Sequence record: MT968995.1
Length of the DNA stretch: 64,000 nt
Source of the DNA: Escherichia phage vB_EcoM_WL-3
Reading direction: 5' to 3' (one strand)
The first letter of the stretch is position 1. Each line of letters opens with the position of its first letter. The translations under genes and the position numbers were made by a program. Under the pieces are notes generated by a model. That model had not been told where the DNA came from and did no database searches. It worked only from the letters and a program-made list of their open reading frames with translations. This document shows, piece after piece, positions 1-64,000 of this stretch.

Positions 1-608
1 TTATATATTTTAATTTGCTGGATAATACTATCTTTTTTAACATCAAGCACTTGGTTTTGTGAATTTAATTCACGTATTAGTGCTTTATTAAGCTTATCCA
101 TTTCAGCTAATGTTCCTACCTCAAGCAGGTCTTCCACAAGCTTTCTTCGCGCAGGGGTCGACAAACCCATGAAAGGGGTATACCCTGCTGTACCAAGGAC
201 AACAATCTGCTTGAAACTGGCGTATGACATTCCGATAAGCTGTTCAAATTCTGCTTGGAAATCTTTACTGCTGGCAGATTCATTAAGACGTGTACCGTTA
301 ACGGTGATTTCGAAAACATTTGGTTTTTGTCCTCTTTTGATATAGTACTTTTTCTCATCATATTCCATCCACAGTTCAACTAAAAGTTCTTTCTTATTTG
401 TGCTGTTTATTAATTGACCTTTCTTTACATCACGGAATGGCTTGCCAAAAAGCCCAAACGTGATGGCTTCTAACATAGTAGACTTACCACCACCATTTCG
501 CCCAGTAATAAGAGTTTTTTGAACCTTATCTAGTTGAATGTCAATAGGATTTCCACCTACTGACATTATATTTTGATACCTAACTCGGTTTAGTTTAAAA
601 TTCTTCAC
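1..608 (-). CDS. 46: Recombination endonuclease subunit gp46 (SbcC/Rad50-like ATPase), N-terminal part only; 3' end lies beyond window start
   Basis: Minus-strand frame running off the window edge; GTG start 606-608; hand translation MKNFKLNRVRYQNIMSVGGNPIDIQL...GRNGGGKST (Walker A); synteny beside gp47. Confidence 0.85.
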   Translation of the reverse strand, partial: MKNFKLNRVRYQNIMSVGGNPIDIQLDKVQKTLITGRNGGGKSTMLEAITFGLFGKPFRDVKKGQLINSTNKKELLVELWMEYDEKKYYIKRGQKPNVFEITVNGTRLNESASSKDFQAEFEQLIGMSYASFKQIVVLGTAGYTPFMGLSTPARRKLVEDLLEVGTLAEMDKLNKALIRELNSQNQVLDVKKDSIIQQIKIY

Positions 609-868
609 AAAAGATTCCTTTTAATGTATCTTTTAGACCATTCTATCATATCATCATAATCTAAAAAGTATTCATCAAATTCAGCCATGCAAACAACACC
701 TTGTGCTGCTTTTGATGTGATATAAATTATTCCAACATATCTAGAATCTTCTTCGGTGTATTCAATATTTGCTATGAATTCATCGTTAATGTCAAATGTC
801 GAAAACTTCACAGTATGCATCCTTAATACAAGATACAGCCATATCTTGTAATGATTTAGGTGTGTCAT
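605..868 (-). CDS. Hypothetical small protein between genes 46 and 47 (start uncertain, possibly internal ATG at 820)
   Basis: ORF track 87 aa; no clear SD at either candidate start; overlaps neighbour ORFs. Confidence 0.4.
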   Translation of the reverse strand: MTHLNHYKIWLYLVLRMHTVKFSTFDINDEFIANIEYTEEDSRYVGIIYITSKAAQGVVCMAEFDEYFLDYDDMIEWSKRYIKRNLL

Positions 869-1055
869 TATCTAAAATGTTGAAGTTAAAAGATACAGCC
901 CAGTCAGTGCAGACCGTAACCTTTTTAATACAATTATCTTCAACCTCTAGTGGTTCAAACCAATATTCAATAATTTCTTTATGACCAATATCATCTTTTA
1001 CTTCGCATTCAAAATGCTGACTCATCATAACATTTTTAAATTCATCAAAAGTCAT
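792..1055 (-). CDS. Hypothetical small protein, translationally coupled to gp47
   Basis: ORF track 87 aa; ATG overlaps gp47 stop (ATGA); GAGG SD 8 nt upstream. Confidence 0.55.
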   Translation of the reverse strand: MTFDEFKNVMMSQHFECEVKDDIGHKEIIEYWFEPLEVEDNCIKKVTVCTDWAVSFNFNILDNDTPKSLQDMAVSCIKDAYCEVFDI

Positions 1056-2071
1056 TGTGTTGCCTCTACATATAACTGATTTGCATATTGAATAAGTGCT
1101 TCACGGTCAGAATCAGTGATGTCTGGAATTGCATTAATGTATTCTTCCATCAACGTCTGAAGAGATTGAACTTCAACTTCTTCACTATCATCTGACTCGA
1201 CAGAGTTATCAATCTTTGACACAACTCGTAATGAATGCACAACTTTTTCTAGTTCAGATTCGAACTTCGTTAGATTTTTGTCTACCTCAGTTACTATAAC
1301 ACGTACTGATAGATTTGTAAAATCTTTATAGTCAATTTTTCCCTTAAATGGATATTGAATTCGACGATGCCAGGTAGTGTTGTTTGGAATAAATTCCATT
1401 CGTTCTGTTTCTGTATCAAACATCCAGAACCCGCGAGGGTCATTCTCGTCACCTGCAGTTAGTGTCCATGGTGTCCCAATATATCTGACGTTAGCAGCCT
1501 CAGAGATAGTATGGAAGTGACCAGACCACACCTCTTTATAAGTCTTAAGGAAATCAGGTTCAAGACCGTGAGATTTCATTCCTTTATAAAAATAAAATCC
1601 ATTCAGCTCCCAGTGACCGACACAAAAAGAAGCAGATGAAGTTTTGATGTGTTCAAGAATTTCACCAGTATTTTCTTCACACATCCAAGGAATTAAATCA
1701 ATCAAACATCCGTCAAAATCTACTGTAGTAGGCTTATCATATACTTTAACATTAGGATATTTAGCCAAAAGCTCAGTAGAAGCATTTGGAGTTAAAGTAT
1801 TTTTAAAGTGCATATCATGGTTTCCTACAACAGTATGCAGGGTAATACCAGCATCATCAAGCATTTGAACTATTTCACGAGCGAACTCCATAGTTTTATG
1901 CGTGATTGCTTTTCGCACATCAAAAATATCGCCGTATTGAATCCATGTAGTAATTCCATTTTTCTTAGAATATTCTATCGCCTGCTTAATTCCATCCAAC
2001 TGGATTGATTGAACCCACTCATCATCGGCTTTAACACCTAAATGCCAATCACCTAAATTTAAAATTTTCAT
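1052..2071 (-). CDS. 47: Recombination endonuclease subunit gp47 (Mre11/SbcD-like phosphoesterase)
   Basis: 339 aa; calcineurin-like motifs GDWHLG, GDIFD, GNHD; matches recalled T4 gp47 length and N-terminus. Confidence 0.95.
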   Translation of the reverse strand: MKILNLGDWHLGVKADDEWVQSIQLDGIKQAIEYSKKNGITTWIQYGDIFDVRKAITHKTMEFAREIVQMLDDAGITLHTVVGNHDMHFKNTLTPNASTELLAKYPNVKVYDKPTTVDFDGCLIDLIPWMCEENTGEILEHIKTSSASFCVGHWELNGFYFYKGMKSHGLEPDFLKTYKEVWSGHFHTISEAANVRYIGTPWTLTAGDENDPRGFWMFDTETERMEFIPNNTTWHRRIQYPFKGKIDYKDFTNLSVRVIVTEVDKNLTKFESELEKVVHSLRVVSKIDNSVESDDSEEVEVQSLQTLMEEYINAIPDITDSDREALIQYANQLYVEATQ

Positions 2072-2231
2072 ATATCAAGAACCGTCATTGAAATGCAAAA
2101 TAAAATTATTGAAATAAATCCATCTGGAGTGCTAAAGAACCCAATCCAACATGCTCTAGTAAATAGATAAAATGCAAGAAAAAGTATCACATATCCAAGA
2201 AATATCATTATATCAAACTCCGTATAAAGCT

Positions 2232-2249
2232 AAAGGGCCGAAGCCCTTT
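2232..2249 (-). terminator. GC hairpin (AAAGGGC-CGAA-GCCCTTT) at a-gt stop codon
   Basis: Perfect 7-bp stem with tetraloop, overlapping stop of a-gt. Confidence 0.4.
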
Positions 2250-3450
2250 ATTTTGTAATAATGTCAAATTGTTCTTTAAAGCAGAAGCTTGAATCTTGAT
2301 GCTGATACAAAAATTCATAAGCTTTTTCGCGTTCGCGGTCATAAAGAGCTCGGTCAGATGACAGTTCTTTAATACGTTCAAATGTTGATTCCATGTCATT
2401 TTCATCAAACCAAACGATACCGCTATCATGAGAAATTAATGGAGTATTATCAACACGGAATTTTAAATTTTCGCCCGTAGATTTCCAAAATACTGGAATT
2501 GTTCCGCATGCACCAAGCTCGAGATGAGTATATTCTAAAGAACGTTGTAGATATTTTTTATCTAATTTACTCAGCTGATAACCAAATCCGGATTTACTCA
2601 TACGTTCAAGCATTTCGCTATTTACATAACGGTCAAGAATTTGCGTTGGCAAATTAGGAGCAATTTTAATTTGGTCTACTTGATGAAGACGATAATACTC
2701 GTATGGAATTCCTTTTTCTTTAATAGGAATGAATGCTGGAGAACGTTCCAGACCTTCCATAATAGTACTTAGTCCTGCAGGTTTAAGATGTTTTTCGTGA
2801 AAATCAAACATCTGGTAAAAACCTTTCCATGTAGTCGTACGACCAATCCAACGGTTGATATTCATGTTAATTTCAGAAACATCTTTCCAGTAGGTTGATC
2901 GAACCTTCGCAATATCCATAGGAGGCTGAAAGTTATATACGGTCGGTGCTTCTTCAATATCATCAAACAAAGAAACAGTTTCCGGATACCATTCTTTCAT
3001 TAAAACTTTATTAAAATCGCCATTATCAGAATGACTAAAAATAACATCAGCTCGACGAACAGTTTCTTCTAATCCCAAATTTCGGCGTAAAGAAAGAGAA
3101 GAATGGTCATGCTGATAAACTACAACACGAACCGAAGGTTTAATATTATCAATAATTTTTTTATAGTTATTAATTGTGTCTTCTTCGACTGAAGTAGCAG
3201 GAACTGAATTGATAATTAGAATATCACAATCATTTACCAGCTTAAGTGTTTTATCGTATTCTTTTGCCAATAAAACCGGAATTGAAAATGATTTATAATC
3301 ATGCGCGCAATTACGAGTAAATGATTTATCTTTAGCATAAACCAAAGTTACTTCATGACCATTTTTAATAAACCAATCACGTTGCTCAAGAGAAAATTTA
3401 GTTACACCGCAACCTTCAAGACCTCGAGCCATAAAAATACATACTTTCAT
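2248..3450 (-). CDS. a-gt: DNA alpha-glucosyltransferase
   Basis: 400 aa; N-terminus MKVCIFMARGLEGCGVTKFSLEQRDWFIKNGHEVTLVYAKDKSF matches recalled T4 AGT. Confidence 0.93.
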   Translation of the reverse strand: MKVCIFMARGLEGCGVTKFSLEQRDWFIKNGHEVTLVYAKDKSFTRNCAHDYKSFSIPVLLAKEYDKTLKLVNDCDILIINSVPATSVEEDTINNYKKIIDNIKPSVRVVVYQHDHSSLSLRRNLGLEETVRRADVIFSHSDNGDFNKVLMKEWYPETVSLFDDIEEAPTVYNFQPPMDIAKVRSTYWKDVSEINMNINRWIGRTTTWKGFYQMFDFHEKHLKPAGLSTIMEGLERSPAFIPIKEKGIPYEYYRLHQVDQIKIAPNLPTQILDRYVNSEMLERMSKSGFGYQLSKLDKKYLQRSLEYTHLELGACGTIPVFWKSTGENLKFRVDNTPLISHDSGIVWFDENDMESTFERIKELSSDRALYDREREKAYEFLYQHQDSSFCFKEQFDIITK

Positions 3451-3500
3451 TTAATATCCTCATTGTTTTGGTTTATTTTACCAAAAATTTATAAAGCAAT

Positions 3501-3520
3501 ATAGGAGCCGAGGCTCCTAT
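3501..3520 (-). terminator. GC hairpin ATAGGAGCC-GA-GGCTCCTAT
   Basis: Inverted repeat overlapping stop of small ORF 3517-3690. Confidence 0.4.
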
Positions 3521-3690
3521 CCACATAATACACCATACAGAGGCTCATTAGAGCTTCTAAATTTTATGCGCTTATACGTTATAGTTCCTTCTGCTTTAGC
3601 TTTATCATGAGACTCTTTAAAACGTCTCATCATTTCTACTTTAGAGGAACGAATTTTATTATAATCTATTTCAGAAGTCTGGGTGTTCAT
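3517..3690 (-). CDS. Hypothetical small protein (57 aa, below ORF-track cutoff)
   Basis: Hand translation MNTQTSEIDYNKIRSSKVEMMRRFKESHDKAKAEGTITYKRIKFRSSNEPLYGVLCG; ATG next to upstream stop; followed by hairpin. Confidence 0.35.
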   Translation of the reverse strand: MNTQTSEIDYNKIRSSKVEMMRRFKESHDKAKAEGTITYKRIKFRSSNEPLYGVLCG

Positions 3691-3693
3691 CTT

Positions 3694-3900
3694 TCACAGT
3701 TGCCACCATTTTTTGACTTGATAAGAATCAACCCACACTTTCATATTAGGGTCTGCTCTTACAATAGGAGGATTAACTTCTTTGATTGAACTATCATGGT
3801 ATTCTTTTTCAGAAATTTTCACGCAAAGATGACCATTCAAAGATTCAGTAAATCCTGCATTAATTTTAAGACGCTTGAATTTTACGTGTGTAAGCATCAA
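3694..3900 (-). CDS. Hypothetical small protein
   Basis: ORF track 68 aa. Confidence 0.45.
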   Translation of the reverse strand: MMLTHVKFKRLKINAGFTESLNGHLCVKISEKEYHDSSIKEVNPPIVRADPNMKVWVDSYQVKKWWQL

Positions 3901-4183
3901 TCATATCCTCAATCTGCGATCTAGTAGTCTTCCAAAGAATACTAATGAGTTCATCGTTATATGGCTGTTTTAGAATATCCCGACTTTTCTTGATAGCATA
4001 TTCGTATTGAGCGAAATTATTGTTTTCAGCTGCAATCTGAGCGTGTTTATAAAGACGGTTCAGTTCGCGTTTATTTTTAGACAATAACTTATTTGCTTTT
4101 CTTTCTGCTTCAAGACGGTTCTTTTCTTCAATAGAAGAAATAAGCTTTTCCACTTCATCATTAATTTCGGGTTTATCAGTCAT
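3866..4183 (-). CDS. Hypothetical coiled-coil protein
   Basis: ORF track 105 aa, Lys/Glu-rich heptad-like sequence. Confidence 0.55.
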   Translation of the reverse strand: MTDKPEINDEVEKLISSIEEKNRLEAERKANKLLSKNKRELNRLYKHAQIAAENNNFAQYEYAIKKSRDILKQPYNDELISILWKTTRSQIEDMIDAYTRKIQAS

Positions 4184-4184
4184 A

Positions 4185-4403
4185 TTATTTCTCTAATATA
4201 AAATAAAAATCATCATCTGTTAAATGATACCGATAGTTTAATTCTACACCATTAGATTTAAAAGCGGTATCATACGGATTTTCTGGATCAATATCAATGT
4301 CAAGAGCTAAAACTTCCCTGAGATACATTTTAAGTAAATAGGGAATAGCTTCAACTTCAGGTATTTCTTCCAAGAATCCGGAGAGGTTAATCGTTAGCCT
4401 CAT
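4185..4403 (-). CDS. Hypothetical small protein downstream of gene 55
   Basis: ORF track 72 aa; start overlaps gp55 3' end. Confidence 0.5.
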
Positions 4404-4944
4404 ATAAAAAATCCAAACTAGGAGAATCGTCTACAACACTTTTCTTTTCAGCCCCCGGTGTTCTATAGGTTGATTCTTCGTAATGCGTCATTTTATCGTA
4501 GATGTCTTGAATAAAAGTTTCATCTACTAACGCAACCATATCGTCGTCACGACTGTCATAGACATTGTGAACGAAGTAACTATATTTCTTTGCAACTTCC
4601 TTACGTTCTTTTTTAATACGTTGGACAAATGCATTAAAACAAGCTTGAGTTATATATGCATGTGGGTTTTTATATTTCGTTTCATCAAAATTATGAAGTC
4701 CCTTAATAGAAGCTTCTATACCATCTGCAATCATTTCTTGTTTCCAAGATTGGGTGTATCCTGAAAAGTTGAAACGTTTAGATAAGCCTTCTGCAATAAG
4801 CATAATGGCTAATCCGATAGTATCATTCTGACGAACTACTTTATTTGGGTCTTTATTATTTGCTAATTCTGTTTTCCAATCAATAATAGCTTGTAAAAGC
4901 TCTTTATTGTTTACGTAATTATATTTAGGCTTAGTTTCTGACAT
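4387..4944 (-). CDS. 55: Late-transcription sigma factor gp55
   Basis: 185 aa from internal ATG (track shows upstream GTG); [24 protein letters not shown] matches recalled T4 gp55; SD AGAGGTG. Confidence 0.95.
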
Positions 4945-4974
4945 TTTCACCTCTTAGCTCAATTCATAGATCTA

Positions 4975-5012
4975 TTATATCATAATATTTGAAGATCTAT
5001 CTTAAAGCATAG
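4975..5012 (-). promoter_or_regulatory. Putative middle-type promoter for gene 55 (MotA-box-like TGCTTTA plus -10 TATTAT)
   Basis: Minus-strand CTATGCTTTAAG then 15 nt then TATTAT, about 30 nt upstream of gp55 ATG. Confidence 0.35.
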
Positions 5013-5022
5013 AGGATATCAG

Positions 5023-5292
5023 TTATCTAAGTAAACAGTATGCTTGGAACACTTTCTCCATCATCTTTTTAAATTCATGAATATCTATGTAATGACTAGT
5101 TAAATCAGCATGATATAAAAAGTCTAAAAACTTTTCATGTGTGCTAACATATTCGCTTTCATTTAATTCAGAAACATGGCTTTCCCAATATCCAACACCA
5201 GTCTTATTTGGGAAAAATGAAATTTTCATGTATTGGTCAACATAGAAAATTCCATAATTTTCAATAGTAATAGAAATATTAATAAATTTCAT
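5023..5292 (-). CDS. Hypothetical protein (55.x region)
   Basis: ORF track 89 aa. Confidence 0.55.
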   Translation of the reverse strand: MKFINISITIENYGIFYVDQYMKISFFPNKTGVGYWESHVSELNESEYVSTHEKFLDFLYHADLTSHYIDIHEFKKMMEKVFQAYCLLR

Positions 5293-5504
5293 ACATTCAT
5301 CAACTTAGCCGCTTCAAGAGCTGCATCTAGTGAATCAAATTGGTCAACGTATTCAATCAATTCGCCATAATTAGCGTATAACCACCATTGGCTAAATTCA
5401 TACTCAAGGATGAATCCATTTCCTTCAATTTGAGTTAAACCAATGCCATTTGTATTTACTTCATATCCGGCAAGACGTAAATCGTTAATAAGAGCTTCGT
5501 TCAT
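5289..5504 (-). CDS. Hypothetical protein (55.x region)
   Basis: ORF track 71 aa; overlapping stop/start with neighbours. Confidence 0.6.
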   Translation of the reverse strand: MNEALINDLRLAGYEVNTNGIGLTQIEGNGFILEYEFSQWWLYANYGELIEYVDQFDSLDAALEAAKLMNV

Positions 5505-5506
5505 AA

Positions 5507-5833
5507 TTATGCCTTAGTAATTTTCAGATCAGCAAATTTTTTCTTGCGTTGATTTTTCATACGACGAATAGTTTTATCGGAAATTTCATGCTTTTGATAA
5601 GCTTTAGATTCTACACCAAAAGCTTTAACATCAAATTCTGACAAGATATATTGAACAAACAATTCACGAATAGTATTTCGTCCAATTTTCTGATCATTCT
5701 GTTTCATCATCTGATGAAGCTCTTTTTCCCATTTATCCAAAATTTGAGGAGTTACAATATCGCCTTTTTCTAGCAGAGAAACTACTTTATCATATGCATA
5801 AGAATTGATGGCGTTTTTAATTTGAATAGTCAT
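5507..5833 (-). CDS. Hypothetical basic protein (55.x region)
   Basis: ORF track 108 aa. Confidence 0.6.
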   Translation of the reverse strand: MTIQIKNAINSYAYDKVVSLLEKGDIVTPQILDKWEKELHQMMKQNDQKIGRNTIRELFVQYILSEFDVKAFGVESKAYQKHEISDKTIRRMKNQRKKKFADLKITKA

Positions 5834-5871
5834 ACATTATCCTCAATTGCGTTAAAATTTTATTATCCAAA

Positions 5872-5888
5872 AAGGGCCGAAGCCCTTA
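5872..5888 (-). terminator. GC hairpin GGGCC-GAAG-CCC
   Basis: AAAGGGCCGAAGCCCTT at the stop of ORF 5886-6086. Confidence 0.4.
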
Positions 5889-6086
5889 GCTAAACTGTTT
5901 GGCACCCTTCCAGCCTTCATACATCATTGCGGCTGATATTAATATTGCCCCTGAGCAACTTGAATATTTGTGATTCCAAAACCAGTTCAGAAAAACTTCG
6001 TCATCAATACCTTGGGCTATCATATTTTCAAAGAACTGACGACGAGCTTCGGCAATTCGTTGTGATAATTTAGATTCAGGATTCAT
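5886..6086 (-). CDS. Hypothetical small protein
   Basis: ORF track 66 aa; GGAAAATTTAAATG junction. Confidence 0.55.
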   Translation of the reverse strand: MNPESKLSQRIAEARRQFFENMIAQGIDDEVFLNWFWNHKYSSCSGAILISAAMMYEGWKGAKQFS

Positions 6087-6218
6087 TTAAATTTTCCAAT
6101 TACCGTTTTCATCAATAAATTTAATCCAGTCATTTACTGACCACTTGGTCGTATCGCCTTTTGGAGCAACATTTAAAGTGTATAATCCTTGTTTAAAAAG
6201 CATTCGTTTGATATTCAT
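6087..6218 (-). CDS. Hypothetical small protein (43 aa from internal ATG with GAGGAAA SD)
   Basis: Track ORF 6087-6302 overlaps the upstream ORF; internal ATG at 6218 has a strong SD. Confidence 0.4.
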   Translation of the reverse strand: MNIKRMLFKQGLYTLNVAPKGDTTKWSVNDWIKFIDENGNWKI

Positions 6219-6225
6219 ATTTTCC

Positions 6226-6519
6226 TCAGCTGTAACGATAGCACTCGTTTGATTTACGCTTAGCAACTCGTTGAGAAGTATTGTAATCAAAATCGTCATC
6301 AATGTAAACTGATTTTTTCAACTTTCTTACTTCACCACGCAATTGACGATTTAGCTCATCTTTAACTTCTGAATCAATGCCTTTCATTCTACGCCATTTA
6401 TCAGAGCGAAAAATGTTTTCAACCATATCTTTATGACTTACACCGTCAGGAGCTTTACGCTTTCCGAAATAGTCATAATCACGTACTTTTAAATCTTTAC
6501 GACGATACGTTTTACCCAT
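6226..6519 (-). CDS. Hypothetical basic protein
   Basis: Track ORF 112 aa; start moved to ATG 6519 with AAGGAA SD. Confidence 0.5.
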   Translation of the reverse strand: MGKTYRRKDLKVRDYDYFGKRKAPDGVSHKDMVENIFRSDKWRRMKGIDSEVKDELNRQLRGEVRKLKKSVYIDDDFDYNTSQRVAKRKSNECYRYS

Positions 6520-6694
6520 GGAGTTTAATTTCCTTAGCAACTGAACTAAATACAACACGATCACAAATCATCTGTTTATGTAACTTGAGTATAAGATAAT
6601 AAACTTCAAAACCGTTTACATAAGTAACACGAACAACATTACCATTAATAAAATAATATTGTCCCTTTTTAATTTCTTTATCAACCACAACCAT
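6512..6694 (-). CDS. Hypothetical small protein
   Basis: ORF track 60 aa; early promoter just upstream. Confidence 0.5.
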   Translation of the reverse strand: MVVVDKEIKKGQYYFINGNVVRVTYVNGFEVYYLILKLHKQMICDRVVFSSVAKEIKLHG

Positions 6695-6721
6695 ATCAAA
6701 TCCTCAAAGGCAATTCATATG

Positions 6722-6757
6722 TTAATAATACCACAGTTTGAACTTCTTGTAAACAAC
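6722..6757 (-). promoter_or_regulatory. T4-type early promoter (-35 GTTTACA, -10 TATTAT, A/T-rich upstream element)
   Basis: Minus-strand GTTTACA (6748-6754 rc) and TATTAT (6725-6730 rc), 18-nt spacer. Confidence 0.5.
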
Positions 6758-6830
6758 TTTGTGAAAATTATTTTAGGGAATGATAAGAAGGGAACGATAG
6801 CTTAGAATGGTAATATACAGAATGTGAGAA

Positions 6831-6852
6831 AGAAAGGCCCAGAGGGCCCGTC
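6831..6852 (-). terminator. GC hairpin AAAGGCCC-AGA-GGGCCCGTCTT downstream of nrdH
   Basis: Stem-loop immediately 3' of nrdH stop. Confidence 0.4.
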
Positions 6853-7161
6853 TTAGTCTTCTATGATATCTCTATCATATCCAAGTGAAATGAGAGTTTC
6901 TTTGAAGTGTTTAATGTTCTTTTGTCTAGAATCATTGATGAAAATGACTGGATAACGAATGTTAAGAGATGTGAATCCAGCGCGTTTAGCAAGAGATACA
7001 ATCAGTGGACGATCATACTCAATCTTACCATTATTTGTAAGAACTTTATAGAAAGTAAAAGGAGCATTGAGCTCCTTTAGAAGTTTTGTAACTGATTGAC
7101 ATCCAGGACAACGACCTACTTCATCTGGAATTCCATAGACTTCAATCTTGTTTTGTTTCAC
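6853..7161 (-). CDS. nrdH: Glutaredoxin-like protein
   Basis: 102 aa; CPGC redox motif; position beside nrdG/nrdD. Confidence 0.8.
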   Translation of the reverse strand: MKQNKIEVYGIPDEVGRCPGCQSVTKLLKELNAPFTFYKVLTNNGKIEYDRPLIVSLAKRAGFTSLNIRYPVIFINDSRQKNIKHFKETLISLGYDRDIIED

Positions 7162-7163
7162 AA

Positions 7164-7376
7164 CTATTCCTTACTAAGAGCAGCATTCAGCTTATTAGTA
7201 ATTTTATCCAGACGCTCATTGAACTCACTAGAAGATAGTCCTTTTTCTGGAGAAATCAAACTAATCACGAAAAATATAGCAATAAAAGGAATAAGGAAAA
7301 TAGCTCCAACTGCCATAAACAAAAAGAATGTTACGGTTGTAAGAAAATCAGCTAAACCTTTACGAAATTTATACAT
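7164..7376 (-). CDS. Hypothetical small membrane protein
   Basis: Track ORF from TTG; internal ATG 7376 with AAGGG SD; hydrophobic segment FFLFMAVGAIFLIPFIAIFFVISLI. Confidence 0.5.
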   Translation of the reverse strand: MYKFRKGLADFLTTVTFFLFMAVGAIFLIPFIAIFFVISLISPEKGLSSSEFNERLDKITNKLNAALSKE

Positions 7377-7490
7377 ATTTACCCTTAATTGATTAACCAA
7401 GCATTGATAAGCACTAAACTATATTGCGAATAAAATTCTGGACCAAAATGAAAAATCATATCATTTATAGTGTCCATAATATAATTCAAT

Positions 7491-7961
7491 TTAATCATGT
7501 TTCCACACCCCATCGGTATTTGACCAAAGTCGCTGATTATCTGATCCTCGCCACAGCTTTTTGGTCGGAAGATTTTTCTCATACTTCCCATCAATAATAA
7601 CATCAACATATTTAAGCATTTCTAGTTGTTTAATATCTTCAAATTTATATCCTGTCCACAACCAAATGCTTTTATTGGGATAAAGATTTTTTACTGTTTG
7701 AACAATGCAATGAACAACATCTCGGTTATCAGGATAGAGAGGGTCTCCTCCAGTTATAGTTAATCCTTCTATATAATCATTATTCAAACATTCAATTAAT
7801 TGTTCTAGTGTTTCACCAGTGAATGGAACGCCATTTCTAGCATTCCATGTTGATTTATTATAACACCCTTCACATTTATGCAAACACCCCGTAACGAAAA
7901 GAACGACCCTGCATCCAGGGCCATTCACAAAATCACAGGGATAAAATCTATCGTAATTCAT
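7491..7961 (-). CDS. nrdG: Anaerobic ribonucleotide reductase activating protein (radical SAM)
   Basis: 156 aa; CxxxCxxC cluster (CLHKCEGC); adjacent to nrdD. Confidence 0.93.
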   Translation of the reverse strand: MNYDRFYPCDFVNGPGCRVVLFVTGCLHKCEGCYNKSTWNARNGVPFTGETLEQLIECLNNDYIEGLTITGGDPLYPDNRDVVHCIVQTVKNLYPNKSIWLWTGYKFEDIKQLEMLKYVDVIIDGKYEKNLPTKKLWRGSDNQRLWSNTDGVWKHD

Positions 7962-9775
7962 TGGTGTTTAACCCTATGCATGATTTCTTTATTTTTGCCG
8001 AGATTAAATCCGCGTTCATTCGGATTTCCCAAATAACCACAAGTTCTTCTTATTGTGTTCATCTTTTTAGGATCAGTTTCTCCACAAATAGAACAAACAA
8101 ACCCGTTTTCAGTAGGAGTCATTTCATGGGTACTTCCGCATGTAAAACATTTATCTACTGGCATGTTAACACCAAAATAATCTAAATGTTGTGCAGCATA
8201 ATCCCATACAGCCTCAAGACCTTTTAGGTTATTTTTCATATCAGGAAGTTCAACATAAGAAATGTGACCACCTGTCGCAATGAAATGATATGGGGCTTCG
8301 CGAGAAATTTTTTCAAACGGAGTAATATTTTCTTCTACTGAAACGTGGAAACTATTAGTGTACCAGCCTTTATCGGTAACATCTTTTACACTTCCATATT
8401 TCTCAGTATCAAGTTTACAGAAGCGATAACAAAGGTTTTCAGCAGGTGTAGAATACAAGCTAAAAGCAAAACCAGTTCTTTCAGTCCACTGCTTAAGACG
8501 AGCATTCATTTTAGTTAAAATTTCCTGTCCAATATCACGACCGACAAGAATATTCAATTCGTGAATACCAATGTATCCCAAAGACACTGAACTTCTACCG
8601 TTTTTAAATAACTCAATTATATCGTCATCAGGTTTAAGACGAACCCCGAATGCACCTTCTTGGTAAAGAATAGGAGCAACAGTAGCTTTAACTCCTTTTA
8701 AGGAACTAATTCTACACATCAATGCTTCAAAACACAAATCCATTCGTTCATTGAACAATTCGGCAAATTTCTGTTCATTGAACTGTGTTCCAATATAAGA
8801 ATCTAGCGCAATGCGAGGAAGATTCAGTGTTACAACACCAAGATTATTACGTCCATCAAGAATTTCATTACCAGTCGAATCTTTCCATACACTCAAGAAA
8901 CTACGACAACCCATTGGAGAAACAGGAATAGATGAACCGGTGATAGCTTTATTGTTCTTAGCCGAAATGATGTCAGGATACATTCTTTTACTTGCACACT
9001 CTAGAGCAAGCTGCTTAATATCATAGTTCGGATCGTCTTTATAAAGATTAACACCTTCTTCAACGAACATAACAAGTTTAGGGAAAATAGGAGTTATCCC
9101 GTCACGACCAAGGCCTTTAATACGATTTTTCAGAATTGCTTTCTGAATCATTCGTTCAGTCCAGTCAGTTCCCATGCCAAATGTAATTGTTACAAAAGGC
9201 GTTTGTCCGTTTGAACTAAAGAGAGTATTTACTTCATATTCATAAGCTTGGAATGCATCGTATACGTCTTTTTCTGTTTTAGATTGTGCATAATTCAACG
9301 CATCAGCGATTTGCCATTTTTCTGCATCCTCAATATGTTTTGCATAGGTGCGTTTAACATAAGGAGAAAGGACTTTATCTACATTCGCAAAAGTCGTTCC
9401 ACCATATTGATGGGAAGCAACCTGTGCAGTAATTTGTGCCATAATTGCAGTAGCAACACCGATTGATTTAGGAGTTTCAATCTGTGCATTACCGAGCTTA
9501 AATCCGTTCTCAAGCATTCCTTTTAAATCTACTAAACAGCAATTAGTAAATGGAAGAGCAGGGGAATAATCAATATCATGGAAATGAATAATTCCGCTTT
9601 CATGCGCTTTCATAATAAAAGACGGGACCATATTTTTGGCAATGTGTTTAGACACAATACCAGCCATAAGGTCCCGTTGAGTTGGAAAAACACGAGAATC
9701 TTTATTAGCATTCTCGTTTAAAAGGTCTTTATTAGTTTTATGAATCAATCCTTCAATTTCTTTTTCAATTGTCAT
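7958..9775 (-). CDS. nrdD: Anaerobic ribonucleoside-triphosphate reductase, uninterrupted
   Basis: 605 aa single ORF; C-terminal glycyl-radical region and Cys-rich tail (CFTCGS...CSICG); no intron. Confidence 0.95.
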   Translation of the reverse strand: MTIEKEIEGLIHKTNKDLLNENANKDSRVFPTQRDLMAGIVSKHIAKNMVPSFIMKAHESGIIHFHDIDYSPALPFTNCCLVDLKGMLENGFKLGNAQIETPKSIGVATAIMAQITAQVASHQYGGTTFANVDKVLSPYVKRTYAKHIEDAEKWQIADALNYAQSKTEKDVYDAFQAYEYEVNTLFSSNGQTPFVTITFGMGTDWTERMIQKAILKNRIKGLGRDGITPIFPKLVMFVEEGVNLYKDDPNYDIKQLALECASKRMYPDIISAKNNKAITGSSIPVSPMGCRSFLSVWKDSTGNEILDGRNNLGVVTLNLPRIALDSYIGTQFNEQKFAELFNERMDLCFEALMCRISSLKGVKATVAPILYQEGAFGVRLKPDDDIIELFKNGRSSVSLGYIGIHELNILVGRDIGQEILTKMNARLKQWTERTGFAFSLYSTPAENLCYRFCKLDTEKYGSVKDVTDKGWYTNSFHVSVEENITPFEKISREAPYHFIATGGHISYVELPDMKNNLKGLEAVWDYAAQHLDYFGVNMPVDKCFTCGSTHEMTPTENGFVCSICGETDPKKMNTIRRTCGYLGNPNERGFNLGKNKEIMHRVKHQ

Positions 9776-10245
9776 TTTAAACTCTTTCTAAGCTGCTTCT
9801 TAAATGAAGCTATTAACTGTGTTTTGGTGTCAGATTCATTATATTCAAATCCTCTTTGAAGCATCTCGGCCATCATTTCCTCTTTTCCTAAACGAGAAAA
9901 TTCCTTTGATTTATCTCCAACAAAGTTAGGGTGAATATTATTTTGGGTGTAATCGGATTTTAAATAAGTAAGTAAATTTTCTAACCATTCAAGATAATCA
10001 ACACCTTGTCCCTTTAAGCCAGAACGATTAAATTTATGCTTCATTTGACCTTCTGCGGCATTGCAGAGATTACAAAGCAATCCACGTACCTTTCCTGCTT
10101 TTGGTCCATTTAATTCATGGTCATGATCAAGATGATTAGCTTGAACATCAGGATTTAGTTCTCGTTGGCAAATTAAACATTTACCGTTTTGTGCATCATA
10201 AAATTTCTGTTTTTCTTCTTTGTATAATTTGCCAGTCAATAACAT
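9772..10245 (-). CDS. 49: Endonuclease VII (Holliday junction resolvase)
   Basis: 157 aa, matches recalled T4 gp49 (MLLTGKLYKEEKQKFYDAQNGKCLICQRELNP...HLDHDHELNGPKAGKVRGLLCNLCN). Confidence 0.95.
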   Translation of the reverse strand: MLLTGKLYKEEKQKFYDAQNGKCLICQRELNPDVQANHLDHDHELNGPKAGKVRGLLCNLCNAAEGQMKHKFNRSGLKGQGVDYLEWLENLLTYLKSDYTQNNIHPNFVGDKSKEFSRLGKEEMMAEMLQRGFEYNESDTKTQLIASFKKQLRKSLK

Positions 10246-10284
10246 AATAAATACCCTTACCTTAAATAGATAAGGGTATTTATT
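10246..10284 (-). promoter_or_regulatory. Long A/T-rich hairpin sequestering the gene 49 ribosome-binding site
   Basis: 14-bp inverted repeat AATAAATACCCTTA / TAAGGGTATTTATT directly upstream of gene 49 ATG; fits the known hairpin control of T4 gene 49 translation. Confidence 0.5.
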
Positions 10285-10570
10285 ATTTTTAAGTATTGTA
10301 AAACATTCGATGCAATCGTTTATACTGTCGAATCATCTTTTTAGTAGGACGAGAATAGGTTCCTACGCAAGTGGTCATATGAGGGTCCGTAGAATGTCCT
10401 TTAATAAAAAGTTTCCAAACCTTACCGCCATTTAACTTTTCAGTATAAACCAATTCGGTTTTCATTAAAATGCCTTGTCAGAAAAAGAATTTTGAGTTTT
10501 TTCAAGTATTATAAAACATTTGATGCAATCGCTTATATTGCCGAATCATTTGGTCAGAAAAAGAATTTTG
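10283..10570. repeat. Imperfect direct repeat pair (about 50-70 bp each; 10283-10340 and 10496-10549 with flanking GTCAGAAAAAGAATTTTG copies)
   Basis: Two copies of ...AAGTATT(G/A)TAAAACATT(C/T)GATGCAATCG(T/C)TTATA(C/T)TG(T/C)CGAATCAT at roughly 85 percent identity. Confidence 0.6.
10289..10465 (-). CDS. Hypothetical small protein (58 aa) sharing a C-terminal tail with Pin
   Basis: Hand translation MKTELVYTEKLNGGKVWKLFIKGHSTDPHMTTCVGTYSRPTKKMIRQYKRLHRMFYNT; AAGG SD; tail lies in a direct repeat. Confidence 0.35.
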   Translation of the reverse strand: MKTELVYTEKLNGGKVWKLFIKGHSTDPHMTTCVGTYSRPTKKMIRQYKRLHRMFYNT

Positions 10571-10987
10571 TGTTTCAAGCCATTCAATATATTCTGCCGC
10601 AGCTTGCATCAGGTTACCTTCATAATCATCAATATCTTTTTTCAATGCCACTTTAGCTAATGCATATGAAATACGTTCACCTTGAAAAGCGGCTTTAGGC
10701 TTCTGAACAACTTGATTAGTTCGCTCTACAACTTCTTCAATTTCGCCATTTTCAACGGATTCAGTATTCCATAAGCACCAATACGTAATTGGCTTATCAT
10801 AGATATTAATAATCTTTCCGTCGGAAAGTTCAATTTCAATAATTCCAGTATCAGGTTCTATATCATCTTCACATTCTTTTGCAAGTTCACGAACTTTAAA
10901 GACAGTACCTGCACTAAGTTCCGGCCAGTAATTACACAGCCCTGTATCAACACGATTAATTCTAAACCACTTATCTACTGTAATCAT
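10502..10987 (-). CDS. pin: Protease inhibitor Pin-like protein
   Basis: 161 aa from internal ATG (track shows TTG); position between gene 49 and nrdC as in T4. Confidence 0.6.
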   Translation of the reverse strand: MITVDKWFRINRVDTGLCNYWPELSAGTVFKVRELAKECEDDIEPDTGIIEIELSDGKIINIYDKPITYWCLWNTESVENGEIEEVVERTNQVVQKPKAAFQGERISYALAKVALKKDIDDYEGNLMQAAAEYIEWLETQNSFSDQMIRQYKRLHQMFYNT

Positions 10988-11110
10988 GTCCCATCTCCAT
11001 ATCAATTAAGTCATTTATCGTTGGTTCATTATATACTGTTTCTTCATCAGTGTAAACCGGTTCTTCCGGCTCTGGCTCTACTGTTTCCCATCTAGCCGCC
11101 CACCAGGGTT

Positions 11111-11431
11111 TTATAGCGTAATCCATTCTCGTATTGTCTGAGTTACTACACGTTCATGGAGCTCGACTAGTTCAACAGTCGGAACTGCATAATACCAGTC
11201 AGAATGGTAAGAACCTGAGCGAGATTCATTTACAGACACATGAACGTTATGTTTTGGACTAAAATAAACACACTGACGATATTGGCATTTACCATCTTGC
11301 ACCCAGTCTTCTATTTCAATAGGTTTAAGATAGTCGGAAAAATCGAAATCATAGTTTTCCGAAAATGCATCATGGTCTTCGATGATTTCACTCAGAACTG
11401 CATCAACATCTAATTTATTTTCAATAGTCAT
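11111..11431 (-). CDS. Hypothetical protein (49.x region)
   Basis: ORF track 106 aa. Confidence 0.55.
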   Translation of the reverse strand: MTIENKLDVDAVLSEIIEDHDAFSENYDFDFSDYLKPIEIEDWVQDGKCQYRQCVYFSPKHNVHVSVNESRSGSYHSDWYYAVPTVELVELHERVVTQTIREWITL

Positions 11432-11442
11432 TTTTTCACCAA

Positions 11443-11613
11443 TTAATTTCGCAATTTATTAAGTTCTTCATAATCAATCCAGGATTCTAATCCTGATGGC
11501 AAATCAGATTCAATTTCCCACAGAAGTTCTTCAATTTTATGAAGACGATCTAATTCTTCAGCTGGAATAGTAACCATTGATGGAGCTCTTGATACACTAA
11601 TATCGTAAATCAT
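11443..11613 (-). CDS. Hypothetical small protein (49.x region)
   Basis: Track ORF shortened to internal ATG abutting the upstream stop. Confidence 0.45.
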   Translation of the reverse strand: MIYDISVSRAPSMVTIPAEELDRLHKIEELLWEIESDLPSGLESWIDYEELNKLRN

Positions 11614-11615
11614 AT

Positions 11616-11831
11616 TTACCCCAGTTTGACCATACAATCGCCGTATTTCCACTTAGAAATAGACTTTTCGCCGTTAGAATAATAAACTTCGAGTTTAGCA
11701 CGATTATTTTTAATTTGAATAACCTTGGCTGTCATTAAAGTTCCATACCCATAGTAAACTGCAACTTCATCACCTACATATACCGCGCTTCCGCGGTAAT
11801 CATGGATATAATCAGTTCCTTCGAGCATCAT
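11616..11831 (-). CDS. Hypothetical small protein (49.x region)
   Basis: ORF track 71 aa; start overlaps nrdC stop. Confidence 0.55.
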   Translation of the reverse strand: MMLEGTDYIHDYRGSAVYVGDEVAVYYGYGTLMTAKVIQIKNNRAKLEVYYSNGEKSISKWKYGDCMVKLG

Positions 11832-12091
11832 TTAAAGTATTCCCGCAATTGGTCAAATCCACCAATATGACTTCCATCAGGAGCAAATACCTGAGGCATT
11901 GTCAAGCCAATTTGAGTATCACGACCTAGTTTAGTCAGAAGCTCAGCAATTTTCTCATCGTCAAAAACACCTTTTTCCGGCATAATGTTGATAAACTCAA
12001 ACGGCTGTTTCTTCACGGTCAAAAGACGTTTTGCATTATCGCAATACACACATTTATGGATGTTGCTATCATAACCATATACTTTAAACAT
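11828..12091 (-). CDS. nrdC: Thioredoxin/glutaredoxin
   Basis: 87 aa; CVYC redox motif; matches recalled T4 NrdC. Confidence 0.9.
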   Translation of the reverse strand: MFKVYGYDSNIHKCVYCDNAKRLLTVKKQPFEFINIMPEKGVFDDEKIAELLTKLGRDTQIGLTMPQVFAPDGSHIGGFDQLREYFK

Positions 12092-12092
12092 A

Positions 12093-12335
12093 TTATTCCT
12101 TAATTCCTAGTACTTGTTTAAAAGTCTCGTCGTAATCAAGACTTTGGCCCGTTTGTTCTTTATGTTTGTATATAATATCACTTACTTCTGATAGCATATT
12201 TTTATATGAACGAGTTAAAGCAGATTTAAGCACACTGTATCTATCAGGAAATTTACCGTGTTCATTATAATAAGCTATTGCTAATTCACGGACTGCCTTT
12301 TCGGCAGTCTCCATATATTCTTTACGCTTTGTCAT
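12093..12335 (-). CDS. Hypothetical small protein (nrdC.x)
   Basis: Track ORF trimmed to internal ATG; weak SD. Confidence 0.4.
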
Positions 12336-12639
12336 TTTCTTCTCGGTCAAATCGGTGTTTACAATGGCGGCATTTATAACGAAGATTATTAGTCTGCCAA
12401 TGGACCAATTGCACCTGTTCAGTTCCACACTCAGGGCAATTAGGAACGTTTTTAGAAGCTCTTTCACGTCGTTCAACCATAGCCATAATAGCATCCCATG
12501 CTGGAGGTTTAAAATCTAAATCGTCGCAGCCGTGAATCTTTCCACGCATTTCCATATCATCTTCCTCACCAGCCATAATAATTTTAATTAGACTGGAATT
12601 ACTTGAAGCTGCAATGTCTTCTAATAGACGCTTTTTCAT
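12322..12639 (-). CDS. Hypothetical zinc-ribbon protein
   Basis: 105 aa; CPECG...CRHCKH four-Cys motif. Confidence 0.55.
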
Positions 12640-13565
12640 TTCAATACCTCAATAGCATTGCGTAAACCATTTGCTTTTGCATTAAGAGCTTTTAACAATT
12701 TGGTGTGTTCTGCAATTTGGGCTTCAACTTCAATCAAACGAGCATTGAGATATTCGCGTTCTTCGCTCAGGTTATCAACCTTTTCTACTTTAGGTTCTTT
12801 TACAACTGGCTTATACGTATTAGGGTTCTTCAGTTTAATTAGAATGCGTGAGCTGTATAACATTGAACCATTATCTTCGGTTTCATCATACATTTCTACT
12901 ACGTCCATGATTTTTAACATCATGCGGAGTTTATAAGATAACGAACGAATAGTTTTGTTGTGCTTATTAATTTCTCTAGCTGTCATGGTGCCGAGATTAC
13001 GTGAGTAATAATAAGGAACCTGGATATTAATTAATACTGATGAACCACCTGGCTTGTGTGTTACTTCATCAGCAATAACCCAGTCCTTAACATGAACTGT
13101 ATTTGTACGGTCATCGCCAGCGGTAAACAGTTTGCGAGCATGCTTAAAAAGCATATTCACTTGAGTATTGAATTGACAAGCAAATTTATCAGCAAATTTA
13201 GTTTCAGGAATGGTAGATAACCAATCAGCCAAATGGGTCTTTTTAACATCGTTAATAATAGTAAATTCAACCAAATCGGTTATAGATGTCGAAGTTTTAA
13301 TGAAGCTCGGCTTCATAAAGTTTTTAATGTTATCACGAGCTACAGTAGAAGATAACATACGAGAACGTTTAAACCATTCAAGCAAATTGCCTAACGAATG
13401 AGAATAAGCGTTCTGAGTATCTTTACAGATATGATTTTCCTGGCCAACATACTGAAGGAAATCACGAAGAATATTATTGATTACTGCTCTATGTCCTATC
13501 TGATAATCACGATGTTTAGTAATAAGATTGTCAAAATAATCAATATAATGTTTACGAGTTTTCAT
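12636..13565 (-). CDS. Hypothetical protein with C-terminal coiled coil (nrdC.x array member 1)
   Basis: 309 aa; heptad-rich tail ...[42 protein letters not shown]. Confidence 0.65.
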   Translation of the reverse strand: MKTRKHYIDYFDNLITKHRDYQIGHRAVINNILRDFLQYVGQENHICKDTQNAYSHSLGNLLEWFKRSRMLSSTVARDNIKNFMKPSFIKTSTSITDLVEFTIINDVKKTHLADWLSTIPETKFADKFACQFNTQVNMLFKHARKLFTAGDDRTNTVHVKDWVIADEVTHKPGGSSVLINIQVPYYYSRNLGTMTAREINKHNKTIRSLSYKLRMMLKIMDVVEMYDETEDNGSMLYSSRILIKLKNPNTYKPVVKEPKVEKVDNLSEEREYLNARLIEVEAQIAEHTKLLKALNAKANGLRNAIEVLK

Positions 13566-13621
13566 ATTCTTCTCACTTGGTTAATAATTTATGCTCCAAG
13601 CCGTCCTTGGCTTAAATTACT

Positions 13622-14629
13622 TTACTTAATTAACTGTAAAGCTTGTTCCAGACGATCAAGACGATTAACAGATTCTTCCCAAATCCTTTTAGCTTGTTCA
13701 TACTCTTTGTGCGCTTTATTAGAAATTTCTAGAGCTTCCTTATACGCCTTTTCTAGTGCGATAACTTCTGGACGAATTTCTATCGGTTCAGGTGAATCGT
13801 CAAGACATTCCATTAGTTCCTCAAGGGTAGTTTCTTCTTTAGGAGTATTCACAATTTCATCACATTTTTGCTGGTAAATTTCTTTATCAGTCGGTGAGTA
13901 CGCACACTTTACTTCACGAAGACTAACTACAATTTTATATCCTTCCCAACCGCATATATTCTTAAAAGGACAAGTATGAATATTTTCTACTGTTTCCATA
14001 CAAAGTAATGCAGTCTCTAACTGACGAGTTATATCACTAGCAATTGAGAAAAATTTATTAATGTTCTTTTGATTAGCTTCTGGTGTAAAAAATCCATAAT
14101 TAATAAAAATAGCTACTTTATTTTTATCAAGCTCATATTCTTTTATTGTAATCATATCAGCAGCTAAAGGATGAATTTGACGATAATCGCCATAACATAG
14201 TTTAGAAGCCGATTTCAGAATTTGCTTTTTGAAAAGTCTAAATTTACTAACCCAACGACGAGTAAAAATATTCTCAGGGTCTTCTTTGGTATTAAGATGA
14301 TAAGAATTAACATCACCGAACCAGTTATATCCTACTACATCTTTAGTTCGTTTAATTTCTTTACCAAATTTACTAAGAATATCTCTGTTGACTAAGTATG
14401 AAAGAAGACGAGACCCTTTAAAGGTTTTCTTAATACCATCTTTATTTGTACGACTAGAAATTTCACGAACTTCATGAATAAATTTGCCGGAAGAAACAAT
14501 ACTTGCATCAATATTATTGAGCCATTGATTGATAATAGAAAGAACGCTATTTTGGCCAAACAACGGTATAGGCATAACTTTATTATCAATAACATTATTG
14601 AATGATTTGATGTATTCGTTACGAGTCAT
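13622..14629 (-). CDS. Hypothetical protein with C-terminal coiled coil (array member 2)
   Basis: Start moved to ATG 14629 with GAGGAG SD; tail ...KEYEQAKRIWEESVNRLDRLEQALQLIK. Confidence 0.65.
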   Translation of the reverse strand: MTRNEYIKSFNNVIDNKVMPIPLFGQNSVLSIINQWLNNIDASIVSSGKFIHEVREISSRTNKDGIKKTFKGSRLLSYLVNRDILSKFGKEIKRTKDVVGYNWFGDVNSYHLNTKEDPENIFTRRWVSKFRLFKKQILKSASKLCYGDYRQIHPLAADMITIKEYELDKNKVAIFINYGFFTPEANQKNINKFFSIASDITRQLETALLCMETVENIHTCPFKNICGWEGYKIVVSLREVKCAYSPTDKEIYQQKCDEIVNTPKEETTLEELMECLDDSPEPIEIRPEVIALEKAYKEALEISNKAHKEYEQAKRIWEESVNRLDRLEQALQLIK

Positions 14630-14654
14630 AATAATCTCCTCAGTAGAAAGTAAG

Positions 14655-14690
14655 AACATTATACCACATCCTTGTGGCAAAGTAAACTAG
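14655..14690 (-). promoter_or_regulatory. T4-type early promoter (-35 GTTTAC, -10 TATAAT)
   Basis: Minus-strand GTTTAC then 18 nt then TGGTATAAT upstream of ORF 13622-14629. Confidence 0.45.
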
Positions 14691-15709
14691 TTCAGTGCAT
14701 TTAGTGCATTGTTTAGTTTAGAACGTTGCTTCGTGAGATTTTTGACTTTTTCTTGAGCTTTTTCTAGCATCTTTTCAGCTTCTAGCACTTCATTAGTTGC
14801 TTTGACGAGTTCATCATCTACTGCCTTGATAGACTTCTCAATCGCATCCGCGTGCCATTTTTCAACAGGTTTAAGACTCGGATTTTCAATAGGAAGAAAA
14901 TTCACTTTATTGAATTTCCATGCATCTTTATTGCCTGAACTATACATCCAAAATTTAGAATCGTTTGATGAGTAATTAGATAAATTTAAGTTATCTTGCA
15001 CTTCTTGCTTTTTCTCTTGCGGGACTTCGTCCTTTCTCAAAAAATCGTATTTAAATGAAACGATCATATCAAGTTCATATGTTGTTGTATGTTCCCAATT
15101 TCGCTCAAAACGAGGTAAAATCTTAGAATGAACAGCGGCAACAACATCCATATACTTAAATGCTTCTGTCAACTGCGATTTAAGGCATTCGCAAATTGAA
15201 AGAGAATTTTTTGTATTAGGTTTAAAGCTAATTCGTGCAGTTCTATTATTTTCTTTTAATGGTCTTACTTCCATCTGAAGAGTATAACCATCAAATTTCA
15301 GGTTCTTTAAGTTAATGTCAGAACCTTTTAATCGACTAGCCGTCGACAAAATTTGCTTTAATTGTTTACGGAATAGAGCAATAAATCTCCATTCAATACG
15401 ATAATGATTTGGATTGAAAAATCCAGATGATAAATCGACCTTACTTTGACCAACGCCTTGAACAAATAGAGGATTTTTATAATCAATAGTTTTACAGAAA
15501 TCGGTGAGCTGCTCACGAGCAGTCATTTGTGTAATATACCCCGCTTTACTAAAATGACGTAACCATTCACTGCTATTCAGATGTTTAAAGGCGTGAATGG
15601 AACAATTAACTTTACCAAGGTCTAAATTATTTTCGCACAAAAATGTCATAGCATCACGAGTATAGCTGGCATTACGAACCATATCTTCAATTTGAGAACG
15701 AGTTTTCAT
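14687..15709 (-). CDS. Hypothetical protein with C-terminal coiled coil (array member 3)
   Basis: 340 aa; tail ...LEAEKMLEKAQEKVKNLTKQRSKLNNALNALN. Confidence 0.65.
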   Translation of the reverse strand: MKTRSQIEDMVRNASYTRDAMTFLCENNLDLGKVNCSIHAFKHLNSSEWLRHFSKAGYITQMTAREQLTDFCKTIDYKNPLFVQGVGQSKVDLSSGFFNPNHYRIEWRFIALFRKQLKQILSTASRLKGSDINLKNLKFDGYTLQMEVRPLKENNRTARISFKPNTKNSLSICECLKSQLTEAFKYMDVVAAVHSKILPRFERNWEHTTTYELDMIVSFKYDFLRKDEVPQEKKQEVQDNLNLSNYSSNDSKFWMYSSGNKDAWKFNKVNFLPIENPSLKPVEKWHADAIEKSIKAVDDELVKATNEVLEAEKMLEKAQEKVKNLTKQRSKLNNALNALN

Positions 15710-15717
15710 GGTGTTCC

Positions 15718-16629
15718 TTAAGATTTAAGTAAATCAACAATTTTAATTAATTTTTCACGCTCAGATTTAGCTTTACTACTCAATCCAGATAGTCTGAAAA
15801 TTTCATCGTCATATTGTTGAATAGAAATATTCAGCTCTTCAATCTGTTTATTAAAATAATCAATTTGTTCAGAATGTTTTTCGTTACTACGAACTGGTAC
15901 AGGTTTTGTAGGCAATTTAGTTGAACTGGATTCATCCGGGCGATAAATTAAAATACAACTTGAACCAATAGGGCATTTTGCACCAGATGAATATTCTAAT
16001 GTTCCGGCTTCTTTTAAAACTTCAAAAGCTAAACAGAGATGATGCCCCATATTAACATAATCTGTAGAGTGAGCTCTGACGTAATAATCATCTCCACGAG
16101 TGCTAAATTTAAAGCATTTAAGGTCTTCTGTATTATTGGTCTTAAAAATCATTTGTTTATCTAGACCTTTAGCTAATCGAGCGCCTAATGCTAATAATCG
16201 TCTTTGATTTTCCCACAAATCCGCAATCATTTGATCGAATGATAATTTTGGCATTAGTCGACCATAAAGGTCATATCCTTTATTATAATTACGAAGGATT
16301 TCACTCGCATTAATACGAGACAATGCTCCAATTTTATTAAGGGCTTTCATAATGCGATTAGATAAACTCATTCCAGATCCGTTTGTTCGCTGCAAATGTT
16401 TTTCTAATCCAAATCCAATATCAACTTTAAACTTATCTAAAATTTCTGCATGAACATCTCTGTCAATAACATTCAAATCCAAAGTTGAGTTAAATCTATG
16501 AAAAAATTTATCTGGCTCTGCACTGCGAAATACAGTCCATTCATTCATCATTTTTTTATTAACTAAAGATTTAATTACTGCATTGACATTATTAATTACT
16601 ACTGACATATTTTCCTCACTCAATTTCAA
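15718..16629 (-). CDS. Hypothetical protein with C-terminal coiled coil (array member 4)
   Basis: 303 aa; tail ...IEELNISIQQYDDEIFRLSGLSSKAKSEREKLIKIVDLLKS. Confidence 0.65.
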   Translation of the reverse strand: MKLSEENMSVVINNVNAVIKSLVNKKMMNEWTVFRSAEPDKFFHRFNSTLDLNVIDRDVHAEILDKFKVDIGFGLEKHLQRTNGSGMSLSNRIMKALNKIGALSRINASEILRNYNKGYDLYGRLMPKLSFDQMIADLWENQRRLLALGARLAKGLDKQMIFKTNNTEDLKCFKFSTRGDDYYVRAHSTDYVNMGHHLCLAFEVLKEAGTLEYSSGAKCPIGSSCILIYRPDESSSTKLPTKPVPVRSNEKHSEQIDYFNKQIEELNISIQQYDDEIFRLSGLSSKAKSEREKLIKIVDLLKS

Positions 16630-17023
16630 TTTTACTAAATATACAGAATAAGATGGAACAGACTATATAAGCACCACACACAGATTGAACTAATACCATT
16701 CCAAAGAACCAAACAATATTATCAAACAATGTCTGTTTTACGTCGAAAGGACGTAAACTTACAGTAATATTATCACCTTTTTCTATTGAAGAATACATCT
16801 CTGGGGAAATATATTCACTAAATCTATAACCATCTTTGAGTTCATATACGGCAATAAACGATAAACTAGACCCTTTTCCTTGTGTTCCTGTAATGGTATT
16901 AACTACAGTAACATCATAATCTTTATAATGCATATAATCATTAATTGCGTAATAACCATATGCAATTACTACACATAAACAACATATCAATAAATTCAAT
17001 CTTTTAATTATCAACTGTTTCAT
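16616..17023 (-). CDS. Hypothetical membrane protein (two predicted TM segments)
   Basis: 135 aa; hydrophobic N- and C-terminal stretches. Confidence 0.55.
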   Translation of the reverse strand: MKQLIIKRLNLLICCLCVVIAYGYYAINDYMHYKDYDVTVVNTITGTQGKGSSLSFIAVYELKDGYRFSEYISPEMYSSIEKGDNITVSLRPFDVKQTLFDNIVWFFGMVLVQSVCGAYIVCSILFCIFSKIEIE

Positions 17024-17078
17024 AATAATCTCAATTAAAAGGGCTTAGAACCATTATACCATCCTTGGTATAAAGCGG

Positions 17079-17606
17079 TTATGCGAGTACCGTCTTTAAC
17101 CGTTCTTCAAACTTCCGAAGAGTATTTTGGCGTTCAGCTCTTTGCTTTTTGTAAGTTTCAATACGCTCTGAAATGAGAGTGTATCGTTCATTTACTGATT
17201 CTTTCATAAAATCAGGAATTTCACGAGAAGCTTTAATCTCGTCAAATTTATCAATAACAGCTTGCTCTTCAGCAATTAAGTTATCATACATTAAAATATC
17301 TTTCTTGATAAACTCAATATCTTCTTGAGTTACACGAGATAATTTAGATGCTTTATCCTTTTTGTACTGTTCGTTAGTATCACGAGACCAGTGTAATGTA
17401 CGATTTTTATTCGTATTTTTGTAAATTTCTACAATACCGATCTCATCGATAATAACGATCCAATTCCAACGGGATTTGTAAATTTGTCCTCCATCAACAG
17501 TGATTTCACCTCCGATTGAGATGTCATTAAAGAACTTGCTTTGCGCTTCAGATTTAAATTTACCATCGTTGTAATTTACTAAGTTGAAAATATCTTTAGC
17601 GTTCAT
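17079..17606 (-). CDS. Hypothetical protein
   Basis: 175 aa; ATG with GGAGG SD; early promoter upstream. Confidence 0.6.
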   Translation of the reverse strand: MNAKDIFNLVNYNDGKFKSEAQSKFFNDISIGGEITVDGGQIYKSRWNWIVIIDEIGIVEIYKNTNKNRTLHWSRDTNEQYKKDKASKLSRVTQEDIEFIKKDILMYDNLIAEEQAVIDKFDEIKASREIPDFMKESVNERYTLISERIETYKKQRAERQNTLRKFEERLKTVLA

Positions 17607-17631
17607 TTTCTGTTCCTCCGTAGTTGATAGT

Positions 17632-17667
17632 TGTATAGTACCACAGAGGAACAGTCTTGTAAACCAC
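17632..17667 (-). promoter_or_regulatory. T4-type early promoter (-35 GTTTAC, -10 TACTAT)
   Basis: Minus-strand GTTTAC (17659-17664 rc), TACTAT (17635-17640 rc), 18-nt spacer. Confidence 0.45.
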
Positions 17668-17981
17668 TAAAAGAAACTTCTTTCACAATTTTTTCCACTG
17701 AACCATGCGCTTACCGCTTTCTTAGTCTCAGGAGCAGTGTTATCCATAAACCATTCAAAGGCAGCCTTTTTATGATTCTGGAGGGCTTCTCGGGCTTTAA
17801 TCTGCTCACGGTCTATTAACACTAACATATGAGCCTTTCTTGTCACCATGGGCTTCTTATGATTTTTTGAATACTCCCAGTCATTTGTCCATCGCATTGT
17901 CGTTGCGAATTGAAATACTGCTTCTTTAATCTTAGTTTCGTAAATTTCACGAGCCTTTGAGTATAACATCACTACCTCCAT
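17667..17981 (-). CDS. Hypothetical protein
   Basis: ORF track 104 aa. Confidence 0.5.
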   Translation of the reverse strand: MEVVMLYSKAREIYETKIKEAVFQFATTMRWTNDWEYSKNHKKPMVTRKAHMLVLIDREQIKAREALQNHKKAAFEWFMDNTAPETKKAVSAWFSGKNCERSFF

Positions 17982-18070
17982 TCACCAGTTTAATTCTAGT
18001 CATCTTTTTAATGGCAGTCCATATAATCTATTTCTGAACTGCCTTTTTGTCATAGAAGTCCTCTTATGAA

Positions 18071-19039
18071 TTATTTCAGAAGAGTAACCTCAGCAATTTC
18101 TTCCCAACCGTTTTTGTCGGTCATAATAAAGTCAGCAAGATAAAGAGCAGTACGTAGTGAAACATTGCGTAAACGATTAACATTAACTTTCATCCATGAT
18201 AATGCTTTATAAGTTTCTTCATCAGAAAGACCGCGCTTTTGCATCATGTCAGTTGAAAGAATAACATCTTCAACCCTGACCATAATTTCTTCATTAGTGT
18301 GAACACCCAAATCCAAATAAACTGAGCGGGACACTAATGCTTGTAAGTGTGGAGCAAGTTTAGTACCACGGTCTAATTCGCGGTCAATGTCAACGTTTGT
18401 GATAAAAACAATCGTTCCTTTAAATTCAAACTCACGGTCAATGCCTTTTTCTTCTAAGTAAGAAGATGCAGTGCTCCAGCAGACTTTACGGGTCTCTCCA
18501 GTGTCCAGAGCAGCTTTTAGAAGATTAAGAATGTCCATATCAGAGAAAACATCCACATCATCAATCAAAAGGACAGAATTCTCTTCACGATTATTCCAAA
18601 GCTGTTCATAAAGACCAATACCAGAGATTTTACCATTAATGCTTTTATATTCAATGTATCCATTATCATTTGCTTTATTTAAAGCTTTATCTAAAGAATA
18701 CGTTTTACCAATACCTGCTGCGCCAGAGATAATTAATGAACGAATGTTTCCGTTAATAATACCATTCGTCATCATTCCCATAACATTAAATCTTTTATTA
18801 ATGCGGGTTTTCATATCTTCATACGATTCTTTAACTTCTTCAACTTTTACACCATCATATGAAATGTCTGATTTGTAAACCCAAACACCGCGACGTTTAC
18901 CGTCAATTTCAACAAAAACTTTACCATCTCCTTGTGCATCTACTGGAGCATTATCTGGGAACCATTCGCCTAAGAGCTCAAAAGTTCCAGAGATTTCTTT
19001 ACCGAAGTAGATACCCTTATTGATAGTTACAGTTTTCAT
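18071..19039 (-). CDS. P-loop (AAA-type) ATPase
   Basis: Walker A GAAGIGKT, Walker B LLIDDVD; start moved to ATG 19039 (GGAG SD); upstream 40 codons of the track ORF are translated promoter. Confidence 0.7.
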   Translation of the reverse strand: MKTVTINKGIYFGKEISGTFELLGEWFPDNAPVDAQGDGKVFVEIDGKRRGVWVYKSDISYDGVKVEEVKESYEDMKTRINKRFNVMGMMTNGIINGNIRSLIISGAAGIGKTYSLDKALNKANDNGYIEYKSINGKISGIGLYEQLWNNREENSVLLIDDVDVFSDMDILNLLKAALDTGETRKVCWSTASSYLEEKGIDREFEFKGTIVFITNVDIDRELDRGTKLAPHLQALVSRSVYLDLGVHTNEEIMVRVEDVILSTDMMQKRGLSDEETYKALSWMKVNVNRLRNVSLRTALYLADFIMTDKNGWEEIAEVTLLK

Positions 19040-19070
19040 TTTATTCTCCAAATCCGTATCAGTTGATAGT

Positions 19071-19106
19071 TGTATAGTACCATAAAGCTTTATGCTTGTA
19101 AACAAT
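19071..19106 (-). promoter_or_regulatory. T4-type early promoter cassette (-35 GTTTACA, -10 TACTAT, A/T UP element)
   Basis: Minus-strand GTTTAC (19098-19103 rc), TACTAT (19074-19079 rc); near-identical copy at 32970-33005. Confidence 0.5.
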
Positions 19107-19135
19107 TTTGTGAAAAAATTTTTGAAATAAAAAAA

Positions 19136-19153
19136 GGGAGCCCGAAGGCTCCC
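19136..19153 (-). terminator. GC hairpin GGGAGCC-CGAA-GGCTCCC
   Basis: Perfect stem-loop immediately after the stop of ORF 19156-20202. Confidence 0.45.
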
Positions 19154-19155
19154 TA

Positions 19156-20202
19156 TCATTTATAATAACTTCGGTGGTTTTCAAGATAAACCTGTTCGAG
19201 GAAATTATTCCAAAAGCTCATATCTACTGTTTTAGGCATACCATTCTTAGAAGCTTCAGTAGATGCTGCTTCTACTTGATCGACCACATCTTCCAAAAAC
19301 TCTTGAACTGTTTTAAATGGATGTTTACCCAACTTCACGTCGAGAATAAATGGAGCATCTTGGAGTGGATAAACCAAGTCACCAGTTTTGTAAATTTCCA
19401 ATAGTTGAAGTCCACCACGACAAGCATGACTCAGAGCTTTCCAGTCAATACCTTCATTGGCTTCGGCCTTACGAGCACGTTCACCATATTCAGCATCTAA
19501 TTTGTTCAGTGACTGCTTAAGCTCAATAAGAGAAAGCGTTGTCTGATATTTACGACCCAACACTGTGTAGAACGTTTGTGGACCTGTTTTCTCATGATTA
19601 TGGAACACCCATTCACAGAATTCGTTTTCTGGAAGACGATGCTTAATATCTTCAACTTTAGTGCGACGCTGCTTAATAGAACCATCTTCTTGGTAATCAA
19701 CCCATTGCTCAGGGATTTGATTAACTACTTTCAATACATCACGTAATGCAGCCAAACGAGAACCCTTGACACCGTATTTAGAAGCTTGCTTGCGGACATA
19801 TCCTAAATATGATTTCATGTTAGTCGTATAAAAACGAGAACGGTTGTCTTGAATAAACTTCCACACATCAGGCAAATCAGATTTAACCACTAGTTCAGGT
19901 GGAGTGTGAAGCATATCCAACGCTACAGTTTCACCATCTGCCGCTAATTTAAAGAAATACTTAAGACTGTATAGTTCATGGTCAATATCATCTTTAGTGT
20001 TTTTAGATGATGTGTTGTTAGTGTTTTTACTCATATGCTCTTTAACATTTCCGATAAGAATATCACGAGCAGGAGGAACAAAGATTTCTTTAAAATCTAC
20101 ATCAGATTCTGGAGTAGAAGTTCCATAAAGATGACTACCAAAATAAGACTTAACTACAGTTTTCATTATTAGACCTTTCATAATCTTCATTAAATTGTAC
20201 AA
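19156..20202 (-). CDS. Putative nucleotidyltransferase (pol-beta superfamily motif GS-x10-DVD)
   Basis: 348 aa; motif YFGSHLYGTSTPESDVDFKEIF near N-terminus. Confidence 0.65.
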   Translation of the reverse strand: MYNLMKIMKGLIMKTVVKSYFGSHLYGTSTPESDVDFKEIFVPPARDILIGNVKEHMSKNTNNTSSKNTKDDIDHELYSLKYFFKLAADGETVALDMLHTPPELVVKSDLPDVWKFIQDNRSRFYTTNMKSYLGYVRKQASKYGVKGSRLAALRDVLKVVNQIPEQWVDYQEDGSIKQRRTKVEDIKHRLPENEFCEWVFHNHEKTGPQTFYTVLGRKYQTTLSLIELKQSLNKLDAEYGERARKAEANEGIDWKALSHACRGGLQLLEIYKTGDLVYPLQDAPFILDVKLGKHPFKTVQEFLEDVVDQVEAASTEASKNGMPKTVDMSFWNNFLEQVYLENHRSYYK

Positions 20203-20241
20203 TCAATCGATGATAATTAGATTTTGGATATCCTAATTTAC

Positions 20242-20931
20242 TTATATAAGTTCCGAATGAGACCCACGTTTAGGTCTATTTAATTTAATCCATAACTTAT
20301 AAAGTAAGTCATAGTCTTGCCAATGTTTACCAGTTCTTTGTCTAATTTTAGATGAATTTGATTGTTTCTTTTTAGTTTCAAAATTATTCAAAGATTTTTT
20401 GACTGCAGCAGAGTGTTTTTCTTTAACTCCCGGTCGTTTAAAAGCAGCTTTCACCCCTTTAGATATTTTTTCTTTAACTTCCGGTTTGTTTTGTGCTTCT
20501 AACTGGGATTCTGAAATTTTAGCCCTTATTTCAGGAAGACTTAATGTTATCGAACGTTTTTCTCTGTATTCATTAGACTTCCACATTTCTTTCATTGTAT
20601 TAGAATGTATTTTTGAAAATTTTTCTCTAACTAACTGATATCCTCTTGAAGTTAATTTGAGATTTCTTCCTAAAGAATCTTCTCCAAAATTATAAAATGA
20701 CCACCATGCATAAATTAATCCAGGCGAATTATAATGAATTTTAGCTAAAAGCCAATGGGCTATAAAATGCTCTCTAGCTGTTAATAAAACTAGATTATCA
20801 GAATCATCATTACCACCAATACAAGATGGAATAATATGATGCTTTTCCGTATAAAAATTTAATTTAGATTTATCTAATTTTCTGAGTTTTCCTTTCTTAA
20901 TTAAATTATTATATACTTTAGTATAATTCAT
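20242..20931 (-). CDS. mobD: Free-standing HNH homing endonuclease (mobD-like), a mobile element gene
   Basis: 229 aa; HNH motif EKHHIIPSCIGGNDDSDNLVLLTAREHFIAHW; basic C-terminal DNA-binding region; same location as T4 mobD. Confidence 0.75.
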   Translation of the reverse strand: MNYTKVYNNLIKKGKLRKLDKSKLNFYTEKHHIIPSCIGGNDDSDNLVLLTAREHFIAHWLLAKIHYNSPGLIYAWWSFYNFGEDSLGRNLKLTSRGYQLVREKFSKIHSNTMKEMWKSNEYREKRSITLSLPEIRAKISESQLEAQNKPEVKEKISKGVKAAFKRPGVKEKHSAAVKKSLNNFETKKKQSNSSKIRQRTGKHWQDYDLLYKLWIKLNRPKRGSHSELI

Positions 20932-21005
20932 TGGTTCTTCGTCTCATTTAATTTTGCTTTGCATTTATAACACATGTCTGTTCCACTTGAAATAAACATA
21001 TTTCC

Positions 21006-21563
21006 TCACTTTGAAATCATAGTTGGAATGACAGAATCAAGATAAGTCTTTAGCGCAATAGCTTCGTCTTTGGTAAATGTGACAATATGTGATCGAAAAT
21101 CATCAATTTGACGAATAGTTAAGACATCTCCCTCTTCATAACATTTTGATACATTTAAAAGAGTTTCATCATTCTGATTGCAATCGTTAGTAATAATAGC
21201 ATTGCAATTTTTAAACCATTTTAAACCATGTTTTCTTTCGTTAGAATAATAAAAATATTTAATTTTAGTTATAAAATTATCCCAATTATTAATTGATAAG
21301 CATATTGACTCGCTTTCAATGTTAAATCCTGGGCATGAAGAATAAAAATGAATTTTGTGCTCATCATTGATGCTTACTATTTTATCAGTATAAGGATATT
21401 CAATTTGGGTTAAATGAATGATTTCACTAGGCGTAAAATATAGCATATCGTCTTCTTGCGTCAAACGATACATATTATTTACTTTTTCTATAGCCAATTC
21501 GCCAAAAAGTGGACTAACTTCTAATACTAATCGTTTCATATTGATTCTCTTCGACTCACTCAC
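21006..21563 (-). CDS. Hypothetical protein
   Basis: 185 aa; GTG start with AAAGGAG SD (or ATG 21539). Confidence 0.55.
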   Translation of the reverse strand: MSESKRINMKRLVLEVSPLFGELAIEKVNNMYRLTQEDDMLYFTPSEIIHLTQIEYPYTDKIVSINDEHKIHFYSSCPGFNIESESICLSINNWDNFITKIKYFYYSNERKHGLKWFKNCNAIITNDCNQNDETLLNVSKCYEEGDVLTIRQIDDFRSHIVTFTKDEAIALKTYLDSVIPTMISK

Positions 21564-21565
21564 AA

Positions 21566-21670
21566 TTACATACTCCTTTGAATAATATCAATAATGTTGT
21601 TCACCAGATTATAAGTAAACATCGGATGATAATATTGAATCATCACATACACAACAAACAAAACTTTCAT
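21566..21670 (-). CDS. Hypothetical hydrophobic micro-protein (34 aa)
   Basis: Hand translation MKVLFVVYVMIQYYHPMFTYNLVNNIIDIIQRSM; GAGGAG SD; just downstream of an early promoter. Confidence 0.3.
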   Translation of the reverse strand: MKVLFVVYVMIQYYHPMFTYNLVNNIIDIIQRSM

Positions 21671-21695
21671 TCTCTTCTCCTCGGCAGATGGCAAG

Positions 21696-21731
21696 ATTAC
21701 TATACCATAACCTTGCCAACTTGTAAACCAT
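21696..21731 (-). promoter_or_regulatory. T4-type early promoter (-35 GTTTACA, -10 TATAGT)
   Basis: Minus-strand GTTTAC (21723-21728 rc), TATAGT (21699-21704 rc), 18-nt spacer. Confidence 0.45.
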
Positions 21732-21904
21732 TAAATGACGTTTTCAATAAAATTCTGAAGCTTTGTGTGAGCATCAACCATGATTTTCATTTCTTCCTTT
21801 GCGAAAGCTGTACCTCTTTCACGAGAAGAATACTCATAGTCAGAAACTGCATTAGCGTATTCTTCAATTAGCTTCATTAAAAACATCTGCTTTTCAGTTT
21901 TCAT
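21731..21904 (-). CDS. Hypothetical small protein (57 aa, below track cutoff)
   Basis: Hand translation MKTEKQMFLMKLIEEYANAVSDYEYSSRERGTAFAKEEMKIMVDAHTKLQNFIENVI; the plus-strand track ORF 21578-21871 is antisense to it. Confidence 0.35.
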   Translation of the reverse strand: MKTEKQMFLMKLIEEYANAVSDYEYSSRERGTAFAKEEMKIMVDAHTKLQNFIENVI

Positions 21905-22088
21905 TATTCCACCTAATCATTTCAAGATATTGAACTAACTTAGCTTTGGATTTATCCAAATCCTTTTTAGCTGCTTCTATACCATCGTATGAATATCCTT
22001 CACAATGCTCAACTGCCAATTGGTATGAATCTATTTCAATATCACGTGCTAATTTAATGATTTTTTCAAACTGTTCACGTGTTAGCAT
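21894..22088 (-). CDS. Hypothetical small protein
   Basis: ORF track 64 aa. Confidence 0.5.
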   Translation of the reverse strand: MLTREQFEKIIKLARDIEIDSYQLAVEHCEGYSYDGIEAAKKDLDKSKAKLVQYLEMIRWNNEN

Positions 22089-22090
22089 AC

Positions 22091-22294
22091 TTAAACTCTC
22101 GTATTATGATCGATAATTTCATCAAGAAACATATCTAAAGCTTCTACAGCATTATCAACTTTAGCTTCAAGTTCTTCAGCGCCTTTATTTGCAATGCCTG
22201 CCGAAAACCAAGCAAAGTCACTAAGTTCCTCATCTGCTTTGCGAATTAAAGCTACCAATTCTTTAATTTTATCTGCTTGTTCGATACTAATCAT
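22091..22294 (-). CDS. Hypothetical small acidic protein
   Basis: Track ORF trimmed to ATG overlapping the upstream stop (ATGA). Confidence 0.5.
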   Translation of the reverse strand: MISIEQADKIKELVALIRKADEELSDFAWFSAGIANKGAEELEAKVDNAVEALDMFLDEIIDHNTRV

Positions 22295-22482
22295 TATTCC
22301 ACCACATATGAAAGAGAGAATATTGCACACGCCATATGAGTTGCAGCTTCATCACACATATCATAACGTTTCTTAAGAAGTTCTACAAGTTCTTCACTTG
22401 TAACTTCATCCATGTCGACGAAAAAATCACCATTAATGATGACGTAAATATTTCCTTCTTGATTAAGTGCTTCAATTTTCAT
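22294..22482 (-). CDS. Hypothetical small protein
   Basis: Start moved to ATG 22482 with GAGGAG SD; early promoter upstream. Confidence 0.5.
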
Positions 22483-22508
22483 GATGTTCTCCTCTTTATC
22501 CGATGGTT

Positions 22509-22543
22509 GTATAGTATCACAACTCAAATGGAAAGTAAACCGG
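22509..22543 (-). promoter_or_regulatory. T4-type early promoter (-35 GTTTAC, -10 TACTAT) with flanking inverted repeat
   Basis: Minus-strand GTTTAC (22535-22540 rc), TACTAT (22512-22517 rc); GTTGT/ACAAC inverted repeat around -10. Confidence 0.45.
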
Positions 22544-22556
22544 TAAAATGAAAAAA

Positions 22557-22572
22557 GTCTCCCGAAGGAGAC
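22557..22572 (-). terminator. GC hairpin GTCTCC-CGAA-GGAGAC
   Basis: Stem-loop after the stop of ORF 22578-22964. Confidence 0.4.
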
Positions 22573-22577
22573 TAATG

Positions 22578-22964
22578 TTATTCGAGGGAAAGAAGATATT
22601 TGCTCTGGTAAAACATTCCAGTAATATCATCTATCGTGCTTTGAATGGCTGGAGGCATTTCTTTATAAATGCTGTTAGATTGGTCTAGTATGCGATCAAT
22701 CATTTTAATTGTGTCGGTAGGAAGTTTACTGGCATCTGGAATTGAAGGCGTGTATTTTCTACCAGAATACCCCAAATATTGCTCACCAAATTTATCAATC
22801 AAATCTGGCAACTCAGAGAAAATAAAATCGTATGCTTTGTGTCTAGCATAACTTTTAGTTTCAAAATGCGCAGAATGAAAATAAGCTTGTGCAGCCATTA
22901 ATAAACCTAAGTATTCATCTGCCTTTGAAGGTTTTCCACTTTGTGAAAAGTCGCTGAATTTCAT
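22578..22964 (-). CDS. Hypothetical protein adjacent to rI
   Basis: ORF track 128 aa. Confidence 0.6.
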
Positions 22965-23254
22965 TCAGTCTCCAATTTAATGTTCATAATTCTAGCGTAT
23001 GATTGTGCCATCTCCGCGCCTCGCTCTATACATTCAAAATCAGAAGAGCACGGGTCATTTTTATAGGTCGTTCGCATAAAACTATAGAACTGTTTAGATG
23101 ATTCTACGCTTTTATTTTCAAAAAGCGTATAAACATGTCTAATACCAGATTCCATAAATTTATCAAAATGAGGATCGACATTCGCTTCAATCGGCGGAGA
23201 TAAAACAAACGCTAATCCTAGCATGGCGAATAGTGCCGCTGCTTTTAAGGCCAT
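22961..23254 (-). CDS. rI: Lysis-inhibition regulator rI (membrane/periplasmic)
   Basis: 97 aa; N-terminal signal-anchor MALKAAALFAMLGLAFVLSPPIEA; matches recalled T4 rI. Confidence 0.88.
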   Translation of the reverse strand: MALKAAALFAMLGLAFVLSPPIEANVDPHFDKFMESGIRHVYTLFENKSVESSKQFYSFMRTTYKNDPCSSDFECIERGAEMAQSYARIMNIKLETE

Positions 23255-23266
23255 AAAGGCCTCCTA

Positions 23267-23479
23267 TCATTTTTGTCCTGTATTTACTTTATGCCGATGC
23301 ACGGCCTTAACTTTATCAAGGTATTTTTCAAAATTTCGCAATCTAGTATAGTCTGCCGGAGATTGGTTGAGTGATACTTCTCGACGCAAAGCTGAAATGA
23401 TATTTCCAACTTCCCTACGAATTTCATCTAATTGAAGAACAGTAAGATTGCGAAGTTGCTTTTCAGTTAATTGTAGCAT
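23267..23479 (-). CDS. Hypothetical small protein
   Basis: ORF track 70 aa. Confidence 0.55.
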
Positions 23480-23521
23480 ATATACCCCTTTAGTTAGATA
23501 AACCTATTTATAACTTTTGCA

Positions 23522-24103
23522 CTAACCGAGCTTTTTAGTTAATTCATTCCAATGTTTTCTACACAAAGAAACATAAATTTCATCACCAATACAGATTTGA
23601 TTACCTTCTTTAACTGGTGTTCCATCTTCCATTAATCGAGCTGTCATAATCGCTTTTTTACCGCAATGACAAACTGCTTTTAGTTCAATAAGTTTATCTG
23701 CAATCGCCAAAAGTTCCTTAGAACCTTCAAATAATTTTCCAGCGAAATCAGTCCTTAGACCATAAGCCATAACAGGAACATTATATGTATCGACAATTCG
23801 GCTTAATTGATGCACCTGTTCAGTTTTTAAAAACTGTGCTTCATCTACAAATACACAATGAATATCTTTTTGTGCTTCAGCCCATTTATAGAACTCAAAA
23901 ATATTCATATCATCTGTAATAATATTCGCTTCCTGCTTAATTCCAATGCGAGAAACGACTTCACAGACAGAATCGCGAGTATCAATAGCAGGCTTAAGAA
24001 CTAATACACTCATTCCACGTTCTTTATAGTTATGGGCGGCAGTCAAAAGAGAAGCAGATTTTCCAGCATTCATTGCTGCATAAGTAAAAATTAAACTCGC
24101 CAT
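23522..24103 (-). CDS. tk: Thymidine kinase
   Basis: 193 aa; P-loop AAMNAGKS, Cys cluster CHCGKK...C; matches recalled T4 Tk. Confidence 0.93.
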   Translation of the reverse strand: MASLIFTYAAMNAGKSASLLTAAHNYKERGMSVLVLKPAIDTRDSVCEVVSRIGIKQEANIITDDMNIFEFYKWAEAQKDIHCVFVDEAQFLKTEQVHQLSRIVDTYNVPVMAYGLRTDFAGKLFEGSKELLAIADKLIELKAVCHCGKKAIMTARLMEDGTPVKEGNQICIGDEIYVSLCRKHWNELTKKLG

Positions 24104-24104
24104 C

Positions 24105-24293
24105 TTAGTCCTTAGTTAAATTTTCTAAATATGTTTCTAAATCATTTTCAGCTTTATCGATAGATTTTACTAATTCGTAGTATGTTTCAGCATCTCCATA
24201 ATCCGAAGCCAATTCAAAAGATAAATCTCGTTCTAAACTAATAATTTCGCTGATTAAAAATCGTATTTCATTCTTTTGTTCGCAAGTAATCAT
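24105..24293 (-). CDS. Hypothetical small acidic protein
   Basis: ORF track 62 aa. Confidence 0.5.
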   Translation of the reverse strand: MITCEQKNEIRFLISEIISLERDLSFELASDYGDAETYYELVKSIDKAENDLETYLENLTKD

Positions 24294-24496
24294 AAGGAAT
24301 TTATATAATCAATAAGTTCTTGTTCTTTATCGTCGAAATCTTTACATAGTTCTTCGTATTCGTCGGTATTAAAAGGACCGCATTCATCGCAAACTTTTTC
24401 CAATTCACTATTTTTATCCATAACTTCGTGAATAAGAGAAAACAGTCTGTCTTTTTGTTCTTTACTCAGACTCATAACCATGTAACCTTTAAGCAA
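24290..24496 (-). CDS. Hypothetical small acidic protein
   Basis: ORF track 68 aa. Confidence 0.5.
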   Translation of the reverse strand: MLKGYMVMSLSKEQKDRLFSLIHEVMDKNSELEKVCDECGPFNTDEYEELCKDFDDKEQELIDYINSL

Positions 24497-24684
24497 TATT
24501 CTTCTACATGTTGTTTACGACCTTTCTTATCAATAAAGGTATATTCAACGAATGTTCCAATGTAGTCTTTATCGACATCATGTGGACTATTAATTGGGCA
24601 TTTAGTACGGCAAATGCGTTCCCATTGACGAATAATTTCCGCTTTATTTTTAGGGTCAAACGGATGCGGGTAATGTACTTTCAT
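24472..24684 (-). CDS. Hypothetical small protein
   Basis: ORF track 70 aa. Confidence 0.5.
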   Translation of the reverse strand: MKVHYPHPFDPKNKAEIIRQWERICRTKCPINSPHDVDKDYIGTFVEYTFIDKKGRKQHVEEYCLKVTWL

Positions 24685-25135
24685 AATCCACCACTATTAA
24701 ATCAATATCAGGAGTAAACATGTCGATTAATTTAGAAACCTTATCCCAATCACCGCCAGCAATACCACAACCTATGCGTGGAATGTAAATTACTGGTTTA
24801 AACAAAAGGGTCTCTGCCTGTAGATTTAATTCTATCATGCAGTTTACTAAAGCACCATAATCAAGATTAGGACCCGGTTCGTATTGTGTATACAGGTTAT
24901 AGCATATACCAAATCCTGTAGGATTATGTTTAAAAACAATAGACATATCGCCTAATTTATCACGAGAACCGTACTCGGTAGTGGTTTTATCTATTTCTAA
25001 AATTTTAGGATAGGCCCTTGCTAATTGACCCGCTACACCTGAACCCATAGTATGAAAACAGTTGCACCCGTGCGCAATAATATTACCTTGAAGAAATAGG
25101 GCGACAATATCGCCCTTGATATATTTTACAATCAT
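24656..25135 (-). CDS. Macrodomain protein (TARG1/OARD1-like, putative ADP-ribose hydrolase)
   Basis: 159 aa; motifs KGDIVALF, AHGCNCFHTMGSGVAGQLA and PRIGCGIAGGDWDKV resemble TARG1-type macrodomains. Confidence 0.65.
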   Translation of the reverse strand: MIVKYIKGDIVALFLQGNIIAHGCNCFHTMGSGVAGQLARAYPKILEIDKTTTEYGSRDKLGDMSIVFKHNPTGFGICYNLYTQYEPGPNLDYGALVNCMIELNLQAETLLFKPVIYIPRIGCGIAGGDWDKVSKLIDMFTPDIDLIVVDYESTLPASV

Positions 25136-25473
25136 CTAGTACTCAATCCTCGATTATAAGAATCTACCAAACGGTCAACCATTGAATGACAAGCGGCTTT
25201 ATCTTTCTCCTCCGCAACTGAACATTCTAAGGTATTCCACTTTTTAGCATATCGTTTTAATAAAGTATCGTTCTTGTATCTACTTGATTTATCTCTTTCT
25301 CCGTCTTTATATGCATATATTAATTTCTGCGCAAATTCAGCTTGGCATGCTTTATTTTTCCCACAATAATCCGCGGCAGTACGGTTTACATACTCTCTAA
25401 TTTCAGTGTATGATGTATTTGCTAACGCAGAAAATGAAATTAATCCTATACATAAAACCAAAATTTTAGTCAT
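25132..25473 (-). CDS. Hypothetical secreted/periplasmic protein (signal peptide)
   Basis: 113 aa; N-terminal MTKILVLCIGLISFSALA; four Cys. Confidence 0.55.
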   Translation of the reverse strand: MTKILVLCIGLISFSALANTSYTEIREYVNRTAADYCGKNKACQAEFAQKLIYAYKDGERDKSSRYKNDTLLKRYAKKWNTLECSVAEEKDKAACHSMVDRLVDSYNRGLSTR

Positions 25474-26011
25474 TTACTATTTCCAAAAGTTTATTATTTT
25501 TAAGGTAATTAGCCTTTTCTAGGACTTCAGAAGCATATTTAGAACCAGCTTTAACATTCCATCCCGAATTATAAGAGGATATTGCTTTTCTTATATCGCC
25601 CTTATGTATATTTAACCAATAAGAAAGTTCAATGTACGCCCAGGAAGCTGAATTGGACCGTTTATTCAACATTCTTTTTATTTCAGCATCGGTCATATTA
25701 TAACCAAGTTCCTTGACTCTCGCTCGCATAGTAGGCAAATAATTTTGGAACATTCCATAGGCATGATGCTTTGGTTTAGATTTTAAATTAACTCCGCCAG
25801 AGCTTTCTTGCCATAAAATAGCAGCCATTATATGACCTAATCCGCTCTTGTGGATATTTTTGTGTGTTTTATATTTTCCATCCTTAGAAAATTGTTCCCC
25901 GAATTGATACGCGTAACGCATGTTATCGAGTTGGACATTACTGAAAGTATGCTCGGAGCTATGTGCCATCATTGAAATGGCCAATAGACCAGCGAGTAGT
26001 GCTTTTCTCAT
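25466..26011 (-). CDS. Secreted lytic-transglycosylase-like protein
   Basis: 181 aa; signal peptide; SLT-like motif AAILWQESSGG. Confidence 0.65.
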   Translation of the reverse strand: MRKALLAGLLAISMMAHSSEHTFSNVQLDNMRYAYQFGEQFSKDGKYKTHKNIHKSGLGHIMAAILWQESSGGVNLKSKPKHHAYGMFQNYLPTMRARVKELGYNMTDAEIKRMLNKRSNSASWAYIELSYWLNIHKGDIRKAISSYNSGWNVKAGSKYASEVLEKANYLKNNKLLEIVND

Positions 26012-26018
26012 GCTTACC

Positions 26019-26480
26019 TCATTGAGTTTTAATTACTGCTTTAGAAGCCTTTCCTGGTAAACGACGACTATTGATAATTGCCATCCTGCATTGAAGCGAC
26101 GGGTCTTTGAACTTCGCATTAGGTTTACAAACTGTAAATCCAAGCCAAAGATTTCCATCTGTGATTTCTAAACGTCCAGGACGGTATTCAACCCCATCAA
26201 TAAAATCCTCATCAATGTCAGGACGCGGAGGCATACTCAGGAATTCATTAACTTCTAAAACATGGTCTTTTATTTTGTGGAATAATTCAAAAACATATGT
26301 CTCATCAATCTCCCGTTGAATTGCACGATCAAGAAGATGCTGAGAATATTTTAGATGAAACGATGAGACCCCTGCTGCTTTTGATGCCTCACGAATCTCA
26401 TTGTTAATTTGACGAAACTCCGACTCAAAGTGACGACGAAGCTTATTTCGACGGATAAAAACTTCTGTATTGATAGTCAT
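26019..26480 (-). CDS. regB: Site-specific endoribonuclease RegB
   Basis: 153 aa; length and position match T4 RegB. Confidence 0.8.
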   Translation of the reverse strand: MTINTEVFIRRNKLRRHFESEFRQINNEIREASKAAGVSSFHLKYSQHLLDRAIQREIDETYVFELFHKIKDHVLEVNEFLSMPPRPDIDEDFIDGVEYRPGRLEITDGNLWLGFTVCKPNAKFKDPSLQCRMAIINSRRLPGKASKAVIKTQ

Positions 26481-26504
26481 GTTGTTCTCCTCTTAACTGA
26501 TAGA

Positions 26505-26540
26505 AAAATTATACCACAGTCAAGAGGAAAAGTAAACAGT
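26505..26540 (-). promoter_or_regulatory. T4-type early promoter (-35 GTTTAC, -10 TATAAT)
   Basis: Minus-strand GTTTAC (26532-26537 rc), TGGTATAAT (26508-26513 rc), 18-nt spacer, upstream of regB. Confidence 0.5.
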
Positions 26541-26818
26541 TATTCTTTAAATCTAATCAATTTATTCATAGACTTTGAAACTTCTGCACGAACCTCATGT
26601 AGATTTTTGAGCTGTTCAAGACGCTGCTCATAGTAAGCAATTTCATCTTCTTCGAGACAGTCCTGTGAATCTTCTTTAAGATACCGTGCATAGTCCTGGA
26701 AAGCGTTACGGACTACTTCCTGGAAGTCATCAAGACTTTGAATTTTCTTAGGAGCAGCAGACACACGACGAGGGGCAGTATAATACTCATAACCAAACCC
26801 TGCGCTTAATTGAGCCAT
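26540..26818 (-). CDS. Hypothetical acidic protein
   Basis: Track ORF trimmed to ATG overlapping the upstream stop (TAATG). Confidence 0.5.
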
Positions 26819-27120
26819 TAATATTTTTCCTCTGGTTGGAACACAGCACGACAAGCCCACATACTAGCTTCTTTGAGTTTCGTTTTAGCAATAGCTAACT
26901 GATCGAGGCTTTCAGCATAATTCTTCGCGAGTTCAAAGTCTTCGCAATTATCTAGTGCTTCCCAGAATTCATCATATAAAGCATCAAAGATAAGTCCTAA
27001 ACGAACTTCAGCGTCTTTAATAGCATTTACTTTACCGATTTTTTCGTCGGTATGTGGCTTATAACCTTTAATATCTTCAATCATATTTGACTTCCTCACC
27101 AGTACATAAATCGTATTCAA
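26818..27120 (-). CDS. Hypothetical protein
   Basis: ORF track 100 aa. Confidence 0.5.
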
Positions 27121-27298
27121 CTAAACGAATAGGTTCATGAATGCCATATCCCTGAACAGAAATTTCTGTCGTAGGATAAATTCCACTAATATCACCCATA
27201 TTCCACGCTTCATTAAATTGCTGTTCGCCTGAATTACTAAACCATTCTGCGAAAGCATTTAGCACATCTTCAGAACCTTCAATAATTATCTTTGCCAT
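27077..27298 (-). CDS. Hypothetical small acidic protein
   Basis: ORF track 73 aa. Confidence 0.5.
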   Translation of the reverse strand: MAKIIIEGSEDVLNAFAEWFSNSGEQQFNEAWNMGDISGIYPTTEISVQGYGIHEPIRLVEYDLCTGEEVKYD

Positions 27299-27672
27299 TA
27301 CAAACTCTCAGTAAAGGTACGAGCGATAACGTCGCGCTGCTGTTCCGGAGTCAGAGAGTTAAAGCGAACTGCATAACCGGATACACGGATGGTCAGCTGC
27401 GGATATTTTTCCGGATGCTTAACTGCATCTTCCAGAGTTTCACGACGCAGAACGTTAACGTTCAGGTGTTGACCACCTTCAATTTTAACTGTAGGTTGTG
27501 TTTCAATTTCAATTTCACGGGCATGCAAACCATAGAAAATTTCTGGGTCTACAAAAGAGTCCTCTTTAAAAGTTTTAGAAACAATAATTCGTGCTTGAAT
27601 ACCATCTTCAAAATAAATAGTACCTTTATGTGTGCCTTCAAGAATTTGATATGCTTTCATATAACCTCTCAA
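27298..27672 (-). CDS. Autonomous glycyl radical cofactor (GrcA/YfiD-like)
   Basis: C-terminal [59 protein letters not shown] is near-identical to the glycyl-radical domain of E. coli GrcA as recalled. Confidence 0.85.
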
Positions 27673-28049
27673 TTAGAAAATAAATTTATCCAAGATTGCT
27701 CTTTAATTAAAAATGGCTCAGAATCATATGCCATTAAACTTTGGGTAATTAGTCCTTTAAAAGGCCCATCAATAAATTCCATGGTAAAATATGGAATTTT
27801 ATTCATTAATCTTGCATTAGGAGCAGTGCACAAAACTCTGCATCCTCTGAATACGCCTTTTTGTAATTTGTATTGCTTAGGATAAAATTCGCTCAAGGCG
27901 TTGTTATTTGCCAAAATTTCAAAATGATTCACCAATTTATTTTTAATAGTTTTTGGCGAAAAATAAAGATATTCGAAAAGTTGCGTATCTGTCATCATTG
28001 CATTCCAATTACGAAAAACTGTGGACGAGTAATACCACCAATGCAACAT
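27669..28049 (-). CDS. Hypothetical protein
   Basis: ORF track 126 aa. Confidence 0.5.
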
Positions 28050-28534
28050 TTACTATTGCAACAGTGTTGCACAGTTTCAATATGAATATCGTAAATTTTA
28101 TCCATATCAGGAGATTTAACAGGCTCATCGATTATATACAAAATTCGAGAAAGCGATAAACCTCTGAACTTGCTACCTCTATTACCAACAAAACTACGGA
28201 CAGAATCAGTAAATAAGCGGAATCGAATATCATCATTAGAATAACGTGAAAATTCCTTTTTAATGTTATTTGCAGAAATTTTAGCGTAAGCTGAAGTATT
28301 AGAAAGAACAATAACTGTTCCGCCATCATACAACCAATTAGCAGCAAAGTTAGTCACAGCAATTGATTTACCAGATTGACGTCCACCGTCTAGTCGAAGT
28401 GTGCAATACTGTTTAAGCAAGTCTTCAAATGGCAGGATATATTCGTTTTTACAAATTTCTTCTACTCTAGCATCAGAATGGTGTGTAAAAGCATTCATCA
28501 GGGATAGATAAGGACCAGTTAAAAATGTTATCAT
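27995..28534 (-). CDS. Hypothetical P-loop NTPase
   Basis: Walker A GGRQSGKS, Walker B-like LYIIDEP; start ambiguous (28534, 28564 or 28582). Confidence 0.5.
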   Translation of the reverse strand: MITFLTGPYLSLMNAFTHHSDARVEEICKNEYILPFEDLLKQYCTLRLDGGRQSGKSIAVTNFAANWLYDGGTVIVLSNTSAYAKISANNIKKEFSRYSNDDIRFRLFTDSVRSFVGNRGSKFRGLSLSRILYIIDEPVKSPDMDKIYDIHIETVQHCCNSKCCIGGITRPQFFVIGMQ

Positions 28535-28679
28535 TTTATTCTCTCTAAATTTGGGCCATTCCATGGCGCATGAATTGTCCATTTCTGTATTTACCCATTA
28601 CCGCACTTGGGCTCGACCTTATTACAGGTTGGTGGGAATCCCTCACAGAATCATGAGGTCCAGGTTATTCCCATGTTAT

Positions 28680-29096
28680 TTAAATGTAAATATTTTTGCC
28701 GTAATACTTATACCAGTGTGGCTTCATTAAAATTTTTTCATCGAGTCGTTGTTGACTCAACTTAATAGCTGATTTGCATGGATTATAATCATTTTTCCAT
28801 TCTACTGGAATATCGCTGATGTCAGGAACTTCAGTATCTTTTATACTGAACCCGCGTTTTAAGCATTCCGTTATAATGTCCGATTGACGCTTTCGCAAAA
28901 ATTCTAACTTATCGTAAAAGAAAGTAACATGACCAGAACCTAAAATAAATTTAGAAGATATTTTAAAATCTTTAACGCGCTTACCGTTTGCCACATGCTT
29001 ACGAACTATACCAAAAACACGCGGCAATTCACGGTATTCTGCGATTAAATGTTGATCAGCAAGTTCAGATACTAAAGTCAAATTAATACGAGTCAT
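28680..29096 (-). CDS. denV: Endonuclease V (pyrimidine-dimer DNA glycosylase)
   Basis: 138 aa; [17 protein letters not shown]...[10 protein letters not shown] matches recalled T4 DenV with substitutions. Confidence 0.9.
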
Positions 29097-29155
29097 TTTA
29101 TCCCTCCAAGTAACTGTGAATATACTATCACAATTCTAGGAGAAAGTAAATAGCT

Positions 29156-29686
<531 letters not shown>

Positions 29687-30142
29687 TTAAAAGAGGCTGT
29701 TCATTATTCGGTAAAGTGAAGGACCCATCACATATTGCCACTGAGTACGAGGAATAAGAGCAAAAGCATCCATCTCTGGAATCATAACACCATCTTTATT
29801 TTCAAAATAAGACTCGCAATGGCAATTTCTAAACATCTCATGCTCTACTGGAATCGTATAATAAAATAACTGAAGGTCTTTATTACTAGAATATTTAAAT
29901 ACACCTAGGTCTTCTAGAAGGTCTGGATTATAATTGCTAAAACCAGTCTCTTCTAAACATTCTCTTCGTGCTGCATCTAGTGCGTTTAAATCAGAATTTT
30001 CTACACGGCCTTTTGGAATATCCCAGCGATGTGCCATCATTCCAGGCTTACGAGAACCAGTAACCCGTCCCATGAATAAATCTTTATCTTCTGTCATAAA
30101 GATAATACCAGCTGATAGTGTTTTCATTTTAATTTCCTGCAT
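29687..30142 (-). CDS. nudE: Nudix hydrolase
   Basis: 151 aa; Nudix box GRVENSDLNALDAARRECLEETGF; alternative start ATG 30127 overlapping upstream stop. Confidence 0.8.
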   Translation of the reverse strand: MQEIKMKTLSAGIIFMTEDKDLFMGRVTGSRKPGMMAHRWDIPKGRVENSDLNALDAARRECLEETGFSNYNPDLLEDLGVFKYSSNKDLQLFYYTIPVEHEMFRNCHCESYFENKDGVMIPEMDAFALIPRTQWQYVMGPSLYRIMNSLF

Positions 30143-30384
30143 TCAGTGATAAAGTTATTTAAATTTTGAGTATATTTCTTTTCATCAAAAATCTTTTGTT
30201 GTCTGCGTAGCCGCCATGGCATTTCTATGAACGTGTACCATATCCCAGATAATATTGCTGCTGTAAAAATATTAACAAGTATGGTTAAAAGAATCCAATC
30301 TCCTATTCTGTCCATTGGATTTTTTATAAAAAAGTAAAATATGAATGATGTCACAGGAAGACTAATAATATACCACAGAATCAT
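30124..30384 (-). CDS. Small membrane protein (e.x cluster)
   Basis: 86 aa; two hydrophobic segments; ATGA-coupled. Confidence 0.5.
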   Translation of the reverse strand: MILWYIISLPVTSFIFYFFIKNPMDRIGDWILLTILVNIFTAAILSGIWYTFIEMPWRLRRQQKIFDEKKYTQNLNNFITECRKLK

Positions 30385-30611
30385 AATTTATCTGTGAACC
30401 AATCAGCGTTCGTTAACTTAGCGCGACCATTATAAATACACACGAATTTATCATCTGTTGCAGTAGATGGCTTAACTGGTTGATATCCCATTCTAAACTC
30501 CCTAATTAACAAATTTTTCATATCTTCGGAACAGCCATTCCAGTCAACTCTATCAACTGGAATGCCATCATCCCCATCATCTAAATCATACCAGCGAGTT
30601 TTTAAAATCAT
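30381..30611 (-). CDS. Hypothetical small protein (e.x cluster)
   Basis: 76 aa; ATGA overlaps on both sides. Confidence 0.5.
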   Translation of the reverse strand: MILKTRWYDLDDGDDGIPVDRVDWNGCSEDMKNLLIREFRMGYQPVKPSTATDDKFVCIYNGRAKLTNADWFTDKL

Positions 30612-30868
30612 TTAATTTTCCTACAATCACTCACAAACTCTTCCATTGATTCTTTTTCAATATAAGACATGTAGTTATTATATTCCTTTAATTGTATTTT
30701 GTAATCCTTTTTTCTTTGCCAATTTATTTTAAAATTATCATAATGAAAATATAGCATGGTGCCAAAGAATGAAAATAATGAAATCGCTATAGTATAACGA
30801 AGTTCACTCCAAACCTCTGTTATAATTACTGTGCCGTCGATGTTTAAAATAAAACAGTCAATTAGCAA
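30608..30868 (-). CDS. Small membrane protein (e.x cluster)
   Basis: 86 aa; hydrophobic N-terminal half. Confidence 0.5.
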   Translation of the reverse strand: MLIDCFILNIDGTVIITEVWSELRYTIAISLFSFFGTMLYFHYDNFKINWQRKKDYKIQLKEYNNYMSYIEKESMEEFVSDCRKIK

Positions 30869-30953
30869 TCCAATAAGAGACTACCCGCAAGAGCTGCAAA
30901 TACTGACACAGCAAGAATTAATAGTGCCTCGGGAAACGAATATTTGACTTTAT

Positions 30954-31346
30954 TTAGTTTTGGCTTTTGCATCGTGATTCCTTAACAAATTTCATAATTT
31001 CATTAAATTCATACATATCTAGTTTAAGCTGGTGTTCCTTTTTAATCTTTTTACACTGAGCTTTCCATTCACGTACACGTTTACGATAATGCCTTCCTTG
31101 ATACCAATATCCTACCCAATTTACAGGTACTAATAAAAATGGAACTACTAATGGAAGAATTAATACTGACAGAAATATTACACCAGATTCAATATCAGTC
31201 ATAACATCTATAACTATTCCAATAATCATTAGGATTATAAATGATACAGCTGTCACAGGACCTACTAATACATCAGTAGGAATTAGCTGGCGCTTTAATT
31301 CATACTTCAACGGTTTACTTGGAAGGTATAGTGATGGTTTTGACAT
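30954..31346 (-). CDS. Small membrane protein (e.x cluster)
   Basis: Start moved to ATG 31346 (AAGGAA SD); long hydrophobic segments. Confidence 0.5.
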   Translation of the reverse strand: MSKPSLYLPSKPLKYELKRQLIPTDVLVGPVTAVSFIILMIIGIVIDVMTDIESGVIFLSVLILPLVVPFLLVPVNWVGYWYQGRHYRKRVREWKAQCKKIKKEHQLKLDMYEFNEIMKFVKESRCKSQN

Positions 31347-31929
31347 ATTCTCTACATTCCTTAACAAATTTTTCTAGTAATAAATCGCTTTCAAAATTGG
31401 GATTTTCTACGAATTTATCAAAAAGATCATCAACAATAGTTAAGATATTCTTTTTACTAAGAATACGTTTATTTTCATGCTTCGTTTCAGAATCAACTAT
31501 AAGAGTAAAGAAATATTTCTTGCCCTGAAATTTTACAGTAGTATCAATATAAAATAAATTTGACTTTTGTAAATTACGTTTAAACCATGCGTCACTTAAA
31601 CTATAAACACCGAGATAATCAAAATCGTCGTTTAAATAACAAACCGTCCATTCAGGAGAAATGAAATCAGTAAATTCAACATCAAAATCACACGTCAATG
31701 AATGAATTGATTCAATACTGTTAATGAGTATTCCAGGACGTATTAAAGACTTTTTACCTCTAGAAAATCTTCCGGAAAGGCTTTCATCAGTTTCATATGA
31801 AGACCCCCAATAGTAATTACGTCCTTCTGCCATGCGTTTAAGAGCATTTAGTAATTGGTCTGGAACATCAACCTGTCTTTGGAACTCTTCAAACATTGAA
31901 TTGAAATCACTTTGCATTTTCATTTTCAT
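31315..31929 (-). CDS. Hypothetical protein (e.x cluster)
   Basis: ORF track 204 aa. Confidence 0.55.
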   Translation of the reverse strand: MKMKMQSDFNSMFEEFQRQVDVPDQLLNALKRMAEGRNYYWGSSYETDESLSGRFSRGKKSLIRPGILINSIESIHSLTCDFDVEFTDFISPEWTVCYLNDDFDYLGVYSLSDAWFKRNLQKSNLFYIDTTVKFQGKKYFFTLIVDSETKHENKRILSKKNILTIVDDLFDKFVENPNFESDLLLEKFVKECREYVKTITIPSK

Positions 31930-31948
31930 TCCTATTTACTCCAAGTAT

Positions 31949-31966
31949 AAGGGGCCGAAGCCCCTT
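31949..31966 (-). terminator. GC hairpin AAGGGGC-CGAA-GCCCCTT
   Basis: Stem-loop immediately after the stop of ORF 31971-32564. Confidence 0.45.
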
Positions 31967-31970
31967 ATCA

Positions 31971-32564
31971 TTATTTCAGAGAATTAATGTATTCCTGAAC
32001 ATCGGCAGAGGTAGTTTCAACCCCAGAAATATTACCGTTAAAGGTTTCAACTCGAGCAAGGGTATCTTCAATATCAACCTTAGTCAGTGCTGCAATTTCA
32101 ACTACATCATCAGCAGTACTAATTCCAAGGGCATTTGCTGCACGAGTTTCACGGATATATTCCAATTTAACCGCAAGTTCTTGACGAGCATCATCTAACT
32201 CAACTACTTTCTTGGCGATTTCAATTCGCATTTCAGCATAACCGTCAGCCTTAGTAGTCAACTGCTCAGCTGTTCGACGATATAGTAAACCGAGTTTAGC
32301 ATGCATTGTTACATCTTGGCCTTCGAAAAGAAGTTTACGAATTTCACGCTCTTTTGATTCGGCCTGTCGATTCTTTTCGATAACAAGTTCACGAATACGT
32401 TTTTCTTCGTTAATAGATTTAACAGAAGCAGTTTTTAGATCTTTAATTTTATCAAGTAGTTTTGCTGCTGCAGCAGTATACTGTTCTTCGACAGATAGAT
32501 TTTTAGCCATAGCAGAACCAAGTTTAGTGCGAATAAACTCAACAATTTTCTTCAGTGTGTTCAT
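31971..32564 (-). CDS. Coiled-coil protein, possibly PspA/IM30-like
   Basis: 197 aa; all-helical, heptad-rich; weak by-eye resemblance to PspA family. Confidence 0.55.
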
Positions 32565-32665
32565 AGTATTTCCTTAGGTTAATTGAGATTTAAAATCCGT
32601 AGGAGTATAATACTCTATCGTCAAATTATAGGCTCATAATATCTCAATCATGAGCCTGCGTAAAC

Positions 32666-32929
32666 TTATTTCATATTATTGAAATATTCTTCTGCGATTT
32701 CGTCGTTATCATGGTAAACTTTAGAAGACAGTTTAACATAACCTTCTGCTGTGAACATATTAATCACAACTTTTACAGTATACCACTGACCGTCTTCATT
32801 ACCCATTACTGCGTAAGTTTCAAACATCGGATGATCAGGACCGATAACTTTAATATCATTCACTGTATGACCGAAATCTTCTGAAACGCATTTCATAAAG
32901 AAGTTGAACAGTTCGCCGTAATTATCCAT
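32666..32929 (-). CDS. Hypothetical small acidic protein
   Basis: Start moved to ATG 32929 (GGAG SD); upstream 40 codons of the track ORF are translated promoter. Confidence 0.5.
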   Translation of the reverse strand: MDNYGELFNFFMKCVSEDFGHTVNDIKVIGPDHPMFETYAVMGNEDGQWYTVKVVINMFTAEGYVKLSSKVYHDNDEIAEEYFNNMK

Positions 32930-32969
32930 TTCATTCTCCAAGTTGTTTTCTGTATCAGTAGTTGATAGT

Positions 32970-33005
32970 TGTATAGTACCATGGAAGAACAGAGATGTAA
33001 ACAGT
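32970..33005 (-). promoter_or_regulatory. T4-type early promoter cassette (-35 GTTTACA, -10 TACTAT), near-duplicate of 19071-19106
   Basis: Minus-strand GTTTAC (32996-33001 rc), TACTAT (32973-32978 rc). Confidence 0.5.
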
Positions 33006-33132
33006 TTTGTGAAAAAATTTTTAGGGAATTCTAGGGCAGGGATGGGCAATTAAAGGATAGGATAATATATTATAAAGGGTATAAACTAAATGATGCCTAG
33101 AGAGGTCCAGAAAGGCCTAGATACCAAAAAGC

Positions 33133-33151
33133 CCTATCATTTAGATAGGGA
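33133..33151 (-). terminator. Hairpin CCCTATC-ATTTA-GATAGGG
   Basis: 7-bp stem immediately after the stop of ORF 33159-33722. Confidence 0.4.
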
Positions 33152-33158
33152 TTTAAAA

Positions 33159-33722
33159 TTATTTACCTAGTTTAGTTATTATAGCTTCGGCAGCAGCTTT
33201 TAGCTTAGATGCGGTGTTAATACGATTTTTAATTTCAGTATACGCATCGCCAAGAACGTCGAGGCTATCAGAATAAACACTTACACTATTGCGTTCGCTA
33301 TTTGAAATAGAACCTTTAGTTTTGCGGTCAAAATCGGTGTACACGTCTTGAAGATCGCGGGCTGCCTTCTTTGCATCATCCAATGCATCAAGAGCTTTAT
33401 TCAAAGCATTAACGTATTTTTTAGTGTCGAACATATTCTTAGAAATTTTAACAGGTGCGCGTTCAGGAGTAGCTAACACAGATTTAGGAACCTGAGCGCC
33501 AGATGCCAATTTCTTAGAAATTTTGAAAAATGCTTTATTGAATTTATTTTCTTGACTCATTGTAAAAGAACTATTATCGATGTTGTACATTTCAATAGCT
33601 TTAGCTTTCCACTTAAGAAAATCGCCGCGGTCTTTTGGATCCAATTGGAAGAATACTTTAGTAAGTTCTGCTTCAGATGGTAATTTTGCTGCTTCGGTTA
33701 AAAATTCGGCATAGGTTTTCAT
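33159..33722 (-). CDS. Capsid-targeted internal protein (IPIII-like)
   Basis: 187 aa; N-terminal capsid targeting sequence MKTYAEFLTEA of the MKTYQEFIAE type; basic, Lys/Ala-rich. Confidence 0.65.
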   Translation of the reverse strand: MKTYAEFLTEAAKLPSEAELTKVFFQLDPKDRGDFLKWKAKAIEMYNIDNSSFTMSQENKFNKAFFKISKKLASGAQVPKSVLATPERAPVKISKNMFDTKKYVNALNKALDALDDAKKAARDLQDVYTDFDRKTKGSISNSERNSVSVYSDSLDVLGDAYTEIKNRINTASKLKAAAEAIITKLGK

Positions 33723-33812
33723 TTAAAATCCTTGAAATAATTTATCGGTCGGTTATTAATTATTTATTACTTTGTTATTATCCGTAACAGCATTCTCTAT
33801 GTGATTCAAACT

Positions 33813-33840
33813 AAAAAGCCCCAACCTTTCGGTCGGGGCT
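33813..33840 (-). terminator. Intrinsic terminator (10-bp GC stem, then U-run on the minus strand) ending the tRNA/small-RNA transcript
   Basis: AGCCCCAACC-TTTC-GGTCGGGGCT preceded on the plus strand by AAAAA. Confidence 0.5.
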
Positions 33841-34150
33841 AAGCCTTGCGGCAACCTTGTCGGGGTTCCACCTGCTAAGGCAAGTGTTTGTACGAAACGC
33901 CGGGATTCGAACCCGGTTATTAAGTAGTTGACGCTACTCAATATTTTTAAAAGGCCATATCTCGACCATATCCGAACGTTCCGTCAAAAACGCTACTCGG
34001 CTTACGGCAAAGATATTTCCTCGAATCGATAATTCGGTGCGCCGTTTCTGCTGTGATGTAAGAGGGCATCAACAAATCATAAAGATTTATTAACACAATT
34101 CCTTACCCAGGGAACATCAGTCCGACGACTTACCGGTAGCGACCCGGTTT
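33841..34150 (-). ncRNA. Small stable RNA region (T4 RNA C / RNA D-like, tRNA-like T-arm element)
   Basis: Non-coding 0.3 kb between terminator and ORF; GC-rich stems, CCGGG-TTCGAAT-CCCGG element; position matches T4 species 1/2 RNAs; boundaries not determined. Confidence 0.35.
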
Positions 34151-34151
34151 C

Positions 34152-34502
34152 TTAATATTCTTTTAAAGCATCAACCTGTTCACGACGTTTACGCCATAAA
34201 TCAATTGCTTCATACGCAGATTCAGCATTTCGAATTGGACGACATTTATATAAAGACTTGTGATTTTGATATTGTGTAGATAACGGAATTTTATCTAAAA
34301 GGTCTTTACGTTCAAAATATTCGTAACCATCTAAACCAAATGAACGATTTTTGAGAAATTGCCAATGACCATATTCGTTTTCGACATAAACATAATCTGC
34401 ATGCTGATAAAGCAAATTAATTACACGTTCAGAAATAACAGTGTCATTGTGATTAAAATAGAATGTTAAATCATGAACTACTAAATAAACATTACCTTTC
34501 AT
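34152..34502 (-). CDS. Hypothetical protein
   Basis: ORF track 116 aa. Confidence 0.5.
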   Translation of the reverse strand: MKGNVYLVVHDLTFYFNHNDTVISERVINLLYQHADYVYVENEYGHWQFLKNRSFGLDGYEYFERKDLLDKIPLSTQYQNHKSLYKCRPIRNAESAYEAIDLWRKRREQVDALKEY

Positions 34503-34521
34503 ATTTTCCTCACTTATAATT

Positions 34522-34597
34522 GGTCGAGGCAGTAGGGATCGAACCTACGACCTAGGACTTAGAAGGTCCTTGCTCTTCCTTCTGAGCTATGCCTCGG
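34522..34597 (-). tRNA. tRNA-Arg (anticodon UCU)
   Basis: Hand-folded cloverleaf; anticodon stem-loop GGACC-UUCUAAG-UCC; TTCGATC T-loop; encoded CCA. Confidence 0.8.
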
Positions 34598-34601
34598 ATT
34601 T

Positions 34602-34676
34602 GGCGGACATGATAGGATTCGAACCTATAACCAATCGCTTAACAGGCGATCGCTCTGCCATTGAGCTACACATCCA
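34602..34676 (-). tRNA. tRNA-Asn (anticodon GUU)
   Basis: Hand-folded; anticodon arm ATCGC-CTGTTAA-GCGAT; TTCGAAT T-loop; encoded CCA. Confidence 0.7.
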
Positions 34677-34680
34677 AATT

Positions 34681-34767
34681 GGTGGGGAGTGATGGAGTCG
34701 AACCACCCGAGTCGCAATGACAATGGATTTACAGTCCACACCGCTACCTCTACGGGATAACTCCCCT
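34681..34767 (-). tRNA. tRNA-Tyr (anticodon GUA), long variable arm
   Basis: Anticodon loop CTGTAAA identical to E. coli tRNA-Tyr; TTCGACT T-loop; encoded CCA. Confidence 0.7.
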
Positions 34768-34779
34768 AATTCTTAATTT

Positions 34780-34854
34780 GGTGGCCCTGGGTGGAATTGA
34801 ACCACCATCTGGCGATTATGAGTCGCTTGCTTGAACCTTCCAGCTACAGGGCCA
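34780..34854 (-). tRNA. tRNA with anticodon CAU (Met or lysidine-type Ile)
   Basis: Acceptor GGCCCTG/CAGGGCC; anticodon loop CTCATAA; TTCAATT T-loop; encoded CCA. Confidence 0.65.
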
Positions 34855-34861
34855 AATTTTC

Positions 34862-35347
34862 TTATTTTATGTAATATTTATTTAAAAACTTTCTAGCTTG
34901 AGTATGGCTAACATTTATAGCATTTGCATAATTTTTAATAAAACCTCGTTCATCCATATTAAAACTTTCTAATATTTTTAATCGTCTAGCTATCTCATCT
35001 TGACTTAAAGTACTTGCATTATTTTTAGAAATTTTTTCTAAGGACTGTACTGAGTGTTTTCGACCATTAAAATTAAAATTTTTAGATTTTGGAGGAAATC
35101 TATCATTTAGTCTCGCATCTTTTGTATTTTGATTATTAGTTGCGCAATATATGTTATTTAATGAGTATGGTCCTTTATCACCAAAACGGCACATACAGTA
35201 TTCATGACCCTTTCTTCCACGCTTATCATAATTTCCCGTTGATTTCCACCAATGCAACCACTCATCAAAAGTTAAATTCCATTCAATGTTTCTACGTATA
35301 GCAGAATTCCGCTGAGAAATATATTTTGCATAATCTTCTTTCATCAC
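34862..35347 (-). CDS. Cys/His-rich ORF in the tRNA gap; candidate mobile nuclease-like gene
   Basis: 161 aa; A/T-rich; motif NLTFDEWLHWW...GHEYCMCRFGDKGPYSLNNIYC; occupies the slot where T4 carries segB. Confidence 0.55.
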   Translation of the reverse strand: MMKEDYAKYISQRNSAIRRNIEWNLTFDEWLHWWKSTGNYDKRGRKGHEYCMCRFGDKGPYSLNNIYCATNNQNTKDARLNDRFPPKSKNFNFNGRKHSVQSLEKISKNNASTLSQDEIARRLKILESFNMDERGFIKNYANAINVSHTQARKFLNKYYIK

Positions 35348-35391
35348 AAATTTCTCTACTTATTACATACACTAAGCTAAATCAGCAAAAC

Positions 35392-35481
35392 TGGCGGAGG
35401 CGATAGGATTTGAACCTATGAGTCGCCGGAGCGACTGCCGGTTTTCAAGACCGGTGCATTAAACCACTCTGCCACGCCTCC
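35392..35481 (-). tRNA. tRNA-Ser (anticodon UGA), long variable arm
   Basis: Anticodon arm CCGGT-CTTGAAA-ACCGG; TTCAAAT T-loop; encoded CCA. Confidence 0.8.
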
Positions 35482-35483
35482 AG

Positions 35484-35557
35484 TCTCCATACAAGGATTT
35501 GAACCTTGGACCTCCTGATCCCAAATCAGGCGCTCTACCAAACTGAGCTACACGGAG
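35484..35557 (-). tRNA. tRNA-Pro (anticodon UGG), 3' CCA not encoded
   Basis: Anticodon arm CCTGA-TTTGGGA-TCAGG; 2 nt from tRNA-Ser (dimeric precursor as in T4). Confidence 0.75.
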
Positions 35558-35567
35558 TAAATTAAAT

Positions 35568-35641
<74 letters not shown>

Positions 35642-35646
35642 AAATT

Positions 35647-35733
35647 TGGTGCGAGAAGTGGGACTCGAACCCACAAGGAAATCATTCCGCAGCATTTTAA
35701 GTGCTGTGCCTTTACCAATTTGGCCATTCTCGC
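35647..35733 (-). tRNA. tRNA-Leu (anticodon UAA), long variable arm
   Basis: Anticodon arm CAGCA-CTTAAAA-TGCTG; TTCGAGT T-loop; encoded CCA. Confidence 0.8.
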
Positions 35734-35734
35734 G

Positions 35735-35807
35735 CTGGGAATAAAGGACTCGAACCTTTGCATCCTGGAATCAAAATCCAGTGCCTTACCAACTTGGCTA
35801 ATTCCCA
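35735..35807 (-). tRNA. tRNA-Gln (anticodon UUG), 3' CCA not encoded
   Basis: Acceptor TGGGAAT/ATTCCCA; anticodon loop TTTTGAT; 1 nt from tRNA-Leu (Gln-Leu dimer as in T4). Confidence 0.75.
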
Positions 35808-35904
35808 ATTATTAACAAAGGCTCTTAAGCAAGAACCCTTGATGATAGAGGGTATTAATCAGTGCGATATGAGTTAATAATAACAAATAATTCTTAAAGC
35901 ATAT

Positions 35905-36192
35905 TTACCATTTATAATAATACATATTTACGATGCATTCAAGACCCAAAGGATTCTTGAAAATATCATATTCAAGAGGACCTTTTTCTGTTTCAATAAA
36001 GAAATCAAAATTTACTGTATTAAATTTACGTTCTTCCTTCACTAATTTAACTTGAGAAGATGAACGGTCAATGTAAACCTTTTCAACTTCAAAACATGTT
36101 AAAATGCCATAATCATCAATCAAAGCTTTAGCCGCGTCTTGATCATATTTATATCCATTTTCAATGGATGATACTTTCGCATAAAGAATCAT
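35905..36192 (-). CDS. Hypothetical protein
   Basis: ORF track 95 aa. Confidence 0.5.
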   Translation of the reverse strand: MILYAKVSSIENGYKYDQDAAKALIDDYGILTCFEVEKVYIDRSSSQVKLVKEERKFNTVNFDFFIETEKGPLEYDIFKNPLGLECIVNMYYYKW

Positions 36193-36194
36193 TA

Positions 36195-36593
36195 TCAGCC
36201 TTCATCAACAATAGTGTGAGTATTAGCATTTACGATTTGCCACCAATCAAAGCGATTAGAATCCATCGGTTTGTTTTCATTTTCTTTGATAATGTCACGG
36301 AGTTCATCTTCAGAGAATGCTTTAGCGATTAAATCGGTATACCCACCACGTGGATAATAATTATCACCTGCAAACAAAAGGAAATTTACCTTCCCGGAAG
36401 GAACATACGCTTCCTTAGGATACTTGTTTCCTGCGTGGTCAACCACTTCAATATAACGGTAAGGAATATCGGTTCTTTCAACCCATTGCCATGCCGCCGC
36501 AGGGGAATCGAAAGCATCTACACCTAAACGATTATCTTCATCTTTAGACGGATTATTTTCGTAATCCGCATATACATAATATTCAACGTTCAT
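36195..36593 (-). CDS. Hypothetical acidic protein
   Basis: ORF track 132 aa. Confidence 0.55.
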   Translation of the reverse strand: MNVEYYVYADYENNPSKDEDNRLGVDAFDSPAAAWQWVERTDIPYRYIEVVDHAGNKYPKEAYVPSGKVNFLLFAGDNYYPRGGYTDLIAKAFSEDELRDIIKENENKPMDSNRFDWWQIVNANTHTIVDEG

Positions 36594-36778
36594 TATTCAC
36601 CTTTAGAAATTTTATCCATAACAATAGCAATTAAACCAATTAAAAATGCTACTACAAGTGAAAAAACATTTTCTGCCGTAGTCAATAATCCGCATATAAA
36701 TCCAACAAACATTGAAAAACTGAAAGCGGAAGCAGAAATTGCAATAGCAACATTTCGAATTAATTCACAACGTTTCAT
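36593..36778 (-). CDS. Small membrane protein
   Basis: 61 aa, two hydrophobic segments. Confidence 0.5.
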   Translation of the reverse strand: MKRCELIRNVAIAISASAFSFSMFVGFICGLLTTAENVFSLVVAFLIGLIAIVMDKISKGE

Positions 36779-36797
36779 TTTATTCTCCTCAGTAGTA

Positions 36798-36838
36798 GAT
36801 AGGGTAATAGTATCACTACCCTATCTAAAAGTAAACTT
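36798..36838 (-). promoter_or_regulatory. Early promoter with stem-loop (PeSL-like cassette)
   Basis: -35 GTTTAC (36831-36836 rc), -10 TACTAT (36807-36812 rc); inverted repeat GATAGGG...CCCTATC around -10. Confidence 0.5.
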
Positions 36839-37070
36839 ATTTTTTACGAAAAATTGATTTATTTTCTGCTGCCCATTTTTCAATAACTGCAGCAGGACCA
36901 GTAACAACAATTTTATCACCGTAATCTTCTGCGGCGAGTTGACCGAAATTATCTAATGCATCACGAAGAACTCCATGAGGCATTTCACCCATTTTATCTT
37001 TCTTGCCAGTGTAAATAAACTCAACTTTTACATCAGCAGTTTCAGCAATAAATTCTTGGTAAGTTTTCAT
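36837..37070 (-). CDS. Capsid-targeted internal protein (IPI-locus ORF)
   Basis: 77 aa from ATG 37070; starts MKTYQEFIAE (canonical capsid targeting sequence). Confidence 0.65.
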   Translation of the reverse strand: MKTYQEFIAETADVKVEFIYTGKKDKMGEMPHGVLRDALDNFGQLAAEDYGDKIVVTGPAAVIEKWAAENKSIFRKK

Positions 37071-37096
37071 TTTGATTTCCATTTGGTTTTGTTTTG

Positions 37097-37136
37097 ATAG
37101 GGTAATAGTATCACAACTAAAACCCTATGTAAACAA
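37097..37136 (-). promoter_or_regulatory. Early promoter with stem-loop (PeSL-like cassette)
   Basis: -35 GTTTAC (37129-37134 rc), -10 TACTAT (37105-37110 rc); inverted repeat ATAGGG...CCCTAT. Confidence 0.5.
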
Positions 37137-37146
37137 CTTTGTGAAA

Positions 37147-37404
37147 TTATTTTAAATCTTCTAATCGTTTCTTCATCTTAGAACCATTTTTAGCAATTTC
37201 TCCTGCATCGGAGCATAATGCTAAAAGTGCTTTAACTTTAGTTTGGTCTCCTTTAAAAGATGAAGGATCGACCGCAGCAGCAAGTTCTTTAATACGAGAG
37301 AAAAGACGCTCAGCTTCAGCTAAAGCCATTCCAAGCTTTACTTCCATACCGTGGGAAGATTCAGTGATAGTAGTTTTTGTAGCAAACTCTTTGAAAGTTT
37401 TCAT
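37147..37404 (-). CDS. Capsid-targeted internal protein (second IP-locus ORF)
   Basis: 85 aa; starts MKTFKEFATKTTITE (capsid-targeting-like); Lys/Ala-rich. Confidence 0.6.
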   Translation of the reverse strand: MKTFKEFATKTTITESSHGMEVKLGMALAEAERLFSRIKELAAAVDPSSFKGDQTKVKALLALCSDAGEIAKNGSKMKKRLEDLK

Positions 37405-37426
37405 TTTTATTTTCCTAATTAATTTT

Positions 37427-37467
37427 GATGAGGTAATAGTATCACTACCTCATCAGTATGTAAACAA
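37427..37467 (-). promoter_or_regulatory. Early promoter with stem-loop (PeSL-like cassette)
   Basis: -35 GTTTAC (37460-37465 rc), -10 TACTAT (37436-37441 rc); inverted repeat GATGAGG...CCTCATC (compensatory versus the other two copies). Confidence 0.5.
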
Positions 37468-37477
37468 CTTTGTGAAA

Positions 37478-38162
<685 letters not shown>

Positions 38163-38163
<1 letters not shown>

Positions 38164-38888
38164 TATAGTACCTTTAGTGTATTTTTAATTTTAGAAAAAA
38201 GTTCTTCAAGAGAACCATCGTTTGTAATTACTAAATCGCCATCACGAATTGGCAATCCAGCTTCTGTAATATGTGTATCATTGGATTTTTGACCAGGACG
38301 AACTACATGAATTACTGTAGCACCCATCGCCCTAGCCGCATCCATTTCATGATCTTGACGGGTATCAGGAACGATATAATAATCATAACCTGAGTTAAAT
38401 TTATCAAGATAATCTAAAGCAAATAATTTTACCCAGTACATGCGGTCGAAGTTATTAACAATCAAATCCGTACCTAGGGCTTGCATCAGACGACGGACTG
38501 ACCATTGATCTTCAATATTATTTATAACGTCAATAATCTTGTTAAATGCTACGGAATTAACTGATTCTTGTCCTTCGTCATCAAAAACAAACACACCTTT
38601 AATTGGGCTTTTACCATTAAGATAGCAAAATGCTTGTTCCATAATCGTGATTACTTCTAATTTAGTTAGATTTAAATTAGTCTCACGATCATAGTCAATT
38701 CCTTCAAACTCTTTACGAGTTAAGCAAGGATAGTCGGTATTTGCTGCAAATACTCCCCATGCATAAGCCAATGCATCCTTAATAGGACCAGCAAGTTGGT
38801 ATTTAACTGCAGAATAATTGCTCATGATAAAATCAGCAGTAGTATCTTTTCCACTACGCTTTACACCGCTTAAAAAGATTAGTTTCAT
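38163..38888 (-). CDS. 1: Deoxynucleoside monophosphate kinase gp1
   Basis: 241 aa; P-loop GVKRSGKDT; matches recalled T4 gp1. Confidence 0.9.
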
Positions 38889-38937
38889 ATGTTTCTCCTC
38901 AAATTTAGTTAAGATTATAACACATGAAACTGAAGCA

Positions 38938-39468
38938 TTAAACTTCCGCTATAATTTTTCCATCTTTTTCTACTTGAAAATACGTATAAGGAATCGTTGC
39001 TGTACATACTAAAGCCGGGTCTGAATCTTCTGTGTAGCTAAATTCTACTTCAGACAGGTCAGAAACCCAAGGCTTATAAAAATTTATTGACATCACGATT
39101 TCAGTTTTGCTATTATCTAAAATGTAAAGCGTAATGTATTCAGGACCTGTTTTTTGGGCAGTATTTTCACCTGTAAGATAGTTGCTAGTTCCTAGCATCC
39201 ATTCATACATTCCTATCCATGACTTAAGTTCTTCATCAACTATAAATCTCACGATGAGTGGATCGTACTCAAATGTAGCACCTGGACGTTGTGCTCGGCC
39301 CAGTCCAAACGGCCCAGTCACGGTATCAGTAACAGGTATTCTAATTCCTGGAATAGGAACTGACTGAGCATTTAAAGTAAAAGCAGATGTAGTATTACTA
39401 TGTGGTATTGATACTACAAAGTTAGTTGTATTTGCTTGGTTAAAAATTTGTTGCAGTGCTTGCGACAT
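38938..39468 (-). CDS. 3: Tail completion / sheath stabiliser gp3
   Basis: 176 aa from ATG 39468 (GAGGAA SD); the track ORF extends 27 codons upstream. Confidence 0.82.
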   Translation of the reverse strand: MSQALQQIFNQANTTNFVVSIPHSNTTSAFTLNAQSVPIPGIRIPVTDTVTGPFGLGRAQRPGATFEYDPLIVRFIVDEELKSWIGMYEWMLGTSNYLTGENTAQKTGPEYITLYILDNSKTEIVMSINFYKPWVSDLSEVEFSYTEDSDPALVCTATIPYTYFQVEKDGKIIAEV

Positions 39469-39574
39469 ATATTCCTCATAATGCTTTATAACTGTTGGTG
39501 GTATAATGGGTCTAAGTCCCTTCCATTCAATTCCATTTAGAACAAACAACAGAAAAGAATGGAAGATAATAGAA

Positions 39575-40399
39575 TTAGATATTTGACCAGACTTTGTTTG
39601 CAGAGAAACGTTTTCCTTTTGAAACGAACTGCTGAAGTGGCATTAACACAACGTTCGCCCAGTCTTTCGGGGCGATTTCAACAAGGCTACCCATAATATT
39701 ACCAGGTATATATGCCTTAATCATTTGGTCTGCACCCCTAAATCCTTTCACTTGACTCCAATCAATTTTTAATTTCGTTTTATTAGTAATAGTAGGTGTA
39801 TTTGAATATTGCTTTAAAAGCTCTTCTAGGAATTGCTGGCGAGCTTTAGGTGGAATATAGTGCAAGTTCAATCCGTACATTAAATTATGCTTACCTAAAC
39901 CAAGGTAAATTATCAAAGGAAATTTATCCCAGTAAGGAAGAGTTTCCTTGTGTTTAGCATCATAAGCAAAAGCATATATTCGTCCCGGCTGCGGGCGAAC
40001 AACTTTATGTCCTTTTACTTGCTTAATAGTTTCAGCAAACCACTTTCTGGTTTTATTATTAATTGCTGCGCCTTCATTACGAATTTTATCGCGCAATGTT
40101 TGTCTGAATGAATTTATCATAAGCAGTTGTCTTTCTTGCTTATTGAGTTTATTCATTGGTTTTGATTCAAGCTTTTGAATCTTTTCAGCCGTTTTAATTC
40201 CTGAAGCATATTTTGACATTGCTGAAGTAAACGTAGAGTATTTGATTCCTCTTTCTTCAGCAAATTGCTTTCCGGTCATTCCTTTTGCTTTGGCCTTTTT
40301 ATATTCAAGACCTATCTGAATCCATTTCTTTTCGTTTAATGATTGCTTAACCTTTGGAACTTGGGGAGTGCTTTCATTAATTATTTGAAAAATAGCCAT
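39575..40399 (-). CDS. 2: DNA end-protector protein gp2
   Basis: 274 aa; basic; T4 order 3-2-4. Confidence 0.88.
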
Positions 40400-40851
40400 T
40401 ATGCCCCCTTAAAGCCAAGAGCTCGTAATCCATCTTCTGTTAAAATTCTAAATTTTATTCCACGCTTTTCAGCTAAAGCTTGAGCTGCTTTCCATTTGTC
40501 AGTATTAACGGAATATGTATAAATTTCATTCATAAATCTTTTCTTCGCTGCAGTTGTTAGATGTGCTGGTTTAACTGGTGGTTGTGTTTCTTTTTTAGGT
40601 TTTATTTCAATAAAAAATTCTTGTCCAGAAGAATCTTTCATCCAAATATCCATGAAGTATCTACGTTTTTTCCCTTCTGCATTACAAAAATAAGGAATTA
40701 CTGCTGTTTCACTACCCCATGCAATAATTTCTGGATTTTTATCTAACCATTCAAAAAAGAATTTTTCCCAATTTGATCTATACGTAATTTTTTTAGGGTC
40801 ACCTCTATACTTTGATATATTTTTAGGAACCCATTTTCCAGAATATGCCAT
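40399..40851 (-). CDS. 4: Head completion protein gp4
   Basis: 150 aa; ATGA-coupled to gp2; divergent from gene 53. Confidence 0.88.
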
Positions 40852-40862
40852 TGGATTCTCCT

Positions 40863-40885
40863 TATAAATAGATAATATATTTATA
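40863..40885. promoter_or_regulatory. Divergent late promoters (TATAAATA on both strands) between genes 4 and 53
   Basis: Plus TATAAATA 40863-40870 (29 nt before gene 53 ATG); minus TATAAATA at 40878-40885 rc (27 nt before gene 4 ATG). Confidence 0.55.
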
Positions 40886-40898
40886 AACAGGAGGGCCC

Positions 40899-41489
40899 AT
40901 GCTCTTTACATTTTTTGATCCGATTGAATATGCGGCCAAAACGGTGAATAAAAACGCGCCGACTATTCCTATGACAGATATTTTTAGAAACTATAAAGAC
41001 TATTTTAAACGCGCTCTTGCGGGATACCGCTTACGTACTTATTATATCAAAGGTTCACCACGCCCGGAAGAATTAGCAAATACTATATATGGAAATCCAC
41101 AGTTGTATTGGGTTTTATTGATGTGTAATGATAATTATGACCCGTATTATGGATGGATTACTTCACAAGAAGCAGCTTATCAAGCATCTATACAAAAATA
41201 CAAAAATGTAGGTGGAGACCAAATAGTATATCATGTGAATGAGAACGGTGAAAAATTTTATAATTTAATATCATACGATGATAATCCATATGTTTGGTAT
41301 GATAAAGGTGATAAAGCTAGAAAATATCCTCAATATGAAGGAGCACTTGCTGCTGTTAATACGTATGAAGATGCTGTTCTTGAAAATGAAAAACTTCGTC
41401 AAATAAAAATAATAGCAAAATCAGACATTAATTCATTTATGAACGACCTTATACGTATAATGGAGAAATCTTATGGAAATGATAAGTAA
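40899..41489 (+). CDS. 53: Baseplate wedge protein gp53
   Basis: 196 aa; synteny; late promoter upstream. Confidence 0.9.
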   Translation: MLFTFFDPIEYAAKTVNKNAPTIPMTDIFRNYKDYFKRALAGYRLRTYYIKGSPRPEELANTIYGNPQLYWVLLMCNDNYDPYYGWITSQEAAYQASIQKYKNVGGDQIVYHVNENGEKFYNLISYDDNPYVWYDKGDKARKYPQYEGALAAVNTYEDAVLENEKLRQIKIIAKSDINSFMNDLIRIMEKSYGNDK

Positions 41490-43200
41490 TAACCTTAATT
41501 GGTTTGTTGGTGTTGTTGAAGATAGAATGGACCCATTAAAATTAGGTCGTGTTCGTGTTCGTGTGGTTGGTCTGCATCCACCTCAAAGAGCACAAGGCGA
41601 TGTAATGGGTATTCCAACTGAAAAATTACCATGGATGTCAGTTATTCAACCTATAACTTCTGCAGCAATGTCTGGAATTGGAGGTTCTGTTACTGGACCG
41701 GTAGAAGGAACTAGAGTTTATGGTCATTTTTTAGACAAATGGAAAACTAACGGAATTGTCCTTGGCACGTATGGTGGAATAGTTCGCGAAAAACCGAATA
41801 GACTTGAAGGATTTTCTGACCCAACTGGGCAATATCCTAGACGTTTAGGAAATGATACTAATGTATTAAACCAAGGCGGAGAAGTAGGATATGATTCGTC
41901 TTCTAACATTATCCAAGATAGTAACTTAGACACTGCAATAAATCCCGATGATAGACCACTATCAGAGATTCCAACCGATGATAATCCAAATATGTCAATG
42001 GCTGACATGCTTCGCCGTGATGAAGGATTAAGACTAAAAGTTTATTGGGATACTGAAGGATATCCGACAATTGGTATTGGTCATCTTATCATGAAGCAGC
42101 CAGTTCGTGATATGGCTCAAATTAATAAAGTTTTATCAAAACAAGTTGGTCGTGAAATTACTGGAAACCCAGGTTCTATTACGATGGAAGAGGCGACGAC
42201 TTTATTTGAACGTGATTTGGCTGATATGCAACGGGACATTAAATCACATTCTAAAGTAGGACCAGTCTGGCAAGCTGTCAACCGTTCTCGTCAAATGGCG
42301 TTAGAAAATATGGCATTTCAAATGGGTGTTGGCGGTGTAGCTAAATTTAACACAATGTTAACTGCTATGTTAGCCGGAGATTGGGAAAAAGCATATAAAG
42401 CCGGTCGTGATTCATTGTGGTATCAACAAACAAAAGGCCGTGCATCCCGTGTTACCATGATTATTCTTACGGGGAATTTGGAATCATATGGTGTTGAAGT
42501 GAAAACCCCAGCTAGGTCTCTATCAGCAATGGCTGCTACTGTAGCTAAATCTTCTGACCCGGCTGACCCTCCTATTCCAAATGACTCGAGAATTTTATTC
42601 AAAGAACCAGTTTCTTCATATAAAGGTGAATATCCTTATGTGCATACAATGGAAACTGAAAGCGGACATATTCAGGAATTTGATGATACTCCTGGGCAAG
42701 AACGATACAGATTAGTTCATCCGACTGGAACTTATGAAGAAGTATCACCGTCAGGAAGAAGAACAAGAAAAACTGTCGATAATTTGTATGATATAACCAA
42801 CGCTGATGGTAATTTTTTGGTAGCCGGTGATAAAAAGACTAACGTCGGTGGATCAGAAATTTATTACAACATGGATAATCGTCTTCACCAAATAGATGGA
42901 AGCAATACAATATTTGTACGTGGCGATGAAACTAAGACAGTTGAAGGCAATGGAACTATCCTAGTTAAAGGTAATGTTACTATTGTAGTTGAAGGTAATG
43001 CTGACATTACAGTTAAAGGAGATGCTACCACTTTAGTTGAAGGAAATCAAACTAACACAGTAAATGGAAATCTTTCTTGGAAAGTTGCTGGGACAGTTGA
43101 TTGGGACGTTGGTGGTGATTGGACAGAAAAAATGGCATCTATGAGTTCTATTTCATCTGGTCAATACACAATTGATGGATCGAGGATTGACATTGGCTAA
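41473..43200 (+). CDS. 5: Baseplate hub / tail lysozyme gp5
   Basis: 575 aa; internal T4-lysozyme-like domain (DEGLRLKVYWDTEGYPTIGIGHL); C-terminal VxGxxxxx beta-helix repeats. Confidence 0.95.
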   Translation: MEMISNNLNWFVGVVEDRMDPLKLGRVRVRVVGLHPPQRAQGDVMGIPTEKLPWMSVIQPITSAAMSGIGGSVTGPVEGTRVYGHFLDKWKTNGIVLGTYGGIVREKPNRLEGFSDPTGQYPRRLGNDTNVLNQGGEVGYDSSSNIIQDSNLDTAINPDDRPLSEIPTDDNPNMSMADMLRRDEGLRLKVYWDTEGYPTIGIGHLIMKQPVRDMAQINKVLSKQVGREITGNPGSITMEEATTLFERDLADMQRDIKSHSKVGPVWQAVNRSRQMALENMAFQMGVGGVAKFNTMLTAMLAGDWEKAYKAGRDSLWYQQTKGRASRVTMIILTGNLESYGVEVKTPARSLSAMAATVAKSSDPADPPIPNDSRILFKEPVSSYKGEYPYVHTMETESGHIQEFDDTPGQERYRLVHPTGTYEEVSPSGRRTRKTVDNLYDITNADGNFLVAGDKKTNVGGSEIYYNMDNRLHQIDGSNTIFVRGDETKTVEGNGTILVKGNVTIVVEGNADITVKGDATTLVEGNQTNTVNGNLSWKVAGTVDWDVGGDWTEKMASMSSISSGQYTIDGSRIDIG

Positions 43201-43234
43201 TATACTTCCAATGAGCGCTGATTTAGGAGAATCC

Positions 43235-43729
43235 ATGGAAGGTTCTTCTATTGACGTCACCTTTACCGCTCAATTAGAAACAGGTGAAACGTTAGTATCT
43301 ATAAATATAACTAGTTACGAAGAAACTCCTGGGGTTTTAGTAGAAGAAAATCGCTTATACGGAACATATGAATCTGTGTTTGGATTTGGAAATGACGCGT
43401 TGAAATATCGTTTAGGCGATGAATTTAAAACTGCTGCTTCATGGGAAGAACTTCCTACTGATTCTGATACTCAGTTGTATTTATGGAAAGCTCCTCAAAA
43501 CCTCCAGAAGACATTCACTTACGAAGTAACATTAATATATGACTATCAAGAACAAAGTGAATCTGGAGGTTCTGGTAGTAATTCTAGGTCATCTTCTGAT
43601 ACTACTGAACCAACGGATCCTCCTGCTCCAATAAGAAAAACTCTTGTTAAAAATTACACAAAAACTATAGTTGGAAATTGGAGTCGTTGGGCTAATAAAT
43701 TAAGAAGCTATGTGTATGAGAGGTCATAG
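43235..43729 (+). CDS. 5.1: gp5.1-like protein
   Basis: Track ORF trimmed to ATG 43235 with AGGAG SD. Confidence 0.6.
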
Positions 43730-44023
43730 ATGTCAGGATTAAGTTATGATAAGTGTGTTACTGCTGGCCATGAAGCATGGCCTCCAACAGTTGTGAATGC
43801 TACGCAAAGTAAAGTATTCACTGGAGGAATTGCTGTTCTCGTAGCAGGTGATCCAATTACAGAACATACAGAAATTAAAAAGCCATATGAAACACATGGC
43901 GGAGTGACACAACCTAGAACTTCTAAGGTATATGTCACTGGAAAGAAAGCTGTTCAAATGGCTGATCCAATATCATGCGGTGATACTGTGGCTCAGGCAT
44001 CATCTAAAGTATTCATTAAATAG
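43730..44023 (+). CDS. 5.4: PAAR-repeat baseplate spike tip protein gp5.4
   Basis: 97 aa; PAAR-like sequence; position after gene 5. Confidence 0.8.
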
Positions 44024-44031
44024 GATTTAAA

Positions 44032-46014
44032 ATGGCAAATACCCCTGTAAATTATCAATTAACAAGAACAGCAAATGCTATTCCCGAGATATTCGTCGGG
44101 GGTACGTTTGCTGAAATAAAACAAAACCTCATTGAATGGCTTAATGGCCAAAATGAATTTTTGGATTATGATTTTGAAGGCTCAAGATTAAACGTTCTGT
44201 GTGACCTTTTAGCTTATAATACATTGTACATTCAACAGTTTGGTAATGCTGCTGTGTATGAAAGCTTTATGCGTACTGCTAACTTACGAAGTTCAGTTGT
44301 TCAAGCTGCACAAGATAACGGATATTTACCTACTTCAAAATCCGCTGCGCAGACCGAAATTATGTTAACATGCACCGACGCATTGAATAGGAATTACATT
44401 ACTATTCCTCGCGGAACTCGCTTTTTAGCATATGCAAAAGATACTTCTGTTAATCCATATAACTTCGTTTCTACCGAAGACGTTATTGCTATTCGTGATA
44501 AAAATAACCAATATTTTCCGCGTTTAAAATTGGCCCAGGGACGTATAGTAAGAACTGAAATCATTTATGATAAATTAACACCTATTATCATTTATGATAA
44601 AAATATTGATAGAAACCAGGTTAAATTATATGTTGATGGAGCGGAATGGATTAACTGGACGAGAAAGTCAATGGTTCATGCTGGTTCAACATCAACGATT
44701 TACTATATGCGTGAAACTATTGATGGAAACACTGAATTCTATTTTGGTGAAGGTGAAATTTCTGTTAATGCTTCTGAAGGAGCTTTGACCGCTAATTATA
44801 TCGGAGGTCTCAAACCTACTCAGAACTCTACGATTGTTATTGAGTACATTAGTACTAATGGTGCTGACGCGAACGGAGCAGTCGGATTTTCATACGCAGA
44901 TACATTAACAAATATAACTATCATCAATATTAATGAAAATCCAAACGGTGACCCAGATTTTGTTGGGGCAGATGGAGGCGGTGATCCAGAAGATATTGAG
45001 CGTATTCGCGAATTGGGTACTATTAAACGCGAAACCCAGCAACGATGCGTAACTGCGACTGACTACGATACATTCGTTTCAGAGAGATTTGGTTCTATTA
45101 TTCAGGCAGTTCAGACTTTCACTGATTCTACTAAACCTGGGTATGCATTTATTGCTGCTAAACCTAAATCAGGTTTGTATTTAACTACCGTACAGCGTGA
45201 AGATATTAAAAATTATCTCAAAGACTATAATTTAGCTCCTATTACGCCATCAATTATTTCTCCTAATTATCTTTTTATTAAGACTAATTTAAAAGTCACG
45301 TATGCTTTAAATAAACTGCAAGAATCCGAGCAGTGGCTTGAAGGTCAAATAATTGATAAAATTGATCGCTATTATACCGAAGATGTAGAAATTTTTAACT
45401 CATCTTTCGCTAAATCTAAGATGTTAACTTATGTAGATGATGCAGATCATTCTGTCATCGGTTCATCGGCGACTATTCAAATGGTTCGTGAAGTACAAAA
45501 CTTCTATAAAACACCTGAAGCAGGTATTAAATACAATAATCAAATAAAAGATCGTTCTATGGAATCTAATACGTTTTCATTTAATTCTGGACGAAAGGTT
45601 GTAAATCCTGATACTGGTTTAGAAGAAGATGTATTATATGATGTTCGTATAGTATCAACAGACCGAGATTCTAAAGGAATTGGTAAAGTTATTATTGGTC
45701 CATTTGCTTCTGGCGATGTTACTGAAAATGAAAACATTCAGCCATATACAGGCAATGATTTTAATAAATTAGCAAATTCTGATGGACGCGACAAATACTA
45801 TGTTATCGGTGAAATAAATTATCCGGCTGACATGATTTATTGGAATATCGCTAAAATTAATTTAACATCTGAAAAATTTGAGGTTCAGACTATTGAATTA
45901 TATTCTGACCCAACCGATGATGTTATCTTTACCCGTGATGGTTCACTGATTGTATTTGAAAATGATTTACGTCCGCAATACTTAACTATCGATTTGGAGC
46001 CTATATCACAATGA
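44032..46014 (+). CDS. 6: Baseplate wedge protein gp6
   Basis: 660 aa; synteny and length. Confidence 0.93.
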   Translation: MANTPVNYQLTRTANAIPEIFVGGTFAEIKQNLIEWLNGQNEFLDYDFEGSRLNVLCDLLAYNTLYIQQFGNAAVYESFMRTANLRSSVVQAAQDNGYLPTSKSAAQTEIMLTCTDALNRNYITIPRGTRFLAYAKDTSVNPYNFVSTEDVIAIRDKNNQYFPRLKLAQGRIVRTEIIYDKLTPIIIYDKNIDRNQVKLYVDGAEWINWTRKSMVHAGSTSTIYYMRETIDGNTEFYFGEGEISVNASEGALTANYIGGLKPTQNSTIVIEYISTNGADANGAVGFSYADTLTNITIININENPNGDPDFVGADGGGDPEDIERIRELGTIKRETQQRCVTATDYDTFVSERFGSIIQAVQTFTDSTKPGYAFIAAKPKSGLYLTTVQREDIKNYLKDYNLAPITPSIISPNYLFIKTNLKVTYALNKLQESEQWLEGQIIDKIDRYYTEDVEIFNSSFAKSKMLTYVDDADHSVIGSSATIQMVREVQNFYKTPEAGIKYNNQIKDRSMESNTFSFNSGRKVVNPDTGLEEDVLYDVRIVSTDRDSKGIGKVIIGPFASGDVTENENIQPYTGNDFNKLANSDGRDKYYVIGEINYPADMIYWNIAKINLTSEKFEVQTIELYSDPTDDVIFTRDGSLIVFENDLRPQYLTIDLEPISQ

Positions 46015-49000
46015 CAGTAAAAGCACCTTCAGTCACTAGTCTCAGAATTTCCAAGTTATCCGCAAATCAGGTGCAAGTACGCTGGGATGACGTTGGTGCT
46101 AATTTCTACTATTTTGTAGAAATCGCTGAGACAAAAACAGACTCGGGGGAAAATCTCCCGAGTGATCAATATCGTTGGATTAATTTAGGATATACAGCAA
46201 ACAATAGTTTCTTTTTTGATGATGCTGATCCACTAACATCATACATCATTAGAGTAGCTACAGCTGCACAAGATTTTGAGCAATCTGATTGGGTTTATAC
46301 GGAAGAGTTTGAAACTTTTGCTACGAATGCTTACACATTTCAAAACATGATTGAAATGCAATTAGCCAATAAATTCATTCAGGAAAAATTTACTCTTAAC
46401 AATTCTAATTATGTCAATTTTAATAATGACACTATAATGGCTGCATTGATGAATGAATCGTTCCAATTCAGCCCATCATATGTTGATGTTTCATCAATCA
46501 GTAATTTTATTATTGGTGAAAATGAGTATCATGAAATACAAGGTTCCATTCAGCAAGTATGTAAGGATATTAACCGAGTTTATTTGATGGAATCAGAAGG
46601 GATTCTATATCTTTTTGAGCGTTATCAACCCGTGGTTAAAGTATCTAATGATAAAGGACAAACCTGGAAAGCTGTAAAACTCTTCAATGACCGCGTAGGA
46701 TATCCTTTATCTAAGACAGTATATTACCAATCTGCAAACACAACATACGTTCTAGGATACGACAAGATTTTCTATGGCCGCAAATCTACTGATGTTAGAT
46801 GGTCAGCTGATGATGTCAGATTTAGTTCGCAGGATATAACATTTGCTAAACTTGGCGACCAATTACATCTAGGATTTGATGTAGAAATTTTTGCCACTTA
46901 CGCGACTTTGCCAGCTAATGTATACCGCATTGCAGAAGCTATTACTTGCACCGATGATTACATTTACGTTGTCGCCAGAGACAAAGTTAGATACATAAAA
47001 ACGAGTAATGCACCTATAGATTCTGACCCATTATCTCCAACATATTCGGAAAGGCTATTTGAACCTGATACGATGACTATAACTGGAAATCCTAAAGCAG
47101 TATGTTATAAAATGGATTCTATTGGTGATAAAGTTTTCGCTCTTATTGTTGGAGAAGTTGAAACATTAAATGCTAATCCTAGAACATCAAAAATAATTGA
47201 TTCTGCCGATAAAGGAATATATGTTTTAAATCATGCCACGAAAACATGGAAAAGAGTTTTTGGCAACACTGAAGAAGAAAGAAGACGTATTCAACCTGGA
47301 TATGCGAATATGTCAACTGATGGTAAATTAGTTTCTCTGTCTTCGAGTAATTTTAAATTTTTAAGTGATAACATTGTTAATGACCCTGAAACTGCAGCGA
47401 AATATCAGTTAATCGGTGCTGTTAAATATGAATTTCCTCGTGAATGGCTAGCTGATAAGCATTATCATATGATGGCATTTATAGCAGATGAAAAATCTGA
47501 TTGGGAAACTTTTACGCCTCAACCGATGAAATATTATGCAGAACCATTCTTTAACTGGTCTAAAAAATCTAACACACGTTGTTGGATAAACAACTCTGAC
47601 AGAGCTGTAGTAGTTTATGCTGATTTAAAATACACTAAAGTTATAGAAAATATTCCGGAAACATCGCCAGATAGATTAGTTCATGAATACTGGGATGATG
47701 GTGATTGCACGATAGTAATGCCAAATGTTAAATTCACGGGATTTAAAAAATACGCATCTGGGATGCTTTTTTATAAGTCTTCTGGTGAAATAATTTCTTA
47801 CTATGATTTTAACTATCGAGTGAGAGACACGGTTGAAATAATTTGGAAGCCAACTGGAATATTTTTAAAAGCATTTTTACAAAACCAAGAGCGTGAAACT
47901 CCTTGGTCACCAGAAGAAGAGCATGGATTAGCTGACCCTGATTTAAGACCATTGATTGGCACAATGATGCCTGATTCTTATTTACTACAAGATTCGAATT
48001 TTGAGGCATTTTGCGAAGCATATATTCAATATCTTTCTGATGGATATGGAACTCAGTATAACAATTTACGAAATTTAATTCGTAACAAATATCCACGAGA
48101 AGAGCATGCATGGGAATATTTGTGGTCAGAGATATATAAAAGAAACATTTATTTAAATGCTGACAAACGTGATGCTGTTGCAAGATTTTTTGAATCACGT
48201 AGCTATGATTTTTATTCTACTAAAGGAATTGAAGCATCATACAAATTTCTTTTTAAAGTTCTTTATAATGAAGAAGTTGAAATTGAAATTGAATCTGGGG
48301 CTGGTACTGAATATGATATAATCATTCAATCTGATTCTTTGACTGAAGACTTAGTAGGACAAACGATTTATACAGCTACAGGAAGATGTAATGTTACTTA
48401 TATAGAAAGAAGCTATTCTAATGGTAAATTGCAATGGACTGTAACTATTCATAATCTTTTGGGAAGATTAATTGCCGGTCAAGAAGTTAAAGCAGAAAGA
48501 CTCCCTAGTTTCGAAGGCGAAATTATTCGCGGGGTTAAAGGAAAGGATTTGCTTCAAAATAATATAGACTATATTAATAGAAGTCGATCATATTATGTAA
48601 TGAAAATTAAATCCAATTTACCTTCTTCCCGCTGGAAATCTGACGTTATTCGTTTTGTTCATCCAGTAGGATTTGGATTTATAGCAATTACCCTTTTAAC
48701 AATGTTTATTAATGTTGGTTTAACTCTTAAACATACGGAGACTATAATTAATAAATACAAAAACTACAAGTGGGATTCTGGATTGCCTACTGAATATGCT
48801 GATAGAGTAGCTAAATTAACTCCAACTGGTGAAATTGAACATGATTCAGTAACAGGAGAAGCAATTTATGAACCTGGCCCAATGGCTGGTGTAAAATATC
48901 CTCTTCCTAATGACTATAATGCTGAAAATAATAATTCAATATTTCAAGGTCAATTGCCTTCTGAACGACGCAAGTTAATGAGTCCTCTATTTGACGCATC

Positions 49001-49109
49001 TGGAACAACATTTGCACAGTTTAGGGATTTAGTTAATAAACGTCTAAAAGATAATATAGGAAATCCAAGAGACCCTGAAAATCCAACACAGGTTAAAATA
49101 GATGAATGA
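46011..49109 (+). CDS. 7: Baseplate wedge protein gp7
   Basis: 1032 aa; overlapping start with gp6. Confidence 0.93.
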   Translation: MTVKAPSVTSLRISKLSANQVQVRWDDVGANFYYFVEIAETKTDSGENLPSDQYRWINLGYTANNSFFFDDADPLTSYIIRVATAAQDFEQSDWVYTEEFETFATNAYTFQNMIEMQLANKFIQEKFTLNNSNYVNFNNDTIMAALMNESFQFSPSYVDVSSISNFIIGENEYHEIQGSIQQVCKDINRVYLMESEGILYLFERYQPVVKVSNDKGQTWKAVKLFNDRVGYPLSKTVYYQSANTTYVLGYDKIFYGRKSTDVRWSADDVRFSSQDITFAKLGDQLHLGFDVEIFATYATLPANVYRIAEAITCTDDYIYVVARDKVRYIKTSNAPIDSDPLSPTYSERLFEPDTMTITGNPKAVCYKMDSIGDKVFALIVGEVETLNANPRTSKIIDSADKGIYVLNHATKTWKRVFGNTEEERRRIQPGYANMSTDGKLVSLSSSNFKFLSDNIVNDPETAAKYQLIGAVKYEFPREWLADKHYHMMAFIADEKSDWETFTPQPMKYYAEPFFNWSKKSNTRCWINNSDRAVVVYADLKYTKVIENIPETSPDRLVHEYWDDGDCTIVMPNVKFTGFKKYASGMLFYKSSGEIISYYDFNYRVRDTVEIIWKPTGIFLKAFLQNQERETPWSPEEEHGLADPDLRPLIGTMMPDSYLLQDSNFEAFCEAYIQYLSDGYGTQYNNLRNLIRNKYPREEHAWEYLWSEIYKRNIYLNADKRDAVARFFESRSYDFYSTKGIEASYKFLFKVLYNEEVEIEIESGAGTEYDIIIQSDSLTEDLVGQTIYTATGRCNVTYIERSYSNGKLQWTVTIHNLLGRLIAGQEVKAERLPSFEGEIIRGVKGKDLLQNNIDYINRSRSYYVMKIKSNLPSSRWKSDVIRFVHPVGFGFIAITLLTMFINVGLTLKHTETIINKYKNYKWDSGLPTEYADRVAKLTPTGEIEHDSVTGEAIYEPGPMAGVKYPLPNDYNAENNNSIFQGQLPSERRKLMSPLFDASGTTFAQFRDLVNKRLKDNIGNPRDPENPTQVKIDE

Positions 49110-50106
49110 TTCAAGTGTTATCTATCGTGCGATAGTTACTTCAAAATTTAGAACAGAAAAAATGTTGAATTTTTATAATTCAATTGGAAGTGGTCCGGAT
49201 AAAAACACTATCTTTATTACATTTGGAAGATCAGAACCGTGGTCATCAAACGAAAATGAGGTGGGATTTGCCCCACCTTATCCCACCGATTCTGTATTAG
49301 GTGTAACTGACATGTGGACTCATATGATGGGAACCGTGAAGGTTCTTCCATCTATGCTTGATGCAGTTATTCCTCGTCGAGATTGGGGAGATACTAGATA
49401 TCCGGATCCATACACATTTAGAATTAACGATATTGTAGTGTGTAACTCAGCTCCTTACAACGCTACCGAATCAGGCGCAGGCTGGTTAGTATATCGTTGT
49501 TTAGATGTTCCTGATACCGGAATGTGCTCAATTGAGTCTTTAACTAATAAGGATGAATGCCTTAAGCTAGGTGGAAAATGGACTCCTTCTGTTAGGTCAA
49601 TGACTCCTCCTGAAGGTCGAGGAGACGCGGAAGGAACAATCGAACCTGGAGACGGGTATGTATGGGAATATCTTTTTGAGATTCCGCCTGATGTATCTAT
49701 AAACAGATGCACGAATGAATATATCGTGGTTCCTTGGCCTGAGGAATTAAAAGAAGATCCGACTAGATGGGGGTATGAAGATAACCTCACCTGGCAGCAA
49801 GATGATTTTGGATTAATTTACCGAGTTAAGGCAAATACTATTCGTTTTAAAGCATACTTAGATTCAGTTTATTTTCCTGAAGCTGCATTGCCAGGAAATA
49901 AAGGATTTAGACAAATATCGATAATCACGAATCCTCTTGAAGCTAAAGCTCATCCAAATGACCCAAACGTTAAAGCTGAAAAGGATTACTATGATCCGGA
50001 AGATTTAATGAGGCATTCGGGCGAAATGATTTATATGGAAAATAGGCCACCTATTATTATGGCAATGGATCAAACAGAAGAAATCAATATTCTGTTTACA
50101 TTTTAA
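49102..50106 (+). CDS. 8: Baseplate wedge protein gp8
   Basis: 334 aa. Confidence 0.93.
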   Translation: MNDSSVIYRAIVTSKFRTEKMLNFYNSIGSGPDKNTIFITFGRSEPWSSNENEVGFAPPYPTDSVLGVTDMWTHMMGTVKVLPSMLDAVIPRRDWGDTRYPDPYTFRINDIVVCNSAPYNATESGAGWLVYRCLDVPDTGMCSIESLTNKDECLKLGGKWTPSVRSMTPPEGRGDAEGTIEPGDGYVWEYLFEIPPDVSINRCTNEYIVVPWPEELKEDPTRWGYEDNLTWQQDDFGLIYRVKANTIRFKAYLDSVYFPEAALPGNKGFRQISIITNPLEAKAHPNDPNVKAEKDYYDPEDLMRHSGEMIYMENRPPIIMAMDQTEEINILFTF

Positions 50107-50110
50107 ATTA

Positions 50111-50130
50111 AGGGAGCCCATGGGCTCCCT
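50111..50130 (+). terminator. Intrinsic terminator (GGGAGCCCATGGGCTCCC then T-run)
   Basis: Perfect inverted repeat followed by TTTTTCTTT after gp8. Confidence 0.5.
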
Positions 50131-50137
50131 TTTTCTT

Positions 50138-50145
50138 TATAAATA
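50138..50145 (+). promoter_or_regulatory. Late promoter TATAAATA for gene 9
   Basis: TATAAATACTAT 25 nt upstream of gene 9 ATG. Confidence 0.55.
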
Positions 50146-50169
50146 CTATAAACTCATAAGGAAACCGCT

Positions 50170-51036
50170 ATGTTCATTCAAGAACCAAAGAAATTGATTG
50201 ATACCGGCGAAATTGGTAACGCTTCTACTGGTGATATCTTATTCGACGGTGGTAATAAAATTAATAGTGATTTTAACGCAATTTATAACGCGTTTGGCGA
50301 TCAGCGTAAAATGGCAGTAGCAAATGGCACTGGTGCTAACGGCCAAATTATCCATGCTACTGGATATTATCAAAAACACTCTATTGCAGAGTACGCAACT
50401 CCAGTAAAAGTTGGTACTAGACATGATATTGATACCTCTACTGTTGGTGTTAAAGTTATCATTGAAAGAGGCGAACTTGGCGACTGCGTTGAATTTATTA
50501 ACTCAAATGGATCAATATCAGTTACTAATCCTTTAACGATTCAAGCTATTGATTCAATTAAAGGCGTTTCAGGTAATTTGGTAGTAACTAGCCCATATAG
50601 TAAAGTAACTTTGCGCTGTATTTCATCTGATAATTCTACGTCAGTTTGGAATTATTCTATTGAAAGTATGTTTGGCCAAAAGGAATCACCGGCCGAAGGT
50701 ACATGGAATATTTCTACGTCTGGATCAGTTGACATTCCGCTATTTCATCGTACTGAATATAACATGGCTAAATTGTTAGTTACATGCCAATCAGTAGATG
50801 GAAGAAAAATTAAAACAGCAGAAATAAATATTCTTGTAGATACTGTTAATTCAGAGGTCATTTCTTCTGAATATGCTGTCATGCGAGTTGGGAATGAAAC
50901 CGAAGAAGACGAAATCGCTAATATTGCATTTAGTATTAAAACAAATTATGTAACAGCGACTATAAGTTCTTCAACTGTCGGTATGAGAGCAGCAGTTAAA
51001 GTTATCGCTACGCAGAAAATCGGGGTGGCTCAATAA
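50170..51036 (+). CDS. 9: Baseplate protein gp9 (long tail fibre socket)
   Basis: 288 aa. Confidence 0.93.
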   Translation: MFIQEPKKLIDTGEIGNASTGDILFDGGNKINSDFNAIYNAFGDQRKMAVANGTGANGQIIHATGYYQKHSIAEYATPVKVGTRHDIDTSTVGVKVIIERGELGDCVEFINSNGSISVTNPLTIQAIDSIKGVSGNLVVTSPYSKVTLRCISSDNSTSVWNYSIESMFGQKESPAEGTWNISTSGSVDIPLFHRTEYNMAKLLVTCQSVDGRKIKTAEINILVDTVNSEVISSEYAVMRVGNETEEDEIANIAFSIKTNYVTATISSSTVGMRAAVKVIATQKIGVAQ

Positions 51037-52841
51037 TGAAACAAAATATTAATATCGGTAATGTTGTTGATGATGGTACCGGTGACTACCTGCGTAAAGG
51101 TGGTATAAAAATAAATGAAAACTTTGATGAACTTTATTATGAACTTGGTGATGGAGATGTTCCATATTCAGCCGGTGCCTGGAAAACTTATAATGCTTCA
51201 TCTGGACAAACACTAACGGCAGAATGGGGAAAATCATATGCCATTAATACTTCGTCTGGAAGAGTAACTCTACAACTTCCTAAAGGAACTGTTAATGATT
51301 ACAACAAGGTAATTAGAGCTAGAGACGTATTCGCTACATGGAACATCAATCCAGTTACTTTAGTAGCTGCTTCCGGAGATACAATTAAAGGGTCGTCATC
51401 GTCAGTTGAAATTAATATTCAATTTAGTGATTTAGAGCTCGTTTATTGCGCTCCAGGACGTTGGGAGTATGTCAAAAACAAACAAATTGATAAAATTGTT
51501 AGTTCAGATATTAGTAATGTAGCTCGCAAAGAATTTTTAGTTGAAGTTCAAGGACAAACTGACTTTTTAGATATTTTCCGTGGAACTAGTTATAACGTTA
51601 ATAACATAAGAGTAAAACACCGTGGTAACGAATTATATTACGGCGATGTATTTAGCGAAAACAGTGACTTTGGCTCTCCAGGGGAAAATGAAGGCGAATT
51701 AGTTCCTCTTGATGGATTTAATATTCGATTAAGACAGCCTTGTAATATTGGTGATACTGTTCAAATTGAAACATTTATGGATGGTGTATCACAATGGAGA
51801 AGTTCATATACAAGACGCCAAATAAAAGTACTAGATTCAAAACTAACATCAAAGACTTCTTTAGAAGGAAGCATTTATGTTACTGATTTATCGGCGATGA
51901 AATCAATTCCATTTTCTGCATTTGGATTAATTCCTGGTGAACCCATTAATCCTAACTCTCTTGAGGTTCGTTTTAATGGAATTTTACAGCAGCAGGCTGG
52001 AACAGCTGGATATCCTCTGTTTTTGTGTGAAGGCGCTAGTTCAGATACACAAGAAGGATGTATATCTCTTGGTGGCGAATGGAAAGAATCAAACACAGAT
52101 TATTCTATAGAATATGAAGATGGAAAACCTACCAGTCTTTTATTTGATAGAAAATTTGAATCCGGTGACATTATCGTTATAACATGGTTCAATAACGATT
52201 TAGGAACTCTTTTAGAAAAAGATGACATTATTGAATTGACTGATGACCGCTATGTTAGCAAAGGATCATCTACTGAAGTTACTGGTGATGTGGCCTTAAC
52301 AGATTTTGATAAAATCGGTTGGCCAAATGTTGAAAAAGTTGATTCTTATACTAGAACGTATAATTCAATATCATCTATTTTCGATAGCATTTATCCTGTA
52401 GGTTCAATTTATGAAAATGCTATAAATCCAAATAATCCGGTGACTTATATGGGATTTGGTTCATGGAAATTATTTGGTAAAGGACAAGTTTTAGTAGGAT
52501 GGAATGATGATGTTACGGATCCAAACTTTGCTTTAAACAATAATGATTTAGATTCTAGCGGAAATCCTTCACATACTGCCGGTGGAACAGTTGGTACAAC
52601 ATCAGTAACGCTTGAAAACGCAAATCTTCCTGCGACTAAAACTGATGAAAGAGTTTTAATTGAAGACGAAAATGGATCGGTTATTATTGGGGGTTGCCAA
52701 TATGACCCAGATGAAACTGGTCCTATATATACAAAATACCGTGAAGATTACGCAACAACAAACTCTTCACATACTCCTCCTGCTAATATTAGTAATATTC
52801 AACCGTCTATTACTGTATACCGTTGGATAAGGATTGCATAA
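51036..52841 (+). CDS. 10: Baseplate wedge protein gp10
   Basis: 601 aa. Confidence 0.93.
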
Positions 52842-53500
52842 TGAGTTTACTTAATAATAAAGCGGGAGTTATTTCCCGCTTAGCAGATTTTCTTGGTTTT
52901 AGAACTAAGAAAAATGATATTTCGGTTATGAATAATCAGCCAGTAGGCGCTGTAACAATTTCACAAATAGCAAAAGGTTTTTATGACCCAAATGTAGAAT
53001 CTGCTATCAATGATGTTAGAAATATGGCAGAGCAACAGGTTGGAGCTGTATTAGTTAATATAAGCGGAGTATCTCCTACTGGCGTGCAACAAACAGACTA
53101 TTGGTCATTTGAAGGAACCGTTACTGATACTTCAGCCAAACCAGGTGATCCAGTTATTGTTAACATGTTTGGTATTCCAGTTAAAGCTACTAATGGAATG
53201 ACTTCAATCGAATTTACTAGTGCCGTTAGAGTAGCTCTACAGGAAATGGTTGTAAAATTTATTGCAATTGATTCATTTGAAGACCATCCTACCATAGGAA
53301 ATAAAATACAAGTTAAGTATTTAGATAACCAAGAACATATCTTAGAACAATACTCTGATAAAGGAATTACTTTCAAACAGGAAATAATTTCTCCTTCTAA
53401 ACCTGGGTACGGAACTTGGCAATTATTAGGTGCGCAAACTGTTACGCTAGATAGTCACACACAACCTACAGTATTTTATTATTTTGAGAGAGTAGCATGA
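52841..53500 (+). CDS. 11: Baseplate wedge protein gp11 (short tail fibre attachment)
   Basis: 219 aa from ATG overlapping gp10 stop (TAATG); track start 52823 is inside gp10. Confidence 0.9.
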
Positions 53501-55047
53501 GTAACAATACATATCAGCACGTATCAAATGAATCAAAATATGTTAAATTCGATCCTACTGGATCGAATTTTCCTAACACTGTTACGACAGTGCAGTCTGC
53601 ATTATCAAAAATAAGTAATATCGGCGTAAATGGTATTCCTGATGCAACTATGGAAGTTAAAGGAATAGCAATGATTGCGTCAGAACAAGAGGTTTTAGAT
53701 GGAACTAATAATTCTAAAATCGTTACGCCAGCTACATTAGCAACAAGGTTATTATACCCAAATGCTACTGAAACTAAATATGGTTTAACGCGTTATTCAA
53801 CAAATGAAGAAACGTTAGAAGGCTCAGATAATAATTCATCAATAACGCCGCAAAAACTGAAATACCATACTGACGATGTGTTCCAAAATAGATATTCATC
53901 TGAGTCATCAAACGGGGTTATTAAAATATCATCTACGCCTGCGGCTTTGGCTGGTGTTGATGATACTACGGCGATGACTCCGCTAAAAACCCAAAAACTC
54001 GCAATAAAATTAATTTCACAAATAGCTCCTTCCGAAGATACTGCATCAGAATCTGTGAGAGGTGTGGTTCAATTATCAACTGTTGCGCAAACTCGTCAAG
54101 GAACTCTCCGCGAAGGATATGCAATTTCTCCGTATACCTTTATGAATTCTGTTGCAACACAAGAATATAAGGGTGTTATACGTTTAGGAACACAATCGGA
54201 AATTAACAGTAATTTAGGAGATGTTGCAGTAACAGGTGAAACACTAAATGGTCGAGGAGCTACTGGTTCTATGCGTGGAGTAGTTAAATTAACGACGCAA
54301 GCCGGTATTGCCCCTGAAGGTGATAGTTCTGGAGCATTAGCGTGGAACGCAGATGTAATTAATACGCGTGGTGGACAAACTATTAATGGTTCTTTAAATT
54401 TAGACCATCTTACAGCAAATGGAATTTGGTCACGCGGTGGAATGTGGAAAAATGGCGATCAACCTGTTGCCACTGAAAGATATGCGTCCGAACGAGTTCC
54501 GGTTGGAACTATTATGATGTTTGCGGGTGATTCAGCACCTCCAGGTTGGATTATGTGTCATGGTGGAACCGTGTCAGGTGACCAATTTCCTGATTATAGA
54601 AACGTAGTTGGAACAAGATTTGGTGGCGATTGGAATAATCCTGGCGTTCCTGATATGCGGGGTCTTTTCGTCAGAGGAGCTGGCACAGGCGGTCATATTT
54701 TAAATCAACGAGGACAAGATGGTTATGGAAAGGATAGACTTGGCGTAGGATGTGACGGAATGCATGTTGGTGGTGTTCAAGCACAACAAATGTCATACCA
54801 TAAACACGCCGGTGGTTGGGGGGAATATAACAGAAGTGAAGGCCCATTTGGCGCGTCAGTTTATCAAGGATATCTTGGAACTAGAAAATATTCCGACTGG
54901 GATAATGCTTCATACTTCACTAATGATGGATTTGAATTAGGTGGACCGAGAGATGCTCATGGTACACTTAATCGTGAAGGATTAATTGGTTATGAAACTA
55001 GACCATGGAATATATCATTAAACTATATTATTAAAGTTCATTACTAA
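53497..55047 (+). CDS. 12: Short tail fibre protein gp12
   Basis: 516 aa; ATGA-coupled to gp11. Confidence 0.92.
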
Positions 55048-55056
55048 GGATTACAA

Positions 55057-56514
55057 ATGATTGAATTAAAAGAGTTACCTTTTGTTGATAGCGTTCCTGA
55101 CGAAGGTCAGGAACGTATTTCATGGATTAAAAATGGTGAAGAAATATTAGGAGCTAGTACTAAGTATGGAAATGATGGATCAATGAATAGACCAATTGTT
55201 TCCGTGTTTAAAAACGTCGAAGTTCTTGATGAAAATGTGGGAATTCTTAAAACTGCCATTGAAACATCGCAGAAAGATATTAAAACAATTCAAGGAGTTT
55301 TAGACGTATCAGGAGATATAGAAGCGCTATCGCAGATCAGTGTTAATAAAAATGACATATCAAATTTAAAGACACTTACTAATGAACACACTGATATATT
55401 AACTGGAACTAATAATACAGTTGACAAAATTATTGCTGATATAGGTCCATTTAATGATGAAGAAAACTCTGTTTATAGAACAATTAGAAATGATTTATTG
55501 TGGATTAAACAGGAATTAGGACAATATTCTGGTCAAGACATTAACGGTCTTCCTGTTGTTGGTAATGCTAGCACAGGAATGAAACACAGAATAATAACAA
55601 ATAGTACATTATTATCTTCACAAGGCATTCGTTTAAGCGAATTAGAAAATAAATTTACTGAATCTGACGTAGGATCATTGACTGTTGAAGTTGGTAAATT
55701 ACGTGATGAACTTGGTAATAAACCGGTAGATTTTGGACCAAATATTTATAATAGATTAAACACTATAGATGATAAACAAACTTTAATAAATTCTGATATA
55801 GCAGAAATTAAATCTTCTATTGGATACCCAGAAAATGTTTCTATAATAACAGAAATTAATAATAACAAAAGTAGCATTGAAGCTATTAATAATGAATTAA
55901 ATCAGAGCGAAGGTGTTAAACAACGCTTAACGGCTATTGAAACTTCTATCGGTTCAGATGATATTCCTTCTAGTATTAAAGGAAAAATTAAAAATCACAC
56001 AACTTCTATTGAGTCTTTAAACGGAATTGTTGGTGAAAACACTTCGTCTGGTTTAAGAGCGAATGTTTCGTGGTTAAATCAAATTGTTGGAACTGACTCC
56101 AGCGGAGGACAACCGTCTCCTTCTGGATCTCTATTAAATAAAGTTTCAGTGCTTGAAGGAGAAGTTTCAGTTTTAAACAATAATGTTCAAAATATACAAG
56201 TTGAAATAGGAAATAATAGAACAGGAATTAAAGGTCAAGTTATTGAACTTACTTCACTTATAAATGGAAATAATCCTGACGGATCAACTGTTGAAGAACG
56301 AGGATTAACTAATTCTGTAAAAACGAATGAAACCAACATTGCGGCAGTTACACATGAAGTAAATACAGCTAAAGACAATATATCCTCTTTACAGAGCAGC
56401 GTTCAAGCTCTACAAGAAGCAGGTTATATTCCTGAAGCTCCAAAAGATGGCCAAGCTTACGTTCGTAAAGACGGCGAATGGGTACTACTTTCTACCTTTT
56501 TATCACCAGCATAA
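55057..56514 (+). CDS. wac: Fibritin (whisker) Wac
   Basis: 485 aa; coiled-coil segments; C-terminal foldon [27 protein letters not shown]. Confidence 0.95.
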
Positions 56515-56517
56515 CAT

Positions 56518-56533
56518 GGGGCCGCAAGGCCCC
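56518..56533 (+). terminator. GC hairpin GGGGCC-GCAA-GGCCCC after wac (no clear T-run)
   Basis: Perfect 6-bp stem with tetraloop. Confidence 0.35.
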
Positions 56534-56545
56534 AAAGGATTTTAA

Positions 56546-58247
<1,702 letters not shown>

Positions 58248-58288
58248 TAAATATTATAAACTAATTAAAGCCCAGATTAGGAGAAATC

Positions 58289-61429
<3,141 letters not shown>

Positions 61430-61457
61430 TATTAAAGCATATTAAAGAGGATTAAAA

Positions 61458-63437
61458 ATGACTTTATTATCTCCGGGCATTGAGCTCAAAGAAACTACGG
61501 TTCAAAGCACCGTGGTTAATAACTCTACTGGTACAGCAGCTTTGGCCGGTAAATTCCAGTGGGGTCCTGCTTTTCAGATTAAACAGGTTACAAACGAAGT
61601 AGATTTAGTTAATACTTTTGGTCAACCTACAGCTGAAACTGCTGACTATTTTATGTCTGCAATGAATTTCTTACAATATGGAAATGATTTGCGAGTTGTG
61701 CGCGCTGTCGATAGAGATACCGCTAAAAACTCATCTCCGATTGCTGGTAATATTGAATACACAATTTCTACCCCAGGTAGTAACTACGCGGTTGGAGATA
61801 AAATCACGGTCAAATATGTTTCAGAAGATGTTGAAACAGAAGGTAAAATTACCGAAGTAGATGCTGATGGAAAAATTAAGAAAATTAATATTCCTACTGC
61901 AAAAATTATTGCTAAAGCTAAAGAAGTTGGCGAATACCCAACATTAGGTTCTAACTGGACTGCAGAAATTTCTTCATCTTCTTCCGGTTTAGCTGCAGTA
62001 ATAACTCTTGGAAAAATTATTACTGATTCCGGTATTTTATTAGCTGAAATCGAGAGCGCTGAAACTGCTATGACAGCAGTTGATTTTCAGGCAAATCTTG
62101 AAAAATATGGAATTCCAGGAGTAGTAGCTCTCTATCCAGGCGAATTAGGCGATAAAATTGAAATTGAAATCGTATCTAAAGCTGACTATGCGAAAGGCGC
62201 TTCTGCATTACTGCCAATTTATCCAGGTGGTGGTACTCGTGCATCTACTGCCAAGGCAGTATTTGGATATGGGCCGCAGACTGACTCACAGTACGCTATT
62301 ATAGTTCGTCGTAATGATGCTATTGTTCAAAGTATTGTTCTTTCAACTAAGCGTGGTGAAAAAGATATTTACGATAGTAACATCTATATTGATGACTTTT
62401 TCGCAAAAGGTGGTTCAGAATATATTTTCGCAACTGCGCAAAACTGGCCAGAAGGCTTCTCTGGAATTTTAACTCTGTCTGGTGGATTATCATCAAATGC
62501 TGAAGTAACAGCAGGAGATTTGATGGAAGCTTGGGACTTCTTTGCTGACCGCGAATCTGTTGACGTTCAGTTGTTTATTGCGGGTTCTTGTGCCGGTGAA
62601 TCTCTTGAAACAGCATCTACTGTCCAAAAACATGTTGTTTCAATTGGTGATGCTCGTCAAGATTGCTTAGTATTGTGCTCACCTCCGCGTGAAACTGTAG
62701 TTGGAATTCCTGTAACTCGTGCAGTAGATAATTTAGTTAACTGGAGAACTGCAGCAGGTTCATACACTGATAATAACTTTAATATCAGTTCAACCTACGC
62801 AGCAATTGATGGTAACTACAAATATCAGTATGACAAATATAATGATGTGAATCGTTGGGTTCCATTAGCAGCTGATATTGCTGGTTTATGCGCAAGAACT
62901 GATAACGTATCTCAGACTTGGATGTCTCCAGCTGGTTATAATCGTGGCCAGATTCTTAACGTTATTAAACTTGCTATTGAAACTCGCCAAGCTCAGCGCG
63001 ACCGTTTATACCAAGAAGCTATTAATCCAGTAACTGGTACAGGTGGCGATGGTTACGTATTGTATGGTGATAAAACAGCTACTTCTGTTCCTTCTCCATT
63101 TGATCGTATTAACGTTCGTCGTCTGTTTAATATGTTGAAAACGAATATCGGACGTAGTTCAAAATATCGTTTGTTCGAATTAAACAACGCGTTTACTCGT
63201 TCATCATTCCGCACAGAAACTGCCCAATACTTACAGGGAATTAAAGCTCTCGGTGGAATTTATGAATATCGTGTAGTTTGCGATACAACAAATAACACTC
63301 CGTCAGTAATTGATAGAAATGAGTTTGTTGCAACATTCTACATTCAACCGGCTCGTAGTATAAATTATATCCAACTTAATTTCGTCGCAACTGCTACTGG
63401 TGCAGATTTCGATGAGTTAACTGGTCTTGCAGGTTAA
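61458..63437 (+). CDS. 18: Tail sheath protein gp18
   Basis: 659 aa. Confidence 0.95.
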   Translation: MTLLSPGIELKETTVQSTVVNNSTGTAALAGKFQWGPAFQIKQVTNEVDLVNTFGQPTAETADYFMSAMNFLQYGNDLRVVRAVDRDTAKNSSPIAGNIEYTISTPGSNYAVGDKITVKYVSEDVETEGKITEVDADGKIKKINIPTAKIIAKAKEVGEYPTLGSNWTAEISSSSSGLAAVITLGKIITDSGILLAEIESAETAMTAVDFQANLEKYGIPGVVALYPGELGDKIEIEIVSKADYAKGASALLPIYPGGGTRASTAKAVFGYGPQTDSQYAIIVRRNDAIVQSIVLSTKRGEKDIYDSNIYIDDFFAKGGSEYIFATAQNWPEGFSGILTLSGGLSSNAEVTAGDLMEAWDFFADRESVDVQLFIAGSCAGESLETASTVQKHVVSIGDARQDCLVLCSPPRETVVGIPVTRAVDNLVNWRTAAGSYTDNNFNISSTYAAIDGNYKYQYDKYNDVNRWVPLAADIAGLCARTDNVSQTWMSPAGYNRGQILNVIKLAIETRQAQRDRLYQEAINPVTGTGGDGYVLYGDKTATSVPSPFDRINVRRLFNMLKTNIGRSSKYRLFELNNAFTRSSFRTETAQYLQGIKALGGIYEYRVVCDTTNNTPSVIDRNEFVATFYIQPARSINYIQLNFVATATGADFDELTGLAG

Positions 63438-63445
63438 TTGATTGT

Positions 63446-63459
63446 GGGGCTTCGGCCCC
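63446..63459 (+). terminator. GC hairpin GGGGC-TTCG-GCCCC after gene 18
   Basis: Perfect 5-bp stem with UUCG tetraloop. Confidence 0.4.
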
Positions 63460-63476
63460 TATTCTCGAGGAAACAA

Positions 63477-64000
63477 GTGATTATTTCTAAGTTTGTTACA
63501 ATAAAACCAAGAAATCATTCAAAAATGTGGTCGACAATTCTGGGATATAAAGTATCATATCATGATACAATATCTGTTCCAATAGAATTAATGCCAAAGA
63601 ATAGTAATAAAATAGTTGACGCTAAATGTGATTTGTGTGGTATTAAATTTAGTAGAAGCATTCAGCTTTTAAATAGAACACCCACACATGCATGTAGAAA
63701 ATGTAGCATTAAACAAGTTGCTATTAAAAATTCGGAAGTTCAATCTGGAATAAGCAGACCATGGCAAAGAGGCGATAAACATCCTCGATGGACTGGTAAA
63801 AGAAAAGAGTTTGCATTATATGCTAGTAGAGTTCATTCTATAACTAAGTCAGCTAAAATAAGAAAAATTTGGTCAAAATGGCCGAATGCTGATAAAATAG
63901 GAGTGTGCGGCGTAGAAGGTGCTTACCAACTTGATCACAAGGTATCTATCAAATATGGATTTGATAATTTAATTCCGCCGGAAATTATAGCAAGCGTAAA
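63477..64000 (+). CDS. Free-standing HNH homing endonuclease, partial (runs off window end); mobile element gene where T4 has gene 19
   Basis: Hand-translated frame from GTG 63477 (GAGGAA SD) or ATG 63525; zinc-finger CDLCGIKFSRS...CRKCS; HNH-like core GVEGAYQLDHKVSIKYGFDNLIPPEIIAS; no stop before window end. Confidence 0.65.
   Translation, partial: MIISKFVTIKPRNHSKMWSTILGYKVSYHDTISVPIELMPKNSNKIVDAKCDLCGIKFSRSIQLLNRTPTHACRKCSIKQVAIKNSEVQSGISRPWQRGDKHPRWTGKRKEFALYASRVHSITKSAKIRKIWSKWPNADKIGVCGVEGAYQLDHKVSIKYGFDNLIPPEIIASV

Follow-up and report, generated by a model that had tools for sequence, protein, structure and literature searches.

The C-terminal tail of T4-type PinA read as a captured end of a neighbouring DUF7279 gene in Tequatrovirus genomes

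Introduction

Between pin and gene 49 of Escherichia phage vB_EcoM_WL-3 (sequence record MT968995.1), a T4-like Tequatrovirus, lies a small open reading frame, here ORF X or simply X, the product of which has a body different from that of Pin and a C-terminal peptide nearly the same as Pin's, raising the questions of which gene the peptide belongs to and how two neighbouring genes came to end alike. The T4 protein PinA (gene pin, Uniprot accession: P07068; Pfam accession: PF10465) binds and inhibits the Lon protease of E. coli, according to a passage of PMC8835725 citing Hilliard et al. 1998; among Pins this activity is known for the T4 protein only. Within the window, as the whole 64,000-nucleotide stretch of DNA analysed is called here, pin is the 161-aa orthologue of T4 pin, with the same fusion junction and the same tail, and its product is 94% identical to a protein cluster with a T4-like sequence; what is new lies in no difference of the window pin itself, but in the reading of its last 15 residues as a fragment of a neighbouring gene.

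Layout of the locus and its direct repeats

The genes of the locus all lie on the minus strand (Table 1), and on the sense strand the order is pin, ending in segments A2 and B2 with the stop codon, six A, segment A1, X ending in segment B1 with its stop, a hairpin, and gene 49. A repeat finder returned a direct repeat of 65 nt at 82% identity (D1, 10272-10336 versus 10485-10549), the coding core of which is the 48-nt B1/B2 pair, identical at 42/48 positions; when 10100-10800 was shuffled 300 times with dinucleotide composition kept and the best 48-mer pair scored, the shuffles gave a mean of 27/48 and a maximum of 31/48. The two copies of 50-70 bp at about 85% identity noticed in a first-pass annotation of this DNA are accordingly real, although they do not flank the small frame as was stated there, B1 being that frame's own end and B2 the end of pin. 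Absent from that annotation is a second direct repeat, of 23 nt at 96% identity (D2, 10477-10499 versus 10553-10575).

Table 1. Features of the pin-gene 49 locus in the window
Feature	Position	Strand	Basis or remark
nrdD	7958-9775	minus	
Gene 49 (endonuclease VII), 157 aa	9772-10245	minus	Annotation of homologous genes
Gene 49 hairpin, 19-bp stem and 5-nt loop	10244-10286	minus	Fold, conservation
B1, native final 15 codons and stop of X (MIRQYKRLHRMFYNT, stop)	10289-10336	minus	
ORF X, 58 aa, DUF7279/phrog_3272 protein	10289-10465	minus	Profile matches, dN/dS, AF2 model, orthologue positions
A1 relic, 33 nt, read as final 10 codons and stop of ancestral unfused pin (TQNSFSDKAF, stop)	10465-10497	minus	Now non-coding
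Novel junction, 6-A run (including the A of the pin TGA) linking the B2 end to the A1 relic	10497-10502	minus	
B2, final 15 pin codons and stop (MIRQYKRLHQMFYNT, stop)	10502-10549	minus	Read as captured copy of a DUF7279 3' end
Fusion junction A/B in window pin	10549/10550	minus	
A2, pin codons E138-Q146 (..ETQNSFSDQ)	10550-10576	minus	Upstream copy of the 23-nt repeat
pin (PinA Lon-protease inhibitor), 161 aa, T4-type fused form	10502-10987	minus	Pin core 1-146 and 15-aa tail of putative DUF7279 origin

The 58-aa frame with its near-Pin tail is present between gene 49 and pin as had been described, X ending in MIRQYKRLHRMFYNT and Pin in MIRQYKRLHQMFYNT, with 14/15 residues equal and a shared tail peptide of MIRQYKRLH(R/Q)MFYNT. 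The two tails can be told apart as peptides (LHR/MFYNT in X versus LHQMFYNT in Pin), and peptides of the X body include LNGGKVWK and GHSTDPHMTTCVGTYSRPTK. The B2/A1 layout is not an assembly artefact, because its junction recurs in 113 independent phage records; the repeat is highly non-random and was left by a rearrangement at a gene boundary, of a kind well known in phage genomes.

ORF X as a conserved gene

ORF X encodes a small basic protein with a predicted compact beta-beta-beta-alpha fold, the best AF2 model (mean pLDDT 81.7; the remaining four models scored lower) placing three beta-strands before one C-terminal helix at aa 42-56, which corresponds to the shared tail. X matches Pfam DUF7279 (Pfam accession: PF23945) at 62.7 bits, above the gathering cut-off of 24.5, with residues 7-56 aligned to profile positions 1-53 of 53, the C-terminal segment included, and matches phrog_3272 over its full length (residues 1-58, E 3.4e-34). 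Orthologues with the same tail, following the pattern RPTK[KR]MIRQ[YF]KR[LF]HR.FY.., are found in Dhakavirus JS10, Gaprivervirus VR7, Mosigvirus phiC120 and SHSML-52-1, and Gelderlandvirus UTK0003; two of these phages, SHSML-52-1 and UTK0003, have no pin. In four genera X stands directly upstream of gene 49 and its hairpin, and in Gelderlandvirus UTK0003 it is placed only as adjoining 49.1; a position by pin or 49.1 and upstream of gene 49 is common to JS10, VR7, phiC120, SHSML-52-1, NBG2, PM105 and the window. As a member of DUF7279/PHROG 3272, a family of small proteins in T4-like phages, X is typical in its full-length match, its place beside 49.1/pin and its presence in five genera; the window copy differs in following a fused pin and a relic of a pin end, as against coupling to an unfused pin.

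The pairwise dN/dS of X is 0.07-0.23 across the genera compared, and for this reason X is regarded as an old, real gene under purifying selection and not, as first proposed, a frame created by the repeat. Its absence or disruption in all relatives had been named as the observation that would speak against it; the frame is intact in all six Tequatrovirus alleles read other than that of Ec_YwIITB1, and is present in other genera as well, and to that extent the earlier description holds. DUF7279 can be flagged as a conserved, selected small gene linked with pin and gene 49.

Homology searches found no homologue of X outside T4-like phages, an exhaustive HMMER search returning only four true homologue clusters; the long multi-stretch matches in that search (P0012, P0015-P0018) were set aside as unrelated repeat proteins. 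A fold search with the X model gave no match in the PDB at E <= 0.001 and a sole return in BFVD, the orthologue of phage S16. Against Pfam, X matched no nuclease family and only DUF7279, and no mention of DUF7279 was found in the literature searched.

Ownership of the shared tail

The first-pass annotation rightly recognised two proteins with different bodies and a common C-terminal peptide, and took that peptide to be Pin's own. Such a reading, in which the Pin tail was recently copied onto a small and possibly spurious ORF, would account for the near-identity of the tails and the high significance of the repeat, and several lines of comparison nevertheless make it very improbable. The window Pin matches PF10465 (Inhibitor_I24) at 157.5 bits, above the gathering threshold of 27, over aa 4-140; tail residues 147-161 fall beyond the model, phrog_2167 spans Pin aa 1-146, and Pin residues 146-161 match positions 43-58 of phrog_3272. 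In an alignment of the 161-, 148- and 137-aa forms of Pin the tail is confined to the 161-aa forms. The 148-aa Pins of Tequatrovirus, a large set, end in ..SFSDRAF, and Mosigvirus Pins (136-137 aa) end in ..YLERRLS, without the tail; the ends compared in NBG2, Sa45lw, JS10 and VR7 read ..FSD(R/E)AF before the stop, the Pin pieces of JS10 and VR7 ending in ..FSDEAF and ..FSDEVF.

The tail is accordingly best read as native to X, with Pin as the recipient, because the DUF7279 and phrog_3272 models include it while Pin models stop at 140-146, because X with the tail occurs in other genera and in phages with no pin at all, and because unfused Pins of 148 or 137 aa lack it. The purifying selection on X, its tail in five genera, and the greater divergence of the two window copies from each other than from their own orthologues likewise weigh against a Pin-derived tail. 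Unfused Pin appears to be the ancestral form, because the 148-aa Tequatrovirus type and the Dhakavirus and Gaprivervirus ends (FSD(R/E)AF, stop) and the 137-aa Mosigvirus forms are all tail-less, and T4 PinA of 161 aa would then consist of Pin(1-146) joined to X(44-58). In this light the final 15 residues of PinA are a captured fragment of a lost neighbour gene, a point not found in the literature searched; the PinA of Lon studies is then a chimera, which corrects a small piece of T4 biology, and since natural tail-less Pins exist, tail-less constructs offer a natural comparison for work on Lon inhibition.

Three architectures of the locus

Base-by-base alignment distinguishes three layouts, A-B in T4, A-X-B in NBG2 and A-B-A-X-B in the window. 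In the unfused type (NBG2, Sa45lw) pin ends GAC CGA GCA TTT TAA, its stop overlaps the ATG of X as TAATG, and X ends in B. The T4 type runs from ..TCTGACCGA directly into ATGATTCAG.. and is without the 137 nt that extend from GCATTTTA through X codon 43, a segment made up of the final two pin codons, the stop, and X codons 1-43. The window type, also read in PM105, ES12, SG1 and L14, has AAAAA after the fused-pin stop and then ACTCAAAATTCTTTTTCTGACAAGGCATTTTAATG, which in the old pin frame reads TQNSFSDKAF and stop, with the TAATG overlap to an intact X kept; because this relic encodes the old pin end, the X copy of the window derives from an unfused-type arrangement.

The frequency of these layouts was estimated by searching junction-spanning 60-mers and X DNA (at least 90% identity) in 50,697 phage records. 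The fused A/B junction is present in 365 of them, including T4, RB51 and RB68, and the duplication junction (B2/A1) in 113, from GenBank; X DNA at 90% identity or more is present in 177 Tequatrovirus records, T4-type genomes matching through the tail only. Together, the two junction counts and the X DNA count imply about 251 T4-type, 113 window-type and about 63 unfused-type records. The A/B junction lies at the identical base in every genome read, which, with a 60-mer common to 365 records, fits a single fusion event that later spread. X is dispensable in the laboratory, as T4-type phages, T4 included, are without it. These three sets of records, together with the Mosigvirus parallels described below, form a well-populated natural series that shows short coding repeats creating, fusing and deleting small genes.

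Origin of the window layout

The best explanation overall, held with good confidence, is an unfused ancestor followed by a deletion fusion and then an unequal exchange. The ancestral order would have been pin (about 148 aa, ending ..FSDRAF and stop), X (58 aa, ending ..RPTKKMIRQYKRLHRMFYNT and stop), the regulatory hairpin and gene 49, with pin and X overlapping at TAATG. To judge from comparison of the layouts, a single deletion of 137 nt would first have brought X residues 44-58 in frame directly behind Pin residue 146, giving the 161-aa T4 PinA at the cost of X; base-by-base comparison reveals no evident microhomology at the endpoints of this deletion. An illegitimate unequal exchange may then have occurred between a fused-pin genome and a genome still carrying pin and X, at a common CTTGAAA/A-run situated just past the B stop in one partner and inside the pin 3' end in the other, CTTGAAA being shared by the pin 3' end (GGCTTGAAACTC) and the B-stop sequence (ACTTGAAAAT). 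Its product would be a fused pin (A2-B2), a poly-A joint, the 33-nt relic A1 and intact X (B1), followed by the hairpin and gene 49, and the deletion and the exchange would have left the A and B repeats as their scars. The window layout most likely arose by microhomology-mediated unequal recombination. A crossover inside CTTGAAA predicts three A at the joint, but six are observed in the window, PM105, ES12 and SG1, and 11 in L14; the extra A may reflect a joint elsewhere in the A-run or later slippage, and the 11-A run of L14 suggests the latter.

Window B2 differs from the single B of T4 and from that of NBG2 at 2/48 positions each, and from its own B1 at 6/48, and the longest uninterrupted identity is 10 nt between the B copies and 18 nt between the A copies; X alleles are mosaic among genomes (SG1, Sa45lw), allele distances being weak evidence of parentage and only suggestive between routes. 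Because B2 is nearer the B of T4 and NBG2 than B1, with an identity run between B1 and B2 of only 10 nt, the comparison speaks more for a union of diverged lineages than for a recent duplication within one genome or continuing gene conversion, under which the paralogous copies should be mutual closest relatives (6/48 versus 2/48 is the reverse). Of the original proposal of a recent partial duplication or gene conversion, the part that survives is that the repeat records a rearrangement and not chance; recency and conversion do not agree with these distances, and the proposed direction is reversed, Pin having apparently captured the tail of X in a fusion that T4 also carries.

Duplication may instead have come first, A-X-B being tandemly duplicated to A-X-B-A-X-B, the first X body deleted, and the T4 type derived later by B-B recombination, in which case the T4 type would descend from the window type. 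This order of events is judged unlikely: it arrives at the same final layout and at the same single A/B junction in T4 and window types, and would spare X function from loss at the moment of fusion, but it needs three events for the T4 type against one, leaves B2 nearer the single-copy B of T4 and NBG2 than its own B1, and has no two-X intermediate identified in its favour, X DNA having matched at 266 places in 265 records, one of which has a second, uninspected place.

In the layout left by the preferred deletion and exchange, a crossover between the two B copies would remove 213 bp and restore the T4 layout, and one between the two A copies would remove 76 bp and restore the unfused layout; the arrangement is probably fairly stable, because the longest identity runs are only 10 nt (B) and 18 nt (A). 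The layout, found in 113 GenBank records, is a case of ordinary phage mosaicism.

Shuffling of modules mediated by PeSL elements has been described in T4-type phages (Arbiol et al. 2010, PMC2839356; Comeau et al. 2014, PMC4122927), the second of these papers making no mention of pin or gene 49. The likeness is that small non-essential genes are gained and lost by short-repeat recombination in plastic regions; the difference is that the repeats of the window are the coding 3' ends of pin and X and not promoter-plus-terminator cassettes, the combination of a strong sigma-70-like early promoter and a terminator stem-loop that characterises such cassettes being absent from the locus. Entry of X as a mobile cassette into a T4-type pin, either as a PeSL-type module or as an insert associated with a homing endonuclease, splitting off the last 15 codons, has next to no probability. 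The region is indeed a plastic part of T4-like genomes, and T4 has homing endonuclease genes nearby (mobC, I-TevII), but an insert of 137 nt could give this result only by supplying a stop codon, a start codon and 43 codons precisely in the frame of the pin tail, and the X tail is conserved where pin is absent; both forms of the model were rejected for want of a sigma-70-like promoter between pin and gene 49 and of a nuclease domain in X, which matches DUF7279 alone in Pfam.

Translation and transcription of X

In the unfused type the bases before the X ATG must encode Pin ..DRAF and stop (GACCGAGCA), and the start of X is presumably coupled to the termination of pin. The relic before X reads GACAAGGCA or GACAGGACA in all five duplicated-type genomes read, and each of the five has an AAGG or AGGA Shine-Dalgarno sequence 7 nt before the X ATG (AAGG in the window), where the three unfused-type genomes read, in which the spot still codes for Pin, have CGAG. 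The window X appears to be uncoupled from pin and to use a Shine-Dalgarno sequence that evolved in the non-coding relic, and the window phage would be expected to make both the 161-aa Pin and X, with a common predicted C-terminal helix. No sigma-70-like promoter was found in 10246-10501, the nearest lying at 11056-11028, upstream of pin; because none stands between pin and X, X is probably transcribed together with pin.

The hairpin before gene 49

In T4 a hairpin hides the ribosome-binding site (RBS) of gene 49 in long early transcripts, and late transcripts that start within its 5' arm cannot form the stem. An RBS-sequestering hairpin ahead of T4 gene 49, with a late promoter embedded in it, was reportedly described by Barth, Powell, Trupin and Mosig in 1988. 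The window hairpin folds at -23.4 kcal/mol, as compared with -9.3 +/- 2.7 for shuffles (z -5.2), none of which folds as well, and its stem takes in the gene 49 Shine-Dalgarno sequence as well as the first two bases (AU) of the start codon. The 5' arm has the late-promoter-like AATAAATA, the same as in T4 at that position, where Mosigvirus has the full TATAAATA. Across four genera the hairpin block hardly varies, and its only difference from T4 is two extra bases in the 3' arm.

Same position, essentially the same sequence, and a stem over the Shine-Dalgarno sequence and start codon indicate that the window hairpin is the known T4 gene 49 structure and nothing new, and its regulation is presumably that of T4; it had earlier been identified correctly, with a stem given as 14 bp, shorter than that in Table 1. 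RBS sequestration in T4 late genes is attributed to Barth et al. 1988 (PMID 2974005) in a passage of PMC2988022 (reference 60). Rfam gave nothing above the gathering score for the hairpin, and a match to ohsC_RNA (34 bits versus 50) was taken as chance.

Related rearrangements in other phages

A fusion of the same kind occurs in a Mosigvirus-like metagenomic contig (Logan SRR20302901, contig L015, 1501-1926; protein P0046), where Pin is fused in frame to the last nine residues of X (..YLERR joined to FHRDFYNVY) at an ACGTTT microhomology, with the X body deleted and the hairpin and gene 49 next; it is independent of the Tequatrovirus fusion and a parallel event. Wherever a rearranged variant still has gene 49, it has also kept the block formed by the B end, the hairpin and the start of gene 49; this block seems to anchor the rearrangements, since gene 49 is essential and cannot lose its hairpin and promoter.

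Further variants were observed at this locus. The Mosigviruses phiC120 (L006, 606-776) and JN02 (L014) have a second DUF7279 paralogue upstream of pin, with the paralogues flanking pin. SHSML-52-1 (L007, 1201-1371) has no pin and a single chimera, with the body of the upstream paralogue and the ..FYNIY end of the downstream one, as would be expected if pin had been deleted when the similar paralogue tails recombined. Protein P0045 (191 aa) is a read-through fusion of an upstream DUF7279 paralogue and Pin, and protein P0038, on a 1.5-kb contig, has Pin residues 1-83 followed by a Peptidase_S24 (LexA-like) C-terminus, perhaps through chimeric assembly. In JS10 (L005, 729-1204) and VR7 (L009, 756-1201) the Pin homology is split, a 57-aa C-terminal-like ORF (FSDEAF or FSDEVF, stop) coming first; JS10 then has a 100-aa Pin N-terminal-like ORF, a swapped order, and VR7 an apparently unrelated 90-aa ORF in its place.

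In Ec_YwIITB1 (L012, PQ356294.1 47478-47738) a 17-nt copy of the pin 3' end (ATTCTTTTTCTGACCAA) lies inside X before the tail, and the resulting frameshift turns X into an ORF of 86 aa that continues across the hairpin and into gene 49. Considered as an intermediate of the A/B junction, this allele was rejected, its junction occurring in 1/50,697 phage records; it is more simply a rare recombinant or a sequencing error.

Possible function of the tail

The in-frame captures span 15 residues in Tequatrovirus and nine in the Mosigvirus-like phage. One speculative and rather improbable reading is that the basic C-terminal helix of DUF7279 is a portable functional module, contacting for example Lon or another host partner, which Pin captured in frame at least twice independently; if true, DUF7279 proteins would act in the host-proteostasis pathway of Pin, and Lon inhibition by T4 PinA would depend in part on its tail. 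In a related reading, in-frame capture may have been selected because it keeps translation ending a few bases before the gene 49 hairpin. The AF2 model of the 161-aa Pin (mean pLDDT 58, near 50 in the tail) is too poor to place the tail.

Other variable sites near the locus

At 7491-9775 (minus strand) of the window, nrdD is an unbroken 605-aa ORF directly abutting nrdG, and both the group I intron of T4 nrdD with I-TevII and the mobC found between nrdG and nrdD in T4 are absent. At 11443-11831 (minus strand), two small overlapping ORFs (69 and 71 aa) take the place of T4 gene 49.3 (102 aa), the first of which is similar to the C-terminal portion of a Mosigvirus protein of 118 aa (..EELLWEIESDLPSGLESWIDYEELNKLRN); the plastic region varies at this place too.

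Follow-up and report, generated by a model that had tools for sequence, protein, structure and literature searches.

Introduction

Dsr1 is a sirtuin defence that couples a SIR2 NADase to a TPR sensor. The T4 nrdC.5 gene, expressed in trans, overcomes this defence and restores infection of Dsr1-carrying cells (Srikant et al., 2022; PMC9391042). A phage major capsid protein, which is made late, triggers EcDsr1 through its TPR sensor (PMC12803255); in T4, nrdC.5 is described as early. Literature searches on nrdC.3, nrdC.4, nrdC.6, DUF7235 and Dsr1 inhibitors returned nothing beyond Srikant et al.; in the literature searched, nrdC.5 is the sole reported phage factor against Dsr1, and no mechanism has been published.

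Among the closest described counterparts is DSAD1 of Bacillus phage SPbeta, which inhibits the DSR2 sirtuin defence (PMC10973363, PMC11087589, PMC11263360). Like T4 NrdC.5, DSAD1 is a phage protein that neutralises a SIR2-domain defence which depletes NAD+ and senses a virion structural protein, although the two differ in host, phage group and target (DSR2 vs. Dsr1). Accessory genes in variable regions are also known from T-even clusters, namely Gp49.2, which counteracts OLD (PMC13096335), and the dmd-tifA-adfA "anti-TA island" (PMC9391042). Each of these genes neutralises one host defence, and they are gained, lost and amplified by microhomology recombination. They are small and mutually unrelated, whereas the array described here comprises four tandem members of one proposed family.

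Gene calls and names in the array

The DNA analyzed is a 64,000-nt stretch (the window) of Escherichia phage vB_EcoM_WL-3 (MT968995.1), a T4-like Tequatrovirus. It contains four minus-strand ORFs in succession (ORFs A to D, Table 1), of similar size as a preliminary description of this DNA had reported, and transcribed in the order nrdC.6, nrdC.5, nrdC.4, nrdC.3. The names nrdC.4 to nrdC.7 used in that description were off by one, since the RB32 and RB59 annotation gives nrdC.3 to nrdC.6, and its remark that two of the products begin MKTR is true of nrdC.3 and nrdC.5, with nrdC.4 starting MTR. The widespread "thioredoxin" mis-annotation of nrdC.3–nrdC.6 is corrected by the analysis of the four genes as one family.

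Two starts deserve comment. The start of nrdC.4 is an ATG with GAGGAG ahead of it, and the mechanically delimited ORF runs on to a TTG at 14680. For nrdC.6 the preliminary call began at the TTG at 16629 (303 aa), but the ATG at 16608 (296 aa) is the more probable start: it is preceded by GAGGAAAAT, and RB32, RB59 and all database homologues start at the equivalent position.

Upstream of the array lies the highly conserved nrdC.8, with nrdC.7 between it and the array in Tequatroviruses; nrdC.8 is given as context only and is not counted among the paralogues. A promoter scan of the array region gave site counts not above chance, and the promoter-like site in the nrdC.5/nrdC.4 gap is listed as a consensus match only.

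Table 1. Features of the array and its upstream neighbours, numbered on the 64,000-nt window
Feature	Position	Strand	Remarks
ORF A = nrdC.3	12636..13565	-	309 aa, ATG start; paralogue 1; PHROG 1435
nrdC.3 tail	12639..12779	-	residues 263-309; one Gly break
nrdC.3 motif II	13110..13142	-	HARKLFTAGDD; end of long central helix
ORF B = nrdC.4	13622..14629	-	335 aa; paralogue 2; PHROG 1435; homologues with Pfam PF26897
nrdC.4 tail	13625..13768	-	residues 288-335; ends LEQALQLIK; hydrophobic 3-4 periodicity unbroken
nrdC.4 motif II	14186..14212	-	SASKLCYGD
Promoter-like site, nrdC.5/nrdC.4 gap	14658..14686	-	TTTACT-17-TATAAT with TG; consensus match only
ORF C = nrdC.5	14687..15709	-	340 aa; Pfam DUF7235/PF23882, 420 bits
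nrdC.5 C-terminal helix	14690..14869	-	residues 281-340; ends LNNALNALN
nrdC.5 linker	14870..15043	-	residues 223-280; low-confidence, probably disordered; between α/β domain and tail
nrdC.5 motif II	15317..15343	-	TASRLKGSD
ORF D = nrdC.6	15718..16608	-	296 aa from ATG at 16608; PHROG 2257; homologues with PF26899
nrdC.6 tail	15721..15882	-	residues 243-296; ends LIKIVDLLKS
nrdC.6 motif II	16159..16185	-	GARLAKGLD; most conserved block of nrdC.6 family
nrdC.7	16616-17023		135 aa; RB59 annotation: putative membrane protein
nrdC.8	17079..17606	-	175 aa; upstream of array

Family assignments

ORF C matched DUF7235 (PF23882) at E = 5.7e-126 (420.5 bits, cut-off 30), with residues 1–340 aligned to profile positions 1–307. 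It resembles T4 NrdC.5 in length (340 aa) and in position, occupying the equal slot between nrdC.6 and nrdC.4, and is 91.5% identical to the copy of RB59 (species Tequatrovirus T4). As judged from sequence, ORF C is the orthologue of the Dsr1-overcoming T4 nrdC.5, the phenotype being that of the T4 allele. The earlier statement that no function was recognisable in this block is out of date for nrdC.5, because T4 nrdC.5 counters Dsr1 (PMC9391042).

The products of nrdC.3, nrdC.4 and nrdC.6 fell below the DUF7235 cut-off, and three of five nrdC.3 alleles reached only E = 0.084 or weaker. Full-length matches to phrog_1435 were obtained with nrdC.3 (E = 4.5e-116) and nrdC.4 (E = 7.3e-163), and to phrog_2257 with nrdC.6 (E = 7e-152), whose homologues bear PF26899. 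All nrdC.4 homologues carry the PF26897 domain, an assignment taken from their precomputed annotation.

PDB sequence searches with nrdC.5 and with the nrdC.4 and nrdC.6 profiles gave no match, no sequence or structural likeness to DSAD1 emerged, and no PDB or functional-family match pointed to a biochemistry of nrdC.3–nrdC.6. The NCBIfam scan likewise gave no meaningful match. Two candidates were rejected. A tyrosine recombinase N-terminal SAM-like domain (PF02899) at residues 30–85 of nrdC.3 stayed below cut-offs in Pfam (E = 0.079; 13.7 bits, cut-off 22.3) and, as integrase SAM-like, in NCBIfam (E = 0.0011; 18 bits, cut-off 279), and appeared in only one of five alleles. A PHL-domain match (E = 4e-4) was also under cut-off and came from one allele.

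The four genes as diverged paralogues

Pairwise BLASTP among all four proteins gave nrdC.3–nrdC.4 as the sole link (E = 1.6e-5), and hhalign aligned this pair at 98.2% probability (E = 3.5e-14). An exhaustive HMMER search with the nrdC.4 profile retrieved an nrdC.3-type protein at E = 9e-8. Once divergent nrdC.5-like sequences had been added, nrdC.4 and nrdC.5 matched over 182 columns (hhalign 90.7%, E = 1.3e-6), and phrog_26858 matched the nrdC.4 core and nrdC.5-type tails with N-to-C order preserved. Direct comparisons of single-family profiles with nrdC.6 were non-significant (E = 0.002–0.046). A merged nrdC.3, nrdC.4 and nrdC.5 profile matched nrdC.6 at 92.3% (E = 5.4e-7, 86 columns) vs. 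0.2% for the reversed nrdC.6 control, and motif II was in register across all three pairwise alignments with nrdC.6.

These data show, at the level of sequence profiles, that (i) nrdC.3–nrdC.6 are diverged paralogues arranged in tandem, which we propose as one superfamily, much as had been suspected from the ORFs; and (ii) nrdC.6 is the most distant putative paralogue of the array. Relative to nrdC.5, the three other members share at most 25% identity and belong to other families (PF26897, PF26899).

AlphaFold2 models were available for nrdC.5 and nrdC.6. Their C-terminal halves both run long helix, β-hairpin, helix, β-hairpin, linker and terminal helix, and a 346-aa Serratia phage CBH8 protein is a structural match of both. 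Because the nrdC.5 model is of low quality (mean pLDDT 54), the structural likeness between the two amounts to the order of elements and one weak common match. We consider it quite improbable that nrdC.6 is no true paralogue, but a gene of similar size, position and helical tail whose profile match is a false positive of helical composition. Such a reading would account for the non-significant direct comparisons, for a significant match that requires the merged profile and spans only 86 columns, and for the separate family kept by both PHROGs and Pfam. It is at odds with the reversed control, with the register of motif II, with the order of secondary-structure elements and structural match common to nrdC.5 and nrdC.6, and with the first place that nrdC.6 holds in the array in every genus sampled.

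The nrdC.6 model also gave full-length Foldseek matches to uncharacterised 300–346-aa proteins of distant T4-like phages (among them Acinetobacter Acj9 E5EPQ6, Pectobacterium PM2 and Serratia CBH8), with E-values of 3e-7 to 1e-3 and TM-scores mostly of 0.43–0.49; scores were 0.17–0.32 for the Merlin, fHe-Yen9-01 and CBH8 proteins. The likeness is moderate and holds between predicted models only. Acj9p122, presumably the BFVD match E5EPQ6 given its identical length, adjoins gene 49 and has a heptad-like tail; no sequence similarity to the four families was detected.

Domain layout and C-terminal tails

The predicted build is the same in all four proteins: the N-terminal region is helical, an α/β middle domain follows, and a flexible linker leads to an amphipathic C terminus made of one helix or a helix-turn-helix. 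The middle domain bears two family-wide conserved motifs, the second of which is listed in Table 1.

The a/d heptad score was maximal in the tails of nrdC.3, nrdC.5 and nrdC.6, the observed value being reached by two to three of 200 shuffles. A 3.5-residue hydrophobic periodicity (Fourier) peaked in the tails of nrdC.4 (6/300) and nrdC.5 (1/300), was marginal in that of nrdC.6 (44/300) and not significant in that of nrdC.3 (193/300). In the AlphaFold2 models the nrdC.5 tail is a single 59-residue helix (residues 281–339, pLDDT 74–94), and the nrdC.6 tail, behind a disordered linker, consists of helices 243–272 and 278–295 with a turn between. Heptad score, periodicity and models together indicate that each of the four tails is amphipathic, helical and consistent with a heptad pattern, as the preliminary description had held. 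The tails of nrdC.4 and nrdC.5 look like one long helix, and those of nrdC.3 and nrdC.6, each with a mid-tail Gly break, look like helix-turn-helix.

An end motif, L-x-x-[AI]-[ILV]-x-[VLA]-[LI]-[KN], is common to all four proteins. Among the window's 87 ORFs with a length of 80 aa or more it occurs in exactly these four, having been derived post hoc from the same four proteins. Tail-only profile comparisons between families were not significant and hardly rose above reversed controls. The idea of a shared tail therefore holds for a common helical, heptad-compatible architecture and end motif in all four, but not for demonstrable homology of the tails.

Variation and distribution

Divergence had been expected in the N-terminal domains. 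In nrdC.3, nrdC.4 and nrdC.5 it does lie in the pre-tail region and is greatest in the middle domain, and conservation is highest in the tail; nrdC.6, mostly at least 95% identical and evenly conserved along its length, departs from this picture in having no variable middle domain, which makes it unlike an arms-race gene. Target specificity is most likely determined by the variable middle domain. The nrdC.3 gene is highly polymorphic: its identity to the copy of RB59 (T4 species) is just 61.5%, and nrdC.3 alleles lie at about 97%, 77% and 60% identity.

Matches were found in 741 records for nrdC.8 and for nrdC.6, 653 for nrdC.3, 581 for nrdC.5 and 553 for nrdC.4. Intact frames of all four genes occur in several hundred genomes, and the gene order is kept across genera. 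Natural arrays may also have three, two or just one member, natural deletions occur within the array, and an in-frame nrdC.6::nrdC.4 chimera is known. The natural in-frame head/tail chimera of phage Manna shows that the head and tail of different paralogues can be combined with the frame intact. The uneven record counts, the nrdC.3 alleles, the variable middle domains, and the deletions and chimeras resemble the mark of an arms race. The array is dispensable, polymorphic and recombining between copies, and its genes are accessory, missing from some natural isolates and confined to T-even-type phages. IMG/VR scans returned close relatives only, and with nrdC.8 as anchor distant genera were not reached. 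The natural chimeras and the allele series are ready test material.

Proposed counter-defence function

We favour, at a probability of roughly 0.55, the reading that the tandem diverged paralogues are modular counter-defence proteins whose variable heads would bind defence proteins and whose tails would oligomerise. DSAD1 serves as the model for the mechanism: to bind the defence protein and prevent its activation. By analogy with DSAD1 and DSR2, NrdC.5 would be made early and its variable head would bind the defence protein, here Dsr1, directly, which may block trigger recognition or NADase activation before the late capsid protein appears. Through the tail the inhibitor would become a dimer or multimer, with higher avidity for an oligomeric target. 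The products of nrdC.3, nrdC.4 and nrdC.6 would present different heads on the same scaffold, directed against other defence proteins or Dsr1 variants; they are candidate immune-evasion genes because their paralogue nrdC.5 disarms Dsr1. A four-member family with a defined layout and two motifs would thereby yield three new counter-defence candidates in the best-studied phage group.

Alternatively, NrdC.5, and perhaps its paralogues, could bind a phage product, for instance unassembled major capsid protein, or serve as its decoy. The sensor would then never meet the trigger, with no inhibition of the defence protein as such. Activation of EcDsr1 by the capsid protein through the TPR sensor (PMC12803255) would suit such masking, and Foldseek with the nrdC.5 model gave marginal matches (E about 1e-3) to small virion proteins, including tail completion, tail terminator and connector proteins. 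These virion-protein matches are probably noise, however, given the mean pLDDT and TM-scores of 0.13–0.17 (query-normalised) and 0.22–0.36 (target-normalised), and nrdC.5 is described as early whereas the capsid protein is late. We regard masking of the trigger as unlikely.

It is possible, though we think it doubtful, that nrdC.5 alone acts in counter-defence and that the duplicates nrdC.3, nrdC.4 and nrdC.6 have unrelated roles (for example host takeover or nucleic-acid binding) or redundant ones, or are in decay. No phenotype for these three genes was found in the literature searched, and both the even conservation of nrdC.6 and the reduced natural arrays would be compatible with such a division. 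This reading does not sit well with four intact frames and a gene order kept across genera, and nrdC.3 and nrdC.4 share the nrdC.5 pattern of variable middle domain and conserved tail. A nucleic-acid-binding role finds little in the weak integrase SAM-like match of a single nrdC.3 allele.

Instead of simple homo-oligomerisation devices, the tails may be a shared docking module, through which the paralogues co-assemble as one mixed complex bearing several anti-immune heads or all bind one host or phage partner, an arrangement to which we give a small chance. If true, the array would be a swappable scaffold on which new immune-evasion specificities evolve, and its structural relatives would span Straboviridae.

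Under the favoured modular counter-defence reading, the surroundings of the array are in keeping with its proposed role. The preliminary description had placed the block where T-even phages keep host-interaction genes, and it does lie in such a variable region: nrdC.5 counters Dsr1 (PMC9391042) and nearby Gp49.2 inhibits OLD (PMC13096335); in the window, gene 49.2 lies ∼1.2 kb downstream of the array.

Genes of the array

A 5.1-kb stretch around the array is matched by several hundred T4-like coliphage genomes at 90–96% nucleotide identity. When compared with RB59, which belongs to the species Tequatrovirus T4 and serves here as the reference for T4-species copies, the flanking endonuclease VII (157/157) and NrdC (87/87) are identical and 49.2 is 96% identical, indicating that the window is a close relative of T4, though not T4 itself. 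The four consecutive ORFs listed in the preliminary description are real, with gaps of 8–57 bases between them, and two of them start with MKTR as it stated (nrdC.3 and nrdC.5; nrdC.4 starts with MTR). Its suggested comparison with nrdC.4–nrdC.7 was off by one, the RB32 and RB59 names being nrdC.3–nrdC.6, and the TTG at 16629 that it took as the nrdC.6 start gives way to the ATG used in both annotations and in nearly all database homologs.

Features of the window in and around the array
Feature	Position	Strand	Description
58-aa ORF	10289-10465		just downstream of pin
pin	10502-11005		
gene 49.2	11111-11431		102/106 identical to T4-species copy; ~1.2 kb from array
Small ORFs	11443-11652, 11616-11831		69 and 71 aa
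nrdC.3	12636-13565	minus	309 aa; RB32/RB59 annotation
nrdC.4	13622-14629	minus	335 aa; RB32/RB59 annotation
nrdC.5	14687-15709	minus	340 aa; RB32/RB59 annotation
nrdC.6	ATG start at 16608	minus	296 aa; GAGGA ribosome-binding site
Direct repeats, first pair	13554-13572, 15698-15716		ribosome-binding site and MKTR start of nrdC.3 and nrdC.5
Direct repeats, second pair	14207-14228, 15338-15359		KQIL part of motif II of nrdC.4 and nrdC.5
nrdC.8	17079-17606		
Hairpin	19135-19154	minus	GC-rich 8-bp stem (6 G-C pairs), then T-run

Relationship among the four proteins

When the four proteins were compared by BLASTP, nrdC.3 and nrdC.4 alone were linked (E=1.6e-5). Their family profiles matched at 98.2% (E=3.5e-14), and the nrdC.4 profile, run with HMMER exhaustively against 1.84 billion proteins, returned just seven cluster representatives, an nrdC.3-type protein among them (E=9e-8); the nrdC.4-profile family is extremely narrow. 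When the nrdC.5 profile was broadened with divergent nrdC.5-like sequences of Dhaka- and Mosig-type phages, its match with the nrdC.4 profile rose to 90.7% (E=1.3e-6, 182 columns). The third-party family phrog_26858 matches the nrdC.4 core and nrdC.5-type tails in the same N-to-C order.

The nrdC.6 profile showed no link to the single nrdC.3, nrdC.4 or nrdC.5 families. In three low-stringency alignments, GARLAKGLD, the most conserved nrdC.6 block, fell in register with motif II of nrdC.3 (HARKLFTAGDD), nrdC.4 (SASKLCYGD) and nrdC.5 (TASRLKGSD). A merged nrdC.3–nrdC.5 profile matched the nrdC.6 family at 92.3% (E=5.4e-7, 86 columns; reversed control, 0.2%), and a second motif common to the four lies within this aligned stretch (SRMLSSTVARDNIKNF, SRLLSYLVNRDILSKF, AGYITQMTAREQLTDF, GALSRINASEILRNY). 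The C-terminal halves of the nrdC.5 and nrdC.6 models have their elements in the same order, and both models match one 346-aa protein of Serratia phage CBH8. The profile matches bear out the array of paralogs proposed earlier: we conclude (i) with good confidence that nrdC.3, nrdC.4 and nrdC.5 are paralogs; and (ii) with fair confidence that nrdC.6 belongs to their family as a more distant relative.

Many GenBank and UniRef entries for nrdC.3–nrdC.11 homologs are labeled "thioredoxin". No thioredoxin family is matched by nrdC.3, nrdC.4, nrdC.5 or nrdC.6, and the label appears to be an error spread from the neighboring nrdC gene.

C-terminal tails

AlphaFold2 modeled nrdC.5 poorly overall (mean pLDDT 54), with residues 281–339 forming one confident helix, preceded by a low-confidence linker of ~55 residues. 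In the nrdC.6 model (pLDDT 78.5, pTM 0.66) a disordered linker is followed by a helix (243–272), a turn and a second helix (278–295). In each protein the heptad-like signal peaks in the tail, according to two simple tests of periodicity in which shuffled sequences served as controls. The a/d score was significant for the nrdC.3, nrdC.5 and nrdC.6 tails (2–3 of 200 shuffles), and the 3.5-residue Fourier test for those of nrdC.4 (6/300) and nrdC.5 (1/300); by the latter test the nrdC.3 tail was not significant and the nrdC.6 tail marginal. Both the nrdC.3 and nrdC.6 tails carry a Gly break midway. The motif L-x-x-[AI]-[ILV]-x-[VLA]-[LI]-[KN], derived from the endings of these same four proteins, closes all four and no other of the 87 window ORFs of at least 80 aa. 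Tail-only profiles gave no significant similarity between families. The shared tail of the preliminary description thus holds for heptad-like helical character, position and end motif; homology of the tails on their own cannot be shown.

Distribution and recombination

In Tequatrovirus the gene order is nrdC.8-(nrdC.7)-nrdC.6-nrdC.5-nrdC.4-nrdC.3; sampled Dhaka-type loci carry nrdC.6-nrdC.5-nrdC.4 and the Mosigvirus locus nrdC.6-nrdC.5-nrdC.3, so that array order is conserved. A tblastn search of 50,697 phage records found nrdC.8 and nrdC.6 in 741 each, nrdC.3 in 653, nrdC.5 in 581 and nrdC.4 in 553. Identity to the window is mostly at least 95% for nrdC.6 and nrdC.8, and ranges from 80 to 99% for nrdC.4 and nrdC.5. 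The nrdC.3 alleles cluster near 97, 77 and 60% identity, and the window copy shares 61.5% identity with that of RB59 vs. 90–99% for neighboring genes, suggesting allele replacement by recombination. In nrdC.3, nrdC.4 and nrdC.5, variability is highest in the middle domain and conservation highest in the tail; nrdC.6 is evenly conserved.

Phage vB_EcoM_ACG-C40 (locus L007, 4805-5216) keeps nrdC.6 together with a 72-aa N-terminal remnant of nrdC.5 and an out-of-frame nrdC.3 tail, showing that a natural isolate can dispense with the array. Salmonella phage Manna has lost nrdC.5 along with most of nrdC.4, and a 21-nt microhomology (QQxxDEI) marks the junction in its gene Manna_094 (locus L024, 3715-4752; 345 aa), where the nrdC.6 head (1 to ~262) continues in frame into the nrdC.4 linker and tail (253–335). 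Protein P0056 (299 aa), encoded on a 167-kb contig, is a further recombination product between paralogs: nrdC.5 residues 146–272 are followed by the last ~170 residues of an nrdC.3-type protein. The array is dispensable, and its copies recombine with one another. A database match in phage Pinarejo (H125) is restricted to the nrdC.6 tail.

Both pairs of short direct DNA repeats in the window occupy equivalent positions in the paralogs. Deletions could use them as microhomologies, but they are short enough that they may be chance matches.

Structural matches in distant phages

The nrdC.6 model matches full-length uncharacterized proteins of 300–346 aa from distant T4-like phages of Pectobacterium, Enterobacter, Acinetobacter, Citrobacter, Yersinia, Serratia and Klebsiella at 10–15% identity (E 3e-7 to 1e-3). 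TM-scores are 0.43–0.49 for most, and 0.17–0.32 for the Citrobacter (Merlin), Yersinia (fHe-Yen9-01) and Serratia (CBH8) matches. BFVD entry E5EPQ6 is among the structural matches (E=4e-5); judged by its identical length alone, it is probably Acj9p122 of Acinetobacter phage Acj9 (locus L023, 36836-37813), the sole 325-aa candidate within the 40-kb Acj9 stretch examined. Acj9p122 adjoins gene 49 and has a heptad-like C-terminal tail; no sequence similarity to the four families was detected. These distant matches suggest that the array-protein architecture may be widespread in Straboviridae.

Published and candidate counter-defense genes

A T4 clone with compensatory deletions was unable to infect ECOR17, and deletion of dsr1 from the host restored infection; on MG1655 with dsr1, the clone plated again once T4 nrdC.5 was expressed in trans (Srikant et al., 2022, PMC9391042). 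That study reports the phenotype without a mechanism or family relationship, and our literature search turned up no subsequent study of nrdC.5 and no study at all of nrdC.3, nrdC.4 or nrdC.6. According to a 2026 preprint, E. coli Dsr1 responds to a phage major capsid protein, which it detects with a TPR sensor akin to the one in Avs7 (PMC12803255). T6 Gp49.2 reportedly inhibits OLD defense (PMC13096335), making 49.2 a second counter-defense gene near the array and the region a counter-defense hot-spot. The block had been placed in a host-interaction region with no recognizable function; the placement agrees with these reports, and the published role of nrdC.5 supplies a function for that gene. 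As known T4 ORFs, one with a published counter-defense role, the genes are not a new kind of system; the family link among nrdC.3–nrdC.6 is newly found here, and through it nrdC.3, nrdC.4 and nrdC.6 are nominated as candidate counter-defense genes.

Neighboring features

At every locus examined nrdC.8 lies upstream of the array, either adjacent to it or separated from it by nrdC.7. Of the 741 phage records with nrdC.8, 402 show at least 99% identity, and the protein likewise has a helical tail at its C terminus (…FEERLKTVLA). The last 15 residues of the 58-aa ORF are almost those of Pin (MIRQYKRLH[RQ]MFYNT), as if the 3′ end of pin had been partly duplicated. An ORF of this kind is annotated between gene 49 and pin in RB32, and none in RB59. 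At the position of RB59 49.3 the window has two small, unrelated ORFs; RB32 also has two there, one annotated "antitoxin". The hairpin, a strong one, lies directly past the nrdC.11 stop codon, before nrdC.10, and is likely an intrinsic terminator upstream of the nrdC.10-to-nrdC.3 block.

Follow-up and report, generated by a model that had tools for sequence, protein, structure and literature searches.

The mobD locus of Escherichia phage vB_EcoM_WL-3 carries a frameshifted copy of a predicted homing-type HNH endonuclease gene

The mobD gene of Escherichia phage vB_EcoM_WL-3, which encodes a predicted free-standing HNH endonuclease, is interrupted near its 3' end by a frameshift. In the window, by which we mean the whole 64,000-nt stretch of sequence record MT968995.1 that was analyzed, positions 20242-21904 (minus strand) comprise mobD, mobD.1, mobD.2 and mobD.2a. 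By comparison with phage T4, this region is the already-known T4-type mobD locus, and its sole unusual point is a 2-nt insertion that cuts off the conserved tail of the nuclease. Our overall explanation, a T4-like mobD locus with a homing-type HNH gene that is present as a frameshifted copy next to ordinary host genes, holds with a probability of about 0.8.

Results

The region corresponds to the T4-type mobD locus

The window represents a Tequatrovirus (T4-like) genome, and all four ORFs of the region were found on the minus strand at the positions given by the initial annotation. Each of them matches a protein family and is therefore not a chance ORF, and each corresponds to an annotated gene of phage T4, with nrdC.11 and mobD.3 flanking the cluster. 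The two small ORFs, initially presented as hand-found, turned out to be annotated T4 genes with protein families of their own. T4 annotations have included mobD and its neighbors for decades, and the presence of free-standing HNH endonucleases in T-even phages is textbook knowledge. When the insertion boundaries were compared with those of T4 mobD, as the initial annotation had proposed, we found the same gene in the same slot (nrdC.11/mobD.1), in the same orientation and with the same neighbors (mobD.1, mobD.2, mobD.2a and mobD.3-5), whereas the flanking genes of WL-3 are nearer to those of RB14 than to those of T4. This agrees with the listing of mobD as a free-standing HNH gene with nrdC.11/mobD.1 as its insertion site (PMC2988022, Table 1).

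The product of mobD.1 (21006-21563, minus strand; 185 aa from a GTG, or 177 aa from an ATG at 21539) is a y05I-like putative transcription factor with matches to the Pfam families T4_y05I_N/C (PF24449, PF24448; E = 2e-41 and 8e-21) and to phrog_1502 (E = 1e-80). mobD.2 (21566-21670, minus strand) encodes 34 aa with a hydrophobic N-terminus, has an AAGGAG Shine-Dalgarno sequence before its start and matches phrog_3515 (E = 2e-20). mobD.2a (21731-21904, minus strand; 57 aa) matches DUF7438 (E = 2e-16) and phrog_2758 (E = 2e-35), and is the first of three tandem DUF7438 paralogs, followed by mobD.3 and mobD.4. All three belong to the regular, conserved early gene set of the host phage and lie outside the mobile element. 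Downstream of mobD, nrdC.11 (19156-20166, minus strand) encodes an RlaP-type nucleotidyltransferase (PF10127, E = 2e-11) of 336 aa from an ATG at 20166. In the output of several annotation pipelines, the small mobD.x genes wrongly bear the label [quoted passage not shown].

mobD encodes a predicted HNH endonuclease

The mobD-like HNH gene recognized in the initial annotation is mobD itself, with 99.9% DNA identity to T4 mobD (protein NP_049710). Over 780 nt, the two differ by one substitution (20731) and one 2-nt insertion, and at least 99% identity was found to 46 records. The ORF of the frameshifted allele (20242-20931, minus strand; 229 aa) contains HHIIPSCIGGNDDSDNLVLLTAREH and comprises T4 MobD residues 1-224 followed by five out-of-frame residues (HSELI). 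Its product matches phrog_655, annotated as "homing endonuclease" (E = 7e-55).

The HNH core of MobD lies at approximately residues 27-65. The initial annotation would have been refuted if the protein lacked catalytic HNH residues on alignment; this is not the case, as H31, H32, N46, H55 and H59 are all intact and nearly invariant among 120 homologs. In the pattern HH-x13-N-x8-H-x3-H, residues 25-60 can be aligned position by position to the HNH motifs of two solved proteins, EcoKMcrA (6ghc) and the maturase of a group II intron (6me0). Both proteins are among the best fold matches, whereas the remainder of MobD is unrelated to them. The AlphaFold model (mean pLDDT 87) places strands at 28-32 and 47-51, followed by a helix at 52-65 with pLDDT above 93 (beta-beta-alpha). 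The best Foldseek matches were HNH domains (Cas8-HNH, McrA and Cas9 HNH), which are weak, with a probability of up to 0.91 and about 50-60 residues aligned. The fold search of the PDB gave no match at E<=0.001. Across the PDB sequence and fold searches, the HNH core was the sole part of MobD to match, again weakly, and I-HmuI was not recovered. Against the Pfam HNH family (PF01844), MobD scored 18.4 bits, below the gathering cutoff of 21.4, and full-length T4 MobD was likewise subthreshold, because the CxxC...CxxC zinc site flanking the motif in the Pfam model is missing from MobD. Several MobD homologs have a precomputed PF01844 match.

NUMOD3 (PF07460) did not match MobD even at E<=10; it is precomputed in many of the homologs, and the MobD linker shows KxKIS-like repeats by eye. 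The predicted helical middle of MobD may correspond to the type of region in which homologs carry NUMOD3 repeats. mobD is a predicted free-standing HNH (His-Me finger) endonuclease gene, and the model points to a nuclease core of the beta-beta-alpha type at the N-terminus, then a long helical stretch and finally, at the C-terminus, a small conserved module of three helices.

T4 MobE and MobA resemble MobD in that an N-terminal HNH domain is fused to a distinct C-terminal region, in that their genes lie between conserved genes and are co-transcribed with their neighbors, and in their sporadic presence among T-even phages (PMC2988022). mobE also shows DNA similarity to mobD across the HNH core. 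MobA and MobE differ from MobD in their insertion sites and C-terminal regions as well as in their experimental activity: both have been found to nick their targets and to be inherited in excess when infections are mixed, whereas no activity has been reported for MobD, whose activity is listed as "ND" and whose target is listed as "unknown" (PMC2988022).

The initial annotation had counted up to three free-standing endonuclease-like genes in the 64 kb. This number was not confirmed: in a search of the whole window for further Mob-type genes, phmmer, a MobD-family profile of 120 homologs and GIY-YIG/HNH regular expressions all found mobD alone. The two other candidates, the ORF in the tRNA gap and the ORF after gene 18, belong to PHROG families of unknown function, with no Pfam nuclease match.

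A 2-nt insertion removes the C-terminal module of MobD

Although the 229-aa ORF had at first been taken at face value, mobD of WL-3 is interrupted. A duplicated TC at 20259-20260 (on the minus strand, GGGTCTCATTC here vs. GGGTCATTC in T4) shifts the frame at codon 225, resulting in 229 aa instead of the 259 aa of T4 MobD. The insertion is absent from all 46 mobD-carrying records, in each of which 89 nt are aligned to 91 nt of the query. Instead of an uninterrupted 259-codon ORF ending inside nrdC.11, we found a mobD ORF that stops at 20242, which is 76 nt short of the nrdC.11 ATG, and WL-3 has lost both the C-terminal 35 residues and the T4-type 17-nt overlap with nrdC.11. In the T4 frame, the stranded 3' end of mobD (20150-20257, minus strand; FGTYISKLGYPKSNYHRLIVQFNEDYERSNNENCS, followed by the stop codon) has become separated from the ORF; with its final 17 nt it overlaps the beginning of nrdC.11.

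The C-terminal helices of the AlphaFold model lie at 203-217, 225-231 and 239-256, in a module with moderate pLDDT (57-77). As the frame shifts at codon 225, the last two of these helices are lost. The module is conserved among homologs down to about 35% identity, and it matches no family in Pfam (E<=10) or NCBIfam. In modular phage homing endonucleases, the target is bound by the C-terminal module. A review terms this module "presumably the DNA-binding domain" (PMC2988022). That of MobD is presumably DNA-binding as well, which is a guess.

Independently broken mobD copies were found in Pu-Krd-SF3 and Dhakavirus E33. The exact 229-aa product of WL-3 has no record in public assemblies; in IMG/VR, exact-pattern scans detected no mutant junction but no wild-type junction either and are hence uninformative. 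Programmed frameshifting as a means of restoring the T4 frame was considered and rejected, since inspection of the sequence from the insertion to the stop showed no slippery heptamer (X XXY YYZ) and the ORF is uninterrupted in 46 of 46 relatives.

mobD occupies a cassette that replaces ORF096c and ORF097c

Comparison with mobD-less phages placed the junctions of the mobD-specific cassette at 20143 and 20980 (minus strand; 838 nt, G+C content 28% vs. 35%). Between nrdC.11 and mobD.1 of RB14, RB32 and most Tequatrovirus genomes, precisely this interval is filled by RB32ORF096c and RB32ORF097c, the proteins of which are unrelated to MobD, and the RB14 record states that ORF096c "replaces mobD". 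ORF097c is a mobD.1 paralog (T4_y05I_N/C), and the Pfam matches of ORF096c, to membrane-protein families, are weak and subthreshold. The cassette has replaced ORF097c from codon 7 onward plus all of ORF096c, and mobD-carrying phages keep just the first 19 nt of ORF097c. At the other end, it carries its own version of the first 8 codons of nrdC.11, which belong to the mobD-type sequence, together with the ribosome-binding region; codons 3-8 differ from those of mobD-less phages, and homology picks up again at about 20142. Co-conversion tracts within the 964-nt stretch that is identical to T4 (20066-21029) were considered and withdrawn, as RB14, which lacks mobD, shows the same identity across the short flanks (20066-20142 and 20981-21029).

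mobD was present in 46 of the 635 matching records, the remainder of which hold ORF096c/097c or further slot variants. Among nine mobD-carrying phages, nucleotide diversity (pi) was 0.001 in the cassette vs. 0.047 and 0.077 in the flanking genes, an approximately 50-fold lower diversity; at the divergence of the flanks, the probability of at most one substitution in 838 nt is at most 3e-11. Further, mobD.1 of WL-3 is 95.2% identical to that of mobD-less RB14 and 91.6% identical to that of T4, while mobD itself is 99.9% identical to T4. WL-3 mobD sits in an RB14-like background, with a history that differs from that of the flanking genes. In these comparisons, mobD shows both the sporadic presence at a fixed site and the signs of lateral spread expected of a free-standing homing endonuclease gene.

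Predicted expression signals of mobD

We detected an unannotated leader ORF of 23 codons (20928-20999, minus strand; MFISSGTDMCYKCKAKLNETKNQ, followed by TGA), which is invariant in the nine mobD-carrying phages. Alignment with mobD-less phages showed that it uses the Shine-Dalgarno sequence, ATG and first 6 codons left from ORF097c. Its TGA overlaps the ATG of mobD (ATGA), which suggests that the leader is translationally coupled to mobD.

By motif scan, a candidate late-like promoter core, TATAAATG, was found at 20962-20969 (minus strand). It ends 30 nt upstream of the mobD ATG and matches 7 of 8 positions of TATAAATA, the consensus of the T4 late-promoter core. This was the only such signal upstream of mobD, where no MotA-box (middle) promoter was found. 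A predicted early-type promoter lies between mobD.2a and mobD.2 (21699-21727, minus strand; GTTTACA, 17 nt, TATAGT, and a TG ahead of the -10 element). Reading from 21727 to 21699, this sigma-70/T4-early-type site (TTTACA/TATAGT) agrees with 10 of 12 consensus positions plus the TG. It is conserved in seven phages, and the hexamers are invariant in T4T, RB14, RB3, e11/2, pSe_SNUABM_01 and KFS-EC3. Promoter-like matches in the region are no more numerous than in shuffled sequence (12 found vs. 13.8 expected), so support for the promoter comes from site quality and conservation and not from the count. The early promoter initially proposed for both micro-ORFs exists as a conserved site from which the 34-aa ORF can be transcribed; the 57-aa ORF (mobD.2a) lies upstream of it and is out of its reach. 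By its position, the predicted promoter is limited to mobD.2 and what follows (mobD.1, mobD and nrdC.11). An Rfam search of the region found nothing.

Discussion

The frameshifted mobD of WL-3 most likely represents an endonuclease gene that was acquired recently and has only just become disabled. This would mark the start of the cycle of decay that homing endonuclease genes usually undergo. We tentatively propose a more specific history, to which we give somewhat less than even odds: MobD has homing endonuclease activity, or had it until recently, and invaded the ORF096c/097c allele; the insertion left the 23-codon leader derived from ORF097c, which would now drive mobD translation by coupling; and the WL-3 copy would lie within a few mutations of the invasion, just after its first inactivating lesion. 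By analogy with MobE and MobA, MobD would nick or cut, during mixed infection, the genome of a relative carrying ORF096c and ORF097c in the slot, and recombinational repair would then copy the 838-nt mobD cassette into the cut genome. Transcription of mobD may start from the early promoter upstream of mobD.2 or from the late-like TATAAATG, and its translation may be coupled to the leader.

The insertion could also be an assembly or sequencing artifact, the real mobD being intact, T4-identical, 259 aa long and overlapping nrdC.11 by 17 nt. We regard this as unlikely but worth keeping in view: the rest of mobD differs from T4 by a single substitution in 780 nt, the insertion is known from a single assembly and from none of the 46 other records, and public assemblies hold no record of the exact 229-aa product. 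However, a clean duplication of a TC dinucleotide in non-homopolymer sequence is not a typical platform error, and the different lesions that break other natural mobD copies indicate that decay of mobD is common. If the frameshift is real, it might still be of little consequence, with the 229-aa protein a working nuclease whose C-terminal 35 residues are dispensable or merely tune specificity. The protein indeed keeps the HNH core together with the entire helical region modeled at high confidence (residues 1-200, pLDDT above 90), and many family members have different or shorter C-termini. We nevertheless consider a working 229-aa nuclease improbable, given that the lost segment is conserved in the closest full-length homologs, down to about 35% identity, that the C-terminal module confers target binding in modular phage homing endonucleases, and that translation stops 76 nt short of the nrdC.11 ATG, whereas the two genes overlap in T4.

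Little credence is likewise given to the idea that mobD never was, or no longer is, a homing gene, so that a domesticated or inert HNH gene would owe its low diversity to homologous recombination of the ordinary sort, by which a single haplotype spreads through co-infecting T-even phages, rather than to conversion driven by an endonuclease. The immediate flanks, identical in phages with and without mobD, would offer ready homology arms for such passive recombination, cleavage activity and target of MobD are unreported (PMC2988022), and the nrdC.11-mobD.3 segment is deletable in T4 (PMC9825161). Yet passive recombination alone does not account for a drop in diversity of about 50-fold that is confined to the cassette, and mobD is sporadic, low in G+C and far less diverse than its flanks. 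Additionally, it retains the catalytic residues and the modular HNH/helical-linker architecture of active relatives, and the paralogous MobE and MobA are active (PMC2988022).

As the locus is known, the discovery value of these results is small, and their modest value is practical. Annotation pipelines would miscall WL-3 mobD as an intact 229-aa endonuclease. The exact cassette boundaries and the alternative allele (ORF096c and ORF097c) are now defined and indicate which DNA to offer MobD in a target search. The frameshifted allele, together with the other broken copies, documents the natural decay of mobD. If the proposed invasion of the ORF096c/097c allele is true, the comparative data would be the first, indirect, evidence of homing activity for the uncharacterized MobD.

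Locus identity and gene content

To place the mobD locus, we compared 2.6 kb around it with public sequences, which matched 526 phage records, nearly all from Tequatrovirus and other T-even-like phages with Escherichia, Shigella, Salmonella and Yersinia as hosts. Identity over this region reached 98.2% among the matches and was 94.4% to T4. On the minus strand, the genes follow the T4 order (nrdC.10, nrdC.11, mobD, mobD.1, mobD.2, mobD.2a, mobD.3, mobD.4, mobD.5, rI.-1, rI, rI.1, tk).

The four ORFs reported for 20242-21904 in the initial annotation lie exactly where it placed them, all on the minus strand: mobD (229-aa ORF, 20242-20931, containing HHIIPSCIGGNDDSDNLVLLTAREH), mobD.1 (185 aa, 21006-21563; Pfam T4_y05I_N, E = 2e-41, and T4_y05I_C, E = 8e-21), mobD.2 (34 aa, 21566-21670; phrog_3515, E = 2e-20) and mobD.2a (57 aa, 21731-21904). 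Since all four are annotated T4 genes, the two micro-ORFs described as hand-found (mobD.2 and mobD.2a) are real but not new. We conclude that the locus, already known, was recognized correctly, with some details wrong.

DUF7438 is common to mobD.2a (E = 2e-16), mobD.3 (E = 2e-17) and mobD.4 (E = 7e-16), three small tandem paralogues without assigned function (21731-22300, minus strand). The annotated length of mobD.2a is 38 aa in the T4 reference NC_000866 (2750-2866 of the retrieved segment) and 57 aa in T4T (3415-3588 of its segment), and the vB_EcoM_WL-3 gene agrees with the T4T form. Several RefSeq/GenBank records name mobD.1, mobD.3, mobD.4 or mobD.5 [quoted passage not shown], which looks like an annotation error originating from the shared gene name.

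MobD is an HNH protein

The assignment of MobD as an HNH protein holds on alignment, with the catalytic residues kept. H31, H32, N46, H55 and H59 are all found, vary little or not at all among 120 homologues and match the HNH motifs of EcoKMcrA and of one group II intron maturase position for position. The Pfam HNH score (18.4 bits) stays below the gathering cut-off of 21.4 bits, likely because MobD lacks the flanking CxxC zinc site. MobD matches PHROG family 655 "homing endonuclease" (E = 7e-55), and many of its 1640 homologues carry precomputed NUMOD3, HNH or NUMOD1 domains. The AlphaFold model of full-length T4-type MobD (mean pLDDT 87) has two strands (28-32 and 47-51), then a helix (52-65), a long helical region and three C-terminal helices of lower confidence. 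Its best Foldseek matches in the PDB are HNH domains, none with E ≤ 0.001. MobA-E have been grouped with PF01844-type HNH proteins in the His-Me finger classification (PMC5714182).

A frameshift truncates this mobD copy

Alignment with T4 mobD over 780 nt shows two differences, a substitution at 20731 and 2 nt inserted at 20259-20260 (minus strand, GGGTCTCATTC versus GGGTCATTC in T4). The reading frame shifts at codon 225 and stops at 20242, resulting in 229 instead of the 259 aa of T4; the initial ORF call thus recognized the gene and overlooked the frameshift. The stranded 3' piece (20150-20257) still encodes FGTYISKLGYPKSNYHRLIVQFNEDYERSNNENCS up to the stop codon in the T4 frame. The lost residues are part of a module (W..YD.LY.LW...P....F.....GYP..NY...I..F) whose conservation extends to full-length homologues with as little as about 35% identity, and the lost segment comprises the helices predicted at 225-231 and 239-256 in the AlphaFold model.

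The insertion may be an assembly error. It was absent from all 46 mobD-carrying records in which we looked for it, and the public gene collection does not contain the exact 229-aa product, which makes the lesion private to the vB_EcoM_WL-3 genome. Broken mobD copies do occur in other phages. In Pu-Krd-SF3, an additional T lengthens a T-run in mobD, and the annotation splits the gene into two fragments. The Dhakavirus phage vB_EcoM-E33, of a different genus, carries a homologue that is 78% identical at the DNA level and occupies the same slot, upstream of the phage's nrdC.11 homologue (2422-3186 of the retrieved segment); since its sole annotation is a 142-aa fragment, this copy has probably decayed too.

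mobD replaced another gene pair and shows signs of mobility

Among the 635 records matching positions 19500-21900, 46 carry mobD. In most mobD-less records (e.g., RB14, ZN18 and e11/2), the slot between nrdC.11 and mobD.1 holds two other ORFs: RB32ORF096c (153 aa), noted in the RB14 record as "replaces mobD", and RB32ORF097c (173 aa; 1731-2252 of the RB14 segment). The latter is a mobD.1 paralogue (T4_y05I_N/C, E = 4e-33 and 7e-23), so that mobD-less phages have two tandem y05I-like genes and carriers one. On the upstream side, homology between both arrangements covers the mobD.1 stop codon as well as the Shine-Dalgarno sequence and start codon of ORF097c, and breaks 19 nt into that gene, at 20981/20980; mobD has thus taken the place of an ORF097c/096c pair that was there before. 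Downstream, the two arrangements begin nrdC.11 with different types of sequence (codons 1-8, ACTGTAGTTAAGTCT versus ACAGTAATGAAAAGC), and homology resumes at about 20142. The two breaks thus delimit a cassette of 838 nt (20143-20980), with a G+C content of 28% versus 35% for the window, from which the ribosome-binding region of nrdC.11 also comes.

Nucleotide diversity among nine mobD-carrying phages was 0.001 in the cassette, compared to 0.047 in distal nrdC.11 and 0.077 in mobD.1; at the divergence of the flanks, the probability of no more than one substitution in 838 nt lies between 3e-11 and 2e-29. The mobD.1 gene of vB_EcoM_WL-3 is closer to mobD-less RB14 than to T4 (95.2% vs. 91.6% identity), as is nrdC.11 (98.0% vs. 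96.7%), whereas mobD is 99.9% identical to that of T4. Therefore, the common ancestor of the cassette is much younger than that of its surroundings. Such a young cassette in differing backgrounds is what lateral spread predicts. Stretches of 77 nt and 49 nt adjoining the cassette were rejected as co-conversion tracts, since they are identical in T4 and RB14 alike and thus simply conserved.

Expression signals

Both hexamers of the top promoter-like site of the region (TTTACA, 17 nt, TATAGT, with an upstream TG; 21727->21699, minus strand) are invariant in seven phages, and so is an AAGGAG Shine-Dalgarno sequence located 8 nt upstream of the mobD.2 start codon. Its position downstream of mobD.2a allows the promoter-like site to serve mobD.2, mobD.1, mobD and nrdC.11, whereas mobD.2a itself is out of its reach; of the two micro-ORFs for which an early promoter was proposed, only mobD.2 can thus use it. 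Between rI.-1 and mobD.5 there is a strong terminator-like hairpin (22556-22573; on the minus strand, AGTCTCCTTCGGGAGACT and then a T-run), which corresponds in relative position to a terminator annotated in phage G2540-3 and would part the mobD.5-to-nrdC.11 transcription unit from the upstream genes.

A 23-codon ORF at 20999-20928 (MFISSGTDMCYKCKAKLNETKNQ, then stop) begins with what is left of the ORF097c start; it is invariant in nine mobD-carrying phages, and its TGA overlaps the mobD ATG (ATGA). Given this overlap and the lack of a good Shine-Dalgarno sequence for mobD itself, translation of mobD may be coupled to this leader, which we consider a reasonable idea. In a review, mobD is absent from the list of endonuclease genes with a recognizable translation-initiation region (PMC2988022). 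A motif scan also found a late-promoter-like TATAAATG within the leader (20969-20962).

Other endonuclease-like genes in the window

Up to three endonuclease-like genes had been suggested for the 64 kb, which our scans do not confirm: across the whole window, a MobD-family profile and motif scans find mobD alone, with neither a second Mob-type HNH gene nor any GIY-YIG match. The 161-aa ORF at 34862-35347 (minus strand; phrog_16521, function unassigned) sits between tRNA clusters (tRNA-Met 34779-34853, tRNA-Ser 35392-35481), in the region where T4 has segB. It had no Pfam match; a NUMOD3-like stretch is visible by eye (GRKHSVQSLEKISKNN), with no nuclease motif confirmed. The ORF directly after gene 18 (tail sheath, 61458-63437) starts at 63528 on the plus strand and is cut by the window end at 64000; its full form in phage VEc20 has 201 aa. 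Besides phrog_5104 (function unassigned), it has a weak homing-endonuclease PHROG match (E = 1.2e-3) and only sub-threshold treble-clef zinc-finger matches, and it is not demonstrably HNH. Both ORFs occur sporadically among relatives (25 records for the tRNA-gap ORF, 113 for the one after gene 18), which is consistent with mobile genes but is not evidence that they encode nucleases. Judged over the window, vB_EcoM_WL-3 therefore looks poor in homing-endonuclease genes compared to T4, whose equivalent stretch holds several Mob and Seg genes.

Proposed role of MobD

In a review of mobile elements in T4, mobD appears as a free-standing HNH gene inserted between nrdC.11 and mobD.1, its activity given as "ND" and its target as "unknown"; for MobA and MobE, the same review states that they nick their targets and are inherited in excess when infections are mixed (PMC2988022). 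The nrdC.11-mobD.3 segment can be deleted from T4 (PMC9825161). The literature searched contained no account of MobD activity. Going beyond the directly observed identity, architecture and distribution of mobD, its replacement boundaries and the diversity contrast, we propose by analogy with MobE and MobA that MobD would nick or cut the ORF096c/097c allele, that its C-terminal module would bind DNA, and that repair would copy the cassette into the ORF096c/097c genome. The vB_EcoM_WL-3 gene would then be a recently acquired copy that has only just taken a disabling hit. The frameshift, the leader ORF and the limits of the cassette add small details to a known locus and would aid the search for the MobD target.

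What the first reader, a model, noticed from the sequence alone, without database searches (positions are those of the whole stretch)
24656..25135. TARG1-like macrodomain protein in the tk-vs accessory block
The 159-aa ORF carries motifs I associate with the TARG1/OARD1 macrodomain subfamily (KGDIVALF, AHGCNCFHTMGSGVAGQLA, PRIGCGIAGGDWDKV). This is the same fold family as the DarG antitoxin macrodomain, which removes ADP-ribose from DNA. In a phage that also uses ADP-ribosylation, a free macrodomain hydrolase could either counter host ADP-ribosylating defence toxins such as DarT or tune phage ADP-ribosyltransferase activity. It sits in a block of tiny acidic ORFs typical of anti-host factors.
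Basis: partly seen in the sequence, partly recalled or inferred. Interest (0 to 1): 0.6.

Follow-up and report, generated by a model that had tools for sequence, protein, structure and literature searches.

The report
Phage macrodomain that counters DarT defence
This gene is tk.4 (adfM) of a T4-like coliphage, a small ADP-ribose-removing enzyme that a 2025 study showed T4 needs to escape the bacterial DarTG2 defence, so the finding is real but already known.

Summary
The 159-aa ORF exists at 24656..25135 on the minus strand, with all three quoted motifs. It is tk.4 of a Tequatrovirus, lying between vs and tk.3. It is a confident macrodomain (Pfam Macro; AF2 pLDDT 92.5). Its best structural matches are TARG1, Bt_1257, Poa1p, DarG and SCO6735, the ALC1/TARG1-like class.

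The TARG1 catalytic dyad is absent. K84 is replaced by Gln84, which is invariant in 259 of 259 relatives, and D125 by Ala126. The active site matches SCO6735, a Gln-type enzyme shown to remove ADP-ribose from thymidine in DNA.

T4 tk.4 is 58% identical. A 2025 preprint named it adfM because its knockout sensitises T4 to DarTG2. The best explanation is therefore hydrolysis of DarT2-made thymidine-ADP-ribose on phage DNA. That activity is inferred, not shown, for this allele.

Two caveats apply:
- The same family contains Adpp (39% identical), a proven ADP-ribose-1''-phosphate phosphatase that works with NARP1. The residues needed for that activity are also conserved here.
- tk.4 is a swapped cassette. 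It is 57% identical to T4's protein inside 94-100% identical flanks, yet 93% identical to that of a Dhakavirus whose flanks are 44-76% identical.

Interest is modest.

The parts
24656..25135 (-). tk.4 / adfM coding sequence: 159 aa plus stop, a single macrodomain
   Evidence: ORF and translation. Pfam Macro. AF2 pLDDT 92.5. Annotated tk.4 macro domain-containing protein in a phage 99.4% identical at the nucleotide level.
25109..25117 (-). K7-G8-D9 motif. G8 is near-invariant and position 9 is D or N. By analogy with other macrodomains it is the adenine-contacting Asp.
   Evidence: Residue counts in 259 relatives. The role is inferred from general macrodomain knowledge and was not tested.
25019..25075 (-). 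Loop 1, AHGCNCFHTMGSGVAGQLA. It holds His22 (codon 25070-25072) and Asn25 (codon 25061-25063).
   Evidence: H22 is present in 250/257 and N25 in 257/257 relatives. They align with SCO6735 H24/N27 and DarG N22, and with Adpp H24/N27, whose Ala mutants lose function.
24881..24898 (-). NLYTQY motif. Gln84 (codon 24884-24886) occupies the position of TARG1 Lys84, DarG Lys80 and SCO6735 Gln85.
   Evidence: Profile and multiple alignments. Q84 259/259, Y82 259/259, N80 258/259.
24746..24781 (-). Phosphate-binding loop PRIGCGIAGGDW. Ala126 (codon 24758-24760) sits where TARG1 has Asp125.
   Evidence: Alignment to TARG1 GCGLDRLQW and SCO6735 GCGLAGGTW. Position 126 is A, G or S in all 259 relatives and never D.
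24989..24991 (-). Asp49 codon. It is invariant in the Tk.4/Adpp family but absent from SCO6735, TARG1 and DarG. Its role is unknown.
   Evidence: D49 259/259; alignments.
24650..25050 (.). Hypervariable allele cassette. It covers the gene from about codon 30 to its end and into the tk.3 overlap.
   Evidence: Nucleotide identity to T4 is 47-72% here, 80% in the next 100-nt bin (25000-25099), and mostly 92-100% in the neighbouring genes. Protein identity table.
25132..25151 (-). Translation start region: Shine-Dalgarno GAGGA (25147-25151) and ATGA, where the vs stop codon overlaps the tk.4 start codon (25132-25135)
   Evidence: Sequence read directly; ORF coordinates.
24656..24684 (-). 29-nt overlap of the tk.4 3' end with the start of tk.3 (24472..24684). 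In T4 the overlap is 4 nt.
   Evidence: ORF coordinates and T4 annotation.
25132..26536 (-). Upstream genes in the same orientation, vs, vs.1 and regB, tightly packed or overlapping, with a promoter-like site at 26508..26536. This is context for early co-transcription.
   Evidence: ORFs. Promoter-like TTTACT-17-TATAAT with a TG extension, a consensus match only. PHROG hits for vs and vs.1.

Best explanation
The gene is the tk.4/adfM orthologue of a T4-like coliphage. It is a stand-alone ALC1/TARG1-class macrodomain made before replication, probably from the regB-vs.1-vs-tk.4 transcript.

Proposed mechanism: host DarT2 ADP-ribosylates thymidines in single-stranded phage DNA. The protein binds the ADP-ribose and hydrolyses the C1''-N3 glycosidic bond. 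This releases ADP-ribose, restores the thymine, and lets replication proceed.

Catalysis does not use the TARG1/DarG lysine. As in SCO6735, Gln84 is held by Asn25 and positions the distal ribose. The GCGIAGG loop holds the diphosphate, and a water molecule does the chemistry.

Shown: the fold, the class, the residue pattern, positional orthology with T4 tk.4, and (in the literature) that T4 lacking tk.4 becomes DarTG2-sensitive.

Inferred: that this 58%-identical allele does the same, that the effect is enzymatic, and the residue roles.
For: Fold and class:
- Pfam Macro.
- AF2 model with pLDDT 92.5.
- Foldseek top hits are TARG1, Bt_1257, Poa1p, DarG and SCO6735, with TM 0.69-0.76 normalised by the query.

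Orthology:
- Same position between vs and tk.3 as in T4.
- 58% identity to T4 Tk.4, E=1e-70.

Function of the orthologue:
- A transposon screen found tk.4 as the single significant hit on a DarTG2 host.
- A clean knockout sensitised T4 to DarTG2.
- T-even phages resist DarTG2 independently of AdfA and AdfN.

Chemistry:
- SCO6735 has Gln at the Lys position, cleaves dT-ADPr DNA faster than DarG or TARG1, and is dead as Q85A or Q85E.
- Tk.4 keeps H22, N25, Q84 and the GCGxAGGxW loop.
- Every tested member of this class (TARG1, DarG, SCO6735) hydrolyses T- or U-linked ADP-ribose.

Correlation: DarTG2-sensitive T5 has no family member. A profile search of all T5 frames found nothing at E<=10, while the window control scored 1.2e-68.
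Against: - No biochemistry exists for any Tk.4-type protein. The T4 preprint infers hydrolysis from structure only.
- This allele is only 58% identical to the tested one.
- It lacks the extended mobile loop and Lys34 that the SCO6735 study links to DNA binding.
- Among characterised proteins, the second closest after T4 Tk.4 is Adpp, a proven ADP-ribose-1''-phosphate phosphatase (39% identity). Adpp scores higher than Tk.4 against DarG models.
- Sequence therefore cannot separate the two activities.
Confidence: 0.7

Rival explanations
1. It is mainly an ADP-ribose-1''-phosphate phosphatase like Adpp or Poa1p. It would convert the ADPR-1''-P made by RES-domain NADases (aRES) into ADP-ribose. 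This is what the GenBank label 'phosphatase / A1pp motif' implies.
For: - Adpp of Vibrio phage Gary is 39% identical, E=1e-26, and falls in the same clade and the same PHROG 335.
- Adpp was shown to dephosphorylate ADPR-1''-P and to need H24 and N27. Both are conserved here as H22 and N25.
- One NARP1-associated Macro protein, from Acinetobacter phage phiAbaA1, carries the Tk.4-type HGCNCF and YTQY motifs.
- Yeast Poa1p matches at E=1.5e-9.
Against: - Adpp only helps together with NARP1, which uses the ADP-ribose produced.
- tk.4 is flanked by vs, vs.1, tk.3 and tk.2, not by Adps or Namat.
- The table of NARP1-associated Macro proteins lists no Escherichia, Klebsiella or Salmonella phage.
- The only phenotype known for a Tk.4-type gene is against DarTG2.
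- The two activities are not mutually exclusive. Both replace a leaving group on ribose C1''.
Confidence: 0.12
2. It neutralises DarT2 mainly by binding and blocking the toxin (interaction-inhibition), not by repairing DNA.
For: Catalytically dead SCO6735 Q85A, DarG K80A and TARG1 K84A all inhibit DarT in vitro, and SCO6735 does so most strongly. The allele-specific, fast-changing surface of Tk.4 would fit co-evolution with a protein partner.
Against: The ADP-ribose-binding and catalytic residues are invariant across 259 relatives, including stand-alone bacterial homologues with no DarT nearby. That argues for selection on enzymatic activity. The protein also lacks the DarG C-terminal DarT-binding domain, being 159 aa and single-domain.
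Confidence: 0.06
3. It acts on another ADP-ribose conjugate, such as uracil-ADP-ribose on RNA, Glu/Asp-linked protein ADP-ribose or O-acetyl-ADP-ribose. This allele may be tuned to a substrate or toxin variant different from that of T4's allele.
For: SCO6735, TARG1 and DarG also cleave U-ADPr on RNA, and SCO6735 and TARG1 cleave Glu/Asp-linked protein ADPr. The cassette-like allele exchange suggests functional diversification.
Against: All active-site positions are the same in the two alleles. No defence system producing such conjugates is known to be countered by a Tk.4-type protein.
Confidence: 0.08
4. It reverses or tunes the phage's own Alt, ModA and ModB ADP-ribosylation of host proteins.
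For: T4-like phages encode three ADP-ribosyltransferases. This is established knowledge and was not checked in this window.
Against: Those enzymes modify arginine. No ALC1/TARG1-class macrodomain is known to cleave arginine-linked ADP-ribose; the tested members act on Glu/Asp esters and on T/U bases. tk.4 is non-essential without DarTG2 and was the single significant hit on the DarTG2 host.
Confidence: 0.04

Closest known systems
T4 Tk.4 / AdfM (anti-DarT factor Macrodomain; bioRxiv 10.1101/2025.11.20.689424)
   Same: Same locus between vs and tk.3 and the same single-domain architecture. 58% identity, with all family-invariant residues shared.
   Different: The central and C-terminal parts are strongly diverged: 47-72% nucleotide identity inside near-identical flanks. 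This protein is 4 aa longer and overlaps tk.3 by 29 nt. This allele has never been tested.
SCO6735 / Bt_1257 subclass of ALC1-like macrodomains (PMC9411070)
   Same: Gln at the TARG1-Lys84 position, His and Asn in loop 1, and the GCG[IL]AGGxW phosphate loop. Both are stand-alone proteins. SCO6735 is a proven thymidine-ADPr DNA hydrolase and rescues cells from DarT.
   Different: 27-30% identity. Tk.4 lacks the 5-6 residue longer 'mobile loop' and the Lys34 equivalent, which is Ser32 here. It has the family-specific invariants D49 and Y82.
Adpp, the NARP1-associated Macro phosphatase of Vibrio phage Gary (bioRxiv 10.64898/2026.01.28.702374)
   Same: 39% identity, same clade and same PHROG. The functional residues H24 and N27 are conserved, and the Gln is conserved.
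   Different: Adpp sits inside a NARP1 operon and acts on the small molecule ADPR-1''-P. tk.4 has no NARP1 neighbours. Adpp has a longer loop after the Gln and Arg at the SCO6735 Lys34 position.
DarG antitoxin macrodomain and PhiKZ gp104 'AdfM' (PMC13309987)
   Same: Same fold and class, and the same proposed biological job of undoing DarT2.
   Different: A different lineage, about 21% identical. DarG and gp104 use the FPTK[KD] lysine (K80 / K78). gp104 matches Mtb DarG at E=9e-25 and the PADLOC DarG model at 133 bits, against 28 bits for this protein. DarG also has a C-terminal DarT-binding domain. Two unrelated macro lineages now share the name AdfM.
Human TARG1 / OARD1
   Same: Best Foldseek match (E=4.5e-10, TM 0.73 normalised by the query and 0.82 by the target), short loop after the catalytic position, and MG[AS]G loop 1.
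   Different: The catalytic Lys84/Asp125 dyad is replaced by Gln84/Ala126. About 23% identity.
Yeast Poa1p (ADP-ribose-1''-phosphate phosphatase)
   Same: Very similar loop 1 (HSCNCNGSWGGGIA against HGCNCFHTMGSGVA), and a Foldseek hit at E=1.8e-9.
   Different: About 24% identity. The sequence alignment breaks up in the middle of the protein. Poa1p acts in the tRNA-splicing by-product pathway, which is absent here.

Membership tests
Macro domain (Pfam PF01661) | Score above the curated gathering threshold, and a macro fold | tested here: met
   33.1 bits against a cut-off of 22. AF2 pLDDT 92.5 with macrodomain structures as top Foldseek hits.
ALC1/TARG1-like macrodomain class | Closest structures and sequences are TARG1, DarG, SCO6735, Bt_1257 and ALC1 rather than MacroD or PARG types | tested here: met
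   The top 18 Foldseek hits are all TARG1, Bt_1257, Poa1p, DarG or SCO6735. In the profile search, Bt_1257 scores 8e-19, TARG1 1e-16 and SCO6735 1e-14, while MacroD-type Af1521 scores only about 0.6.
TARG1/OARD1 proper | Catalytic Lys84-Asp125 dyad | tested here: not met
   The aligned positions are Gln84 and Ala126. Among 259 relatives none has Lys at 84 or Asp at 126.
DarG antitoxin | Catalytic Lys (Taq K80) in an FPTKK motif | tested here: not met
   NLYTQY aligns with FPTKKH, placing Gln at the Lys position.
DarG antitoxin | Two-domain protein of about 340 aa that reaches the curated equivalog score | tested here: not met
   159 aa, macro domain only. NCBIfam antitoxin_DarG gives 27.8 bits against a cut-off of 250.
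DarG antitoxin | Encoded next to a darT toxin gene | tested here: not met
   The neighbours are vs, vs.1, regB, tk.3, tk.2, tk.1 and tk. The one chromosomal bacterial homologue examined (P0096) is also not next to DarT. The other protein looked up (P0107) sits on a T4-like phage contig.
AdfM, T4 Tk.4 type | Positional orthologue of T4 tk.4 with clear full-length homology | tested here: met
   Same slot between vs and tk.3. 58% identity over 155 aa, E=1e-70.
AdfM, T4 Tk.4 type | Required for phage growth on DarTG2-expressing hosts | not testable with these tools
   Shown only for the T4 allele.
AdfM, PhiKZ gp104 type (DarG2-like) | Close similarity to the DarG2 macrodomain, including the catalytic Lys | tested here: not met
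   BLASTP against gp104 finds only 27% identity over 33 aa, E=0.001. PADLOC DarG gives 27.7 bits here against 132.9 for gp104.
SCO6735/Bt_1257 subclass | Gln at the catalytic-Lys position with supporting His, Asn and the Gly-rich phosphate loop | tested here: met
   Q84, H22, N25 and GCGIAGGDW align with Q85, H24, N27 and GCGLAGGTW.
SCO6735/Bt_1257 subclass | Mobile loop five residues longer, and the DNA-contacting Lys34 | tested here: not met
   SCO6735 and Bt_1257 carry a 5-6 residue insertion after the Gln relative to Tk.4. Lys34 aligns with Ser32.
SCO6735/Bt_1257 subclass | Hydrolysis of thymidine-linked ADP-ribose on DNA | not testable with these tools
   This is a biochemical assay.
Adpp (NARP1-AP phosphatase) | Homologous Macro protein with the functional His24 and Asn27 | tested here: met
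   39% identity, E=1e-26. H22 and N25 are conserved. The H24A and N27A constructs are listed, and mutations in Adpp abolish the anti-aRES effect.
Adpp (NARP1-AP phosphatase) | Encoded within two genes of the NARP1 genes Adps and Namat | tested here: not met
   No such neighbours are present. No coliphage appears in the authors' table. The rest of the genome outside this window was not scanned for NARP1.
Adpp (NARP1-AP phosphatase) | ADPR-1''-phosphate phosphatase activity | not testable with these tools
   This is a biochemical assay.

The most novel reading that the evidence does not exclude
Tk.4/AdfM and Adpp may be one lineage of Gln-type 'ADP-ribose C1'' hydrolases'. A single active site would remove either thymine (repairing DarT2 damage) or phosphate (salvaging the aRES product). 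On this reading, the horizontally swapped tk.4 cassettes are specificity variants, matched to different DarT2 or other ADP-ribose-based defences or selected to escape host recognition. The allele in this window would then protect against a different set of systems than T4's allele does.
Probability: 0.25. Interest if true: 0.6.

Novelty: already known. Interest (0 to 1): 0.33.

Why it matters
DarTG systems stop phages by ADP-ribosylating their DNA. T-even phages carry layered counter-measures: AdfA and AdfN against DarTG1, and Tk.4/AdfM against DarTG2. Recognising this gene helps predict host range on DarTG2-carrying strains, which matters when choosing therapeutic T4-like phages.

Three points here go beyond the published work:
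- The T4-type AdfM cannot work like DarG or TARG1, because it has no catalytic lysine.
- It is homologous to the Adpp phosphatase, so annotation by similarity cannot separate the two counter-defence roles.
- The gene is exchanged as a cassette between phage genera.

All three are testable. They affect how the roughly 2,800 phage homologues in GenBank records (5% of them) should be annotated.

Tried and rejected
- **TARG1-type mechanism:** rejected, because Lys84 and Asp125 are replaced by Gln and Ala.
- **Membership of the DarG family, or identity with PhiKZ AdfM:** rejected on score, motif, length and gene context.
- **Origin as an orphan half of a DarTG pair:** one chromosomal bacterial homologue (Pelagimonas) is a stand-alone gene among housekeeping genes with no DarT. 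A second protein looked up turned out to sit on a T4-like phage contig. The sample is too small to settle the origin.
- **Hairpin in the conserved 5' end of the gene (25098-25116):** it scored as terminator-like, but the region does not fold better than shuffled sequence, z=-1.26. Treated as chance.
- **Promoter scan:** fewer sigma-70-like sites than in shuffles (11 against 15.4). Only the site upstream of regB is worth noting.
- **Literature searches:** I looked for other reports on Tk.4 and found only the HIDEN-SEQ preprint.
- **Not done:** I did not scan the genome outside this window for NARP1 genes.

Full report
**Observation.** The window holds an ATG-to-stop ORF of 159 codons at 24656..25135 on the minus strand. 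The start codon overlaps the stop codon of the upstream gene vs in an ATGA, and a GAGGA Shine-Dalgarno lies 11 nt upstream. The 3' end overlaps the start of tk.3 by 29 nt. The gene order on the minus strand is regB, vs.1, vs, this gene, tk.3, tk.2, tk.1, tk, rI.1 and rI, exactly as in T4. The DNA is 99-99.8% identical to several Tequatrovirus genomes. There the gene is annotated tk.4 'macro domain-containing protein' or 'phosphatase', and one phage encodes a 100% identical protein. The one loose point is the 'tiny acidic ORFs': tk.1 and tk.2 are acidic (pI 4.2-4.3), but tk.3 and vs are basic.

**Fold and class.** The protein passes the Pfam Macro threshold (33.1 bits against 22) and matches PHROG 335 at 1.6e-71. 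An AlphaFold2 model built on 40 homologues is confident (pLDDT 92.5, pTM 0.88). Its best Foldseek matches in the PDB are TARG1, Bt_1257, Poa1p, Thermus and Mycobacterium DarG, and SCO6735, with E from 4.5e-10 to 6e-8 and TM 0.69-0.76 normalised by the query. Coronavirus and MacroD-type domains come later. A family profile gives the same picture by sequence: Bt_1257 8e-19, TARG1 1e-16, SCO6735 1e-14, Poa1p 7e-14, Mtb DarG 6e-11 and Taq DarG 2e-8.

**Catalytic residues.** In the profile alignment to TARG1, in a 12-sequence alignment and in a 24-sequence alignment, TARG1 Lys84, Taq DarG Lys80 and PhiKZ gp104 Lys78 all align with Gln84 of this protein (NLYTQY against LITKKR and FPTKKH). TARG1 Asp125 aligns with Ala126 (GCGIAGGDW against GCGLDRLQW). 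I tabulated 259 family members: this protein, the listed word-index hits and the 150 best representatives of an exhaustive profile search. Gln84 is present in 259/259, Asn25 in 257/257, His22 in 250/257, Asn80 in 258/259, and Tyr82 and Asp49 in 259/259. None has Lys at 84 or Asp at 126.

The same Gln occurs in SCO6735 (Gln85) and Bt_1257, which also share His, Asn and the GCGLAGGxW loop. SCO6735 is an experimentally proven thymidine-ADP-ribose DNA hydrolase. It outperforms DarG and TARG1, is inactivated by Q85A, Q85E and N27S, and rescues cells from DarT (PMC9411070). Tk.4 differs from SCO6735 in two ways. It lacks the 5-6 residue longer mobile loop, and it has Ser32 in place of Lys34.

**What is known about the gene.** A November 2025 preprint ran a transposon screen of T4 on a DarTG2-expressing host. 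tk.4 was the single significant hit, and a clean knockout was sensitised to DarTG2. The authors renamed the gene adfM and proposed, from structural similarity only, that it removes ADP-ribose from DNA (bioRxiv 10.1101/2025.11.20.689424). This fills the gap left by the AdfN study, which found T-even phages resistant to DarTG2 independently of AdfA and AdfN.

A 2026 Cell Reports paper uses the same name, AdfM, for PhiKZ gp104, and that protein does remove DarT2-made ADP-ribose from DNA in vitro (PMC13309987). However, gp104 is a true DarG-like protein: E=9e-25 to Mtb DarG, Lys78 present, and 133 bits to the PADLOC DarG model. It barely aligns with Tk.4. Two different macrodomain lineages therefore share one name.

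**This allele and the T4 allele.** The window protein is only 58% identical to T4 Tk.4. The neighbouring proteins are 94-100% identical, apart from the small tk.1 at 87%. At the nucleotide level, identity to T4 drops to 47-72% between about 24650 and 25000. It is 80% in the next 100-nt bin and mostly 92-100% in the neighbouring genes.

The opposite pattern holds for the Dhakavirus phage dhaeg. Its Tk.4 is 93% identical to the window protein, while its RegB, Vs.1, Vs, Tk.3 and Tk are 44-76% identical. tk.4 is thus a cassette exchanged between genera, as expected for a gene under arms-race selection. All active-site residues are the same in both alleles. About 312 phage records carry this allele at 90% identity or more.

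**A second characterised relative.** A January 2026 preprint shows that a Macro protein inside some phage NARP1 operons, Adpp of Vibrio phage Gary, dephosphorylates ADP-ribose-1''-phosphate, the product of the RES-domain defence aRES. The H24A and N27A mutants lose the counter-defence (bioRxiv 10.64898/2026.01.28.702374). Adpp is 39% identical to the window protein (E=1e-26) and keeps the Gln. It falls with Tk.4 in one clade, which is sister to SCO6735/Bt_1257 and distinct from TARG1 and from DarG plus gp104 in a rough neighbour-joining tree. It also belongs to the same PHROG.

One NARP1-associated protein, from Acinetobacter phage phiAbaA1, even carries Tk.4-type motifs. Adpp scores higher against DarG models than T4 AdfM does. 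Homology alone therefore cannot decide between the two activities.

Context does favour one of them. tk.4 has no NARP1 neighbours, and the authors' table lists no coliphage. Both reactions replace a leaving group on ribose C1'', phosphate in one case and thymine N3 in the other. One active site might do both, but this is my inference.

**Other checks.**
- DarTG2-sensitive phage T5 has no family member. A profile search of every T5 reading frame over its unique sequence gave nothing at E<=10, while the same search of the window found only this gene, at 1.2e-68.
- A bacterial homologue in Pelagimonas is a stand-alone chromosomal gene with no DarT nearby.
- The family is large: 1,033 cluster representatives at E<=1e-30 and 17,277 at E<=1e-3. 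Homologues occur in 2,777 of 50,697 phage records.

**Most likely mechanism (confidence about 0.7).** The protein is made early, with regB, vs.1 and vs. It binds ADP-ribose attached by DarT2 to thymidines of single-stranded phage DNA and hydrolyses the glycosidic bond by the lysine-independent, Gln-assisted route described for SCO6735. The fold, class, residue pattern and orthology are shown here. The DarTG2 phenotype is shown for the T4 allele in the literature. Enzymatic repair, the residue roles and the transfer to this allele are inferred.

**Rivals.**
- An Adpp-like phosphatase role, 0.12, possibly as a side activity.
- Another ADP-ribose conjugate or an allele-specific target, 0.08.
- Stoichiometric inhibition of DarT2, 0.06. 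Dead SCO6735 can do this in vitro.
- Tuning of the phage's own arginine-specific transferases, 0.04. No enzyme of this class is known to do that chemistry.

**Novelty.** The gene, its fold and its anti-DarTG2 role are already in the literature and in GenBank annotation, so the finding is already known and of modest interest. The points worth passing on are the absence of the catalytic lysine in the T4-type AdfM, its kinship with Adpp, the double use of the name AdfM, and the cassette-like exchange of alleles.

Noticed in passing
window 24650-25050, compared with 21000-26740: tk.4 is a swapped cassette. It is 47-72% identical to T4 at the nucleotide level while the neighbouring genes are mostly 92-100% identical. 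Its protein is 93% identical to that of a Dhakavirus whose neighbouring proteins are only 44-76% identical.
   Followed up: partly
window 24105-24293 (tk.1) and 24290-24496 (tk.2): tk.1 and tk.2 both match phrog_653, so they are tandem paralogues. Both are small and acidic (pI 4.15 and 4.29) and have no known function.
   Followed up: no
window 24989-24991 (Asp49), 24890-24892 (Tyr82), 24896-24898 (Asn80): Asp49 and Tyr82 are invariant in all 259 Tk.4/Adpp-family sequences but absent from SCO6735, TARG1 and DarG. Their role in the active site is unexplained.
   Followed up: no
window 25098-25116: A perfect 8-bp-stem hairpin (AGGGCGAT ATT GTCGCCCT) lies in the 5' part of tk.4 that is 100% conserved with T4. 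It was flagged as terminator-like, but the region as a whole does not fold better than shuffles, z=-1.26.
   Followed up: partly
window 21500-21600, 22100-22300, 24200-24400: There are further, milder dips in nucleotide identity to T4 (74-86%) in the mobD-side small ORFs and in tk.1/tk.2. They suggest other variable mini-cassettes in this accessory block.
   Followed up: no
window 25466-26011 (vs.1): Vs.1 gives weak hits to lytic tail protein and endolysin PHROGs and is annotated as an SLT transglycosylase-domain protein in a close relative. It has an N-terminal signal-like sequence.
   Followed up: no
window 25132-25473 (vs): The HIDEN-SEQ preprint reports that the adjacent gene vs is the most strongly depleted T4 gene in minimal medium. 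Two neighbouring 'accessory' genes are thus conditionally essential under different conditions.
   Followed up: no
literature, not the window: The name AdfM is used for two non-orthologous macrodomain lineages: T4 Tk.4 (Gln-type) and PhiKZ gp104 (DarG-like, Lys-type). PHROG 335, labelled 'phosphatase', lumps both together with Adpp.
   Followed up: yes
L009 (phage T5) 6447-8094: T5 lacks any Tk.4-like macrodomain but encodes two Sir2-like proteins (T5.102 and T5.105) in its early region.
   Followed up: no
hit H24, PV654520.1: A record labelled Pseudomonas phage vB_PSGBLB0006 (142 kb) encodes a Tk.4 97.5% identical to this coliphage allele. This looks like a mislabelled or contaminated T4-like assembly.
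   Followed up: no
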